64,000 nt of DNA from Mustelus asterias (lineage: Eukaryota), in contig NW_027590117.1 of the NCBI RefSeq assembly GCF_964213995.1, positions 4,898,001 through 4,962,000 of the forward strand. The letters run 5' to 3'. A program made the position numbers and the translations under genes. Shown one piece after another: positions 1 through 64,000 of this stretch. Within the stretch, counting starts at the first letter, position 1; every line of letters begins with the position of its first letter. The notes beneath the pieces are model-generated. The model was given only the letters and a program-made list of their open reading frames with translations. It was not told where the DNA came from and did not search any database.

Positions 1-319
1 AGTCCTAAATGAGCTGTATCCTTTGGTTCCAAACACACCAGCCAGGGAAAGCATACTTCCTGCTTCTACCCTATTGAGCCCTGTAAGATTGTTGTATGCT
101 TGAATGTCAGCAACTCTCATTCTTTTAAATGCCAGAAAATAAACACCTGGTGTTTCTCGTTTTTACTCATCCAACAATCCCTCCAACCAAGAAATTCATT
201 TCGTAAACCTTCATTCCACTCCCTTTATGGCAATCATATCTTTCTTTTGGTAAGGAGAACAATACTGCACACAATAGTCTAGCTGCTGTCTCAGCAAGAC
301 TATATAATTATGGAATACT

Positions 320-1339
320 CTGCATTTCTGAATGGAGGGCTGTGACAAGTGGTGTTCCTTAGGGATCAGTGCTGGGACCTTTGCTGCTTGTAATATATAT
401 AAATGAGTTGGAGGAAAATGTAACTGGATTGATTAGTAAGTTTGCGGATGCCACAAAGGTTGGTGGATTTGCGGATAGCGATGAGGACCATCAGATGGAG
501 ACTTGGGCAGAGAGATGGCAGATGGTGTTTAATCCGGACAAATGTGAGGTAATGCATTTTGGAAGGTCTAATACAGATAGGAAATATACTGTAAATGGCA
601 GAACCCTTAGGAGTATTGATAGGCAAAGGGATCTGGGTGTACAGGTAAACAGGTCACTGAAAGTGGCAATGTAGGTGGAGAAAGTAGTCAAGAAGGCATA
701 CGGCATGCCTGCCTTCATCGGCCGGGGTATTGAGTTTAAAAATTGACAAGTCATGCTGACGCTTTATAGAACCTTAGTGAGGCCACACTTGGAATATAGT
801 GTTCAATTCTGGTCGCCACACTACCAGAAGGATGTGGAGGCTTTGGAGAGGGCACAGAAAAGATTTACCCGGATGTTGCCCGGAATGGAGGGCATTAGCT
901 ATGAGGAGAGGTTGGAGAAACTTGGTTTGTTCTCACTGGAGCGACGAAGGTTGAGGGTAGACCTGATAGAAGTCTACAAGATTATGAGAGGCATGGACAG
1001 AGTGGATAGTCAGAAGCTTTTTCCAAGGGTGGAAGAGTCAATTACTAGGGGGCATAGGTTTATGGTGCGAGGGGCAAGTTTTAAGAGATATACGAGGCAT
1101 ATTTTATACACAGAGAGTGGTGGGTGCCTGGAACTCGTTGCCGGGGGAGATAGTGGAAGCAGATACGGTAGTGACTTTTGAAGGGCGTTTTGACAAGTAC
1201 ATGAATGAGATGGGAATCGAGGGATATGGTCCCCGGAAGCGTAGGGGGTTTTAGTTAAGTCGGGCAGCATGGCTGGTGCAGGCTTGGAGGGCCGAAGGGC
1301 CTGTTCCTGTGCTGTAATTTTCTTTGTTCTTTGTTCTTA
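320..1339 (+). mobile_element. CR1-clade LINE, 3' part (degenerate RT C-terminus, 3' UTR, GTTCTTT tail)
   Basis: ORF fragments 369-674 and 753-1181 carry CR1 RT motifs (GPLLLVIYINE, SKFADATK, LVRPHLEYSVQFWSP). Ends in the GGCCGAAGGGCC stem and a (GTTCTTT)n tail. Confidence 0.85.
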
Positions 1340-1950
1340 GTGCAGTAAAACATCTTTACCCCGTATTCAAAACATCTTGCAATAAAGGCTTACATTCCAT
1401 TTTCCTTCTTAATTGCTTGTTCTAGCTGCAGATTAGTTTTCTGTGACTCATGAACAGGAACAGTCAAGTGCTTTTGAATTTCAACACTTTCAAGCCCCTC
1501 ATCATTTCAGGAATACTCTGCACATTGCATTCCATCTGCAAAATTGTTGCCCACTCTCTTAGCCACTTCAAATCCCCTTGAGGAGTTTTTGCCTCCTCTT
1601 CACAACTCACACTTCCAGCTTATTTTGTGCATTCTCCAAAGATTGATATAGATTGTGAATGTTGGGGCCCAAGCACTGATCCTTGTTGTACCCTACTTGT
1701 CATTGTCTGCTAACTTGATATGACCTATTTATATCTATCCTCTGTTTTCTGTCCTTTAACCAGTTCTCAATCCAGGGCAGTATTCACCATGTGTTCTGAT
1801 TGTGTTTATTAACCTCTTGTGTGGAAACTTATCAAAGGATTTCTGAAAATGTAAATATACCACAACAGCTGGTTACTCCTGATCTATTCAGTTAGTTGCA
1901 TCCTCAGATCTCCAACAGGTTTGCTGAACCTGATTTCACTTTCATCAGAC
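1340..1950 (-). mobile_element. old degenerate CR1-like LINE fragment
   Basis: Antisense remnants of RT motifs, e.g. ggggcccaagcactgatccttg (QGSVLGP) near 1664-1685. Confidence 0.5.
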
Positions 1951-3503
1951 CATCAGGAACTGTTAAAAATAGAAACATAGAAGATACAAGCAAGAATAGG
2001 TCATTTGGCCCTTGGAGCCTGCTCCAACATTCGTTTTGATTGTGGCTGATCATCAAGATCAATATCCTGTTCCCGCCTTCCCCCCATATCCCTTGATCCC
2101 TTGAGTCCAAAGAGCTATCTCAAATTTACTCCACAGATTGACCAAGATCTGGGTGAAGAAATTTCTCCTCCCCTTTCTCCTCACCTCAGGTCATGTTTCC
2201 TGGATTTGTTGTCACCTAACATAGAAGCAAAGAAACTAGAGGTAGGAAACAGAATACTGTATTTGCAATCAGCAAATTGACAAGAACAGCATAAAACACT
2301 GCTACTCATAAAATACAGCAGCTACAGAGTACAACCCACATCTTCCTCACACTGACAGGAAAAATAATACTCACATTGCAACAATTAACAGATTCTGCGT
2401 AAAGACACGCAGACCTACCACACACCGACAGCAGGACCTACTTGAAATCCTTCCAGGCCAGAAACAGAGAGGGACAGAATAAAGCCCGTTGTAATAAAGC
2501 AGAAAATGACTGGCACAGACTGAAATCCATATTTATGTTTCAGGAACTTATAAACAATCCACACATCGCTAGCAGAGTGTACTAGATGTTGAATAAAGAA
2601 CATGCATAAGTTAATAGTCACGGTAGGCAGGATGGTGTCTCATCTCTATTTAGTGCATTAGCGACTAAGTGACGTTTCATAGAATCCATACAGTACAGAA
2701 GGAGGCCATTCGGCCCATCGAGCCTGCACTGACCACAGTCCCACCCAGGCCCTTTCCCCGGAACCCTATGTATTTATCCTTCAATCCCATGACGCTAAGG
2801 GGCAAATGTTGATTCGTTGGTTAGTGTTGACTTTAATTTGTTACAGTACAAGTTGTGAACCTTTGTCATGTGACCCTTTCAGATGGTCACTGGGCAATAT
2901 CAACCTCAATGGGAACTGTAACATCACACATAACTGCGACCTTGAGAATTAGTGGTAGAGACACACTCCAAATAATAGAACAGCATGTTTGGGAAAATAC
3001 CAACACACTTATACCAAAGACTGTTATGCATAGATTAAAAACTTACTCACATGGCAGAAATTAAAGTGTGCAGTGAAATAACACAAACAAATCCAAAACT
3101 GAGAAGCGCAGCTAGAAAAAAATCGCAAGATTTTCCATTTCAGAAACCAACAGGTGCTAAATGAAATAGAGAATAACATCCCAGATCCAACATACTGTAA
3201 AGCCCACACTCTCTTAAATACTGAATGTTATAGAGAAAATAAAACACACGGACATATATCAGAGATTGCATTTTCTGAATTAAATCTTAACATCACCGAC
3301 CACTGACAGAGATCGAAGCAACATAGAAATATCAGATACAAATCGACACAGCATGAAACCCACTCAGACATGGCTGACAGACAAGCAGTTTGAAATAGAA
3401 TGTGTGTATCCTGTTGTGGAATCGCTCTCGCATTGTTCCATAACTGGTACCAAATAGATTCTGTTTGATCCCTCAATGTCATCCCCCCAGCACTCTAATA
3501 GTT

Positions 3504-3814
3504 TTTTTTATACTTTTCCAATTCAATCAAATCAAATCCAATTCAGAGTCTCAACAAGTTGAGACATTTCAGATCCAGGCTGACAAGACAGGGCGAGCGA
3601 CCAAACCACCCTGTCCTGGGCCTGATCTACATGAGCCAAGCTGATTGGAGGAGGGGGAGGTTCCTCCGCCAAGACTTGAGCTCATTTGCATCTTAGCCAA
3701 AAGGCCGAGATGCCGCTTTTAAAAATTGCTTCATATGAAACATAATGACCTCGACCAAGTGCGGCCGACCATGGGCTGCCGACCATACTACACTTGATCT
3801 TAGCCAAAAGGCCG
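3504..3814 (-). mobile_element. U2 snRNA-headed short retroposon (SINEU-like, or a Keno/Utopia-derived non-autonomous element)
   Basis: Minus strand starts with U2 nt 9-39 (TCGGCCTTTTGGCTAAGATCAAGTGTAGTAT, 3815-3785) and has a second U2 nt 7-27 copy (3710-3690). It ends in an A8 tail (3509-3502) and is flanked by the direct repeat AATAGTT (3497-3503 and 3815-3821). Confidence 0.75.
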
Positions 3815-4289
3815 AATAGTTGCTTTGAACAGTAAATCACCCTCCGGGATTGTTTGACTAATCGTCCCTGAACACCTTGCAGCCAGTGATGTCCAACTCT
3901 CATTCCAGTCCTTCTTTCAGTCACTTTTCTGTTTTAGCCACAATGTTAGTGTCACATGTGGGACTTGTGGCTGCTGCTTATCAAACATATTCCCTTTTAA
4001 CACGCACAGCAGAGCTCGCATTAACCCCTGTCTGAGCCCAGATATTCTGCACTGCCAGCTCCCGGTGATGGGCGGAAGTAAAGCAGAGCAGTTGGTGCTG
4101 GTGAGGAAGGGGAAATGTATGAACAGTATCAGCAGTCTGATAGAGTGATGTGGGATTAGCAGCAGAGAGAATGTGCGGGAGAGGGAGTGAGAGGGTCAGG
4201 GGGTTGGGTGGATCGGGGCGGACAAGGGGAAAGGACGGATTGACAACAGACAGTTTGTGGATTTGAGCAGCAACCAATGTGTTTGGGTG

Positions 4290-4403
4290 TCTAAACTAAC
4301 CAATCAGAGACAGCATCACGAATTGACATCACTGTGAATGAGCCAATGAGGAACAGGGCTTTCAGCCATGCTTCATTAGCATAGGCCTCTGCTTTGGTCT
4401 ATA
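4290..4403 (+). promoter_or_regulatory. H2B promoter (CCAAT boxes, octamer-like ATTAGCAT, 5' half of TATA) detached from its gene
   Basis: Inverted paralog of the intact H2B promoter at ~57955-58070. CCAAT at ~4300 and ~4343, ATTAGCAT at 4375-4382, and GGTCTATA broken at 4403. Confidence 0.8.
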
Positions 4404-4466
4404 GACAGTAAGAAGTTTAACAACACCAGGTTAAAGTCCAACAGGTTTATTTGGTAGCAAAAGCCA

Positions 4467-4503
4467 CACAAGCTTTCGAGGCTCTGAGCCCCTTCTTCAG
4501 GTG
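4467..4503 (-). ncRNA. minimal type I hammerhead ribozyme in Penelope pseudo-LTR
   Basis: Minus strand reads CAC CTGAAGA A GGGGCTCAGAGCCTC GAAA GCTT GTG: CUGAnGA/GAAA core, stem II, palindromic stem III, 3-bp stem I CAC/GTG. Confidence 0.7.
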
Positions 4504-4785
4504 AGTGGGAATTCTGTTCACAAACAGAACTTATAAGACACAGACTCAATTTACATGAATAATGGTTGGAATGCGAATACTTACAACTAATCCAGTCTTT
4601 AAGAAACAAAACAATGGGAGTGGAGAGAGCATCAAGACAGGCTAAAAAGATGTGTATTGTCTCCAGACAAGACAGCCAGTGAAACTCTGCAGGTCCACGC
4701 AACTGTGGGAGTTACAAATAGTGTGACATAAATTCTGATTCTAGGATCGCATGATAAAGACTCAGGAGGAAAAAAGCAGAAATAT

Positions 4786-6093
4786 TTATGTGAAATAGTG
4801 TGACATAAACCCAATATCCCGGTTGAGGCCGTCCTTGTGTGTGCGGAACCTGGCTATCAGTTTCTGCTCAGCGACTCTGCGCTGTCGTGTGTCGCGAAGG
4901 CCGCCTTGGAGAACGCTTACCCGAATATCAGAGGCCGAATGCCCGTGACCGCTGAAGTGCTCCCCAACAGGAAGAGAACAGTCTTGCCTGGTGATTGTCG
5001 AGCGGTGTTCATTCATCCGTTGTCGCAGCGTCTGCATAGTTTCCCCAATGTACCATGCCTCGGGACATCCTTTCTTGCAGCGTATCAGGTAGACAACGTT
5101 GGCCGAGTTGCAAGAGTATGTACCGTGTACCTGGTGGATGGTGTTCTCACGTGAGATGATGGCATCTGTGTCGATGATCCGGCACGTCTTGCAGAGGTTG
5201 CTGTGGCAGGGTTGTGTGGTGTCTTGGTCACTGTTCTCCTGAAGGCTGGGTAGTTTGCTGCGGACAATGGTCTGTTTGAGGTTGTGCGGTTGTTTGAAGG
5301 CAAGAAGTGGGGGTGTGGGGATGGCCTTGGCGAGATGTTCGTCTTCATCAATGACATGTTGAAGGCTCCGGAGGAGATGCCGTAGCTTCTCCGCTCCGGG
5401 GAAGTACTGGACAACGAAGGGTACTCTGTCCACTGTGTCCCGTGTTTGTCTTCTGAGGAGGTCGGTGCGGTTTTTCGCTGTGGCGCATTGGAACTGTTGA
5501 TCAATGAGTCTAGCGCCATATCCTGTTCTTATGAGGGCATCTTTCAGCGTCTGGAGGTGTCTGTTGCGATCCTCCTCATCCGAGCAGATCCTGTGTATAC
5601 GGAGGGCTTGTCCGTAGGGGATGGCTTCTTTAACGTGTTTAGGGTGGAAGCTGGAGAAGTGGAGCATCGTGAGGTTATCCGTGGGCTTGCGGTACAGTGA
5701 GGTGCTGAGGTGACCGTCCTTAATGGAGATGCGCGTGTCCAAGAATGCAACCGATTCCGGAGAGTAGTCTATGGTGAGCCTGATGGTGGGATGGAACTTG
5801 TTGATGTCATCATAGAGTTGTTTCAGTGATTGTTCACCATGAGTCCAAAGGAAGAAAATGTCATCGATGTATCTAGTGTATAGCACCGGTTGAAGGTCCC
5901 GTGCGGTGAAGAAGTCTTGTTCGAACCTGTGCATGAAGATGTTGGCATATTGAGGTGCAAATTTGGTCCCCATGGCTGTTCCGTGTGTCTGGATGAAGAA
6001 CTGGTTGTTGAAGGTGAAGATATTGTGGTCCAGGATGAAGCGGATGAGATGTAAAATTGCATCTGGAAACTGGCAGTTGTTGGCGCTGAGCAC
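4786..6093 (-). CDS. Penelope RT C-terminal half plus GIY-YIG endonuclease (truncated element ORF)
   Basis: GTAMG, RYIDDIF, YRKPT, Cys linker PCHSNLCKTC, NVVYLIRC...YIGET...RMNEH, GLN motif. Open for 435 codons. Confidence 0.88.
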   Translation of the reverse strand: MLSANNCQFPDAILHLIRFILDHNIFTFNNQFFIQTHGTAMGTKFAPQYANIFMHRFEQDFFTARDLQPVLYTRYIDDIFFLWTHGEQSLKQLYDDINKFHPTIRLTIDYSPESVAFLDTRISIKDGHLSTSLYRKPTDNLTMLHFSSFHPKHVKEAIPYGQALRIHRICSDEEDRNRHLQTLKDALIRTGYGARLIDQQFQCATAKNRTDLLRRQTRDTVDRVPFVVQYFPGAEKLRHLLRSLQHVIDEDEHLAKAIPTPPLLAFKQPHNLKQTIVRSKLPSLQENSDQDTTQPCHSNLCKTCRIIDTDAIISRENTIHQVHGTYSCNSANVVYLIRCKKGCPEAWYIGETMQTLRQRMNEHRSTITRQDCSLPVGEHFSGHGHSASDIRVSVLQGGLRDTRQRRVAEQKLIARFRTHKDGLNRDIGFMSHYFT

Positions 6094-6100
6094 TGAGGTC

Positions 6101-6440
6101 TATAGAAACATAGAAACCCTACAGTGCAGAAGGAGGCCATTCGGCCCATCGAGTCTGCACCGACCACAATCCCACCCAGGCCCTACCCCCACATATTTAC
6201 CCGCTAATCCCTCTAACCTATGCATCCCAGGACTCTAAGGGGCAATTTTTAACCTGGCCAATCAACCTAACCCGCACATCTTTGGACTGTGGGAGGAAAC
6301 CGGAGCACCCGGAGGAAACCCACGCAGACACGAGGAGAATGTGCAAACTCCACACAGACAGTGACCCGAGCCGGGAATCGAACCCGGGACCCTGGAGCTG
6401 TGAAGCAGCAGTGCTAACCACTGTGCTACCGTGCCGCCCC
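6101..6440 (-). mobile_element. HE1-type tRNA-derived V-SINE, full length
   Basis: tRNA head GGGCGGCACGGTAGCACAGTGGTTAGC...GGTTCGATTCC, V-domain (GGAGTTTGCACATTCTCC...TCCCACAGTCCAAAGA), LINE-derived 3' end with (TTTCTATG)n tail. Confidence 0.9.
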
Positions 6441-6547
6441 GTGGATCATTGGGTCTGAGTAATATTTAAAATTAATTAACTGGTTCCTCACCCTCTCTGG
6501 GTTTAGATCTCAGAAGCGTTGATATTCGGTCCCTTTTCCAGGCTTTA
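6435..6547 (+). repeat. ~110-bp direct duplicate of 7156-7264 (H2B downstream sequence copied upstream of H2B)
   Basis: CGCCCCGTGGATCATTGGGTCTGAG...CCCTTTTCCAGGCTTTA occurs at both positions with about two small differences. Confidence 0.95.
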
Positions 6548-6602
6548 AAAGAGGAGTTCCGAGCGCGACTCAGTGATTCTGTGTCTGAAATTAACTGTGA
6601 CA

Positions 6603-6980
6603 ATGGTGGATGAGAAGAAAGCGCCGGTTGCCAAGAAGGGCGCTAAAAAAACGCAGAAAAAGCTGCCAGCAAAGGGCGGCAAGAAGAGGAAAAGATCCAG
6701 GAAGGAGAGTTACTCCATCTACGTCTACAAAGTGATGAAGCAGGTTCACCCTGACACCGGCATCTCCTCCAAGGCCATGAGCATCATGAACTCGTTCGTG
6801 AACGATATTTTCGAGCGCATCGCGCGTGAGGCTTCCCGCCTGGCCCATTACAACAAGCGCAGCACCATCAGCTCCCGGGAGATCCAGACCGCCGTGCGCC
6901 TGCTGCTGCCCGGGGAACTGGCCAAGCACGCCGTGTCGGAAGGGACAAAGGCGGTGACCAAGTACACCAGCTCCAAGTAA
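6603..6980 (+). CDS. H2B: histone H2B (MVDEKK N-terminus; G75R-equivalent substitution; possibly decaying)
   Basis: [26 protein letters not shown]...TKYTSSK; intronless; ATG at 6603; stem-loop downstream. Confidence 0.95.
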
Positions 6981-7016
6981 AACTCCCCAATGGACTGAAA
7001 AGCACCCAAACACAAC

Positions 7017-7032
7017 GGCTGTTTTAAGAGCC
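7017..7032 (+). promoter_or_regulatory. histone 3' stem-loop, mutated (GGCTGTTTTAAGAGCC)
   Basis: Canonical position after the H2B stop, followed by ACCCA and a purine-rich HDE. The C5>G change gives a G-G mismatch. Confidence 0.85.
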
Positions 7033-7296
7033 ACCCACAATCCCTGGGAAAAGGCTGTATCATCCATTTCGTTTCAATTATTATTTTACGACGCAGCGTC
7101 TCGAACAATGATAATTGTTGTTTTTCTGGTTATCAATGATAGACACGGAGTCAATCGCCCCGTGGATCATTGGGTCTGAGTAATATTTAAAATTAACTGG
7201 TTCCTCACCCTCTCTGGGTTTAGATCTCAGACGCGTTGATATTCGGTCCCTTTTCCAGGCTTTAGAGAGAGAGCGAGGTAATGGAGCAAATGTGTC

Positions 7297-7527
7297 AGAA
7301 TCATCGAATCCCTGCAGTACAGGGGGCCATTTGGCCCATCGAGTTTGCACCGACAACAATCCCTCACCCATCCTCGTAACCCTAAATATTTACCCTGTTA
7401 ATCCCCCTCATACTGGGGCAATTTAGCATAGCCAATCCACCCAACCCGCATACCTTTGGGCTGTGGGAAGAAAGCGGAGTGCCCGCAGGAAAACCACGCG
7501 GAATCGGGGGGAAAAAGTGCAAACTCC
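7297..7527 (-). mobile_element. older HE1-like SINE fragment
   Basis: Diverged match to the 3' two-thirds of the SINE at 6101-6440; absent from the paralogous right arm. Confidence 0.7.
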
Positions 7528-8241
7528 TCAGTTTCCAGTTTGGTCTCAATGACCGATCAGTTTATTCCCGATAAGCCCCGGTTGTGCAGGAACCCTCAGT
7601 CTCGATGAAGATGGAGAACAGCCCGTCCGTTTGCAGAACGATGTCAATGAAACTTTCTGGCGGCTGGTTCGAGAGTTTGAAAAAGAAAGAGATTAACCCC
7701 GAATGTATCCCGCATTCGAAAAGCAAATCTGCAACTTGGGATAAAACGTGAAATTGTGCAAACACAGACTGATGTTTTAAAAACGTTGTTGATAGATAGT
7801 TAATTATTGATGGGATTTGTTATTAACCGTATTTCTTGTTTGAGAAATATATCTGCGAAGTTTCCAAATTTGAATAATTTATTTTCGGCTTGTTTTCAGA
7901 TAAACCCAGACTGAAAATCAGAGACTGCCAGATACAGGTTAACTATAGACTGGGGAAGAGAGAAAGGGAGATTCTTACATTACTCAAAATGAATTCACCA
8001 TTACCGATTAGAATAATTTCCGAAACTCTTGTTCTTTCCGCTTTGGCGGCTTTTACAGTTTGAAATGAAATCGGTTGGAATCTGAGATTTTGGCGCCGTT
8101 ATTTTCCGCCCTCACTCCGTGGGCTCTCCGGATTGGTGAGTTAAGCAGATTTCTGATTGGTCATATGAACAAGATGCTGAGAGGCAGCAACAAAGTGACC
8201 AATCAGCAATGTCCACACCTCCATTCCTCCCGGAGCTATAA

Positions 8242-8691
<450 letters not shown>

Positions 8692-8721
8692 AGCGGCCAT
8701 TCTTTAATCTGATAACCCAAA

Positions 8722-8737
8722 GGCTCTTTTCAGAGCC
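8722..8737 (+). promoter_or_regulatory. histone 3' stem-loop
   Basis: GGCTCTTTTCAGAGCC followed by HDE AAAAGAGTG at ~8753. Confidence 0.95.
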
Positions 8738-8859
8738 ACTCATTTTATCTGTAAAAGAGTGATCTGTTTAACCGTCAGAGACACTGCACTGCTATTCACA
8801 GTAGAGCTGTTTCTCGCTTTGCTTTATCAATCCGTAGTTCGCCCTGTGCACATTATTGA

Positions 8860-8939
8860 TGATGTGGAGATGCCGGCGTTGGACTGGGGTGAACACAGTA
8901 AGAAGTCTCACTTTAACCTGGTGTTGTGAGACTTCTTAC
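8860..8939. mobile_element. 80-bp Penelope pseudo-LTR-derived mini insertion
   Basis: Matches the Penelope terminus seen at 20434-20490. Internal inverted repeat GTAAGAAGTCTCAC/GTGAGACTTCTTAC. TSD CACATTATTGA at 8849-8859 and 8940-8950. Confidence 0.8.
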
Positions 8940-9126
8940 CACATTATTGACCCAGGTGTTTTAATGCATGTAAATTTATGCTATTTATTGGAGAACATTT
9001 TACATATGTTAGAAATATCATTTCCAGCACCATGTCTGAGGTAATTATTTAAATACAGGTACACAATTGCCCCAGAGTGAGAAACAGCATCAAAGATTGA
9101 TGGCTGAAAAACACCTCAAACTCAAC

Positions 9127-9142
9127 GGCTCTTTTAAGAGCC
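9127..9142 (+). pseudogene. orphan histone stem-loop with H2B-like 3' UTR and no upstream CDS
   Basis: GGCTCTTTTAAGAGCC preceded by TGGCTGAAAAACACCTCAAACTCAAC, resembling the H2B 3' UTR at 6991-7016. Confidence 0.75.
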
Positions 9143-10397
9143 AGCCACAATCTCTGAAAAATCTGCGCCATCTTTTCCCTTATTGAGTTAATGAGAAATC
9201 TCTTTCTGAAGGATAGAGATTTGTCCCGTTCCGGAATGCTGTGAATGGGACGTCATATCCGCCCCTCACACGCACACTCAGATTGAAGGAACAATCAAAC
9301 TGAACTGAGAGCAGATTTTAAACCCCAGTCTGGGATTTGTGACGGACAATGAGGCCCAGCACAATATCAGGATGTAATTATTTACATTTAATGATAACTA
9401 TATTCAGTTTCAGAATAAGGTTTTTTTTTTCACTCGAGTTATCTGGGCACCGCTCCCGGAACAGAATAAAGGCGGGAATGAAGAGGTTATTCTCGGGCTG
9501 ATCTGTTTATTCCGCAGTTTTCCCAGAGGACGGAATCAGCGAGATCTGTGCACACACAGGACCTGAGTTCATTGCAGCGCTTTAAGATCTGCCTCCCCCC
9601 GGCGCTCCCTATTCTCCGGGCACAAAGCTGCCTGTTCCACCGGCGGGATTGAGTCAGGAATTCTCTCCACACCTTCCATTGGAACATTCCCGACAGCTTT
9701 CAGGGGAGAGGATCAGAAATCAGCCGTTTCCCTCTGTCCCTGTGAAGCCTGTGTGAAGGGGTTGGTTGGTGATCTCTATGTTTCTGCTTTTCCACTGAGC
9801 TGAGATTTGCTCCGTTTTAAATTGCTGAACGGGGTCTGATTACCGCCGGTTACAGATAAGAGATTGAAAAGTTCAAACTGTTCCTAAAATAACGCCAAGA
9901 TTCTGTGAGGGAAAATACAATAAACAAATTATAAAGCGTGAGATTGAAATAGTTTCCTGAACATTCAGGCGTTCCGTTATTTTGTATTTTTCCTGCACTG
10001 AAATTGGCGGGTTATTCCAATTTGAAAATGTGAACCAAACAAAACCTCCCATTTCTTCTCCCTTGCTCTCCGATTGGTGAAGAATTGGATTGACATGGGA
10101 GTGTCCAATCAGAGCTCGAGTCTGGCTGCAGCCTCGCAAACCGCTCACAATGATTATTAATAGAGATTAAACTGACGGAATCTGTATTTGAGATATTAGA
10201 TGTACTTTGTTTCCACAGATAAATATTTGAAGAAACCAGATATTTCCTCCACAGGAGTTACAGGGAAGAATGTCCCAGCTTCTTCTCACAATTCCACAGT
10301 CTCCGAGAACAGAAATGATTCCAGAGGCACGTTTTTAATCCAGCAATCAAACAGCAGGAATGGCAGACGCTGTGTCCCTATCACGTCTAGTTTTCGT

Positions 10398-10480
10398 ACC
10401 AGGATGGCCGAGTGCTAAAGGCGTTGGACTTAAGATCCAACGGACATATGTCCGCGTGGGTTCGAACCCCACTCCTGGTA
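10398..10480 (+). tRNA. tRNA-Leu(TAA), near-canonical with altered D-loop
   Basis: ACCAGGATGGCCGAG...TTGGA CT TAA GA TCCAA, long variable arm, GGTTCGAACCC, ends CCTGGTA; T5 terminator at ~10487. Confidence 0.9.
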
Positions 10481-12074
10481 GAAGGATTTTTAACACTACA
10501 TTCTGCACCCTCTCCTTTCCTTCTCCCCTATATACTCTGCGAACGGTATGCTCGGTCTGTAAAATGCGCAAGAAACCAGAGTTTTCACAGCATAGTAATT
10601 ATTTCTTGTCACAATAAGAAATCAAATCAATCTCAATACCGCTGACAGGGTGATCCATAAATCCCAGTCCAAACCATTATCAGATCATCACTGTGTCAAT
10701 CCCACAATAGAGCAGCCTTAGCTCCAAATTCAGTATCTGATAAAACCGTAAAATGCTTTTTTGGTTAAATGTTACACAATTAACCTTAATAATGTACTTT
10801 GAGATTCTAGTTAAATACCAGTCACATCACCCACATCAGGGGTTTGGAACTGGCAGTACTAATCGCCATGGCGAGTTCTCACAAATACATTAGATACAAA
10901 TCTGAAAGACAATCTCAGATTGAGATATTCTGAAAGCGAGTATAACCTGAGATACAAACTCAGGTTCCAGTTGAAAACTCACCCAGATTATGAAACTAAA
11001 AGTTACAATATCAGTTTGATGACTATGAACTGAACCATAAATTATAAACTAATCCTCACTCAGACTGAGCCAGATGGAAGACACTGTACCAATTCCAGAC
11101 TGAGCTCCATTTTACACATGTCAAAATTCTTACTCAGAATCAGACTGTCACAGATCAAATCAATGTGAACAACCTGAGTGAAACTTGCATAGCAATCTAG
11201 TATCAGATTGAAGGATACATTATCTTTCACAATTGTGTTTACAGTAACAGATTTATTGCTGGGCATAAACTCACACATTATTTGCTTCAAACCTACTGCA
11301 TCAGTGGCCTATTTCTGTGTTGGAAATTTATTTGGAATTAATCCAAATAGAGAACTTGTCCCAGAGATTGAAGGTTATTTAATTAATCCCATATTCACAC
11401 AAAATACCAAAGACTGATAAATACGAGAATAGTTCTGAATCGCATGTTCAGCATCAACAGCTGAAAAGTACAGGCTGTTTACTGCACTCACTCACAGGAG
11501 CTGAGTCTGAGTGATATGAAATAAATCACACACACACCAATTGTATCACTGAGGGATTTGGAAACAACCAAAGGCTCACACAGAGTAACGGAAACAAATG
11601 GAAGATTAGACAGAGAGAGACGTGAGTGAAAAATCCCAAATGAGACACACAATTTTAAACAGCACCATAGATTTACATACATGATTAATTCCACTGACAG
11701 GAACAGCATGAAGCTGATGTTCTGCAAACAGCACCAGGGAATTAAAGCATATATTCCATAAGCAGCAGCAGGGGATTTAAAATTACTGATGTTTGCCACA
11801 CTTATATAAAATGCTCACAGATATAGAGGCCATTGACAGGTCTAGAATGATCCAACACTCACACACTTTATAAGTGTCTGCCAGATATATATAACTGGCA
11901 CCTTCAGAAATAACACCAGACAAATTCAGATACAGAATGGAACCAGATACTGAAACATGTGAATTGATTCCAACACTGATTGTGTGTCTTGGGCAGCCCA
12001 TACCTACGGGGATATGGTGGATCATGATGACAATTCCGACCATACACATCACCAGGCAGGTCTCTATTGCACAA

Positions 12075-12270
12075 ATAAAAGCAAATTACTGTGGATGCTG
12101 GAATCTGAAATCAAAAGAGAAAATTCTGGAAAATCTCAGCAGGTCTGGCAGCATCTGTAAGATGACAAAGGTCTTCGACAAAGGGTCGTCTGGACTCGAA
12201 ACGTCAGCTCTTTTCTCTCCTTACAGATGCTGCCAGACCTACTGAGATTCTCCAGCATTTTCTCTTTTGG
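12075..12270. mobile_element. short palindromic repeat element with degenerate hammerhead-like core (probably Penelope-derived)
   Basis: ~50-bp inverted arms at 12112-12161 and 12220-12269; internal GGGTC..GACTC GAAACGTC. Confidence 0.6.
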
Positions 12271-13442
12271 TCGCTGCTGCACAATGTGATTCTGCAATGG
12301 GGCAACACATACTAAATAATCCTGATTGTGCTCAGAATTACACTGAAAATGTGACCAGAAGAGCAGAATTTTTTTTGAAAGATGTGACCTCCCCTTTAAG
12401 GCAGAGGTGAGGAGGAACCTTTTTGATCAGTTGTTTTTTTTTTACTTTATCCATTCATGGGATGAGGGCATCACTGGCTCGGCCAGGATTTATTGCCACT
12501 CATAATTGCCCTGGGGTAGGCGGTGCTGAGCTGCAATCTTCAACTGCTGCTGACAATGCCATATAGGTACACCCATAGTGCGTTTTTTTGGGGGGGGGAT
12601 GTTGGGGAGTGGGAAGTTCCTGGACTCTGACCTACTGACACTAAAGGAACGGCGATATATTTCCAAGCCCTGATGATGAGTGGCTTGGAGGGAGATTTCC
12701 AGGTGATGTTGTTCTGATGCATCTGCTTTTCCTTTTCCTTCTCGGCTCTAGTCATGGTGGGTTTGGAAGGTTCTGTCAAATAAACCTTTGTGAATTCTGG
12801 CAATGCATCTTGTAGATGGTGTGCACTGCTGACCCTGTCTGTCAATGGTAACATAAGCCTTATTGTGACTAATAAATACACTTTAACTTTAACTTTTGGT
12901 GCAGGGAGTGACTCTTTGTGGATGGGAAACGAATTAAGTCAGATGCTTTGTACTGGATAGTGTCAAACTTCTAGTGTTGTTGGAGCTGCATTCACCCAGG
13001 CAAGTTACATCTGGAAACCGGGTACTCCGGCTTCCTTCCACAGTCCAAAGATGTGCAGGTTGGGTGGATTGGTCATTCTAGATTGCCCTTTGTGTGGCAA
13101 AAAGTGAAGGTCAGGTAGATTAGCGGGGTGGGTGCGTGGGATTCTGGCAATAGGACATGGATGGGATGCTCTGTCGGAGAGTCAGTGCAGTTTCAATGGG
13201 CCAAATAGTCTCCTTCAGCACTGTAGGGATTCTGTGATTTAAAGGTCATTTGACTGTCAGAACTGCCCTGAGGAAAGTGGGAAAGCTGTTTGTAGCATTT
13301 ACAGCAGTGAGCTTGTTGCAGATCAAATTGTTTATTGCAAGTGAGAATTGATGAAAATAACTGTTTCCTGCAAAGAAATAGAAGAGACACTTGTGGGGAA
13401 CTGCAAAATGTTTTTCTTTCAAACTGCTCCTGAAAAGGTGAA

Positions 13443-13514
13443 TAGCAGAAAATGGTTTTGATCCATCGACCTCTGGGTTATGGGCGCAGCACGCTTCCGG
13501 TGCGCCACTCTGCT
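13443..13514 (-). pseudogene. initiator tRNA-Met pseudogene
   Basis: AGCAGAGTGGCGCACCGGAAGCGTGCTGCGCCCATAACCCAGAGGTCGATGGATCAAAACCATTTTCTGCTA: iMet with D-arm, anticodon-stem and B-box mutations. Confidence 0.85.
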
Positions 13515-15208
13515 ATTACCTAACAGCTTCCTGCTTATTATTGTTGAGCTGTAGTAGGACAAAATGTCACTGTTGCATTGCTGTTTAATGTCAGAAAATG
13601 AGGCAGCTCCGCCTGGCGGCACAATTCCATGCTTAATACACCAAGAATGGAACACACATAAAAGCAGCAAGAGACTGACAGGAGGCACAGGCAAAGGAGA
13701 ATGGACCGACTGATCATTTGTGTAGTGTTCATGAAAAGATCAGCCATGATCTTATTGAATGGCGGTGCAGGCTCGAGCTGACAAATGGCCTACTGATGCT
13801 CCACGCTTTTATAATCTCATATTCTTCTTTGGATCCAATACTACTTAATTTATTTTGTTAGCCATGATTGGGGCACTTTCCAGTTATGTTTACGTGCCGG
13901 AAAGGAATGTATAACTCTTTCATTACATACAACTATGCCTTAAATATTAAACATTAAATATTAGCCATTGCCTATCGACCGTTATGCCATTTTATGAATC
14001 TATTGATCTGTAATCTATTTTAGCAAACTCACCTCTCATAACTTCCTAGTTTACTTTATTTAGGTTTGGGATTCTCGTTCAGGATTGGATCTGAGTCATG
14101 CTTCTGGACTGATGGGAGATGTTCCACAAAGCAGTCATTCAATCTACCAATGCAGAGCACATCATTAGCAGTGAAATTTTAGAAAAAATATAATGTTGCA
14201 AAAGCTAATTCTCCTGCATATAGACACTGAACTGTGAGGAAAGGTAATGCGGCCTTCCATTCGGGAACTTCTGATATTTCTTCCCTTTCCTCAACCAATC
14301 CTCTCACTGCTCTGTGGCTGGCAGGGTTCTCAAGTGTGTCGCTCCCATGTCCCACACTTGGAACATTTCCAATTAGTTCACAATGATGATTGAATTTCTG
14401 ATAACAGTTTCTAGTCACCTGCCATTTTCATTCTGCATCTCACTCTCACGTGGATCATTCTGTCCTGGGTCTTTCCTGGTGTTCAGAGCACCTCTCCTCC
14501 ATTCAGATTTTTCTTACTTTATGTATCTGGTGATTATCCCTTTCATTGTGTAACTAATTCTTATTATTTAATGCATGTGTGCATGTCACAGATATTCCAT
14601 TTCGTTCTTTTTCACATGAGCCCCTCTCCTCTCCATTTGCCTGTAATGTATTACATTTCTAACTTCAACCAGTTCTGATGGGCAGATGTTGATCTGAAAT
14701 ATTTGCTATTAACTGTTTGTCTCTGCAGCAGCTCACTTGTTATGTAATTACAGAACTTCGAAACTAAATTCATACTGCCTGCATTCATACCGTTTGAAGT
14801 CAGTACTAAGGTTGAGAGGAGTTTTCAGAGAGGTGAGTAAAATCGTGATCAGTTTCAATGGAGTAAATTGAAAGAAAATGTTTCTGTGAAACAATGGCAC
14901 GGGTTCGTTGTGAATGATATAAAAGAACAAAGAAAACCGTCAGGGAACACATTTGTCGTTCTATTGGGCAGCAAATTGCTGTGATCTTGAATATGATGCC
15001 TGTAATCGAAGCCAATTAGAATGAAAAGTAAATTCAAAATGTCATTGGACAAATAAGGATAGGAATACATTTTGAGGCTGTACTTTAGATAAGAGGAAGT
15101 ATTACACTAAAGGGAGAGGAAATCTCTTTCGGAATGCTGATGGGTTTAAATTTAATTCCTTGTGCTGTTTTATTCAATGTAATGGTGGCCTGTGTAACTA
15201 ACCCAGGA

Positions 15209-15387
15209 AGAGTTTAATTAAAACCAGGTTAGAGTTCAACAGGTTTATTTGGCAGCAAATGCCATTAGCTTTCAGCGCTCCGAAAGCTAATGGCATTTGC
15301 TACCAAATAAACCTGTTGGACTTTAACCTGGTGTTGCTAAAACTCTTACTGTATTTACCCCAGTCCAACGCCGGCATTTCAACACCA
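15209..15387. mobile_element. palindromic Penelope pseudo-LTR mini element
   Basis: Inverted arms centred at ~15277 (GCCATTAGCTTTC...GAAAGCTAATGGC); TSD TAACTAACCCAGGA at 15195-15208 and 15388-15401. Confidence 0.8.
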
Positions 15388-15401
15388 TAACTAACCCAGG
15401 A

Positions 15402-15645
15402 TACAGCGCGCGGGTGAATATGGTCGATCTCATTCAGAATGGTCCGCACGGCGCAGCTGCCATTCGGCCGCGTCCTCGGAAACCGTATGTCTGCGCGGAG
15501 CATGCGCGGTGCTGTTCCCGGAAGTTCAGCGGGGTCGCGCGCAGCGGCAGTAATACCGAGTCAGAGGTCGGAGCCGAGGCGTCCGGGTCCGGCGGATGTG
15601 CGGCGAGGGAGCGGCACCATGAAGCGGATGGTGCAGCGAGGCCAC
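15402..15645 (+). promoter_or_regulatory. CpG-island fragment with ETS and NRF1-like sites and a Kozak ATG (orphan promoter/first exon)
   Basis: High CpG density; GAGCATGCGC at 15498-15507; CCGGAAGT at 15518-15525; GCACCATGAAG with ATG at 15619. Confidence 0.5.
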
Positions 15646-18321
15646 CCTCACCGCCCCATATGGAACAGTGTGAGTGAGAGGAAACAGAGAGCAGTGGTTA
15701 ATGGTTGTTTCTCAGACTGGAGGAAGGTTTCCAGTGGAGTTCCCCAGGGCTCGGTGTTAGGAGCCCTGCTCTTCCTGATATATATTAATGACACACACCT
15801 TGGTGTACAGGACACAAGCTCAACATTTCCACACGCCACCAAACTTGGAGGCATTGGCAACTGTGAGGAGGAAAGTGGAAAACTTCAAAAGGACACAGGC
15901 AGCTTGGTGGAATGGGAGACAAGTGGCAGTGAGGAAAGTTCCTGCACCGGTTGTCCTGCAGCTGCCCCTGGGGAGCGTGCCCATTCTCAGTGCCTGGGCA
16001 AGTCAGTGTGTTGGATAGAGCGCTTTCTGGGGCGCAGATAATTGTTTTCATTCATGTGATGTGTTCATAACTGGCTTGGCCAGCATTTATTGCACTAATT
16101 TCCCTTGAACTGAGTGGCTTGTTAGGCCATTTCAGAGGGCATTAAAGAGTCAAAAACATACTGTGGGTCTGGAGTCACAGGTCGGCCAGAACAGGTAATG
16201 TGGGTGGGTTTCCTTTCCTAAAGGGGTATCAGTGAACCAAATGGGTTTTTACAACATGGCCATCATTAGACCTTTAATTCCAGATTTTAATTGAGCTCAA
16301 ATTGCACACTGTGCTGAGGTGATAATCAGGTCCCATTGAATTGCACTGGACCTCTGGGTCACAAGTCCAGTGACAATACCACTACACCATTACCTCCTCA
16401 TGTGGGAACTGCGGCCGCCATGAGCAGATATCAGCAAGTAGTTTATTGTAGGCTGATTGTCAGTGAGCTGAAACATGAACTCTGTTTCTCTCTCCACAGA
16501 TGCTGCCTGACCTGTTGTGTATTCCAGAATTTTCACCTTGTTTCAGATGTCCAGCGTCCACATGATTTCACCTGTGAATTATTGCAGCTGTTGCTCAGAA
16601 AACTGAGGCCTGAAATAGACAAATTAAGAGCGATTTTGAATCAAGCTGGATGTTGGTTTTGGAATTTGACCCCTCAGTTTCTGTGAAGGTATGTTTTTCT
16701 TTGGGTGACTTTGGTCTGTAGAAGCAGGAGAAAGTGATGGGTTTAATTCTGAGTAAATTTGAGAGCAGTAGGGTCAAAACACTTCTGATCAAAGATCATT
16801 AACTGTGTCTTGTACAGTTAAAGAAACATTGCACACTCACATACAATAAGTGTTGGACAGAGAATCAATTCCACATTGATATGCAGTATCAGACTGAGTT
16901 AATTCCACACTGAAAACTGTAACAGAGACTGAGAAAAAGAGTTAGTCCCACACACACACTACCAGAACATAAGAAAAAGGAGCAGGAGAAGGCCATTCAG
17001 CCCATCAGGCCTGTTCTGCCATTCAGTAAGATCATGGCTGATCTGATTGTGGCCTCCACCCCACTTCAGTACCTGTCCCCATAACCCATGATTCTCTTGT
17101 AGCTCAAAAATCTGTCTAACTCAAGATTGAATCTATTCAATGACAAAAATTAAGGTTCCCTTAAAATAAGTAATTCCTCCTAATCTCCATCTTAAATTGG
17201 AGATGCTTTATCTTGTGCCTCTAGTTCCAGTTTCCCCCTACACATTGCAACATCCCAGTCAGCATCTACACTGTCAAGCCCTTGAGAATCTTATATGTTT
17301 TAGTACGATCCTCACTCATTCTTCTCCACTGAAAATTGGCCAGACTTGTTTAATTTTTCCTCATAAGAGAACTCCTTCATCTCAGGAATCAGCCTCCACT
17401 CGCTGCAGTTTGCTAAGCTGACAGTGACCCACTTCCATACACTATCAGACACTGACACAGACATTATTATCAATTGATTGAGTCAATTCCACATCTACAC
17501 ACAGTAATAGAGATTGACAGAGTGTTAATGCCACACTGCAGTAAAGGATAAAGAATAGAGAAGAGTTAATTCCAGCTTCATGTGCAAATCAGAGATGAAC
17601 AGTGTTAATGCCCCATTCACATACAGTAATGCAGAATAACAGATACAGAATTAATTCTATATTCACATACGCTAACAAAGATGGACAGAAAGGTAATGGC
17701 TAAATTCAGCACAGTCCCAGATGATCATAGGCTGCTCTCTCCTTTCATGAATATCCTCAGCTGGTACAGGAATATGAACTCACGCTGTTGGGGTTACTCT
17801 GCATCACGGTCCCGCTGTCCAGCCAACTGAGCAAATCAACCCCCAGGGTAGGACAGAGAACAAAGAAAATTATAGCACAGGAACAGGCCCTTCGGCCCTC
17901 CAAGCCTGCACCAACCATGCTGCCTGATTTAACTAAAACCCCCAACGCTTCTGGGGACCATATCCCTCTATTCCCATCTCATTCATGTACTTGTCAAGAT
18001 GCCCCAAGAGAGGTAATTGCAAACTGAAACACAGGAACTGAGACTGGCGAATCAATTTAATTCCACACTCACTTGCACGAATACAGGCTGACACATCAGA
18101 GAATTAATCCATCCTCAAATAAACTGACAGGAAGAAATTCACTGTCGTTCCACCCTGAGATACAGTAACAGAGACTGACAGAGTGAATCGTGCTCTCATG
18201 TACAGATTGACAGATAGCGGGAATGAGTTAACTCCACATTCTCATACAGTAACAGAGATGGACAGATAGAGTGTGAATTCCACACTCTAATGGTTCTCAC
18301 TTGAAGAATTCTTCTGATATG

Positions 18322-19535
18322 CATAGAGTCATAGAGGTTTACAACATGGAAACAGGCCCTTCGGCCAAACTTGTCCATGCCGCCCTTTTTTTAAAAAACA
18401 AAGTCAAGGTAATCCCAATTGCCCGCATTTGGCCCATATCCCTCTATACCCATTGTACCCATGTAACTATCCAAATGCTTTTTAAAAGACAAAATTGTAC
18501 CCGCCTCTACTACTACCTCTGGCAGCTTGTTCCAGACACTCACCATCCTCTGTGAAAAAATTGCCCCTCTGGACACTTTTGTATCTCTCCCCTCTAGTTT
18601 TGGACTCCCCTACCTTTGGGAAAAGATATAGACTATCCAGCTGATCTGGGCACCTCATTATTTTATAGACCTCTATAAGATCACCACCTACGCTCCAGAA
18701 GAAAAAGTCCCAGTTTATCCAGCATCTCCTTATAACTCAATCCATCAAGTCCCGGTAGCATCCTAGTAAATATTTTCTACACTCTTTCTAGTTTAATAAT
18801 ATCCTTTCTAAAATAGGGTGACCAGAATTGCACACAGTATTCCAAGTGTGGCTTTACCAATGTTTTGTACAACTTCAACAAGACATTCCAAGTCCTGTAT
18901 TCAGTGTTCTGACCAATGAAACCAAGCATGCCGAATGCCTTCTTCACCACTCTGTCCACCTGTGACTCCACTTTCAAGGAGCTATGAACATGTACCCCTA
19001 GATCTCTTTGTTCTGTAACTTTCCCCAATGCCCTACTATTAACTGAGTCAGTCCTGCCCTGGTTCAATCTACCAAAATGCATCACCTCGCATTTAAACTC
19101 CATCTGCCATTCGTCAGCCCACTGGCCCAATTGATCAAGATCCCCTTGCAATTGGAGATCACTTTCTTCACTGTCCACTCTGCCACCAATCGTAGTGTCA
19201 TCTGCAAACTTACTAACCATTCCTCATATATTCTCATCAAATTATGAATATAAATGACAAATAACAGTGGACCTAGCACAGATCCCTGAGGCACATCCCT
19301 GGTCACAGGCCTCCAGTTTGAAAAACAACTCTCTACAACCACCATCTGGCTTCTGTCAAGAAGTCAATTTTGTATCCAATTAGATACCTCACCCTGGATC
19401 CTGTGAGATTTAACCTTATGCAACAACCTACCATGCGGTACCTTGTCAAAGGCCTTGCTAAAGTCCATGTAGACAACATCAACTGCACTGCCCTCATCTA
19501 CCTTCTTGGTTACCCCTTCAAAAAACTCAATCAAA
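18322..19535 (-). mobile_element. CR1-clade LINE 3' part
   Basis: RT fragments 18777-19345 (PQGSVLGPLLF, SKFADDT, PHLEYCVQFWSP); microsatellite tail at ~18322. Confidence 0.85.
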
Positions 19536-20529
19536 TGGCCTCTTCATTGTTTCATTATACTTTCTATCTTCTTCATCCTCCAAGGAGCCCTGGCTTTGGT
19601 TCCCCTCCCTTTCACCCTGATTAGAATGTACCGAGTCTGTACCTGAAACATCTCCTGAAAGATCACCCATTGTTCTGTGACAGCTTTTCCTGTCAGATTT
19701 TGGCTCCAGTTTACTCTGGCTCAATTCCAGCTCCTCCCATTGAGGTTAGTCCTCTTCCCGTTCAGAAGTGCTACTTTAGATTGTTCCTCGCTAATATCAA
19801 GCTTGTGACACAATGATCACTGTTACTCAAGTGACCACCTCCAGACACTTGGATCATGTGGTCAACCTTCCTGTCAGTCTGTGTGAGAATGGAATTAATT
19901 CTGTATCTACAATGCATGATCTGCCTGTAGATTTGCTGCTCTATTTCCTTCTCACCACACCTACCTTTTACCCTTCTCTCTTTTCTGTTCACATTGTATT
20001 GAATAGTAATCGCCCGGTTCTCTCCATTTCCAGACCGCATTTTCAACATTGACACTCTCTTGTGTTCCTATGTGGCTATTTGTGCTTCTAACTCACCAAC
20101 CTTATTCACCACACTGTCCACTATGTTACCAAGATTGCTGGCATAGTGGACAGTGAAGAAGGTTATCTAGGATTGCAACAGTAGTGTGATCAATTGGGCC
20201 AGTGGGCTGACGAATGGCAGATGTAGTTTAATTTCGACAAATGCAAGGTGATGCATTTTGGTAGATCGAACCAGGGCAGGACTTAGTCAGTTAATAGCAG
20301 GAAGTTGGGGAGCGTTATAGAACAAAGAGATCTCGGGGTACAGGTTCATAGCTCCTTGAAAGTGAAGACACAGGTGGACAGAATGGTGAAGAAGACATTC
20401 AGCATGCTTCGTTTCACTGGTCAGAATATTGAAGATGTGGAGATGCCGGCGTTGGACTGGGGTAAACACAGTAAGAAGTTTAACAACACCAGGTTAAAGT
20501 CCAACAGGTTTATTTGGTAGCAAAAGCCA

Positions 20530-20566
20530 CACAAGCTTTCGGAGCTCTTAGCCCCTTCTTCAGGTG
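20530..20566 (-). ncRNA. minimal hammerhead ribozyme (left arm)
   Basis: Reverse complement reads CAC CTGAAGA A GGGGCT AAG AGCTCC GAAA GCTT GTG. Confidence 0.7.
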
Positions 20567-21459
20567 AGTGGGAATTCTGTTCACAAACAGAGCTTATAAA
20601 GACACAGACTCAATTTACATGAATAATGGTTGGAATGCGAATACTTACAACTAATCAAGTCTTTAAGAAACGAAACAATGTGAGTGGAGAGAGCATCAAG
20701 ACAGGCTAAAAAGATGTGTATTGTCTCCAGACAAGACAACCAGTGAAACTCTGCAGGTCCACGCAACTGTCGGAGTTACAAATAGTGCGACATGAACCCA
20801 ATATCCCGGTTGAGGCCGTCCGCGTGTGTGCGGAACTTGGCTATCAGTTTCTGCTCAGCGACTGCGCTGTCGTGTGTCGCGAAGGCCGCCTTGGAGGACG
20901 CTTACCCGAATATCAGAGGCCGAATGCCCGTGACCGCTGAAGTGCTCCCCAACAGGAAGAGAACAGTCTTGCCTGGTGATTGTCGAGCGGTGTTCATTCA
21001 TCCGTTGATGCTGCGACAACGGATGAATGAACACCGCTCGACAATCACCAGGCAAGACTGTTCTCTTCCTGTTGGGGAGCACTTCAGCGGTCACGGGCTT
21101 TCGGCCTCTGATATTCGGGTAAGCGTTCTCCAAGGCGGCCTTCGCGACACACGACAGCGCAGAGTCGCTGAGCAGAAACTGATAGCCAAGTTCCGCACAC
21201 ACGAGGACGGCCTCAACCGGGATACTGGGTTCATGTCACACTATTTGTAACTCCCACAGTTGCGTGGACCTGCAGAGTTTCACTGGCTGTCTTGTCTGGA
21301 AACAATACACATCTTTTTAGCCTGTCTTGATGCTCTCTCCACTCACATTGTTTTGTTTCTTAAAGACTTGATTAGTTGTAAGTATTCGCATTCCAACCAT
21401 TATTCATGTAAATTGAGTCTGTGTCTTTATAAACTCTGTTTGTGAACAGAATTCCCACT

Positions 21460-21496
21460 CACCTGAAGAAGGGGCTAAGAGCTCCGAAAGCTTGTG
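21460..21496 (+). ncRNA. minimal hammerhead ribozyme (right arm)
   Basis: CAC CTGAAGA A GGGGCT AAG AGCTCC GAAA GCTT GTG. Confidence 0.7.
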
Positions 21497-22140
21497 TGGC
21501 TTTTGCTACCAAATAAACCTGTTGGACTTTAACCTGGTGTTGTTAAACTTCTTACAGAATATTGAATACAGGAGTTGGGACGTCTTGTTGAAGTTGTACA
21601 AGACATTGGGTATTTGAAATTGTACAAGACATTGGGACGTCTTGTCGAAGTTGTACAAGAGGGCATGGGTTAAGGGTGAAAGGAGAAAAGTTTAAAGGGA
21701 ATATTAGGGGGGGATTCTTCACGCAGAGAGTGGTGGGAGTGTGGAATGAGCTGCCGGATAAAGTGGTAAATGCGGGGTCACTTTTAACATTTAAGAAAAA
21801 CTTGGACGGGTTCATGGATGAGAGGGGTGTGTAGGGATATGGTCCAAGTGCAGGTCAATGGGACGAGGCAAAAAATGGTTCGGCACAGACAAGAAGGGCC
21901 AAAAGGCCTGTTTCTGAGCTGTAATTTTCTATGGTTCTATTGATCAGGCCACACTTGGAATACTGTGTACAGTTCTGGTCACATTATAGAAAGGATATTA
22001 TTAAATAAGAAAGAGTGCAGAAAAGATTTATAGGATGCTACCGAGACTTGATGGTTTGAATTATAAGGAGAGGCTGGATAGACTGGGACGTTTTTCTCTG
22101 AAGCATACAAGGCTGAGGGGTGATGTTATAGAGTGTTATA

Positions 22141-24805
22141 AGAACATAAGAACATAAGAAATAGGAGCAGGAGTAGGCCATCTAGCCCCTCGAGCCTGCC
22201 CCGCCATTCAATAAGATCATGGCTGATCTGACGTGGATCAGTACCACCTACCCGCCTGATCCCCATAACCCTTAATTCCCTTACCGATCAGGAATCCATC
22301 CATCCGCGCTTTAAACATATTCAGCGAGGTAGCCTCCACCACCTCAGTGGGCAAAGAATTCCAGAGATTCACCACCCTCTGGGAGAAGAAGTTCCTCCTC
22401 AACTCTGTCTTAAACCGACCCCCCTTTATTTTGAGGCTGTGTCCTCTAGTTTTAACTTCCTTACTAAGTGGAAAGAATCTCTCCGCCTCCACCCTATCCA
22501 GCCCCCGCATTATCTTATAAGTCTCCATAAGATCCCCCCTCATCCTTCTAAACTCCAACGAGTACAAACCCAATCTCCTCAGCCTCTCCTCATAATCCAA
22601 ACCCCTCATCTCCGGTATCAACCTGGTGAACCTTCTCTGCACTCCCTCCAATGCCAATATATCCTTCCTCATATAAGGGGACCAATACTGCACACAGTAT
22701 TCCAGCTGCGGCCTCACCAATGCCTTGTACAGGTGCATCAAGACATCCCTGCTTTTATATTCTATCCCCCTCGCGATATAGGCCAACATCCCATTTGCCT
22801 TCTTGATCACCTGTTGTACCTGCAGACTGGGCTTTTGCGTCTCATGCACAAGGACCCCCAGGTCCCTTTGCACGGTAGCATGTTTTAATTTGTTTCCATT
22901 GAGATAGTAATCCCATTTGTTATTATTTCCTCCAAAGTGTATAACCTCGCATTTATCAACGTTATACTCCATTTGCCATATCCTCGCCCACTCACTCAGC
23001 CTGTCCAAATCTCTCTGCAGATCTTCTCCGTCCTCCACACGATTCACTTTTCCACTTATCTTTGTGTCGTCTGCAAACTTCGTTACCCTACACTCCGTCC
23101 CCTCCTCCAGATCATCTATATAAATGGTAAACAGTTGCGGCCCGAGTACCGATCCCTGCGGCACGCCACTAGTTACCTTCCTCCAACCGGAAAAACACCC
23201 ATTTATTCCGACTCTTTGCTTCCTGTCGGATAGCCAGTCCCCAATCCACTTTAACACGCTACCCCCAACTCCGTGTGCCCTAATCCTCTTCAGCAGCCTT
23301 TTATGGGGCACCTTATCAAACGCCTTTTGGAAATTCAAAAACACCACATCCACCGGTTCTCCTCCATCAACCGCCCTAGTCACATCTTCATAAAAATCCA
23401 ACATGTTCGTCAAGCACGACTTTCCCCTCATGAATCCATGCTGCGTCTGATTGATCGAACCATTTCTATCCAGATGCCCTGCTATCTCCTCTTTAATAAT
23501 GGATTCCAGCATTTCCCCTACTACAGACGTTAAGCTGACCGGCCTATAGTTACCCGCCTTTTGTCTCCTTCCTTTTTTAAACAGCGGCGTAACATTAGCC
23601 ATTTTCCAATCAACCGGCACTACCCCAGAATGCAACGAGTTTTGATAAATAATCACTAACGCATCCACTATTACCTCTGATATTTCTTTCAATACCCTGG
23701 GATGCATTCCATCCGGACCCGGGGACTTGTCCACCTTCAGTCCCATTAGTCTACCCAGCACTGCCTCTCTGGTAACATTAATTGTATTAAGTATTTCTCC
23801 TGCTGCTAACCCTCTATCGTTAATGTTTGGCAAACTATTTGTGTCCTCCACCGTGAAGACCGACACAAAAAACTTATTTAAAGACTCAGCCATATCCTCA
23901 TTTCCCACTATTAACTCCCCCCTCTCGTCCTCCAAGGGTCCAACATTCACTCTAGCCACTCTATTCCTTTTTATATATTTATAAAAACTTTTACTATCAT
24001 TTTTTATATTAATTGCTAGCCTAGCTTCATAGTCTATCCTTCCTTTCTTTATCGCTTTCTTAGTCTCTCTTTGTTGTTTCTTAAATTTTTCCCAATCACT
24101 TGTTTCTCCACTTTTTTTGGCCACTCTGTACGCAGCTGTTTTTATTTTAATACTCTCCTTTATTTCCTTCGTTATCCACGGCTGGTTCTCCCTTTTCTTA
24201 CAATCCTTGTTTTTTGCTGGAATATATTTTTGCTGAGAACTGAAAAGGATCTCCTTAAAAATCCTCCACTGTTCCTCAGCTATCCTACCTGCCAGCCTGC
24301 TCTCCCAGTCTACCTTAGCCAATTCATCCCTCTTCCTATCATATTTCCCTCTGTTCAAACAGAGGACACTGGTTTGGGACCAAACTTTCTCCTCTTCCAT
24401 CTGAATCAGAAATTCGACCTCGACCATATTGTGGTCACTAGACCCAAGAGGGTCCTTCACAATAAGATCCTTAATTCTACCTACCTCGTTACACAATACC
24501 AGATCCAAAATAGCTCGTTCCCTCGTCGGTTCCGTAACATGCTGTTCAAGGAAACTATCCCGACAGTATTCTAAGAACTCTTCCTCCATTCCACCCTTAC
24601 TGACTTAAGTCTGCCAGTCAATGTGCATGTTGAAGTCCCCCATGATTATTGCCGTTCCGTTTTTACACGCATCCCTTATCTGCTTGTTTATAGCCCTCCC
24701 TACCTCAACATTATTATTTGGGGGCCTATATACCACACCTACTAGTGTCTTTCTCCCTCTACTATTCCTCATCTCTACCCATAATGATTCCACATTTTGT
24801 TCCTA
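22141..24805 (-). mobile_element. young CR1-clade LINE, 5'-truncated within the endonuclease
   Basis: EN motifs (VVYRPP, IMGDFN) at 24605-24793, one stop, then a 783-aa ORF; (TTCTTATG)n tail at 22141-22160. Confidence 0.92.
22238..24589 (-). CDS. CR1 ORF2 fragment (APE endonuclease C-terminus plus reverse transcriptase)
   Basis: LDLVL, SSDH, KSPGPDG, NYRPVSLTS, FQKAFDKVPH, PQGSVLGP, KFADDTK. Confidence 0.88.
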   Translation of the reverse strand: MEEEFLEYCRDSFLEQHVTEPTRERAILDLVLCNEVGRIKDLIVKDPLGSSDHNMVEVEFLIQMEEEKVWSQTSVLCLNRGKYDRKRDELAKVDWESRLAGRIAEEQWRIFKEILFSSQQKYIPAKNKDCKKRENQPWITKEIKESIKIKTAAYRVAKKSGETSDWEKFKKQQRETKKAIKKGRIDYEARLAINIKNDSKSFYKYIKRNRVARVNVGPLEDERGELIVGNEDMAESLNKFFVSVFTVEDTNSLPNINDRGLAAGEILNTINVTREAVLGRLMGLKVDKSPGPDGMHPRVLKEISEVIVDALVIIYQNSLHSGVVPVDWKMANVTPLFKKGRRQKAGNYRPVSLTSVVGEMLESIIKEEIAGHLDRNGSINQTQHGFMRGKSCLTNMLDFYEDVTRAVDGGEPVDVVFLNFQKAFDKVPHKRLLKRIRAHGVGGSVLKWIGDWLSDRKQRVGINGCFSGWRKVTSGVPQGSVLGPQLFTIYIDDLEEGTECRVTKFADDTKISGKVNRVEDGEDLQRDLDRLSEWARIWQMEYNVDKCEVIHFGGNNNKWDYYLNGNKLKHATVQRDLGVLVHETQKPSLQVQQVIKKANGMLAYIARGIEYKSRDVLMHLYKALVRPQLEYCVQYWSPYMRKDILALEGVQRRFTRLIPEMRGLDYEERLRRLGLYSLEFRRMRGDLMETYKIMRGLDRVEAERFFPLSKEVKTRGHSLKIKGGRFKTELRRNFFSQRVVNLWNSLPTEVVEATSLNMFKARMDGFLIGKGIKGYGDQAGRWY

Positions 24806-25254
24806 ATTAATATAAAATAATGAGGAGCATCGGGCAGCTAGATAGTCGATATCTTTTCCCAAAGGTAGGGGAGTCTAAAACGAGAGGGCATAGGTTTAAG
24901 GTGAGAGGGGAGAGATATAAAAGAGTCCAGAGGTGCAATTTTTTCACCCAGAAGGTGATAAGTGTCTGGAACAAGCTGCCACAGTTGTAGTAGAGGTGGG
25001 TACAATTTTGTCTGTTAAGAAGCGTTGAGACAGTTACATGGGTAAGATAGGTACAGAGGGATATGGGCCAAATGCAGGCAATTGGGACTAGATTAGGGGG
25101 TTAAAAAACGGGGTGGTATGGACCAGTTGGGCCAAAGGGCCTGTTTCCATGCTGTAAACCTCTGACTCGATGACACTTTGTGTGATTACACACATGCTTT
25201 CCAAACCTATCCTTGTATTCCACTGCGATTCCTTCTTCATCTACTCCTACCTTA

Positions 25255-26890
25255 TATGATTTGATTTATTATTTTCACGTGTATGAGTATGCAGTGAAAA
25301 TTACTGTTTCTTGCGCGCTATATAGACAAAGCATACCTTTCATAGAGAAGTAAAGGAGAGAGTGCAGAATGTAGTCATAGCTAGGGTGTAGAGAAAGATC
25401 AACTTAATGCAAGGTAGGTCCATTCAAAAGTCTGGCAGCAGCAGGGAAGAAACTGTTCTTGAGTCGGTTGGTACGTGACCTCAGACTTTTCTATCTTTTT
25501 CCCAACGGAAGAAGGTGGAAGAGATGATGTCCGGGGTGAGTGGGGTCCTGAATTCTGCTGGCTGGCAGCAGGAAGTGTATACAGAGTCAATGGATGGGAG
25601 GCTGGTTTGCGTGATGGATTGGGCTACATTCACAACATTTTGTAGTTTCTTGCAGTCTTGGGCAGAGCAGGAGCCAAACCAAGTTGTGATACAACCAGAA
25701 ATAATGCTTTCTATGGTGCATCTCTAACAGTTGGTGAGAGTCGTAGCTGATGTGCTAAATTTCTTTAGTCTGCTGAGAAAGTATAGACGTTGGTGGTGCT
25801 TTCTTAACTATAGTGTCGGCATGAGCCGGACCAGGACAGGTTGTTGGTGATCTGGACACCTAAAAACATGAAGCTATCGACCATTTCTACTTCGTCCCCG
25901 TTAATGTAGACAGGGGCATGTTCTCTCTTATGCTTCCTGAAGTAGATGACAATCTCCTTCATTTTGTTGACATTGGGGGACAGATTATTGTCACTGCACC
26001 AGTTCACCAGATTCTCTATCTCGTTCCTGAACTCTCTCATCATTGTTTGCGATCCGGCCCACTGCGGTGGTGTCGTCAGCAAACTTGAAAATCGAATTGG
26101 AGGGGAATTTGGCCACACAGTCACAGGAGTATAGTAGGGGGCTGAGAACATAGCCTTGTGGGGCACCAGTGTTGGGGATGATCGTGGAGGAGGTGTTGTT
26201 GCTTCTCCTTTCTGATTGTGGCCTGTGGGTTAGGAAGTTCAATATCCAGTCGCAGAGAGAGGAGCCGAGGTCCAGGCCACGGAGTTTGGAGATGAGTTTT
26301 GTAGGAATATTGGTGTTGAAGGCTGAGCTGTAGTCAATAAATAGAAGTCTGCTGTAAGTGTCTTTGTTATCGAGGTGTTCCAGGGCTGAGTGCAGGGGCA
26401 GGGAGATGGCGTCTGCTGTGTCCTGTTGCGCTGGTAGGCGAACTGTCGTGCATCCAGATAGTCTGGGAGGCTGGAATTGATTTGTGCCATGATCTTTCAA
26501 TGCACTTCTTAATGATGGATGTCTGAGCCACTGGATAATGGTCATTGAGGCACGCTGCTTAGCTTTTCTTTGGTACTGGGATGATGGTCGTCGTCTTGAA
26601 ACAGGTAGGGACCTCAGATTGTTGTAACAAGAGGTTGAAGATGTCTGCGAATGCGCCCGCCAGCTGATCCATGCAGGATCTGAGTGCTTGTCCGGGTACC
26701 CCATCCGAGGCAGTCACTTTCCTTGGGTTGACCTCTGAGAAAGCTGCTCTGACATTTGCAATGGTGACCTCAGATACAGATTCATCTCAGGCTTCCAGGG
26801 TGGAGCGCGTGCTCTCGCTGACCTCTTGCTCAGAGCGGGCACAGAATGCATTGAGCTCATCAGGGAGGCGTGCGTTGGAGCCGGTGATTT
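25255..26890 (-). mobile_element. Rex1/Babar-type LINE, degenerate
   Basis: [39 protein letters not shown] motifs in broken frames; 3' tail with (AAATC)n. Confidence 0.8.
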
Positions 26891-26969
26891 TTGTTCTTTC
26901 TCTAGATATTCCTCTTTTCCACTTCTATATAATGGTGCCCATCCCCCTGCCAGTTTAGTTCAAACCCTC

Positions 26970-27600
26970 CTCGTCCACATGAGTGACCCTCTCCATGAGG
27001 ACACAGGCATTGAGTACAGAATCATGCAAGTTATGCTGAGCCTTTAGAAAACTCTGATTGGATCACAGCTGAAGCATTGAGTCCAGTTCTGCTCAGCACA
27101 CTTGAGGAAACATGTGACGGTGGTTCAGCGGGTGCAGAGGAGATTGACCAGAATGGTTTCAGCAATGAGGGGTTTTAGCCACAAAGTTAGGTTGCAGAAG
27201 CTGGGGTTGATCTTTTTGGAGCAAAGCAGATTGAGAGAGAGATCTGATAGAGGTGGACAGGATTATGGCTGGTGTGGTTCAGGTAGACAAAGAAAAGCTA
27301 ATCCCAATCACTGATAGTTTAAGGACGAGGGGGCACAAGTTGAAGGTTTTGGAAGACATACTGGGGGGATGTGTGGAAGAACTTCTCATGCAGTGAGTGA
27401 CAACCTGGAAGTTGCTGTCTCTGAGGTTGGAAGCCGAGATGATGAATTATTTCAAAGAGGAATTTGGAGGGACATTTGAGGGAAATAAACTTGTCGGGCT
27501 ATGGGGATAGAGCAGGAGAATGGGACTGACTGGATTGCTCCATGGAGAACCAGCATGGACTGGATGTGGCGAATGGCCTCCTTCCATACGGTAATGACTC
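26970..27600 (+). mobile_element. old CR1-like LINE 3' fragment
   Basis: RVQRRLTRM and LGLIFLEQSRLR motifs; GGCGAATGGCC 3' stem. Confidence 0.6.
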
Positions 27601-28029
27601 TAATTCCAGTCTCCCCTGGTTTGCTGTGATTGGACAGTGAAGATTGGAAGCAGAGGCAGACAGTCAGGATGTGGGGAGTTAGACAAAGAGCAGCTCTTGC
27701 AGGCACCAGGTGAGAACGAGGATGGACACATTTTAAACAGAGACTGTTTGGTTTTGATTACGATCTGGTTAATCACACGGGAGCAATGAATGGAAATATG
27801 AACATTACAAATGTCCCTGCTCCATCCGGTTATCCCATTCATGGAGCAGTGCAGGGTTTCAGTTCTATCTGAATGTCATTGAATTGTCATAGCACCTACC
27901 GCCACTGATCATGCATCTCTTACACAGACACTGAGGCCTGCAGTCACACATTGACAATGTTTGTATCACTGGGGTTCCTTTGTGGATGTTCATTATGATT
28001 ATGTACTGAGATTTATAAATTACTAAAAC

Positions 28030-30870
28030 TGCTCTTTTAAATTTATTTGCAAGACAAGAGATCCTCTGACCTCGGAAGGGAGACCCCGACCTGGCAGTGA
28101 CCCGGAGAACCCGAACACGTGGACCCAGCCGTGACCCCATCCACTAACCGGCCTTCAACCCGTCCATGCCGGAGTGTGGTGTGAACACCCTCCAAACTCA
28201 AACCGCAGCCCGACAGCGACCCGGAACTCCCGACCGCTCAGACCCGACTGCCGACACAGGAACCGTGACCATGGCAACAAATCCTCCACCCACACACCAA
28301 CCAAAGCGGAAACAGGATACAGCTACACCCTTGATCCCACAGACTAAACACCGTCTCACAGGCACGACAGGAAGCAGCCACCCCAGGAAGCGTGGGAAAC
28401 GCGCAGGCTTGCAGGTGAGACTGAAACAATGTGGTTCCAAGGCCCCCCTCCCCAGCTTACTCCTGGCAAATGTTCCATCTCTGGAACACAATCTAGATGA
28501 ACTTAAAACCAGACTCACTTTTCAAAGGGAACTGAGAGACTGCTGTGTGCTCTGTTTCACGGACAGTGCCCTACAACCTCAGGGCTTCTCCATCCACCGA
28601 ATGGACCGTACAGCGGCCTCAGATAAGCACCTGAATGAGTACGTCACTACAGTAACTGACTTCCTTAGTCATTGCATAGAAGACTGACCAAAGAAGCAAA
28701 TCCATGTTTTTCCCAACCGGAAAGCATGGATGAACAGGGATATCCACTGCTTCCTGAAGTCCAGGTCCGAGGGGTTCCAGTCAGGGGACCCTGAACTGTA
28801 AAGAAATCCAGATGTGACCTCCAGGGAACCATCAAAGATGCCAAGTGCCAGTACCGGACCAGGCTAGAGTCCGAGGCTCGCCACATGGACTCCCACCGTT
28901 TATGGTAAGGTCTGAAAGGCATAACAGGCTACCAGATGAAGGCATGTCGAATTGCCAGCGACAATGCCCCTCTCCCTGATGGGCTCAATGCATTCTATGT
29001 CTGTTTTGAGGAAGAGAGAGGATGCCCTCCACTCTGAAAGCCTTGGCCGAACTGTATCCGAGGTCACCATCACAGACTTCAGATCAGCCGCCTTGAAAGT
29101 TAACCCGCGGAAAGCGACTGGCCTGGATGGGGTATGGGGACAGGCACTTAGATCCAGCGAGGACCAGCTGGCAGGGGTATTCGCTGACATCTTTAACCTC
29201 TCCTTTCACCAATCTGAGGTCCCTATCTGCTTCAAGAAGATGACATCATCCCTGTACCAAAGAAAAGCCAGGCATCGTGCCTTCATGACTATTGCCTGGT
29301 AGCTCTGACATCCATCATTATGAACTGCTTCGAAAGGTTAGTCATGGCACGGATCAGCTCCAGTCTCCCAGATTGCCTGGATCCACGACAGTTTACCTAC
29401 TGCTGCAACAGGTCCACAGTAGATGCCATCTCCCTGACCGTACACTCAACCCTGGAACACCTGGATAACAAAGACACATGTCAGATTTCCATTTATTGAT
29501 TACAGCTCAGCCTTCAACACCATTATTCCTACAAAACCCATCTTCAAACACCATGGCTAGGGCTTGGTTCCTCCCTCTGCGACTGCATCCTCGACTTCTT
29601 AACCCACAGACCGCAATTAGTAAAGATAAGCAACGACACCTCCTCCATGATTATTCTCAACACCAGTGCCCCACAAGGCTGTATCCTCAACCCCTCACGA
29701 TGCTCCTTATACACTTATGACCGTGTGGCCAAATTCCGCTTCAAATCTATTTTCAAGTTTGCTGATGATACCACCATAGCGGGTCGGATCTCAAACAATG
29801 ATGAGACGGACTATAGGAATGAGATAGAGAATCTGGTAAATTAGGGCAACGACAATAATCTCTCCCTCAATGTCAACCAAACAAAGGGGATTGTCATTAA
29901 CTTCAGGAAGCATCGTGGAGGACATGCCCCTGTCTACATCAATGGGGGTGAAATGGAAATTGTCGAGAGCTTCAGATTTCTGGGTGTCGAGATCATCAAT
30001 AACTTGTCCTGGTCCTACCACGCTGACACTATAGTTAAGTAAGACCTCTAATTTCTCAGGAGGCTAAGGAAATTCAGCATTGCCTGTGTGGAGTTTGCAC
30101 ATTCTCCTCGTGTCTGCGTGGGTTTCCTCCGGGTGCTCCGGTTTCCTCCCACAGTCCAAAGATGTGCGGGTTAGGTTGATTGGCCATGCTAAAATTGCCC
30201 CTTAGTGTCCTGAGATGTGTAGGTTAGAGGGAATTGTGGGTAAATGTGTAGGGATATGGGTAGGGCCTGGGTGGGATTGTGGTCGGTGCAGACTCGATGG
30301 GCCAGATGGCCTCTTTCTGCACTGTCGGGTTTCTATAATTTCTATGATTTCCGCTATGACTCTCACCAAGTTTTTCAGATGCACCAAAGAAAATACCCTT
30401 TCCAGATGTATCACAGCTTGGTATGGCTCCTGCTCTTACCAAGACCGCCTTAAACTACGAACAGTTCTTATAGTAGCGCAGTCCATCACACAAATCAGCC
30501 TCCCATCCATTGACTCCGTCTGCACTTCCCATCACGTCAGAAAAGCAGCCACCATAATCAAAGACCCCCATGCACCCCGGACATTCTCTCTTCCATCTTC
30601 TTTCAACAGGAAAAAGATACAAACATCTGAGATCATGTACCAACCAACTCAAGAACCGCATCTTCCCTGCTGCCATCAGACTTTTGAATGGACCTATCTT
30701 ATATTGATCTTTTGCTGCAGACTAGTTATGAATGTAACACTACATTCTGCACTCTGTCATTTCTTTCTCCCCATGTACTCTATGAATGGTATGCTTTGCT
30801 TGTATAGCGCACAAGAAAAAATACTTTTCACAGTCTGCCAATACATGTGACAACAGTAAATCAAATTGAA
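28030..30870 (+). mobile_element. Rex1/Babar-type LINE with internal deletion and nested SINE
   Basis: [47 protein letters not shown] motifs; SINE at 30083-30347. Confidence 0.8.
30083..30347 (+). mobile_element. HE1-type V-SINE, 5'-truncated
   Basis: V-domain and 3' tail match the copy at 6101-6440. Confidence 0.85.
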
Positions 30871-31989
30871 CAAGGGCTGTGTATTATTCCCTCACCTGTA
30901 AGTGAGTAAATTATTCCTGACAGGCAAATCATTGAACCAATCAATGTGAGTTTGAAGTTTCCTCACCTGAGTTGCAGTGAACAGTGCAGCGAGCTCCTCA
31001 CACACAGTATGTCTGTTCTCTCTCAGAGTGCATCAGTTCCACAGTCTCAGGCAGCAGAACCGGTTGCAGAGACACATTTTCAATCCAACAATCAATCAGA
31101 GCAGGAGAGACAGACATTGTTTCCATGTCATCCCAAGTCAGTACCACTGACAGGTAGATACATAAATCCCAGTCCAAATTCTCACCCGCTATCAGATTGT
31201 CAGTGTGTCATGCCTGCAATATTGTCGCATTAGTTGCAATTCAATTAAATACCAGATAGAACTGAATGATTGTATAATCTGAGACACACACTGATTATTG
31301 TAATAAGGATACATATAAATTGGTACAAACTGAGATACAGATCACATAGCTGACTTAAAGCCTCAGACGTGTAGGGCAGAAATTGTAATAATTCTCACAG
31401 TCAAACTGAGCTCAACATTCAAGTATAAAGTTCTCCCAAACACAGTGAATGATAAAGGAATCAATTTGATTATTAAAATGTGAATTACACTTACCTTTAC
31501 TTAACAATGGCGTGTTAGATGAAAAGATGCATGATCCTCCACAATTGTGCTCACACAAAGTGATTTAATACAAGGCAAAAATTAGAATTTTTTTTGAAAA
31601 TACCTACAGCATCAATGGCCTGTTTCTGCACTGAAATTTCAATGTGGAATGAATCCAGACTGTTAAACTGTCCCAGAGCCTTCGGTTATGTAATGAATCC
31701 CACACTGTCAGAGTAACAGTGACTGACAGATTCAGAAACATTCTCCAGCACATGTCCATTACCAGACACTGACAGATACAGACTGTTACTGAACTCACTG
31801 ACAACACCTGAGCCTGATCCTGAATGACACTAATCAGTCTGACACACAGATATGGTAGTACTAATAGAGTCCAGAAATCATCACAAACCCACACAGACTG
31901 ATGAATGTGCCAGACGACACACCCCATATTAAAGAAAGGGAATTACGGACCCACATTTTCTTACATATTTTCCACATTCCCATAGTGGT

Positions 31990-33840
31990 CGCTGCATATT
32001 TATCCACATTATACCATATCTGCCATGCAGATGCCCACACACTCAGCCTGTCCAAATCACGCTGGAGGATCTCTGCATGCTCCTCACAGCTCACCCTCCA
32101 ACCCAATATTGTATCATCTACATGTTTGGAGATAATACATTTAGTTCCTGTGTCCAAATCATTAATATATAGTATGAACAGTTGGGGTCCAAGCACAGAT
32201 CCCTGCGGTACCCCACTAATCACTGCCTTCCAATTGGAAAAAGACCCATTTATGCCATCTCTTTGCTTCCTGTCTGCTAACCAGCTTTCTATCCATCTCA
32301 AGACGCTACCCACAATCCCATGTAGAACAATACAGCACAGGAACAGGCCCTTCGGCCCTCCAAGCCCGCGCCGCTCCCCGGTCCAGGATTGAATCCTGAA
32401 TCCAGGATCCCCGCCCAATTTTCCAGCCTATCTACATCCTAATATCCTATCCACCGAGCTGTCCCTCACAGCTACGATGCTTTGTTCATCACAACCTATT
32501 AACTCACCCCCACCCCCCCATTCCAGACCATGTGATCTCCAGGGAGAGGCGAAAACCCAGAGTAAAAACCCCAGGGCCAATATGGGGAAAAAAAAATCTG
32601 GGAATTTCCTCTCCGACCCCCTGAGGCGATCGAAACAAGTCCAGGAGATCACACTGGCCCTGATCAGAAAATGCTTCCCAACCCTATTAATTTCCACTTC
32701 TGCTTTACGAACACCATCTGAATTCCCTGCCCCCGAGACAGGTTCCCAACTATCCGCAGTCTCGCTCTGTACTGGCAACAGCAAGATGATCATAGAATGA
32801 AGACTTGAAACGAGAAACAAAGAACAATTAGCCCGCGCCGCTCCCTGGTCCAAACTAGACCACTCTTTTGTATCCCTCCATTCCCACTCCGTTCATATAG
32901 CTGTCTAGATAAGTCTTAAACGTTCCCAGTGTGTCCGCCTCCACCACCTTGCCCGGCAACACATTGCAGGCCCCCACGACCCTCTGTGTAAAATATGTCC
33001 TTCTGATATCTGTGTTAAACCTCCCCCCCTTCACCTTGAACCTATGACCCCTCGTGAACGTCACCACCGACCCAGGGAAAAGCTTCCCACCGTTCACCCT
33101 ATCTATGCCTTTCATAATTTTATACACCGCTATTAAGTCTCCCCTCATCCTCCATCTTTCCAAGGAGAACAACCCCAGTTTCCCCAATCTCTCCTCATAA
33201 CCAAGCCCCTCCATACCAGGCAACATCCTGGTAAACCTCCTCTGTACCCTCTCCAAAGCCTCCACTTTAACTTTACATAGTAGCAGAGTGGCACGGCAGC
33301 ACAGTGGTTGGCACTGCTGTCTCACAGCGCCAGGGAGCCGGGTTCGATTCCTGGCTTGGGTCACTTGTGGAGTTTGCATGTTCCCTCTGTGTCTGCGTGC
33401 GTTTCCTCTGGATGCTCTGGTTTCCTCCCACAGTCTGAAAGGCATGCTGGTTAGTTGCATTGGCCATGCTAAATTCTCTCAATCTACCCAAACAGGCGGC
33501 AGAGTATGGCGACTGGGGGATTTTCACAATAACTTCATTGCAGTGTTAATGTAAACCTACTTGTGACACTAATAAACAAACTTTAAACTTTATAACTTAA
33601 AACCGTTATGTAAGACCTTGTCCAAAGCCTTCTGAAAGTCGAAATAAATCACATCCACCGGTTCTCCCTGGTCAACTCTACTAGTTACATCCTCAAAGAA
33701 TTCTAGTAGTTTTGTCAAGCATGATTTCCCTTTTGTAAATCCATGCTGACTTTATCTGATTAGAACACTGCTTTTCAAACGCTTGATAATGGACTCCAGC
33801 AACTGCCCTACGACCGACGTTCAGCTCACTGGTCATTGGT
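31990..33840 (-). mobile_element. CR1 fragment with nested LINE 3' end (32323-33265) and V-SINE (33283-33590, +)
   Basis: RT motifs in ORFs 31861-32418 and 32855-33460; tRNA head GTGGCACGGCAGCACAGTGG at ~33290. Confidence 0.75.
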
Positions 33841-34024
33841 TCCCTCTTTCCTGTAACACTACATTCTGAACTCTCTCATTTCCTTCTCTATGAACGGTAT
33901 GTTTTGTCTGGATAGCGCGCAAGAAACAATATGTTAATACATGTGACAATAATAAATCAAATCAAATCAAATCCTCTCTACTTCTGATTTTGAATACAGG
34001 GCTTAAATTAATTACCTCTCTATC

Positions 34025-34838
34025 CCCTGAAGGTGCTGACTCTGGCTGGGTTCAGTTCTACACTCACTGGTTCCTCTCTCTCCGCTGAAGCTGCTGACTC
34101 TGGCTGGGTTCAATTCTACACTCACTCGTTCCTCGCTCTCTCCTGAAGGTGCTGACTCTGGCTGGGTTCAGTTCTACACTCACTGATTCCTCTCACTCTC
34201 TCCTAAAGGTGCTGACTCTGGCTGGGTTCAGTTCTACACTCACTGGTTCCTCTCTCTCTCCTGAAGGTGCTGACTCTGGCTGGGTTCAATTCTACACTCA
34301 CTGGTTCCTCTCTCTCTTTCTCCTGAAGGTGCTGACTCTGGCTGGGTTCAATTCTACACTCACTGATTCCTCTCTCTCTCTCTATTGAAGGTGCTGACTC
34401 TAGCTGGTTCAGTTCTACACTCACTGGTTCCTCTCTCTCTCTCTATTGAAGGTGCTGACTCTAGCTGGTTCAGTTCTACACTCACTGGTTCCTCTCTCTC
34501 TCTCTATTGAAGGTGCTGACTCTGGCTGTGTTCAGTTCCACACTCACTGGTTCCTCTCTCTATCCCCTGAAGGTGCTGACTCTGGCTGGGTTCAGTTCCA
34601 CACTCACTGGTTGCTCTCTCTCTCCTGAAGGTGCTGACTCTGGCTGTGTTCAGTTCCACACTCACTGGTTCCTCTCTTTCTATTGAAGGTGCTGACTCTG
34701 GCTGGGTTCAGTTCTACACTCACTGGTTCCTCTCTCTCTCTCCTGAAGGTGCTGACTCTGGCTGTGTTCAGTTCTACACTCACTGATTCCTCTCTCTCTC
34801 TCTCCTGAAGGTGCTGACTCTGGCTGGGTTCAGTTCAG
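34025..34838. repeat. minisatellite, about 14 copies of a ~57-62-bp unit
   Basis: Unit CCTGAAGGTGCTGACTCTGGCTGGGTTCAGTTCTACACTCACTGGTTCC(TC)n; length varies in the (TC)n linker. Confidence 0.95.
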
Positions 34839-36029
34839 ACGCTGGAAATCTGAAATGAAACAGAAAAGAAAGCTCAGCAGATTGTGCAGCATCTGTCTAC
34901 AGAGAGAAACAGAGTTAGTTTTTCAGGTCTGTGACCTTTCATCAGAACTTGGAAACATTGAAACTCGGAACAGGAGTCGGCCATTCAGCCCTTTGAGCCT
35001 GTTCCATCATTCAATGTGATCATATCTGATCCTATATCGCAATTCCATATTCTCAGCTTTTCCCAATACCCCTTGATGCCATTAAAATCTAAAAATTTCT
35101 CTCTCTCCTCCTTGAATATATGCAGTGACTTGGTCGCCACAGCTTCTGAGGTAGAGAATTCCACAGGTTCACCACCCTCTAAGTGAAGAAATCTCTCCTC
35201 ATCTCATTTCTAAATGGTGTACTCCATATCCTAAGACTGTGTCCCCTTGTTCTACATTCCCCAACCAAGGAAAACATCCTTCCTGCAGCTAGTCTGTCCA
35301 GCCCTGTTAGAATTGTATATTTTTCAATCAGATCTCCTCTCATCCTGTCCTTTCTGTTTTTCACACCAAAGTGTATAACTTCATATTTAGCCGCATTGTG
35401 CTGCATCTACCATGTGCTTGTTCACTCACTCAACTTGTCTAAATCACCTTGAAGCCTCCTTACATCATCCTCACAACTCACAATTCCGCCCAGTTTTGTG
35501 TTGTCAGCAAACGTGGAAATGTTACGTTTGGTTCCCTCATCCAGATCGGGATGGGATTAGAATAGATAGGTGCTGATGGCCGGTGCATACACGAGGGGCC
35601 GAATGGCCTCTTTCTGTGCTGTAAAATTCTCTGACTCTATGACTTCTTAAAGAAGTCATTCATTGACTGTCCTTTGGGAACTCCAGAGATGATGATTGGT
35701 TCGATAGAAATGAAAATCTTTTGTCTTTTCTCTGGTGTCTTACACTTTGCTCCTTGCTTCCTGACTGGAATCTCCAAACTGGGGGAATTGTGGATCCTGG
35801 TGACATTACCCTGTTGGGGATGAAGGTATTGTCACAGAGTCCTGTGTTGTCAATGTACCGACCCGTTACCACAGTTACCCAGTTTCACTGGATGCTGACA
35901 GAATGTTTACCATTGATTTTGTGTTCTACCTGCCAGCTGTTCAGATGGATACAGATGCTGTGAGTGAGCATTGTCCCCATCCCACTTACAGCAATGACAG
36001 TGACAATCTGCATCATTTCCAGTTAGGGC

Positions 36030-36640
36030 TAGAGTCATAGTCATACAGTCACAGACATTCACAGCTGTAAACAGGCCCTTCAGCCCAACTAATCCGTGTC
36101 GTCCAGTTTTTACCAATAAGCTATTCCCAATTGCCTGCGTTTGGCCCATATCCCTCTATACCAATCTTACCCATGCAACTATCGAAATGCTTTTTAAAAG
36201 ACAAAATTGTAACCGCTTCTACTACTACCTCTGGCAGCTCGTTACAGACACTCACCACCCTCTGTGTGAAAAAATTGCCCCTCTGGACCCTTTTGTGTTT
36301 CTCCCCTCTCACCTTAAACCTGTGTCCCCCACTTTTAGACTCCCCTAACTTTGGGAAAAGATGTTGACTATCTTCCTCATCTGTGGTCCTCATTATTTTA
36401 TAACCTCTATAAGATCATCCCTAAGACTCCTACGCTCCAGACAAAAAGTCCCAGACTATTCATCCTCTCCTTATAACTCAAACCATCAAGTCCCGGTAGC
36501 ATCATAGTAAATCTTTTCTGCAGTCTTTCTCATTTAATAATATCCTTTCTATAACAGTGTGACCAGAACTGTACACAGTATTCCTAGCGGGGCCTTACCA
36601 ATGTCTTGTACAACTTCAACATGACATCCCAACTCCTATG
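36030..36640 (-). mobile_element. CR1 LINE 3' fragment
   Basis: GHRFKVRGE and NFFTQRVV motifs; same family as 18322-19535. Confidence 0.75.
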
Positions 36641-36837
36641 TGAGGATAAATGGACCAATACATTCCATTGCCATTCCTGCAGTTAATAATGAAGTGAAAA
36701 AGCCGGTGTTTAATGAAATGCCCCAGGGGGAAATCTGCTCGAATGTAACAACTCCGCAAAATCCTTAATTATTGTTGTTTCTGTTCAACCAGCCCCGAGA
36801 AGCTTGGAAGATGGAAGTTCCCGACTGGTCTGAAGTT

Positions 36838-37160
36838 CATAGAAACCCTACAGTGCAGAAGGAGGCTATTCGGCCCATCGAGTCTGCACCGACCACAATC
36901 CCACCCAGGCCCTACCCCCACATATTTACCCGCTAATCCCTCTAACCTACGCATCTCAGGACACTAAGGGGCAATTTTTAACCTGGCCAATCAACCTAAC
37001 CTGCACATCTTTGGACTGTGGGAGGAAAGCGGAGCACCCGGAGAAAATCCACGCAGAGAATGTGCAAACTCCACACAGACAGTGACCCGAGCCGGGAATC
37101 GAACCTGGGACCCTGGAGCTGTGAAGCAGCAGTGCTAACCACTGTGCTACCGTGCTGTCC
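36838..37160 (-). mobile_element. HE1-type V-SINE, full length
   Basis: Near-identical to 6101-6440; short AGTT repeat at the flanks. Confidence 0.9.
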
Positions 37161-37960
37161 TAGTTGGAGATGGAGATGAGGAGGAGCCAAATCTCAACAA
37201 CTTGCTGGCAGACATCAAAAGTCATCTGCTTTGGAGCAAGGAGACCCTCAAACAGGCCATTCAGAGCAGCCAAGACCCTGGTACATCACCGCTGCTGGAG
37301 AACAGAGAAGGTGTGAGGCAAGGCAGGATGCTCGAGTGGTCAAAGATGGGACCTCAATCATTGGTGGAGTCTCTTACTCCAGTTCTGACTCCTTCTGACA
37401 TTGATGGACGGTTTGAAGTGGAGGAAATTAGTCAGGATGGAAGTGGTGACGAGATTTACAGTCACTCCCTCAGCTTAGAGACCATTTTTAAGACAATCTC
37501 TGCAGCATTTCCACTCTGGGTTGGATGTCAGATTAGCTCACCAGACGGAAGGAAGACTAGAGCTAGATGAGGCCATTCAGCCCCAATACTTTCTCAAATG
37601 CTCCGCTATGCAGTTCAAAACCTGGAAGGCCGGGATTCAAGCCACGTTACACAGGCGACTGGGAAAAGCACCATCGGATTAATCAGACCACTGGCCCAGA
37701 CTGGAAAGACTAAAAGTTCAGCAGAGAGACGTCAACATGAATTTTCATTTTTAATGTTTCTTCTTTCCTCTCAACAATTTATTGTGTTTGTATAATTATC
37801 TTAAATGTTTCACATTAAAACAAATACTCAGAATATTTAGCATTGCCGGAGAAGTGTAACCGGGAAAGTGCCCTGTCCATTCAGTTTGGGGAACACTTCC
37901 TGACAGAGGAAGATTGGGACATGACAGCTTCTCCCTATCAGCTCCTTCCAATTCCCTCCA

Positions 37961-38092
37961 CATGATCAGAACAGACACACAAACACAGTTGGATTAGTCT
38001 GACCCGCCCGCTCCTTTCATACACTCTCTCTTCCACAATATTCACACCCACACATTCACAGGACAAAACTTTTACCAACTGTAAGGTCCCAG
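37961..38092 (-). repeat. inverted copy of H1 upstream segment 40112-40243
   Basis: Reverse complement matches CTGGGACCTTACAGTTGG...TGTGTTTGTGTGTCTGTTCTGATCATG with few mismatches. Confidence 0.9.
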
Positions 38093-39046
38093 CACAGAAT
38101 TTTTTACTCCTTTCACAATTCTGAACACTTCTATCAAATCTCCTCTCAACCTTCTCTTCGTCAAAGAGAACAGACCCAAATTCTCAATCTACCGATGTAA
38201 CTGAACTTCCTCATCCCTGGACCCATGCCCAGAGATTTATTGCACCCTCTCCAATGCCTTCACATCCTTTCCAACGACTGCTGTCCAGATCAGAGTCAAA
38301 TACTCCAACTGAGGCCAAACCAGTGTTTTATACAGGTTTCCCATAACCTGCTTGCTCTTGTACTCTATGTCCCTACGTATAAAGCTCACAAAACCAAATA
38401 CTTTATTAACCATGCTCTCAACCTGCCACTCAAACAGCAATTATTAGTGTCACATTTAACTGCAGGCCCCTTGTTCCTGCATGCTTTTACAATTGTATCA
38501 TTACTTTTATATTGTCTCAACCTTTTCTTCCCAATGAAATAAATCATTTCACACTTCTCTGCTTTAAATTGGTCTTGTTTGACCAATCCACAAGCTGTAT
38601 CAGGAACTTTGAGCTTCAGCAGTACCCCCTCACTGTTCACAATGCTGCCATGTATTGTATAATTACCACAGTTTGAATGTGTGCTCTGGACAGCATTGCC
38701 GATGTCCAAAGCCTTAACCACTCAGTCATTGCAGCTGCACATGTGTCAGAATGATTGAACCACCCCAATAACGTTCATATTAACTTCATCAGGTACCAGG
38801 ATTGTGCAGAGCACAGTGTGTGAGCTGTAATTTTATCTTTGTCTCTGATGGAGAACTCATTTATTAGGTCAGAGATTTGGTTTTCTATTTCAATAATTTT
38901 TCATTTGAAACGAATTACGTCCGAAGAAAAAAATGAAACTTTTTATTATTTTATTTCATTCCTGTCAAATGTTGCGTTCGTACTGTTTTTGTCCACTCGG
39001 TTTAAAACACAAGAAACCGTGGACAAGGTTCTACATAAACTATCAA

Positions 39047-39118
39047 TGTGATAGCCGGGAATCGAACTCGGGTCAATTGTTTGGAAGGTAGCTGTGCTCA
39101 CCACTATACCACCATCAC
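39047..39118 (-). pseudogene. tRNA-Gly(TCC) pseudogene
   Basis: GTGATGGTGGTATAGTGGTGAGCACAGCTACCTTCCAAACAATTGACCCGAGTTCGATTCCCGGCTATCACA; anticodon stem broken. Confidence 0.8.
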
Positions 39119-40216
39119 TCAATCTGCTCAAACAGCCCTTCTTTTCAATAGTTATAATTAGGAACTACCTTCGCTGCTGATTTCATCAGACACTTGGTGT
39201 ATCCATGGCACAGTTTGTAAACTGAACTTGGCTTTTCTCGTTTTTCTGGACAGTTTCAGCCACCTTTTTACTATTGTTTCTGACTGAGAACTCATTGATT
39301 AGTTTTGAGGCCTGTTCTTTCATTTTAACAAAGTTTCCACAAAGTAAATTGAAGCTGGATTTTCCATTAGAACCACAGTGATGGTGAGAATCTTTAGTGA
39401 ATTTTATTTTAGGAGTGCCCACCTGCTGTTGTGACCTGCGATTGTTAATTAAATAAATCATCACTGTGATGGTCAGGAACTGACTCTTGGTCAAATGCTC
39501 GCACAGTCACTACTCCACCACCATCGCTCACCTGGCTCTTCCACCCCTTCTGTAACAAAGTTCAGCTTTGACAGTGAATCTGGTTTCCTCAGGCCCAATC
39601 GGAGGATGGTCGGAAACTGTCCATCACTATCAGAAACTTCACTTTCAGCGAGTGGGGGATGATTATTTAACTGGCTGTCACTGGTTGTTGAGGTTGTGAT
39701 TTACTGTTACCTGTCAGTGCAGAAGAAACAAATAAAACAGGAAATCTAGAGACTCCGAGAGCAAATAATTTGTATTTTCACCCGAAAGACACAATGATGT
39801 CTGCAATCACTATAATAACTGAAACCCCCCCAGATATTATTAGCTCTGGCCACGGAATCTGGTAAACAGATGTGGTCCCACACCACATGAACTGCAGCGG
39901 TTCCAGAAGGCAGCTCATCACCACCTTCCCAAGGGCAATTAGGGATGGGCAATAAATGCTGACCCAGACAGCGACACTCACATTCCATGAATGAATTCAA
40001 AGGCAATCTGCAGGGAGCGGGCTTCAGAGTGTTTAACAGTTACTGAGATGAAAAACTATAACTAACCCCCTGGAATCCGGAGCAAAGGCCGGAAGGAGGA
40101 GAAATTCCGTCCTGGGACCTTACAGTTGGTGAAAGTTTTGTCCTGTGAATGTGTAGATGTGAATATTGTGTAAGAGAGAGTGTATGAAAGGAGCGGGCGG
40201 GTCAGACTAATCCAAC

Positions 40217-40577
40217 TGTGTTTGTGTGTCTGTTCTGATCATGAGATCTCCGAGTCTCTCTTGTGTAAAATAAAACGATTTTCAATCAAAGATTCCCCCC
40301 AATCCCCCTGCTGAGCCCCAAAGTTAGATTTCAAGTCAATTGTTTCGCTAAATTGAAGAATTCAGTGGAAAAGTAGAGAACATGTCAGCTATCGCGTGTG
40401 AGAGCGCGATCAGTGCAGCAGTAAAACGGGTTTCAGTGGAAAATGGAGTCCTCAGTTCGAGTGAAACCTTTTCAACAGCAAACATTCGTGTGTCAGAGAC
40501 ATGAAGGATGTGAGCTGGATCTCTGGAGAGGCGGAATTTCATTGCAATGGGAGAGTTTGTGAGGAGAGAGAAACACA
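40217..40577 (+). promoter_or_regulatory. H1 promoter TG box (TGTGTTT, 40217-40223) and H1/AC box (AAACACA, 40571-40577)
   Basis: Both H1-specific motifs lie upstream of the H1 ATG, 354 bp apart start-to-start. Confidence 0.6.
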
Positions 40578-40721
40578 GAGAGGCTGGAGGAGCCGGGAGC
40601 TGACAGCAGCTTGTCTCTGCTCCGTCCGCTCTCTGCCTTTAAGTTGCTCTGTGCCGCCACCACTGGGTTCATTTCGGATCCAGTTCTGACTCTCACACAG
40701 ATTTTCCACACACTCTCGGAT

Positions 40722-41372
40722 ATGACTGAAACTGCAGCCGCCGAAACGGCTCCTCCAGCCGCTCCCGCTCAAGTGAAGTCTCCCAGGAAGAAGAAGGCGG
40801 CTCCCCGACCTGCGGCAGCCGGTCCCAAGTTAGGCGAGCAGATCCTCAATGTTGTGGCGGGATGCAGCGATCGCAAGGGGATGTCCCTGGCCGCGATAAA
40901 GAAAGCTTTGGCTGGCAGCGGAGTGGATGTGGGGAAGCGCGGCTCCCAGATCAGGTTAACGATCAAGAGGAAGGTGGAGACAGGGTCTCTGGTGCAGATA
41001 AAGGGACAGGGCGCCTCCGGCTCCTTCAAACTCGCTAAGAAGGAAAGCCCGGGGAAAATGGGAAAGAAGGTGAAGACACCAACAGCCAAGAAATCTTTAG
41101 TAAAGAAAACAGCGGCCAAGAAGCTGACAACAAAGAAAGCAGCAGCCAAGAAACCCGCAGCAAAGAAAACTCCAGTGAAGAAATCAACAGTGAAGAAAAC
41201 AAGCAGCAAGAAGGCGGCAACTCCAAAAAAGGCGGTGAAGAAAGCAGCCCTGAAGAAAAAGTCTCCTGTGAAGAAGGTGACGGGCGGAAAGTCTGTCAAA
41301 AAAGTGACTAAATCCAAGGCCAAACCCAAAGTGAAAGCAGCAAAAGCGAAGAAAGCGCCAGGAAAGAAGTGA
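40722..41372 (+). CDS. H1: histone H1 (216 aa)
   Basis: MTETAAAETAPP N-terminus, globular domain ending GQGASGSFKL, K/A/P-rich tail with SPxK/TPKK motifs; stem-loop follows. Confidence 0.95.
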   Translation: MTETAAAETAPPAAPAQVKSPRKKKAAPRPAAAGPKLGEQILNVVAGCSDRKGMSLAAIKKALAGSGVDVGKRGSQIRLTIKRKVETGSLVQIKGQGASGSFKLAKKESPGKMGKKVKTPTAKKSLVKKTAAKKLTTKKAAAKKPAAKKTPVKKSTVKKTSSKKAATPKKAVKKAALKKKSPVKKVTGGKSVKKVTKSKAKPKVKAAKAKKAPGKK

Positions 41373-41408
41373 AACAACCCGAGCAAATTGTAAACCTCTG
41401 AACCCAAA

Positions 41409-41424
41409 GGCTCTTCTCAGCGCC
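41409..41424 (+). promoter_or_regulatory. histone 3' stem-loop variant (GGCTCTTCTCAGCGCC)
   Basis: Flanked by CCCAAA and ACCCA with HDE GAAAGAGCTG; T-C mismatch at stem pair 4. Confidence 0.85.
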
Positions 41425-42246
41425 ACCCACATCTCTCAGGAAAGAGCTGATCCCGCAAGAAAATGATTCCTGTCCCGCGGCTCGGCTCATTCTCAATAGA
41501 GATCATTTCAAATTCAGACTAAAGCAAAACACAGCAGAGGCTGAATTTCATTTGAATTTCACATTTGTTCAATCGCCACTTTCTCTCATAATAAAGATGT
41601 CTGGTAGATTCAGTGTGAGACAGTAACACTGGCGGCTAAATACCGCTTTCCAACTTCAATTTTAACACAGGAGATTTCCCCAAACAGCTGCAATAAGGTA
41701 TTTGTAAACAGCTGGAAGCGGATGTGGGTGAGGATGTTCCTGAGGGAGATTCTTCCTCGATTCTTGCTGTGTTTAAGTCGGAATATTACTGACTGGGAAT
41801 CATAACGGGGCCAGGTTTTAAACACAAAAGCAAAAAGTCACGAACCGACTCGTTAACTCCCTCTTCACAAAAGCTGCGGGAGCTGCTGATTATTTGCAGC
41901 ATTTTCTGTTTTGATTCCATATTTCAAAGCTCCAGGTTTGTGGAAACTCTTGACTGTGAAGGGCGGCTCTCGAAGGGTTTGTGTGGGGAGCTGTGTTTCG
42001 CTTCCATTGTTATTAAACGGGTTGAAATTGGCGGTTGCAGAAACTGGAGGTGGAGCTGAAAGATCAGGGGCCGTTCTGTGTGTGTGTGTCAGTCCGGCTC
42101 TCTCCTCCCTCCCGCTCTGTGTTTAATCTTCACTCTGTCTCCTCCCCTCTCTGCTCTCACTCCGCCTTTCTCAGTCAGGTCGGTGCGGGCTGTATGAAAG
42201 GAGCCTGAAAGAGTTCCTCTCTCATATTGTGCAGTGATCTGAGTGA

Positions 42247-42567
<321 letters not shown>

Positions 42568-43796
42568 ACAACTCGATCCTTTCTCCCGAACACACAACAA
42601 AGGCTCTTTTAAGAGCCACTCACCGCTTCACAGAGAGAGCAGTGACCTGGGAACGGCAGCTGGGACAGGCTGTTCAGTGTTTGAGATGCATGTTTGTTTT
42701 GTTTAGGTTACAGTGCGGGAATCACCGAATTTAACATTTCATTTGGAGCGGCGATGGGAATTGTTTTTGAAATTTTTAAGTGGATTGTCTGAGCAGCCCC
42801 CAGTTGACGTGTGCCCTCAGTGAAACGCCACATCACTCCTGTTTAATCACTCAGTGTTTGGATCGAGTTTATAAAAGCTTTCTCTGGAATAGCGGAGTTT
42901 AGTAGCAGCAGCCGGTGAATCGTTCACTGGGACCAGTCCCAGTTGTGATGCTATTTGACCCCAGACGGTTGTTTCCTGCACTGAAACTGACAGGCTTTGT
43001 GAAACTGATCAGTTTCCGCTCAGTCATTCACAAAACCGCAATTCCCGCAGTTTGAGCCGCTCCAACCCCAGCCTGCTTCTGATTGGCCATCCTCTCCGCA
43101 TTCGCAGCTCTGAACCAATCGCAGAGCACCGAATGTGAACATTGAGCCAATCATTGGCTTCAACTGTCAACCGGCAGAAATTTTGAATTGGGGGAAATGC
43201 CGCCAATTTCAGCGCGGGAAAGGGAATTGAGACAAATTCTTAACTTATTAAAAATAGATTCTCAATTAATATTCTGCTGTAAGATTATTTTACAAAGAGG
43301 TTTCATTTCTGAACATTTGTCCGCCACGGGCGGCAAACGGCTCTATTCAGTAATGTCAAACGGGACAAATATGAAGTCACTCTCTGTAACAAACAACAGA
43401 CTCAACCCCTTTCACACCGGCGTCAGGGAGACACAGAGAAGGATTTCTGATCCTGTCCCCCGGAAACGGCGGCGAATGTTACAAGCGGCAGGAGAGGGGA
43501 AATCTGAATGGGCTGGTGAGGAAAGGGACAGGGATCGAGTGGAACAGCGGGAGATTCTGGGAATGAACAGCCCAGAGAGCGGGAAAAGGGTCTAAAGCAC
43601 TAAGTGCAGGGAGATAGACTTCAAATCTTCAATATTTCGAGTAATGTTTGTTTTAATAAGGACGGGATAAAGTCTTTTATACAGACGGCTATTTCCTGCA
43701 TCGAAAACGGCCCAATTTCTGAAAGGCGCGGTTAACAAAACAACTGAACTAATCAGAACCTGAGTTACAGACATTAATTCCCCGGTCAGAGTTTGA

Positions 43797-44330
<534 letters not shown>

Positions 44331-45108
44331 ACCCCGACTTCAGCATCAAGTCCAACAACGGCTCTTTTAAGAGCCACCAAATCGGCAAATGAAAGAGCTG
44401 CGATCTCCTGTTAACGATTCTAGTGTTTGAATTCCCAGGACAGAATATTCCCAGGACTCCAGTACCGAAACCTCTCCATGCTAACAATTAACTCTCCGTT
44501 GCATTGAGGTCACTCATATCTCCAATCCTTTGATGGTTAGAGTAAAAGCGATGCCGTTAACAGTTCTACCGCAATTCAATTTTAAAGTGGTTTTATTAAA
44601 CCTGCGATCATTTCAGTTTCCGAGCAATAATTCCGCAAATCCACTTTCTTCGCACATGTTTCGAGTCGCAGCGAGTGTTGAAAATTGCGTCAATTAGGTT
44701 CAGAATATGAAGCATATCTCAAACAGTAACCCACTCACACCGATATAGCCATTGCAGAAACGCTTGCACATTCGCATAGACAATAATTAACACTTTTCCA
44801 GATAGTGACTGACTTTGAAAACCGATGGGCTGCAGATGAATGTCCTCGCAGATTATCACATTTTAAAGCAATTATATTTGAAATAGGATCATTTATGTTC
44901 ACTGGGATAGTTTCCCCAATAAACAGCAGCGACTTGCATTAAAATACTGTATGTGTCAATAGTACAGATTGATAGAACAAAGCGGGAAACAGCTGTGCTA
45001 TGAATAGCAGTGCAGAAACTGACCGATAGACACCAGGTCGCCCTTTTTCAGATAAAGTGAGTGGCTCTGAAAAGAGCCTTTGGGTTATCAGATTAAAGAA
45101 TGGTCGCT

Positions 45109-45558
<450 letters not shown>

Positions 45559-46574
45559 TTATAAACTGACAGCTCCTCTGATTGGCCGCTGCTCTATTCA
45601 CCTCATTTGCCTATATTCTTCACCAATCAGCTCACTGGAAACAGAAGAGGGCGGGATTTCCCCACAACAACCGGCAGAAGCAGAGAATTTGTCCATTTCC
45701 AAAAGCCCGCCAATTTCATTGTGGGAAAGGAGCGAATTCAAATCAATGTCGCCCTCAGTCAGAGATTTCAAATCCCTTCTATTGATTTGCTTTTATTCAG
45801 CTCTTCCCGTTACCAATCGCAGGCGCGGCTTTCACATTTTCTTTCAATGTGCTTCATTCTCCTATCGCTTTCTAACTGTCCCGGGCGGGAATCAATCCCT
45901 GTTCACAGCATTCCCAGAAGGAAAACACTCCGTTTCGTCTTCAATCAGAACCCACTCTCCTTCACAGAAAACAGGGAGCCGGATCGAGTCCGCACACTGT
46001 CCTTATTCCGCTCTGTAATAATCCCACTCCGGAAATTTACCCTGCGGAGAATTACTGTGAATAAAATGATGAATCAATGAACATTTCAGGAATTGAGGGA
46101 AGGGACCGTTACCGCGAAAAATAGCCGCTAATGAGGTCATTTAGGAGCTGTGAAAATAACAGAATAATAACAGTTTTCAGCACAAAGCGAAGGCAGTGAG
46201 TGAATTCTGGGTCAGTGTTTGGTTTACAGGACAGGAGACACAAACAGCAGTCGAAGTTATTCCATTTTACATTCTAACCATCGAATAGGAAGGTGCCGGA
46301 TACAGCTTTTCACAGAGACTGACGATTAGATTTCCTCACCCAAATGTTATTGGAATGATGATCAAATAGGATTCGGGAAAGATTTTTCCCTCCATCCTTT
46401 CCATTCTCTGGATTTACACCGGCTGAAAGAACAACGAGAAAAGTTCATAGTGACAGAAACAGATTATCCTTGGGAACACATTTAGTTTGAAACGTCCTTG
46501 TGATGTAGTAGAGCAGAGTGGTTATGTTTGTGGCGAGATGCAGGAAACTGCAGACAAACAGAGGGCCGTGTTTT

Positions 46575-46935
46575 TTTTAAATTCATTTGTGGGACATGGG
46601 CATCGCTGACTGGCCAGCATTTAATGCACATCCTGAGTTGCCCTTGTTCAGAGGACAGTTGAGAGTCAACCACAGTGCTGTGGCTCTGGAGTCACATGAC
46701 GGCCATACCGGGTAAGGACGGCAGATTTTCTCCCGAAAGGAAGTGAACCAGATAGGATTTTCTGACAATCGACAATAGCTTCACGGTCATCAGTAGATTC
46801 TTAATTCCAGATATTTTTTGATCAAATTTAAATTCCATCAACTGCCGTGGCAGGATTCGAACCCGGGTCCCCAGAACATAAGCTGAGTTTCTGAATTAAT
46901 AGCACAGTGATAATACCACTCGGCCATCACCTCCC
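46575..46935 (-). mobile_element. tRNA-derived SINE (Deu/SacSINE-like family)
   Basis: Antisense tRNA head GGATTCGAACCCGGGTC...TAATACCACT at ~46850-46925; related fragments at ~12450, ~16050 and ~39900. Confidence 0.55.
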
Positions 46936-47260
46936 CCAGTGTCCAGACATCATTAACTGGTAGGTGAAGTAATAAAGCTAATAGTCTATGAAGGATTGGA
47001 ATTTGTGTTACAGTTGCAGAAAACTCTGTTCAGACCCCATTTAGATCACTGTGTTCATCCCAGGAAGATTAGATTGGCCTTGGAGTGGGAGCAGCAGAAT
47101 TTCACCAGTGATGCCAGACTCAAATGATGAGGACAGATTGCAAAGACTAGTCCTGTAATAACCTGAACATGGAAGACTAAGTGGTGATGTGAGTGAGATG
47201 TTTACAGTGAATGATTTGATAGGGTGCAGAGAGATAAACTGTTAGAATGAAGACAGATGG

Positions 47261-47950
47261 GTGACAGTGAGAGGGGCTGGGAGAAAGCAGTCCGTGCAGG
47301 GATCCCCGGTGGTCGTTCCCCTTAGCAACAAGTATTCCGCTTTGGATACGGTTGAGGGGGATGACATACCAGTGGTGAGCCGCAGTGAGAGGATCTCCAG
47401 CACTGTGTCCGTCTCTGTGGCTCGGGAGGGTAAGGGGCAGAGCAGGAGGGCAATAGTAATTGGGGACTCGTTAGTTAGAGGGATAGATAGGAGGTTCTGT
47501 GGCAGCAAAAGAGACTCACGGATGGTATGTTGCCTACCGGATGCCAAGGTCCGTGACGTCTCAGACCGTGTTTTCCGGATCCTGAAGGGGGAGGGGAAAC
47601 AGTCACAAGTCGTGGTACACATTGGTACCAATGACATAGGTAAGAGAAGGGACGGGGATTTAAAGCAGGAATTTCTGGAGCTGGGCTGGAAGCTGAGAAC
47701 CAAGACAAAACATGTGGTCATCTCTGGTACGTTGCCACGTGATAGCGAGTTGAGGAACAGGGAGAGAGTGCAGTTAAACATGTGGTTGCAGGGATGGTGT
47801 AGGAGGGAGGGTTTCAGATACGTGGATAATTGGAACACATTCTGGGGAAGGTGGGACCTGTACAAACAGGACAGGGTGCACCTGAACCAGAGGGGCACCA
47901 ATGTCCTGGGAGGGAAATTTGTTACGGCTCTTCAGGGGGTTTTAAACTAA
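47261..47950 (+). CDS. CR1 ORF1 C-terminal SGNH/GDSL esterase domain
   Basis: VIGDSLVRG, CCLPDAKV, VHIGTND, DRVHLN motifs. Confidence 0.85.
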   Translation: MTVRGAGRKQSVQGSPVVVPLSNKYSALDTVEGDDIPVVSRSERISSTVSVSVAREGKGQSRRAIVIGDSLVRGIDRRFCGSKRDSRMVCCLPDAKVRDVSDRVFRILKGEGKQSQVVVHIGTNDIGKRRDGDLKQEFLELGWKLRTKTKHVVISGTLPRDSELRNRERVQLNMWLQGWCRREGFRYVDNWNTFWGRWDLYKQDRVHLNQRGTNVLGGKFVTALQGVLN

Positions 47951-49983
47951 TTTGTCAGGGGAGTGGGAAAAGGAGTTGTAGTCCAAAAGTCAGTGAGGGT
48001 GGTGAGGTATTGGGGAAGGTATCAGGGTCAAGGGTGGGTACCGGTAGACAGGAAGGTGGGTTGAAGTGTGTCTACTTCAATGCAAGGAGCATCCGGAACA
48101 AGGTAGATGAACTTGGGGCATGGATTGGTACTTGGGACTACGATGTTGTGGCCATTATGGAGACGTGGGTAGAACAAGGACAGGAATGGTTGCTGGATGT
48201 TCCGGGGTATAGATGTTTCACTAAGTGTAGGGAAGCTGGTAAAAGAGGTGGAGGAGTGGCATTGTTAATCAAGGATAGTTTAACTGCTGCGGAAAGGCAC
48301 TTCGAGGGGGATCTGCTCACTGAGGTAATATGGGCTGAGGGTAGAAATAGGAAAGGAGCGGTCACGTTGTTAGGAGTTTACTATAGGCCCCCAAATAGTA
48401 ATAGAGATGTGGAGGAAGAAATTGCTAAGCAGATTATGGATATGTGTGGGGGTCACAGGGTAGTTGTCATGGGGGACTTTAACTTTCCAAATATTGATTG
48501 GAACCTTTGTAGGTCAAATAGTTCGGATGGGGCAGTTTTTGTGCAGTGTGGACAGGAGGGTTTCCTGACACAATATGTGGATAGGCCGACAAGAGGTGAG
48601 GCCACATTGGATTTGGTACTGGGAAATGAACCGGGCAAAGTGTTAGATTTGGTTGTGGGAGAGCACTTTGGAGATAGTGACCACAATTCGGTGTCTTTTG
48701 TTATTGCAATGGCGAGGGATAGGGCCGTACGGCAGGGCAAGGTTTACAATTGGGGGAGAGGTAATTATGATGCGATTAGGCAAGAATTAGGGGGCGTAAG
48801 ATGGGAACAGAAACTGTCAGGGAAAGGAACTAATGAAAAGTGGAACTTTTTCAAGGAACAAATACTGGATGTCCTTGATAGGTATGTCCCTGTCAGGCAG
48901 GGAGGAAATGGCCGAGTGAGGGAACCATGGTTCACGAAAGAGGTGGAATGTCTTGTGAAAAGGAAGAGGGAAGCTTATGTAGGGATGAGGAAACAAGGTT
49001 CAGATGGCTCGATTAAGGGTTACAAGTTAGCAAGGAATGAGCTGAAAAAGGGGCTTAGGAGAGCTAGGAGGGGACACAAGAAGTCCTTGGCGGGTCGGAT
49101 CAAGGAAAACCCCAAGGCTTTTTACTCTGATGTGAGGAATAAAAGAATGACCAGGGTGAGGTTAGGGCCGGTCAAGGACAGTAGTGGGAACTTGTGTATG
49201 GAGTCAGTAGAGATAGGCGAGGTGATGAATGAATACTTTTCTTCAGTGTTGACCAAGGAGAGGGGCCATGTTTTTGAGGAAGAGAAGGTGTTACAGGCGA
49301 ATAGGCTGGAGGAAATAGATGTTTGGAGGGAGGATGTCCTGGCAGTTTTGAATAAACTGAAGGTCGATAAGTCCCCTGGGCCTGATGAAATGTATCCGAG
49401 GATTCTTTGGGAGGCAAGGGATGAGATTGCAGAGCCTTTGGCTTTGATCTTTGGGTCCTCGCTGACAACGGGGATGGTGCCAGAGGACTGGAGAATGGCG
49501 AATGTTGTTCCTCTGTTTAAGAAAGGGAATAGAAATGACCCTGGTAATTATAGATCGGTTAGTCTTACTTCGGTGGTTGGTAAATTGATGGAAAAGGTCC
49601 TTAGAGATGCGATTTATGACCATTTAGAAAGATGCGGATTAATCCGGGATAGTCAGCATGGATTCGTGAAGGGCAAGTCGTGCCTCACAAATTTGATAGA
49701 ATTTTTTGAGGAGGTAATTAAGTGTGTTGATGAAGGTAGGGCAGTTGATGTCATATACATGGATTTTAGTAAGGCGTTTGATAAGGTCCCCCATGGTCGG
49801 CTTATGATGAAAGTGAGGAGGTGTGGGATAGAGGGAAAGTTGGCCGATTGGATAGGTAACTGGCTGTCTGATCGAAGACAGAGGGTGGTGGTCGATGGAA
49901 AATTTTCGGACTGGAGGCAGGTTGCTTGCGGAGTGCCGCAGGGATCAGTGCTTGGTCCACTGCTCTTTGTAAATTTTTACTAA
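47830..49983 (+). CDS. CR1 ORF2 endonuclease plus RT N-terminal part (true start uncertain; RT continues at 50331-51023)
   Basis: YFNARS, ETW, GGGVA, YYRPP, GDFN, SDH, KSPGPD, DFSKAFDKVPH, PQGSVLGP. Confidence 0.85.
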   Translation: MEHILGKVGPVQTGQGAPEPEGHQCPGREICYGSSGGFKLICQGSGKRSCSPKVSEGGEVLGKVSGSRVGTGRQEGGLKCVYFNARSIRNKVDELGAWIGTWDYDVVAIMETWVEQGQEWLLDVPGYRCFTKCREAGKRGGGVALLIKDSLTAAERHFEGDLLTEVIWAEGRNRKGAVTLLGVYYRPPNSNRDVEEEIAKQIMDMCGGHRVVVMGDFNFPNIDWNLCRSNSSDGAVFVQCGQEGFLTQYVDRPTRGEATLDLVLGNEPGKVLDLVVGEHFGDSDHNSVSFVIAMARDRAVRQGKVYNWGRGNYDAIRQELGGVRWEQKLSGKGTNEKWNFFKEQILDVLDRYVPVRQGGNGRVREPWFTKEVECLVKRKREAYVGMRKQGSDGSIKGYKLARNELKKGLRRARRGHKKSLAGRIKENPKAFYSDVRNKRMTRVRLGPVKDSSGNLCMESVEIGEVMNEYFSSVLTKERGHVFEEEKVLQANRLEEIDVWREDVLAVLNKLKVDKSPGPDEMYPRILWEARDEIAEPLALIFGSSLTTGMVPEDWRMANVVPLFKKGNRNDPGNYRSVSLTSVVGKLMEKVLRDAIYDHLERCGLIRDSQHGFVKGKSCLTNLIEFFEEVIKCVDEGRAVDVIYMDFSKAFDKVPHGRLMMKVRRCGIEGKLADWIGNWLSDRRQRVVVDGKFSDWRQVACGVPQGSVLGPLLFVNFY

Positions 49984-51719
49984 TGACTTAGAGGAGGGGG
50001 CTGAAGGGTGGATCAGTAAATTTGCTGATGACACCAAGATTGGTGGAGTAGTGGTTGAGGTGGAGGGCTGTTGTAGGCTGCAAAGAGACATAGATAGGAT
50101 GCAAAGCTGGGCTGAAAAATGGCAAATGGAGTTGAAACCATAGAAACCCTACAGTGCAGAAGGAGGCCATTCGGCCCATCGAGTCTGCACCGACCACAAT
50201 CCCACCCAGGCCCTACCCCCACATATTTACCCGCTAATCTCTCTAACCTACGCATCCCAGGACTCTAAGGGGCAATTTTTAACCTGGCCAATCAACCTAA
50301 CCCGCACATCTTTGGACTGATAAATGTGAGGTGATTCATTTTGGTAGGACTAATTTAAATGTGGATTACAGAGTCAAAGGTAGGGTTCTGAAGACTGTGG
50401 AGGAACAGAGAGATCTTGGGGTCCATATCCACAGATCTCTAAATGTTGCCACTCAAGTGGATAGAGCTGTGAAGAAGGCCTATAGTGTGTTAGCTTTTAT
50501 TAACAGGGGGTTGGAGTTTAAGAGCCGTGGGGTTATGCTGCAACTGTACAGGACCTTGGTGAGACCACATTTGGAGTATTGTGTGCAGTTCTGGTCACCT
50601 CACTATAGGAAGGATGTGGAAGCGCTGGAAAGAATGCAGAGGAGATTTACCAGGATGCTGCCTGGTTTGGAGGGTAGGTCTTATGAGGAAAGGTTGTGGG
50701 AGCTAGGGCTGTTCTCTCTGGAGCGGAGGAGGCTGAGGGGAGACTTAATAGAGGTTTACAAAATGATGAAGGGGATAGATAGAGTGAACGTTCAAAGACT
50801 ATTTCCTCGGGTGGATGGAGCTATTACAAGGGGGCATAACTATAGGGTTCGTGGTGGGAGATACAGGAAGGATATCAGAGGTAGGTTCTTTACGCAGAGA
50901 GTGGTTGGGGTGTGGAATGGACTGCCTGCAGTGATAGTGGAGTCAGACACTTTTGGAACATTTAAGCGGTTATTGGATAGGCACATGGAGCACACCAGGA
51001 TGATAGGGAGTGGGATAGCTTGATCTTGGTTTCAGATAAAGCTCGGCACAACATCGTGGGCTGAAGGGCCTGTTCTGTGCTGTACTGTTCTATGTTCTCT
51101 GTTCGCTCTGAATGGGGGAACCTCACCGTAAAATGAGAGTGAGATATTTCAGGGATAATTTAGACCATAAGATATAAGAATATAAGACATAAGAATTAGG
51201 CCACTCGGCCACTTGAGTCTGCTCTGCCAATGAAGCATAGCTGATATTTTTCTCATCCCCACTGTTCTGCCTTTTCCCCATAATCCCTGATCCCCTTATT
51301 TAATTTCAGGAAAAGCTTCTTGATAGAGGATGGTGGGAATGTTGAATTGTCCACAAACAATTTTTAATGCTGAGTTTATCAGGAAATTAACAAGCTGAAG
51401 ATGACAAGCAGCCAGTAACATGAAGGTGGATAGTCAGAGTTTCTGTAGGTATTTAAACAATAGTACAATCCCTACTACAGACGTAGGTATTTAGACAATA
51501 AAAGAGTTAAAGTGAGCATTGGTTCTATCGATTCCAGACACACAGCAATGTGGTTGACTCTTAAGTGCCCTCTGAAATGGCCTAACAAGCCAGTGATGCC
51601 CACATCACATGAATTAATAAAAACAATGCTCTGTGCCCCGGAAAGTGCTCTATCCAGGACACTGACTTGCCCAGGCACAGCCACAGGGCAATCTGTGCTG
51701 GAACATTCCCCAGTGCCAC

Positions 51720-51972
51720 TTGAAAAGTTTATTTATTTGTGTCACAAGTAGGGCTTACATTAACACTGCATGAAGTTACTCTGAAAACTCTCTAGTCACT
51801 GCACTCTGGCGCCTGTTTGGGTACACTGAGAGAGCATTTAGCATGACCAATGACCAGAGGAAACCTATGCAGACATGGGGAGATTGTGTAGACTTCGCAT
51901 CGACAGTGACCTAAGCCAGGAATCGAACCCGGGTCCCTGGCGCAGTGAGGCAGCAGTGCTAACCACTGTACC
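51720..51972 (-). mobile_element. V-SINE fragment inserted in the right-arm copy only
   Basis: Antisense tRNA head GGAATCGAACCC...GTGCTAACCACTG; absent from paralog 15660-16075. Confidence 0.7.
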
Positions 51973-52845
51973 ACTCCCATTCAACCAAGCTGCCCGTGTC
52001 TTATTGAAGTTTCCCACTTTCCTCCTCACAGTTGCCAATGCCTCCAAGATTGGTGGCGTATGGAAATGTTGAGCTTGAGTCCTGTACACCAAGGTGTGTG
52101 TCATTAATATATATCAGGAAGAGCAGGGCTCCTAAAACCGAGCCCTGGGGAACTCCACTAGAAACCTTCCTCCAGTCTGAAACACAACCATTAACCACTA
52201 CTCTCCGTTTCCTCTCACTCACACTGTTCCATATGGGGCGGTGAAGATGGCCTCAGCACCCTAGCTATGACTGTAACACTGCATTCTGCACTCTCTCCTA
52301 TCCTTCTCTGTGAATGGTATGTTTTGTCTGTATAGCACGCAAGAAACAATACTTTTCACTATTTACTAATACATGTGACGATAATAAATCAAATCATACC
52401 TCAATCTGAGAATGTGTTTCAGATTTGGATTTGTATCAAATGTATTTGTGAATATTCACTGTGGCCATTAGTACAGTCAATTCAAAACCCCTGATTTGCG
52501 TGATGTATTTAAGTCGAATCTCAGAGTACATTATTAATGTTCATTGTGTAACTTTTAATTAGATTCCATGTGTCAGTTTTATCATATATTTAATTTGGAG
52601 CTGAGGCTGCTCTATTGTGGGATTGACACTGTGATGATCTGATGGCAGGAGTCAATTTGGACTTGGATTTATGGATCCCACTATCAATGGTACTGGGTTT
52701 GATTTGATTTATTATTGTCACATGTATTGGTTTACAGTGAAAAGTATTGTTTTCTTGCGTGCTATACAGACAAAGCAGACAGTTCATACAGCACATAGAG
52801 CAGAAGAAAAGGAGAGGGTGCAGAATGTAGTGTTAAAAGTCCATT

Positions 52846-52928
52846 TAATTGGAGTGCGGTTCAAATGCACATGGACATAAGTCCATTGGATCTGAAGTCC
52901 AACCGCTTAACCACTCGGCCATCCTGGT
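52846..52928 (-). pseudogene. tRNA-Leu-derived pseudogene with TCA anticodon
   Basis: ACCAGGATGGCCGAGTGGTTAAGCGG TTGGA CT TCA GA TCCAA TGGACTTATGTCCATGTGCATTTGAACCGCACTCCAATTA; T-arm and acceptor stem degraded. Confidence 0.85.
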
Positions 52929-53049
52929 AGGATATTTAGAGTCACATGGACAAAAATGTCTGTCTCTCCTGCTCTGTTTGATTGATGGATTGAAAATGTG
53001 TCTGCAACTATTTCTGCTCTCTGAGACCGTTGAACTAATAAGATGTCTG

Positions 53050-54290
53050 TGTGTCTGGAATTGGTTGCATTCTTGGACATACGCATCTCCATCAAGGACG
53101 GTCACCTCAGCACTTCACTGTACCGCAAGCACATGGATACCCTCATGATGCTCCACTTCTCCAGCTTCCATCCTATACATGTTAAAGAAGCCGTCCTCTG
53201 TGGACAAGCCCTCTGCATACAGGATCTGCTCAGATGAGGAGTATTGCAACAGACACCTACAGACGCTGAAAGATGCCTCATAACAACAGGATATGGTGCT
53301 CGACTCATTGATCGACAGTTCCGATGTGCCACAGAAGACAAACACAGGACACGATAGACAGAGTACCCTTCATTGTCCAATCCTTCCCCAGAGCGGAGAA
53401 GCTATGACATCTTCTCCGGAGCCTTCAACATGTCAAGTATGAAGACGAACATCTCGCCAAGGCCATCCCCACACCCTCACTTCTCGCCTTCAAACAATCG
53501 CATAACCTCAAACAGACCATTGTCTGCAGCAAATTACCCAGCATTCAGGAGAACATTGACCACGACACCACACAACCCTGCCACAGCAACCTCGGTAAAT
53601 GTGCCGGATCATTGACACTGATGCCATCATCTCACATGAGAACACCATCCACCACGTACATGGTACATATTCTTGCGAGTTGGCCAATGTTGTCTACCTG
53701 ACACGCTGCAGGAAAGGATGTCCCAAGGCATGGCACATTGGAGAGACTATGCCGGCACTATGACAACGGATGAATGAACACCGCTCAACAATCGCCAGGC
53801 AGGAGTGCTTCCTTCCTGTCGGGGTACACTTCAGCAGTCATGGGCATTCAACCTCTGATCTTCGAGTTAGCGTTCTCCAAGGTGGCCTTCATGACACATG
53901 ACAACGCAGAATCACTGAGCAGAAACTGATAGCCAAGTTCCGCACACATGAGGACGGCCTCAACCGGGACCTTGGGATCATGTCACACTATCTGTAACCC
54001 CCACAACTTGCCTGGGCAAAATATCAATAACTGTCCTGGCTGGAGACAATACACACCTCTTTAACCAGTGCTTGGCCCTCTCTCCACTTACACTGTCTGT
54101 AATTTTAAGACTTGATTACCTGTAAAGACTCGCATTCTTACCATTATCTTGTAAATTGAGTTTGTGCCTGTATGTGCCCTGTTTGTGAACACAGCTTCTC
54201 ACTCACCTGAAGGAGCCTGAGACTCCAAAAGCTTGTGCTGCCAAATAAACCTGTTGGACTTTAACCTGGTGTTGTGAGACTTCTTACTGT
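53050..54290 (+). mobile_element. degenerate Penelope-like element
   Basis: Collinear with 4406-5760 (antisense) but with stops and frameshifts; pseudo-LTR end with degenerate hammerhead at ~54200-54237. Confidence 0.85.
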
Positions 54291-55978
54291 CTGAGCTCCG
54301 TCAGAGACAACGTGAGAAGGAGCCGGCGACTCACTTCCCTGTAACTTGCGTGGAGGAGACATCACATTTATTCACGTTCCTTCAATAATTTGTCTGTGGA
54401 AACAAAGTATATTTTAAAATTCAAGTACAGGTGAGAGAGAAGATACAGATTCCGTCAGTTTAATCTCTATTAATAATCATTGTGAGCGGTTTGTGAGGCT
54501 GCAGCCAGACTCGAGCTCTGATTGCTCACTCACATTTCAATCAGATTCGTAACCAATCGGAGAGCCAGGGAGAAGAAATGGGAGGTTTTGATTGGTTCAC
54601 ATTTTCAAATTGGAAAAGCCCGCCAATTTCAGTGCAGGAAAAATACAAAATAACCGAACGCCTGAATGTTCAGGAAACTACTTCAATCTCACACTTTATA
54701 ATCTGTTTATTGTATTTTCCGCCACAGAATCCTGGCGCTATTTTAGGAACAGTTTGAATTTCTCAATCTCTTATCGAGAACCCGCGGTAATCAGACCCCG
54801 TTCCGCAATTTAAAACGGAGCAAATCTCAGCTCAGTGGAAAAGCAGAAACATAGAGATCACCAACCAACCCCTTCACACAGGCTTCACAGGGACAGAGGG
54901 AAACGGCTGATTTCTGATCCTATCCCCTAAAAGCGGCCGGGAATGTTACAATGGGAAGTGCGGAGAGAATCCCCGGCCCGATCCCGCCGGTGGAACAGGC
55001 AGCTTTGTGTCTGGAGAATAGGGAGGGCCGGGGGGAGGCAGATCTTAAAGCGCTGCAATGGACTTCGGTCCTGTGTGTGCAGAAATCTCGCTGATTCCGT
55101 CCTCTGGGAAAACTGCGGAAGAAACAGATCAGCCCGAGAATAACCTCTTCATTCCCGCCTTTACTCTGTTCCGGGAGCGACGCCCAGATCATCCGACAGA
55201 GGAAAATATATCATTCTCCAACTGCGAAATTCTTCCTTGTTGTCGACAATGCACCGGGATAGACTCGGTATGAAGCAAACTGAAGGATTCATAAAAACCT
55301 TGATTCTGACACCATGTCGTTCAATTATTCACTTGAGCTCAATATGGAGAGGGAACTGAAAACATCAGTAAACACATCAGAAACAGATCAATCCACCGTG
55401 ACAATAACTCCATCTCTGACTCCCTGCTGCCAGGAAGCAGCCCTTTCACCGAACCTGTGAGTTTATGTGTTAAATCTGAATGGGCTTGAGAGAAAAGGGA
55501 CAGAGATCGAGTCTAACGCACTAAGTGGAGGAAGATAGACTTCAAATCCTCTCTGTACCTGTAACAATCTGTGTAAGAATGGAATAAAGTCTTCGTTTGC
55601 ACAGATGGTTATTTGCTGCACAAAAAACGGCGCAAATGATGAAATTGTTGATTAACTGAAATCAGAACCCGAGTTCCAGATATCAACTATTAATAAAAAA
55701 CAGCAACTTGCATGCATTAAAATACTGCCTGTGACAATACTATCGTAACGTGGATGGTGTATTCGCCTGATGAATTCCTCTATCTGCTGCGAGACTGATG
55801 GGGTCTATTTACTATCGTACACAGGGGGAACTCCGGATTGATAAAACAAAGCGGGAAACAGCTGGACTGTGAATAGCAGCGCAGCATCTGAGGGGCAAAC
55901 AATAGATCGCCCTTTTCCAGAAAAAGTGAGTGGCTCTGAAAAGAGCCTTTGGGTTCATCAGATTAAAGAATGGTCGCT

Positions 55979-56428
<450 letters not shown>

Positions 56429-57527
56429 TTATAGCTCCGGGAGGAATGGAGGTGCGGACATTGCTGATTGGTCACTTTGTTGCTGCCTCTCAGCATCTTG
56501 TTCATATGACCAATCAGAAATCTGCTTAACTCAGCAATCCGGAGAGCCCACGGAGTGAGGGCGGAAAATAACGGCGCCAAAATCTCAGATTCCAACCGAT
56601 TTCATTTCAAACTGTAAAAGCCGCCAAAGCGGAAAGAACAAGAGTTTCGAAAATTATACGAATAGGTAATGGTTAATTAATTTTGAGTAATGTAAGAATC
56701 TCCCTTTCTCTCCGTCCCCAGTCTATAGTTAACCTGTATCTGGCAGTTTCTGATTTTCAGCCTGGGTTTTTCGGAAAATAAGTCGAAAATAACAAAATTT
56801 TCACGATTCATTTTTGAAAAGTTCGCAGATGTATTTATAAAACAAGAAATACATTTCAAATAAAATCTCTCAATAATTAACTGTCGAACAACAAAGTGTT
56901 TAAAACATCAGTCTGTGTTTGCACCATTTCACATTTTATCCCAAGTTGCAGATTTGCTTTTAGAATCCTGGATCCATTCGGCGTTAATCTCGGCCCTTTT
57001 TAAAACTCGAACTCGCCGCCAGAAAGTCTCATTGACATCGTTCTGTAAACGGACGGGATGTTCTCCATATTCGTGAGAATCAAGAGGGGAGTGAACATTT
57101 TCGGTGTAAATTGACCAGTGACGAGACTGAGGTTCCTGCACAACCGGGGCTGATGGGGAATAAACTGATCGATTATTAAGACCAAACTGGAACAGAATTG
57201 GAAGCTGACACATTTGCTCCATTAGCTCTCTCTCTCTCTCTCCCTCTCTAAAGTCGGGGAAACGGGCCTCTGAGATCTAAGTGCAGAGGCGGTCGGAAAC
57301 CAATTAATTAATTAATGAAACATTATTAATCAGACGCTGGGCGATCAACTTGCATTACTCAGTACCTATCATTGATCAACAGTAAAAACAACAATTAGAT
57401 TGTTCGAGACGCGTCAGAGTGAAAGATTAATTGAAACTAAATGGATGATACAGCTTTTTCAGGGAGATTGTGAGTGGCTCTTAAAAGAGCCGTTGTGTTT
57501 GGGATGTTATTCAGTCCATGGGGGGTT

Positions 57528-57902
57528 TTACTTGGAGCTGGTGTACTTGGTCACCGCCTTTGTCCCTTCCGACACGGCGTGCTTGGCCAGTTCCCCGGGC
57601 AGCAGCAGGCGCACGGCGGTCTGGATCTCCCGGGAGCTGATGGTGCTGCGCTTGTTGTAATGGGCCAGGCGGGAAGCCTCACCCGCGATGCGCTCGAAAA
57701 TATCGTTCACGAACGAGTTCATGATGCTCATGGCCTTGGAGGAGATGCCGGTGTCGGGGTGAACCTGCTTCATCACTTTGTAGATGTAGATGGAGTAACT
57801 CTCCTTCCTCGACTTTCGCCGCTTCTTGCCGCCCTTTACTACCGGTTTCTTAATCACTTTCTTCGCCCCCTTCTTCGGAGCTGCTTTCTTCTCATCAACC
57901 AT
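57528..57902 (-). CDS. H2B: histone H2B (MVDEKK N-terminus, intact promoter)
   Basis: [14 protein letters not shown]...IAGEASRL...TKYTSSK; stem-loop at 57476-57491; CTATAAAAG and ATTAGCAT upstream at ~57955-57986. Confidence 0.97.
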
Positions 57903-58482
57903 CCTCACAGTTAATTTCAGACACAGAATCACTAAGTCGCGCTCGGAACTCCTCTTTTATAGACCAAAGCAGAGGCCTATGCTAATGAAGGATGGCTGAA
58001 AGCCCCGTTCCCCATTGGCCCATTCACAGTGATGTCAATTCGTAACGCTCTCTCTCTGATTGGTTAGTTCAGAGACACAAACACAGAGTTTGTGGATTTG
58101 GGCAGTAACCAGTCTGTTGTCAATCCGTCCTTTCCCCTTGTCCGCCCCGATCCACCCAACCCCCTGACTCTCTCACTCCCTCTGCCGCACCAGCGCATTC
58201 TCTCTGCTGCTAATCCCACATCACTCTATCAGACTGCTGATACTGTTCATACATTTCCCCTTCCTCTGCTTTACTTCCGTCCATCACCGGGAGCTGGCAG
58301 TGTACAATATCTGGGCGTGTGGAAGGGGAATAAGTTTGATGAGCAACAGCCACATTGACATTGTTGCTAAAACAAAAAGCTGACTGCAAGAAGAAGTGGA
58401 ATTAGAATTGGATATTACTGGCTACAAGCCTTGATACGGTTCCACACCAGAGGCAAATAAAGAAAATGAGAGCACGTGGAAT

Positions 58483-58605
58483 GGGGGGGGGGGGGTGGTT
58501 GGGGAGGGGGGTGGCTGGGGGCTTGGGGGAGGAGGGGGCTGGGAGGGTGGAGGGGGCTGGGGGGGGGGGGGTTGGAGGGGGCTGGGGAGGAGGGGGCTGG
58601 GGGAG
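58483..58605 (+). repeat. G-rich low-complexity tract (potential G-quadruplex)
   Basis: More than 12 runs of G3 or longer separated by short linkers. Confidence 0.8.
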
Positions 58606-59559
58606 AGAATATCCTGGAATAGACTGAGAACGAGCTGATGGACAGAGAACTGAGAGTAGGAACAAATGGGTCATTTTCAAGTTAGCAGGCTATGACAAGT
58701 GGGCTACCACAAGGATCAGTGTTTGGGCCACTGCTATTTCCAATCTATGTATCAATGATTTGGGATTAAAGGTAATATTTCCAAATTGGTAGCTGTCACA
58801 AACAAGGTGGATGTGTGAGTTGTGAAAAGGAGGCAAAGACTCTTTGTGTGTATTTGAAGAGGCTGAGCGAATGGGCAACAATTTTGCAGATAGAATGCAA
58901 TGCGCAGAGATATGAGGAGATTTAATCATTAAATATGTTCAAGAGTGAGATTGATAGATTTCTACATGTCAAAAACACCAAGGGTTACGGGGATAGTTCA
59001 GGAAAATGGTGTTGAAGTGGAAAATCAGTCATGATCTCACTGTATGGCAATGTGGACTCGAAGAGCTGAATGGCCTACTCTTGCTCCAATTTCTTATCTT
59101 CTAATTATGCTTTAGCATGGTCATCATTCTGTGACTGTCATTAACGATAAATGGGTACAAGGTATTTCTTGTACCCTGTCACAATATGACTGTGGCTTTA
59201 AAAATAGAACAGAGCATGTCCATAGCTAGTGACTGACCTCCTATTTTCCAAAAGGCATTCCACAATTGAATTCCACATTTAGGTAAGGGATGGAATACTC
59301 TCCACTCACTGGTCAGTGCACCTCCAACAACACCAAAGAATCTCAGAAACAAATCTAGTTTGTGGTTTCACTTGCAAACCATTCATCAGCTTCAGCATTT
59401 ACTCCCTCAACCATTCACACACAGTGTGCACCATTTGTGAAGTACACTGCAAGAACAGGCAACACAATGGTTAGACAGCTGCCTCACAATGCCATGGACC
59501 CAGGTTCGTTTCCGGCCTCGGACGCCTGTCTTTGTGGAGTTTGCATATTCTCCCCTGAG

Positions 59560-61165
59560 ATGTTCGGAGGGAGGATGTCCTGGCAGTTTTGAATAAACTG
59601 AAGGTCGTTAAGTCCCCTGGGCCTGATTAAATGTATCCTAGGATTCTTTGGGAGGCAAGGGATGAGATTGCAGAGCCTTTGGCTTTGATCTTTGGGTCCT
59701 CGCTGTCCACGGGGATGGGGCCAGAGGACTGGAGAATGGCGAATGTTGTTCCTCTGTTTAAGAAAGGGAATAGAAATGACCCTGGTAATTATAGACCGGT
59801 TAGTCTTCCTTCGGTGGTTGGTAAATTGATGGAAAAGGTCCTTAGGGATGGGATTTACGACCATTTAGAAAGATGCGGATTAATCCGGGATAGTCAGCAC
59901 GGATTCGTGAATGGCAAGTCGTGCCTCACAAATTTGATAGAATTTTGTGAGGAGGTAACTAAGCGTGTTGATGAAGGTAGGGCAGTTGACGTCATATACA
60001 TGGATTTTAGTAAGGCGTTTGATAAGGTCCCCCATGGTCGGCTTATGATGAAAGTGAGGAGGTGTGGGATAGAGGGAAAGTTGGCCGATTGGATAGGTAA
60101 CTGGCTGTCTGATCGAAGACAGAGGGTGGTGGTGGATGGAAAATTTTTGGATTGGAGGCAGGTTGCTAGCGGAGTGCCGCAGGGATCAGTGCTTGGTCCT
60201 CTGCTCTTTGTGATTTTTATTAATGACTTCGAGGAGGGGGCTGAAGGGTGGATCAGTGAATTTGCTGATGACACCAAGATTGGTGGAGTAGTGGATGAGG
60301 TGGGGGGTTGTTGTAGGCTGCAAAGAGACATAGATAGGATGCAAAGCTGGGCTGAAAATGGCAAAGGGAATTTAACCCTGATAAATGTGAGGTGATTCAT
60401 TTTGGTAGGACTAATTTAAATGTGGATTACAGGGTCAAAGGTAGGGTTCTGAAGACTATGGAGGAGCAGAGAGATCTTGGGGTCCATATCCACAGATCTC
60501 TAAAGGTTGCCACTCAAGTGGATAGAGCTGTGAAGAAGGCCTATAGTGTGTTAGCTTTTATTAACAGGGGGTTGGAGTTTAAGAGCCGTGGGGTTATGCT
60601 GCAACTGTACAGGACCTTGGTGAGACCACATTTGGAATATTGTGTGCAGTTCTGGTCACCTCACTATAAGAAGGATGTGGAAGCGTTGGAAAGAGTGCAG
60701 AGGAGATTTACCAGGATGCTGCCTGGTTTGGAGGGTAGGTCATATGAGGAAAGGTTGAGGGAGCTAGGGCTGTTCTCTCTGGAGCGGAGGAGGCTGAGGG
60801 GAGACTTAATAGAGGTTTATAAAATGATGAAGGGGATAGATAGAGTGAACGTTCAAAGACTATTTCCTCGGGTGGATGGAGCTATTACAAGGGGGCATAA
60901 CTATAGGGTTCGTGGTGGGAGATACAGGAAGGATATCAGAGGTAGGTTCTTTACGCAGAGAGTGGTTGGGGTGTGGAATGGACTGCCTGCAGTGATAGTG
61001 GAGTCAGACACTTTAGGAACACTTAAGCGGTTATTGGATAGGCACATGGAGCACACCAGGATGATAGGGAGCGGGATAGCTTGATCTTGGTTTCAGATAA
61101 AGCTCGGCACAACATCGTGGGCCGAAGGGCCTGTTCTGTGCTGTACTGTTCTATGTTCTATGTTT
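59560..61165 (+). mobile_element. 5'-truncated CR1 LINE (same family as 47243-51100) nested in a V-SINE (59455-59555 / 61165-61396)
   Basis: RT ORFs 59631-60395 and 60392-61084 are nearly identical to 49390-51023; (TTCTATG)n tail. Confidence 0.9.
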
Positions 61166-63494
61166 TTATCTGCATGGGTTTTCTCCAAGTGCACTGGTTT
61201 CCTCCCACAATTCAAAGTTGTGCAGGTTATTCGGCTTGGCCATGTTAATTGCCCCTTGGTATCCCAAGATGTGTCGTTAGAGTATGTAGCCATGGTAAAT
61301 TTGTGGGGTTATGGGGATAGGGCCTGGGTAAAATGCTGAGTCAGTGTAGACTTGATGGGTCAAATGACATCCTTCTGCACTGGAGGGATTCTATTCTAAA
61401 TCAGTGAGGCTGAGTTTGGGACTGAAATGGCATCTCTCTATTTCATGTACAGAATGCGATTAATTATGTGCCTGTAAGTATTGGGTACAGTATGTGAAAC
61501 AAAATGTGTATTTGTCTGTTGATTGCCAGCTTGCATGTGTGAGATTGGCTGAACATAATTTTGAGACTCATGCACTATATCAGTCTCCACTGTGTGTTAA
61601 TATGGGGTAAATTCTGCTCACACCTGTGTCTTGAAGTGAATGTGAGTTTGATTTCGGTTCAGCAGGCATGTGTCATTGAGTAACTGTATAAGTGTCTGAA
61701 TCATACTGTATGCATCGGTCTCTGGTACATCTGAGTGTGCTTTTCTGTCTGTCTGTGGTGCTGTGTGTGAATGCAGGGTTCATTCCATGGATGCTACTTG
61801 TGATACTGTGTGAGAGTGGACATCATTTTGCTTCACTGTTTCTCAAAACAAATGTAGGTATCATTCTGTAGTTGTCATTCTCTAGTATGTTTTGGAATTC
61901 CTTGTTCTTCCATCTGTCTCGAGAGAGTTTGAGAAAGTAGGATTAATTTTACATCTGTGATTCTCTGGTTATCCATGTGGGTGTAGGAATCAATCTTTAT
62001 CCATTTATCTCTTGCGTTGAAGTGTGGGATACTTCTGTACTTTAACTTTACATGTATCTCAGAGATTGTGATAAACACTACATGCTAAATACATAATGTA
62101 TTGATATTTGTTCATCTTTCAATTTATTTTTTCATGTAGATTTCCAGTACATTTGACTGTCCCTGTTTATATTCAGCAGCTGTGTGTGAGTATTCAATTT
62201 GTAATTCTGTGAATGGCAACAGTTGGATACATAACCTGGTAAGTAATTCCTGCAGTTTGTAGCAAAGGAATTGCTGTTACCTCTTTCTGTCTTACTCAGA
62301 TTGAGCATTTTTGGATTCATTTACATATTTATCCCTGTATATGGTATCAGGAAATTAATTGTAATTTATTCAGTATTGTACAATTATCTTTTGTCTGTCT
62401 GAGCGAAGAATTGTTACTTAATGTGTGATCAAGGTGACACCGTGTTTTATATCTGTGAGTGAATGAATTTGTTTTATTCCTGTGATATATACCTGTCAAG
62501 ACAAAAGATAGGAAAATGTAGATGTACAAAAGGACTCTAGATGTTAACATGCAGGTCCAGTTGGCAATTATGAAGGCAAATGATATGTTGGACATTATTG
62601 TAAAAGGTTCTGAGTGCAGCAGAAGTGAAGTCTTACTTTAATTGTCTGGCAGCTTAGTTAGACTGCACCTGGAGAACTGTGTGCAGTTTTGGTCCCCTTA
62701 CCTTAGGAAGGATAATAATTTTGTTATAGAAAGAGTAACAAAGGTTCACCAAACTTGTTCCAAAGATCAGAGAGGCGTCTGAGTCTGTACAAACTTGGTG
62801 GGCTAAAGGGTCAGTTTCTGTTCTGTGTTGTTCTTTGCATCCCTATAGTAGAGAAGGAGGATATTTATCCCATCTCGTCTGCACTGACTCAGCATCTTAC
62901 ATTTGCCCACACAACCCCCTCCCACACTATCCAAATAACCCACAAACCATTGAATCTACACAAGCTGGAACACAAAGGAACATGCAACCTGTGACCATCA
63001 CCCTCTGCTTTATGTCACTACGAAAGTTGTTGATGCAATTTTCCAAATCATACTGGATCCCATGTGCTGATATCTTCTTGACCAGTCTCCCATTGTCAAA
63101 TACCTTACTGAAGTCCATGTGGATGACATCAACTCACTGCCCTGATCTACAAGGATCGACACCTCCCCAAAACATTCAATCTAATTTGTTAGACATGATC
63201 TTTCCCTAACAAAGCAATGCTGACTATCCTTGATTAATCCTTGCCTCTGAAAATGGAGATTAATTTTAACCCTCACAATTTGTCTCAATAGTTCCCCTTA
63301 CACTGATTACAGATTTTAAACAACTGGATTGTGTCCTTGTCACCTCAAGGGCATCTCCACTCTCCAACACTACAATGTCTTCCCTAGTCAGTATTGTCAT
63401 CCCACCTCTCTTTTTCTCTTATCTATCTCTTTCTGAACACAATTCCTGAATATTCAGCACCCAGTCCTCACTCTTTTTAAGGCACATTTCTGTC

Positions 63495-64000
63495 AAAGAA
63501 CAAAGAACAGTACAGCACAAGAAACAGGCCATTCGGCCCTCCAAGCCTGTGCCGCTCATTGGGCCAGCTAGACCATTCATTTGTATCCCTCCAATCCCAG
63601 ACTGCTCATGTGACTATCCAGGCAAGTCTTAAACGATGCCAGCATGTCTGCCTCCACCACCCTACTTGGCAGCGCATTCCAGGCCCCCACCACTCTGTGT
63701 AAAAAACGTCCCTCTGATATCTGAGTTATACCTCGCCCCTCTCACCTTGAGCCCATGACCCCTCGTGATCGTCACCCCCAACCTGGGAAAAAGCTTCCCA
63801 CTGTTCACCCTATCTATACCCTTCATAATTTTGTACACCTCTATTAGGTCTCCCCTCATTCTCCGTCTTTCCAGGGAGAACAAGCCCAGTCTACCCAATC
63901 TCTCCTCATAGCTGAGACCCTCCATACCAGGCAACATCCTGGGAAACCTTCTCTGCACTCTCTCTGAAGCCTCCACGTCCTTCTGATAGTGCGGCGACCA
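63495..64000 (-). mobile_element. CR1 LINE 3' end (continues beyond window)
   Basis: ORF 63662-63976 with RT C-terminal motifs; (TTCTTTG) tail at ~63497. Confidence 0.85.

Follow-up and report, generated by a model that had tools for sequence, protein, structure and literature searches.

The window analysed here, a stretch of 64,000 nt (G000:C85:4898001-4962000 of a 3.68-Gb genome), carries one copy of a real, young, U2-derived SINEU-like family, whose members are about 300-345 nt long, non-coding and furnished with an A tail. We consider it probable, on the evidence of sequence comparisons, that these are dispersed non-coding retroposons built largely of remodelled U2, with a Keno-type Tx1 LINE as the likely agent of copying and the promoters of the U2 genes that they invade as the likely source of their transcripts.

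The window copy and its family

The window sits in a histone cluster, and its copy of the element is laid out in Table 1. The head, 3815-3785, is identical at 31/31 nt to the genome's own U2 gene, in agreement with the claim of a U2 9-39 head made in the sequence-only reading; base 3815 is common to the end of the upstream duplication and the start of the head, the unambiguous head being U2 10-39. That reading had also noticed U2 stem-loop I (nt 7-27) recurring and overlapping an octamer, and both were found: the U2 stretch is exact at 3710-3690 (21 of 24 aligned columns form the exact match to U2 7-27) and the octamer lies at 3691-3684. The window has two occurrences of an 18-nt U2 motif, and 100 shuffles have none. 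The structured body was likewise recovered, with both the perfect 8-bp stem at 3548-3565 and the long stem at 3584-3618 present, and the 325-nt minus strand has a predicted fold of -131.2 kcal/mol (z = -7.5; 0/100 shuffles as good). Scored with the Rfam U2 model, the window copy reaches 30.7 bits where the cut-off is 46, with stems III-IV absent and the T run in 3717..3752 aligned to the Sm site. Rfam gave U2 matches alone over the window element, with no tRNA, 5S or 7SL-type internal Pol III promoter, and T runs of 4-5 occur inside it.

Table 1. Anatomy of the window copy in window positions, listed from the 5' to the 3' end of the element
Feature	Position	Strand	Basis
Target-site duplication of 7 bp, upstream copy (its final base is also U2 nt 9)	3815..3821	-	7-mer present once in each of 3 empty paralogous loci
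U2 head, nt 9-39 (stem-loop I and branch-point-pairing region), with an 8-9 nt 5' truncation here	3785..3815	-	31/31 identity
Spacer hairpin after the head, subfamily-specific	3763..3784	-	predicted fold; spacer types
Masking arm, predicted to pair with head U2 nt 25-36	3753..3764	-	fold; at least 11/12 pairs in 113/123 copies
Remainder of left module: small hairpin, plus an A/T run where an imperfect Sm site would lie; 20-nt deletion in the window copy	3717..3752	-	fold; U2 model; paralogues
Internal U2 stem-loop I, head of the older right module; U2 7-27 exact at 3710-3690	3688..3713	-	alignment to U2
Octamer-like 8-mer, from U2 nt 26-32 via small changes	3684..3691	-	alignment; kept in 119/128 copies
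Hairpin A, duplicate of the old family's long hairpin	3631..3685	-	aligns to hairpin B and to the old-family hairpin
Hairpin B, 3' arm from U2 stem IIa	3571..3628	-	alignments; compensatory pairs
Hairpin from U2 stem IIb	3548..3565	-	C-G of U2 has become U-A; paired in 100% of cells
3' end: repeated pentamers that stem from the stretch preceding the U2 Sm site, followed by a short Keno-like terminus	3510..3547	-	alignments
A tail, 6 A's	3504..3509	-	sequence
Downstream copy of the 7-bp target-site duplication	3497..3503	-	sequence; empty paralogous loci

The tail had been read as A8 with a 7-bp target-site duplication; the A8 consists of six tail A's and two A's of the duplication, and the duplication itself is proven. 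The paralogous loci number 13 when counted as distinct: the element occupies 10 of them, and in the 3 empty ones the 7-mer occurs once. The window copy is therefore a genuine insertion, which segmental duplication multiplied afterwards. The spacing of about 75 nt between head and internal U2 piece holds for the window copy and is not a family trait: 6 of 9 filled paralogues are 20 nt longer and the other 3 are 11-15 nt longer, the window copy having lost 20 nt after insertion. A paralogue within the window, at 57958-58428, ends short of the insertion point.

As to the neighbourhood, a retrovirus-like or LTR element with long open frames, a zinc knuckle, RT and RNase H lies just upstream of the window (L066:2097-7616), and a Penelope-like fragment with RT and a weak GIY-YIG match, repeated several times in the window, occupies 4789-6099 on the minus strand. 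Pfam identifies histone genes (a core histone read as H3, and an H1) with 3' stem-loops at 7012-9167, 40563-45549 and 55908-57496, and tRNA matches lie at 10398, 13443 and 39047.

Used as a whole-genome query, the window element returned 2050 candidates (40 scored, with 47 matches, 44 of them long) and a sister subfamily returned 2966, the two counts being rough and overlapping; 135,653 first-look candidates for the U2 model were flagged as rough and left out of the counts. Considering that no family copy fell within 40 random 10-kb stretches (400 kb), which sets a ceiling near 28,000 copies at 95%, the family total lies in the thousands and below about 28,000. Copy statistics were taken from top-scoring matches (30 loci per search) and are biased to long, young copies. 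They cover 140 distinct copies, 128 of which have the head, ending at U2 nt 39-40 in 108/128 and starting at U2 +1 in 35/128. Several subfamilies are marked by the spacers that follow the head, the flanks of dispersed copies are varied, and duplications of at least 7 nt border 22/52 copies as against 1-2 in mismatched controls, under a rule strict enough to miss the window copy's own 7-bp duplication. Thousands of candidates with varied target-site duplications thus bear out the proposal of an independently mobile, U2-headed, SINEU-like family.

Could the copies nonetheless be independent template-switch chimeras of U2 and another RNA, with no family behind them? The extra U2 piece at the 5' end of a few copies (L174, L190, L319) speaks for this idea, but the junction fixed in 108/128 copies refutes it. 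Together with the subfamily-specific spacers, the fixed junction excludes one-off chimeras, and the body is accordingly not single-copy. An arm complementary to the head also counts against such chimeras, as do the left modules: no free one was found among 30 left-module matches, 30/30 running on into the internal U2 stem-loop and 26/30 passing the full right-module test. We give the chimera reading next to no credence.

In 13/128 cases a copy stands directly behind another of the family; the two often belong to different subfamilies and are arranged about a repeated duplication. Antisense insertions just past another copy's U2 head were seen at L009:1461-1880, L011:1218-2204 (two copies at that site) and L338, and the copies in L016, L018, L142 and L323 lie at or adjoin the same position of one common repeat, which we take to be CR1-like and whose site resembles U2 stem-loop I.

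Origin of the body and predicted fold of the head

Near a U2 array, a simpler relative (L141) opened the way to an older family, about 220 nt long, for which 3145 candidates were returned at 87-92% identity to the query (copies in L187-L216, e.g. G000:C26:36961170-36961395), which is a separate SINEU-like family in its own right. It is a remodelled U2 in full, with stem-loop I, stem IIb, an Sm-like site and the stem III region retained and a new long hairpin standing where the branch-point region was. From 29 old copies tried, 27 were extracted, and 27/27 beat 200 shuffles against U2 40-191; Rfam matched U2 in 5/6 of those scanned, one of them above the gathering score. The window body, in turn, beat 200 shuffles against 27/27 old-family copies (scores 51-83), and the old-family hairpin aligns with hairpin A as well as with hairpin B of the young family. 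Compared with U2 directly, the body gives a signal that is weak alone (48/2000 shuffles as good) and clear only through the old family. These alignments show descent of the body from the old U2-derived family, along a path that would lead from U2 to the old monomer, then through duplication of its hairpin and loss of stems III-IV, and finally to a new U2-headed left module. What now lies inside as the internal U2 piece was the head of the older element to begin with and is no added targeting module; the role in target recognition once suggested for it is not supported, and targeting is mostly relaxed.

The sequence-only reading had instead derived the body from a 5'-truncated Keno or Utopia element, whose 3' end would have been joined to a U2 head. 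The window body does score 36 against the Keno 3' UTR, where 300 shuffles gave a maximum of 33, and its last ~10 nt resemble the Keno end; however, that alignment is gapped, A/T-rich and confined to the extreme 3' end, and the body aligns far better to the U2-derived old family. A Keno-type LINE sharing the 3' body did not emerge either, BLAST of the element against the full Keno unit (the direct comparison being with the Keno family of L061) returning U2 pieces only. In that comparison the element shares no 5' or 3' UTR with Keno, the resemblance being limited to U2 pieces and the short A/T-rich end. This origin of the body is largely refuted, and we regard it as very improbable.

Beyond the spacer lies an arm whose predicted pairing with U2 25-36 reaches 11-12 of 12 positions in 113/123 copies, and 3-6 when slid by 1-2 nt; the predicted masking covers 4/6 of the branch-point-pairing bases. 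In the old family, the branch-point hexamer is absent from 25/25 copies matched. Going by the known function of U2, a branch-point region masked or deleted in this way would keep the RNA from acting as U2 at introns, but retention of stem-loop I and of the Sm-like run may nevertheless aid capping or stability of the snRNA type. The earlier idea of RNP mimicry is, as far as the head is concerned, at odds with this predicted fold and with the old-family deletion.

Are the sources perhaps host-kept U2-variant snRNA genes with their own diverged promoters, the dispersed copies being retro-pseudogenes? The old family keeps U2 stem IIb, the Sm-like site and the stem III region, many copies begin at +1, and the stems are kept by double changes: in an alignment of 13 sequences, 97.5% of 281 cells are paired and 5/23 pairs are changed on both sides, as against 28-49% pairing in slid controls. 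That alignment, however, was hand-picked, takes its structure from the window copy and has cells that reflect few subfamily events, and retroposon RNA can also be under structural selection. Further points against host-kept genes are the missing branch-point hexamer and the promoters, no old-family locus having been found behind a U2-type PSE by exact-match pattern in the assembly, a search that would miss a diverged PSE. The many successive subfamilies and the tail of AATAAA type or Keno-like form fit a selfish lineage. When the window-type element was examined for the features of a U2 gene, 52 dispersed copies had no PSE at about -60, the branch-point-pairing region was predicted not to be free, and stems III-IV were absent. 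We judge host-kept genes to be an unlikely source.

Probable partner LINE and insertion into U2 genes

The genome's true U2 genes lie in arrays on C24. There, an 8,035-bp tandem unit (L061, G000:C24:44838000-44847999), present in at least 15 near-identical repeats, joins an intact U2 gene to a Keno-like LINE whose frames, read from L061 and L063, hold a ZCCHC3-like and zinc-knuckle ORF1, an APE endonuclease, RT and zf-RVT. This LINE ends in poly(A) at U2 nt 38, which is where Keno and Utopia are described as inserting (PMC4640811). The name Keno for the array LINE rests on its domains and insertion site (3' junction U2 nt 38-39).

Several further U2-related structures were seen. At its 5' end, the array LINE (L061) opens with U2 5-35 and continues into a partly complementary stretch, much as in the masked head of the SINE. 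Short Keno-like remnants with a U2 1-35 head lie at L064:3635-3720 and in L156, and the stretch before that head in L064 resembles the 5' end of U1 snRNA. In array units at L137:8643-8849 and in four more in L138-L139, a triplicated stretch around the branch-point region takes the place of part of the U2 gene, giving 207 nt and not 191.

Family copies end at the Keno site of U2 genes in three cases, two in one gene in L063 and one in L151, all coming from 250 kb chosen around U2 arrays. The order in the L063 gene is promoter, U2 1-39, SINE, U2 38-55, truncated LINE, U2 38-55, SINE, U2 38-191. Outside the arrays, the SINE stands directly behind a Keno/Tx1 3' end in L236 and L241 (2/128 SINE copies), and directly behind dispersed Keno ends in L278 and L284 (2/22, with L278 examined because its coordinates already showed a SINE behind the Keno end); a search of 400 kb of random DNA did not find the Keno end motif. 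Insertion into U2 genes at the site of the LINE, together with copies standing behind LINE 3' ends, points indirectly to a target preference common to the SINE and a Tx1-type LINE. The link to a U2-targeting LINE drawn in the sequence-only reading survives in these two respects, the shared site and the copies behind Keno ends, and falls with regard to the origin of the body.

Strict targeting of U2 was rejected, the dispersed 3' flanks not being significantly U2-like (3/56 start like U2, and 257/5000 background draws match as well). The Keno-like LINE itself is relaxed and widely dispersed here: it has 815 candidates, and 22 of 23 non-array matches were examined, 22/22 of them without a U2 3' flank. 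Since 31/112 SINE copies have a different tail and the resemblance to the Keno 3' end covers a short, A/T-rich stretch, the partner could belong to another L1/Tx1 family; a Keno-type LINE is in our view likely to be it.

We posit that Keno proteins would nick the U2 gene at nt 37/38 and reverse-transcribe the element RNA, and that the U2 head of the cDNA would anneal to the target's U2 1-39, giving a new copy in register behind the PSE. Such an in-register copy would become a Pol II source gene starting at U2 +1, most of its daughters would land at dispersed sites, as Keno does here, and the fold, by hiding the branch-point-pairing region, would limit splicing interference.

Source of the RNA and place among known elements

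Exact-match pattern searches of the assembly yielded one PSE-linked copy, in L063, where an intact U2 upstream region (98.8% over 250 nt) runs directly into U2 1-39 and the family body. Its 5' junction, at +1, bears no duplication, which is what annealing of the head to its target would leave. A master copy with a PSE upstream had been envisaged at the outset; this copy supplies the PSE, but lacks two hairpins, and since no dispersed daughters with that loss occur among 40 scored, it is no demonstrated master. Collapsed arrays or lost masters could hide a working one. In L160, the 7 nt between a 16-bp duplication and +1 are identical to the 7 nt upstream of 8/30 U2 genes; such a U2-upstream extension is unique among 35 full-length copies, and a template switch or chance might account for it. 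A rare tail variant is common to L160 and the PSE-linked copy of L063 and occurs in 2/112 dispersed copies. Upstream of 52 dispersed copies, the best PSE match is 11/19.

Other candidate signals fared poorly. An internal PSE was rejected, as the best stretch of the body matches at 13/21, a value reached by 124/1000 shuffles, and an extra G at the 5' junction, considered as a cap trace, is present in 4/14 full-length copies, no excess. A function of the octamer as enhancer finds no support, the genome's U2 genes having no perfect octamer in 1.5 kb upstream and a variant at -232 only; octamer-like by sequence, the motif arises from U2 and lies inside the element.

We lean, by a modest degree, towards transcription from borrowed U2 promoters. 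U2 promoters had been invoked before, and remain a likely source of the RNA in light of the copy in L063; co-transcription of a truncated LINE, the scenario to which they were then tied, is not upheld. Alternatively, a SINEU-like retroposon might obtain its RNA by read-through of unrelated flanking Pol II promoters or from LINE-driven transcripts, with the copies in U2 genes as dead ends. This would suit a PSE-linked copy that is single and degenerate, as well as the unrelated 5' extension of about 60 nt in L065, and transcription from flanking sequence has been proposed for crocodilian SINEU-2 (Kojima 2015, PMC4494074). Read-through does not, however, explain the pile-up of 5' ends at U2 +1 (35/128) without a processing step, nor the U2-upstream extension in L160, and we think it improbable.

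Carried further, the preferred reading of borrowed U2 promoters would make the element a self-renewing parasite of the U2 locus: a remodelled U2, turned into an Alu-like two-module element, that re-enters at the Keno cut, is guided by its own U2 head to +1 behind the promoter and, with its branch-point arm locked, is made as an snRNA without disturbing splicing. We offer this fuller scenario tentatively, as a possibility that may well prove wrong.

Alu itself went from 7SL to a monomer and then to a dimer. The lineage described here resembles that of Alu, an analogy also drawn in PMC4494074, in its stepwise passage from a complete housekeeping RNA to an element of two modules that retains its stems; Alu differs in having an internal Pol III promoter, none being found in this element. 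SINEU was defined by Kojima 2015 (PMC4494074), where none is reported outside crocodilians, a Tx1 partner is inferred and transcription is left open. The crocodilian range is repeated in PMC5381603, and shark SINEs are tabulated as tRNA-headed in PMC3747384. No snRNA-headed SINE outside crocodilians was found by an abstract-level search of mainly open-access literature.

The U1/U2-type 5' head, the non-coding length below 500 bp with an A-rich tail and the multi-copy state are all features of SINEU that the family has. Like SINEU-1 as described in PMC4494074, it is shorter than 500 bp, with a U2-derived head, a poly(A) tail and thousands of copies; in both, growth proceeded by repeated 5' snRNA additions and partial duplication, the Tx1 partner is inferred and no LINE has the same body. 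Unlike SINEU-1, the body here traces to U2 via a surviving older family, and these copies showed no U1 piece; the family favours U2 genes and the ends of Keno or of its own copies, where SINEU-1 favours Mariner-N4. SINEU-3 (PMC4494074) is similar in being almost wholly a rearranged U2 gene with tandem insertions around one duplication, but it is an internally deleted U2, 90% Mariner-targeted, whereas in the old family here U2 is full-length, with the branch-point region replaced by a new hairpin, and the young family, unlike SINEU-3, is a two-module derivative. With Keno and Utopia (PMC4640811) there is the same U2 insertion point, and the resident LINE has an APE endonuclease, as Keno does; unlike Keno, the element is non-coding and has no body in common with it, and the Keno-like family here is widely dispersed. 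Compared with SINEU by its described features, the element works like SINEU, and an independent origin is likely.

Some family copies lie above the Rfam U2 cut-off (L160 at 58 bits, L065 at 51, L201 at 48) and can therefore inflate U2 gene counts. More broadly, one genome holds the young family, its ancestral stage, the likely partner LINE, a copy in promoter register and a daughter with U2-upstream-like sequence, so that the idea of promoter borrowing is directly testable at the named loci; the full path from a spliceosomal RNA to a SINE is also displayed. If true, the reading of the element as a parasite of the U2 locus would answer how snRNA-headed SINEs get transcribed.
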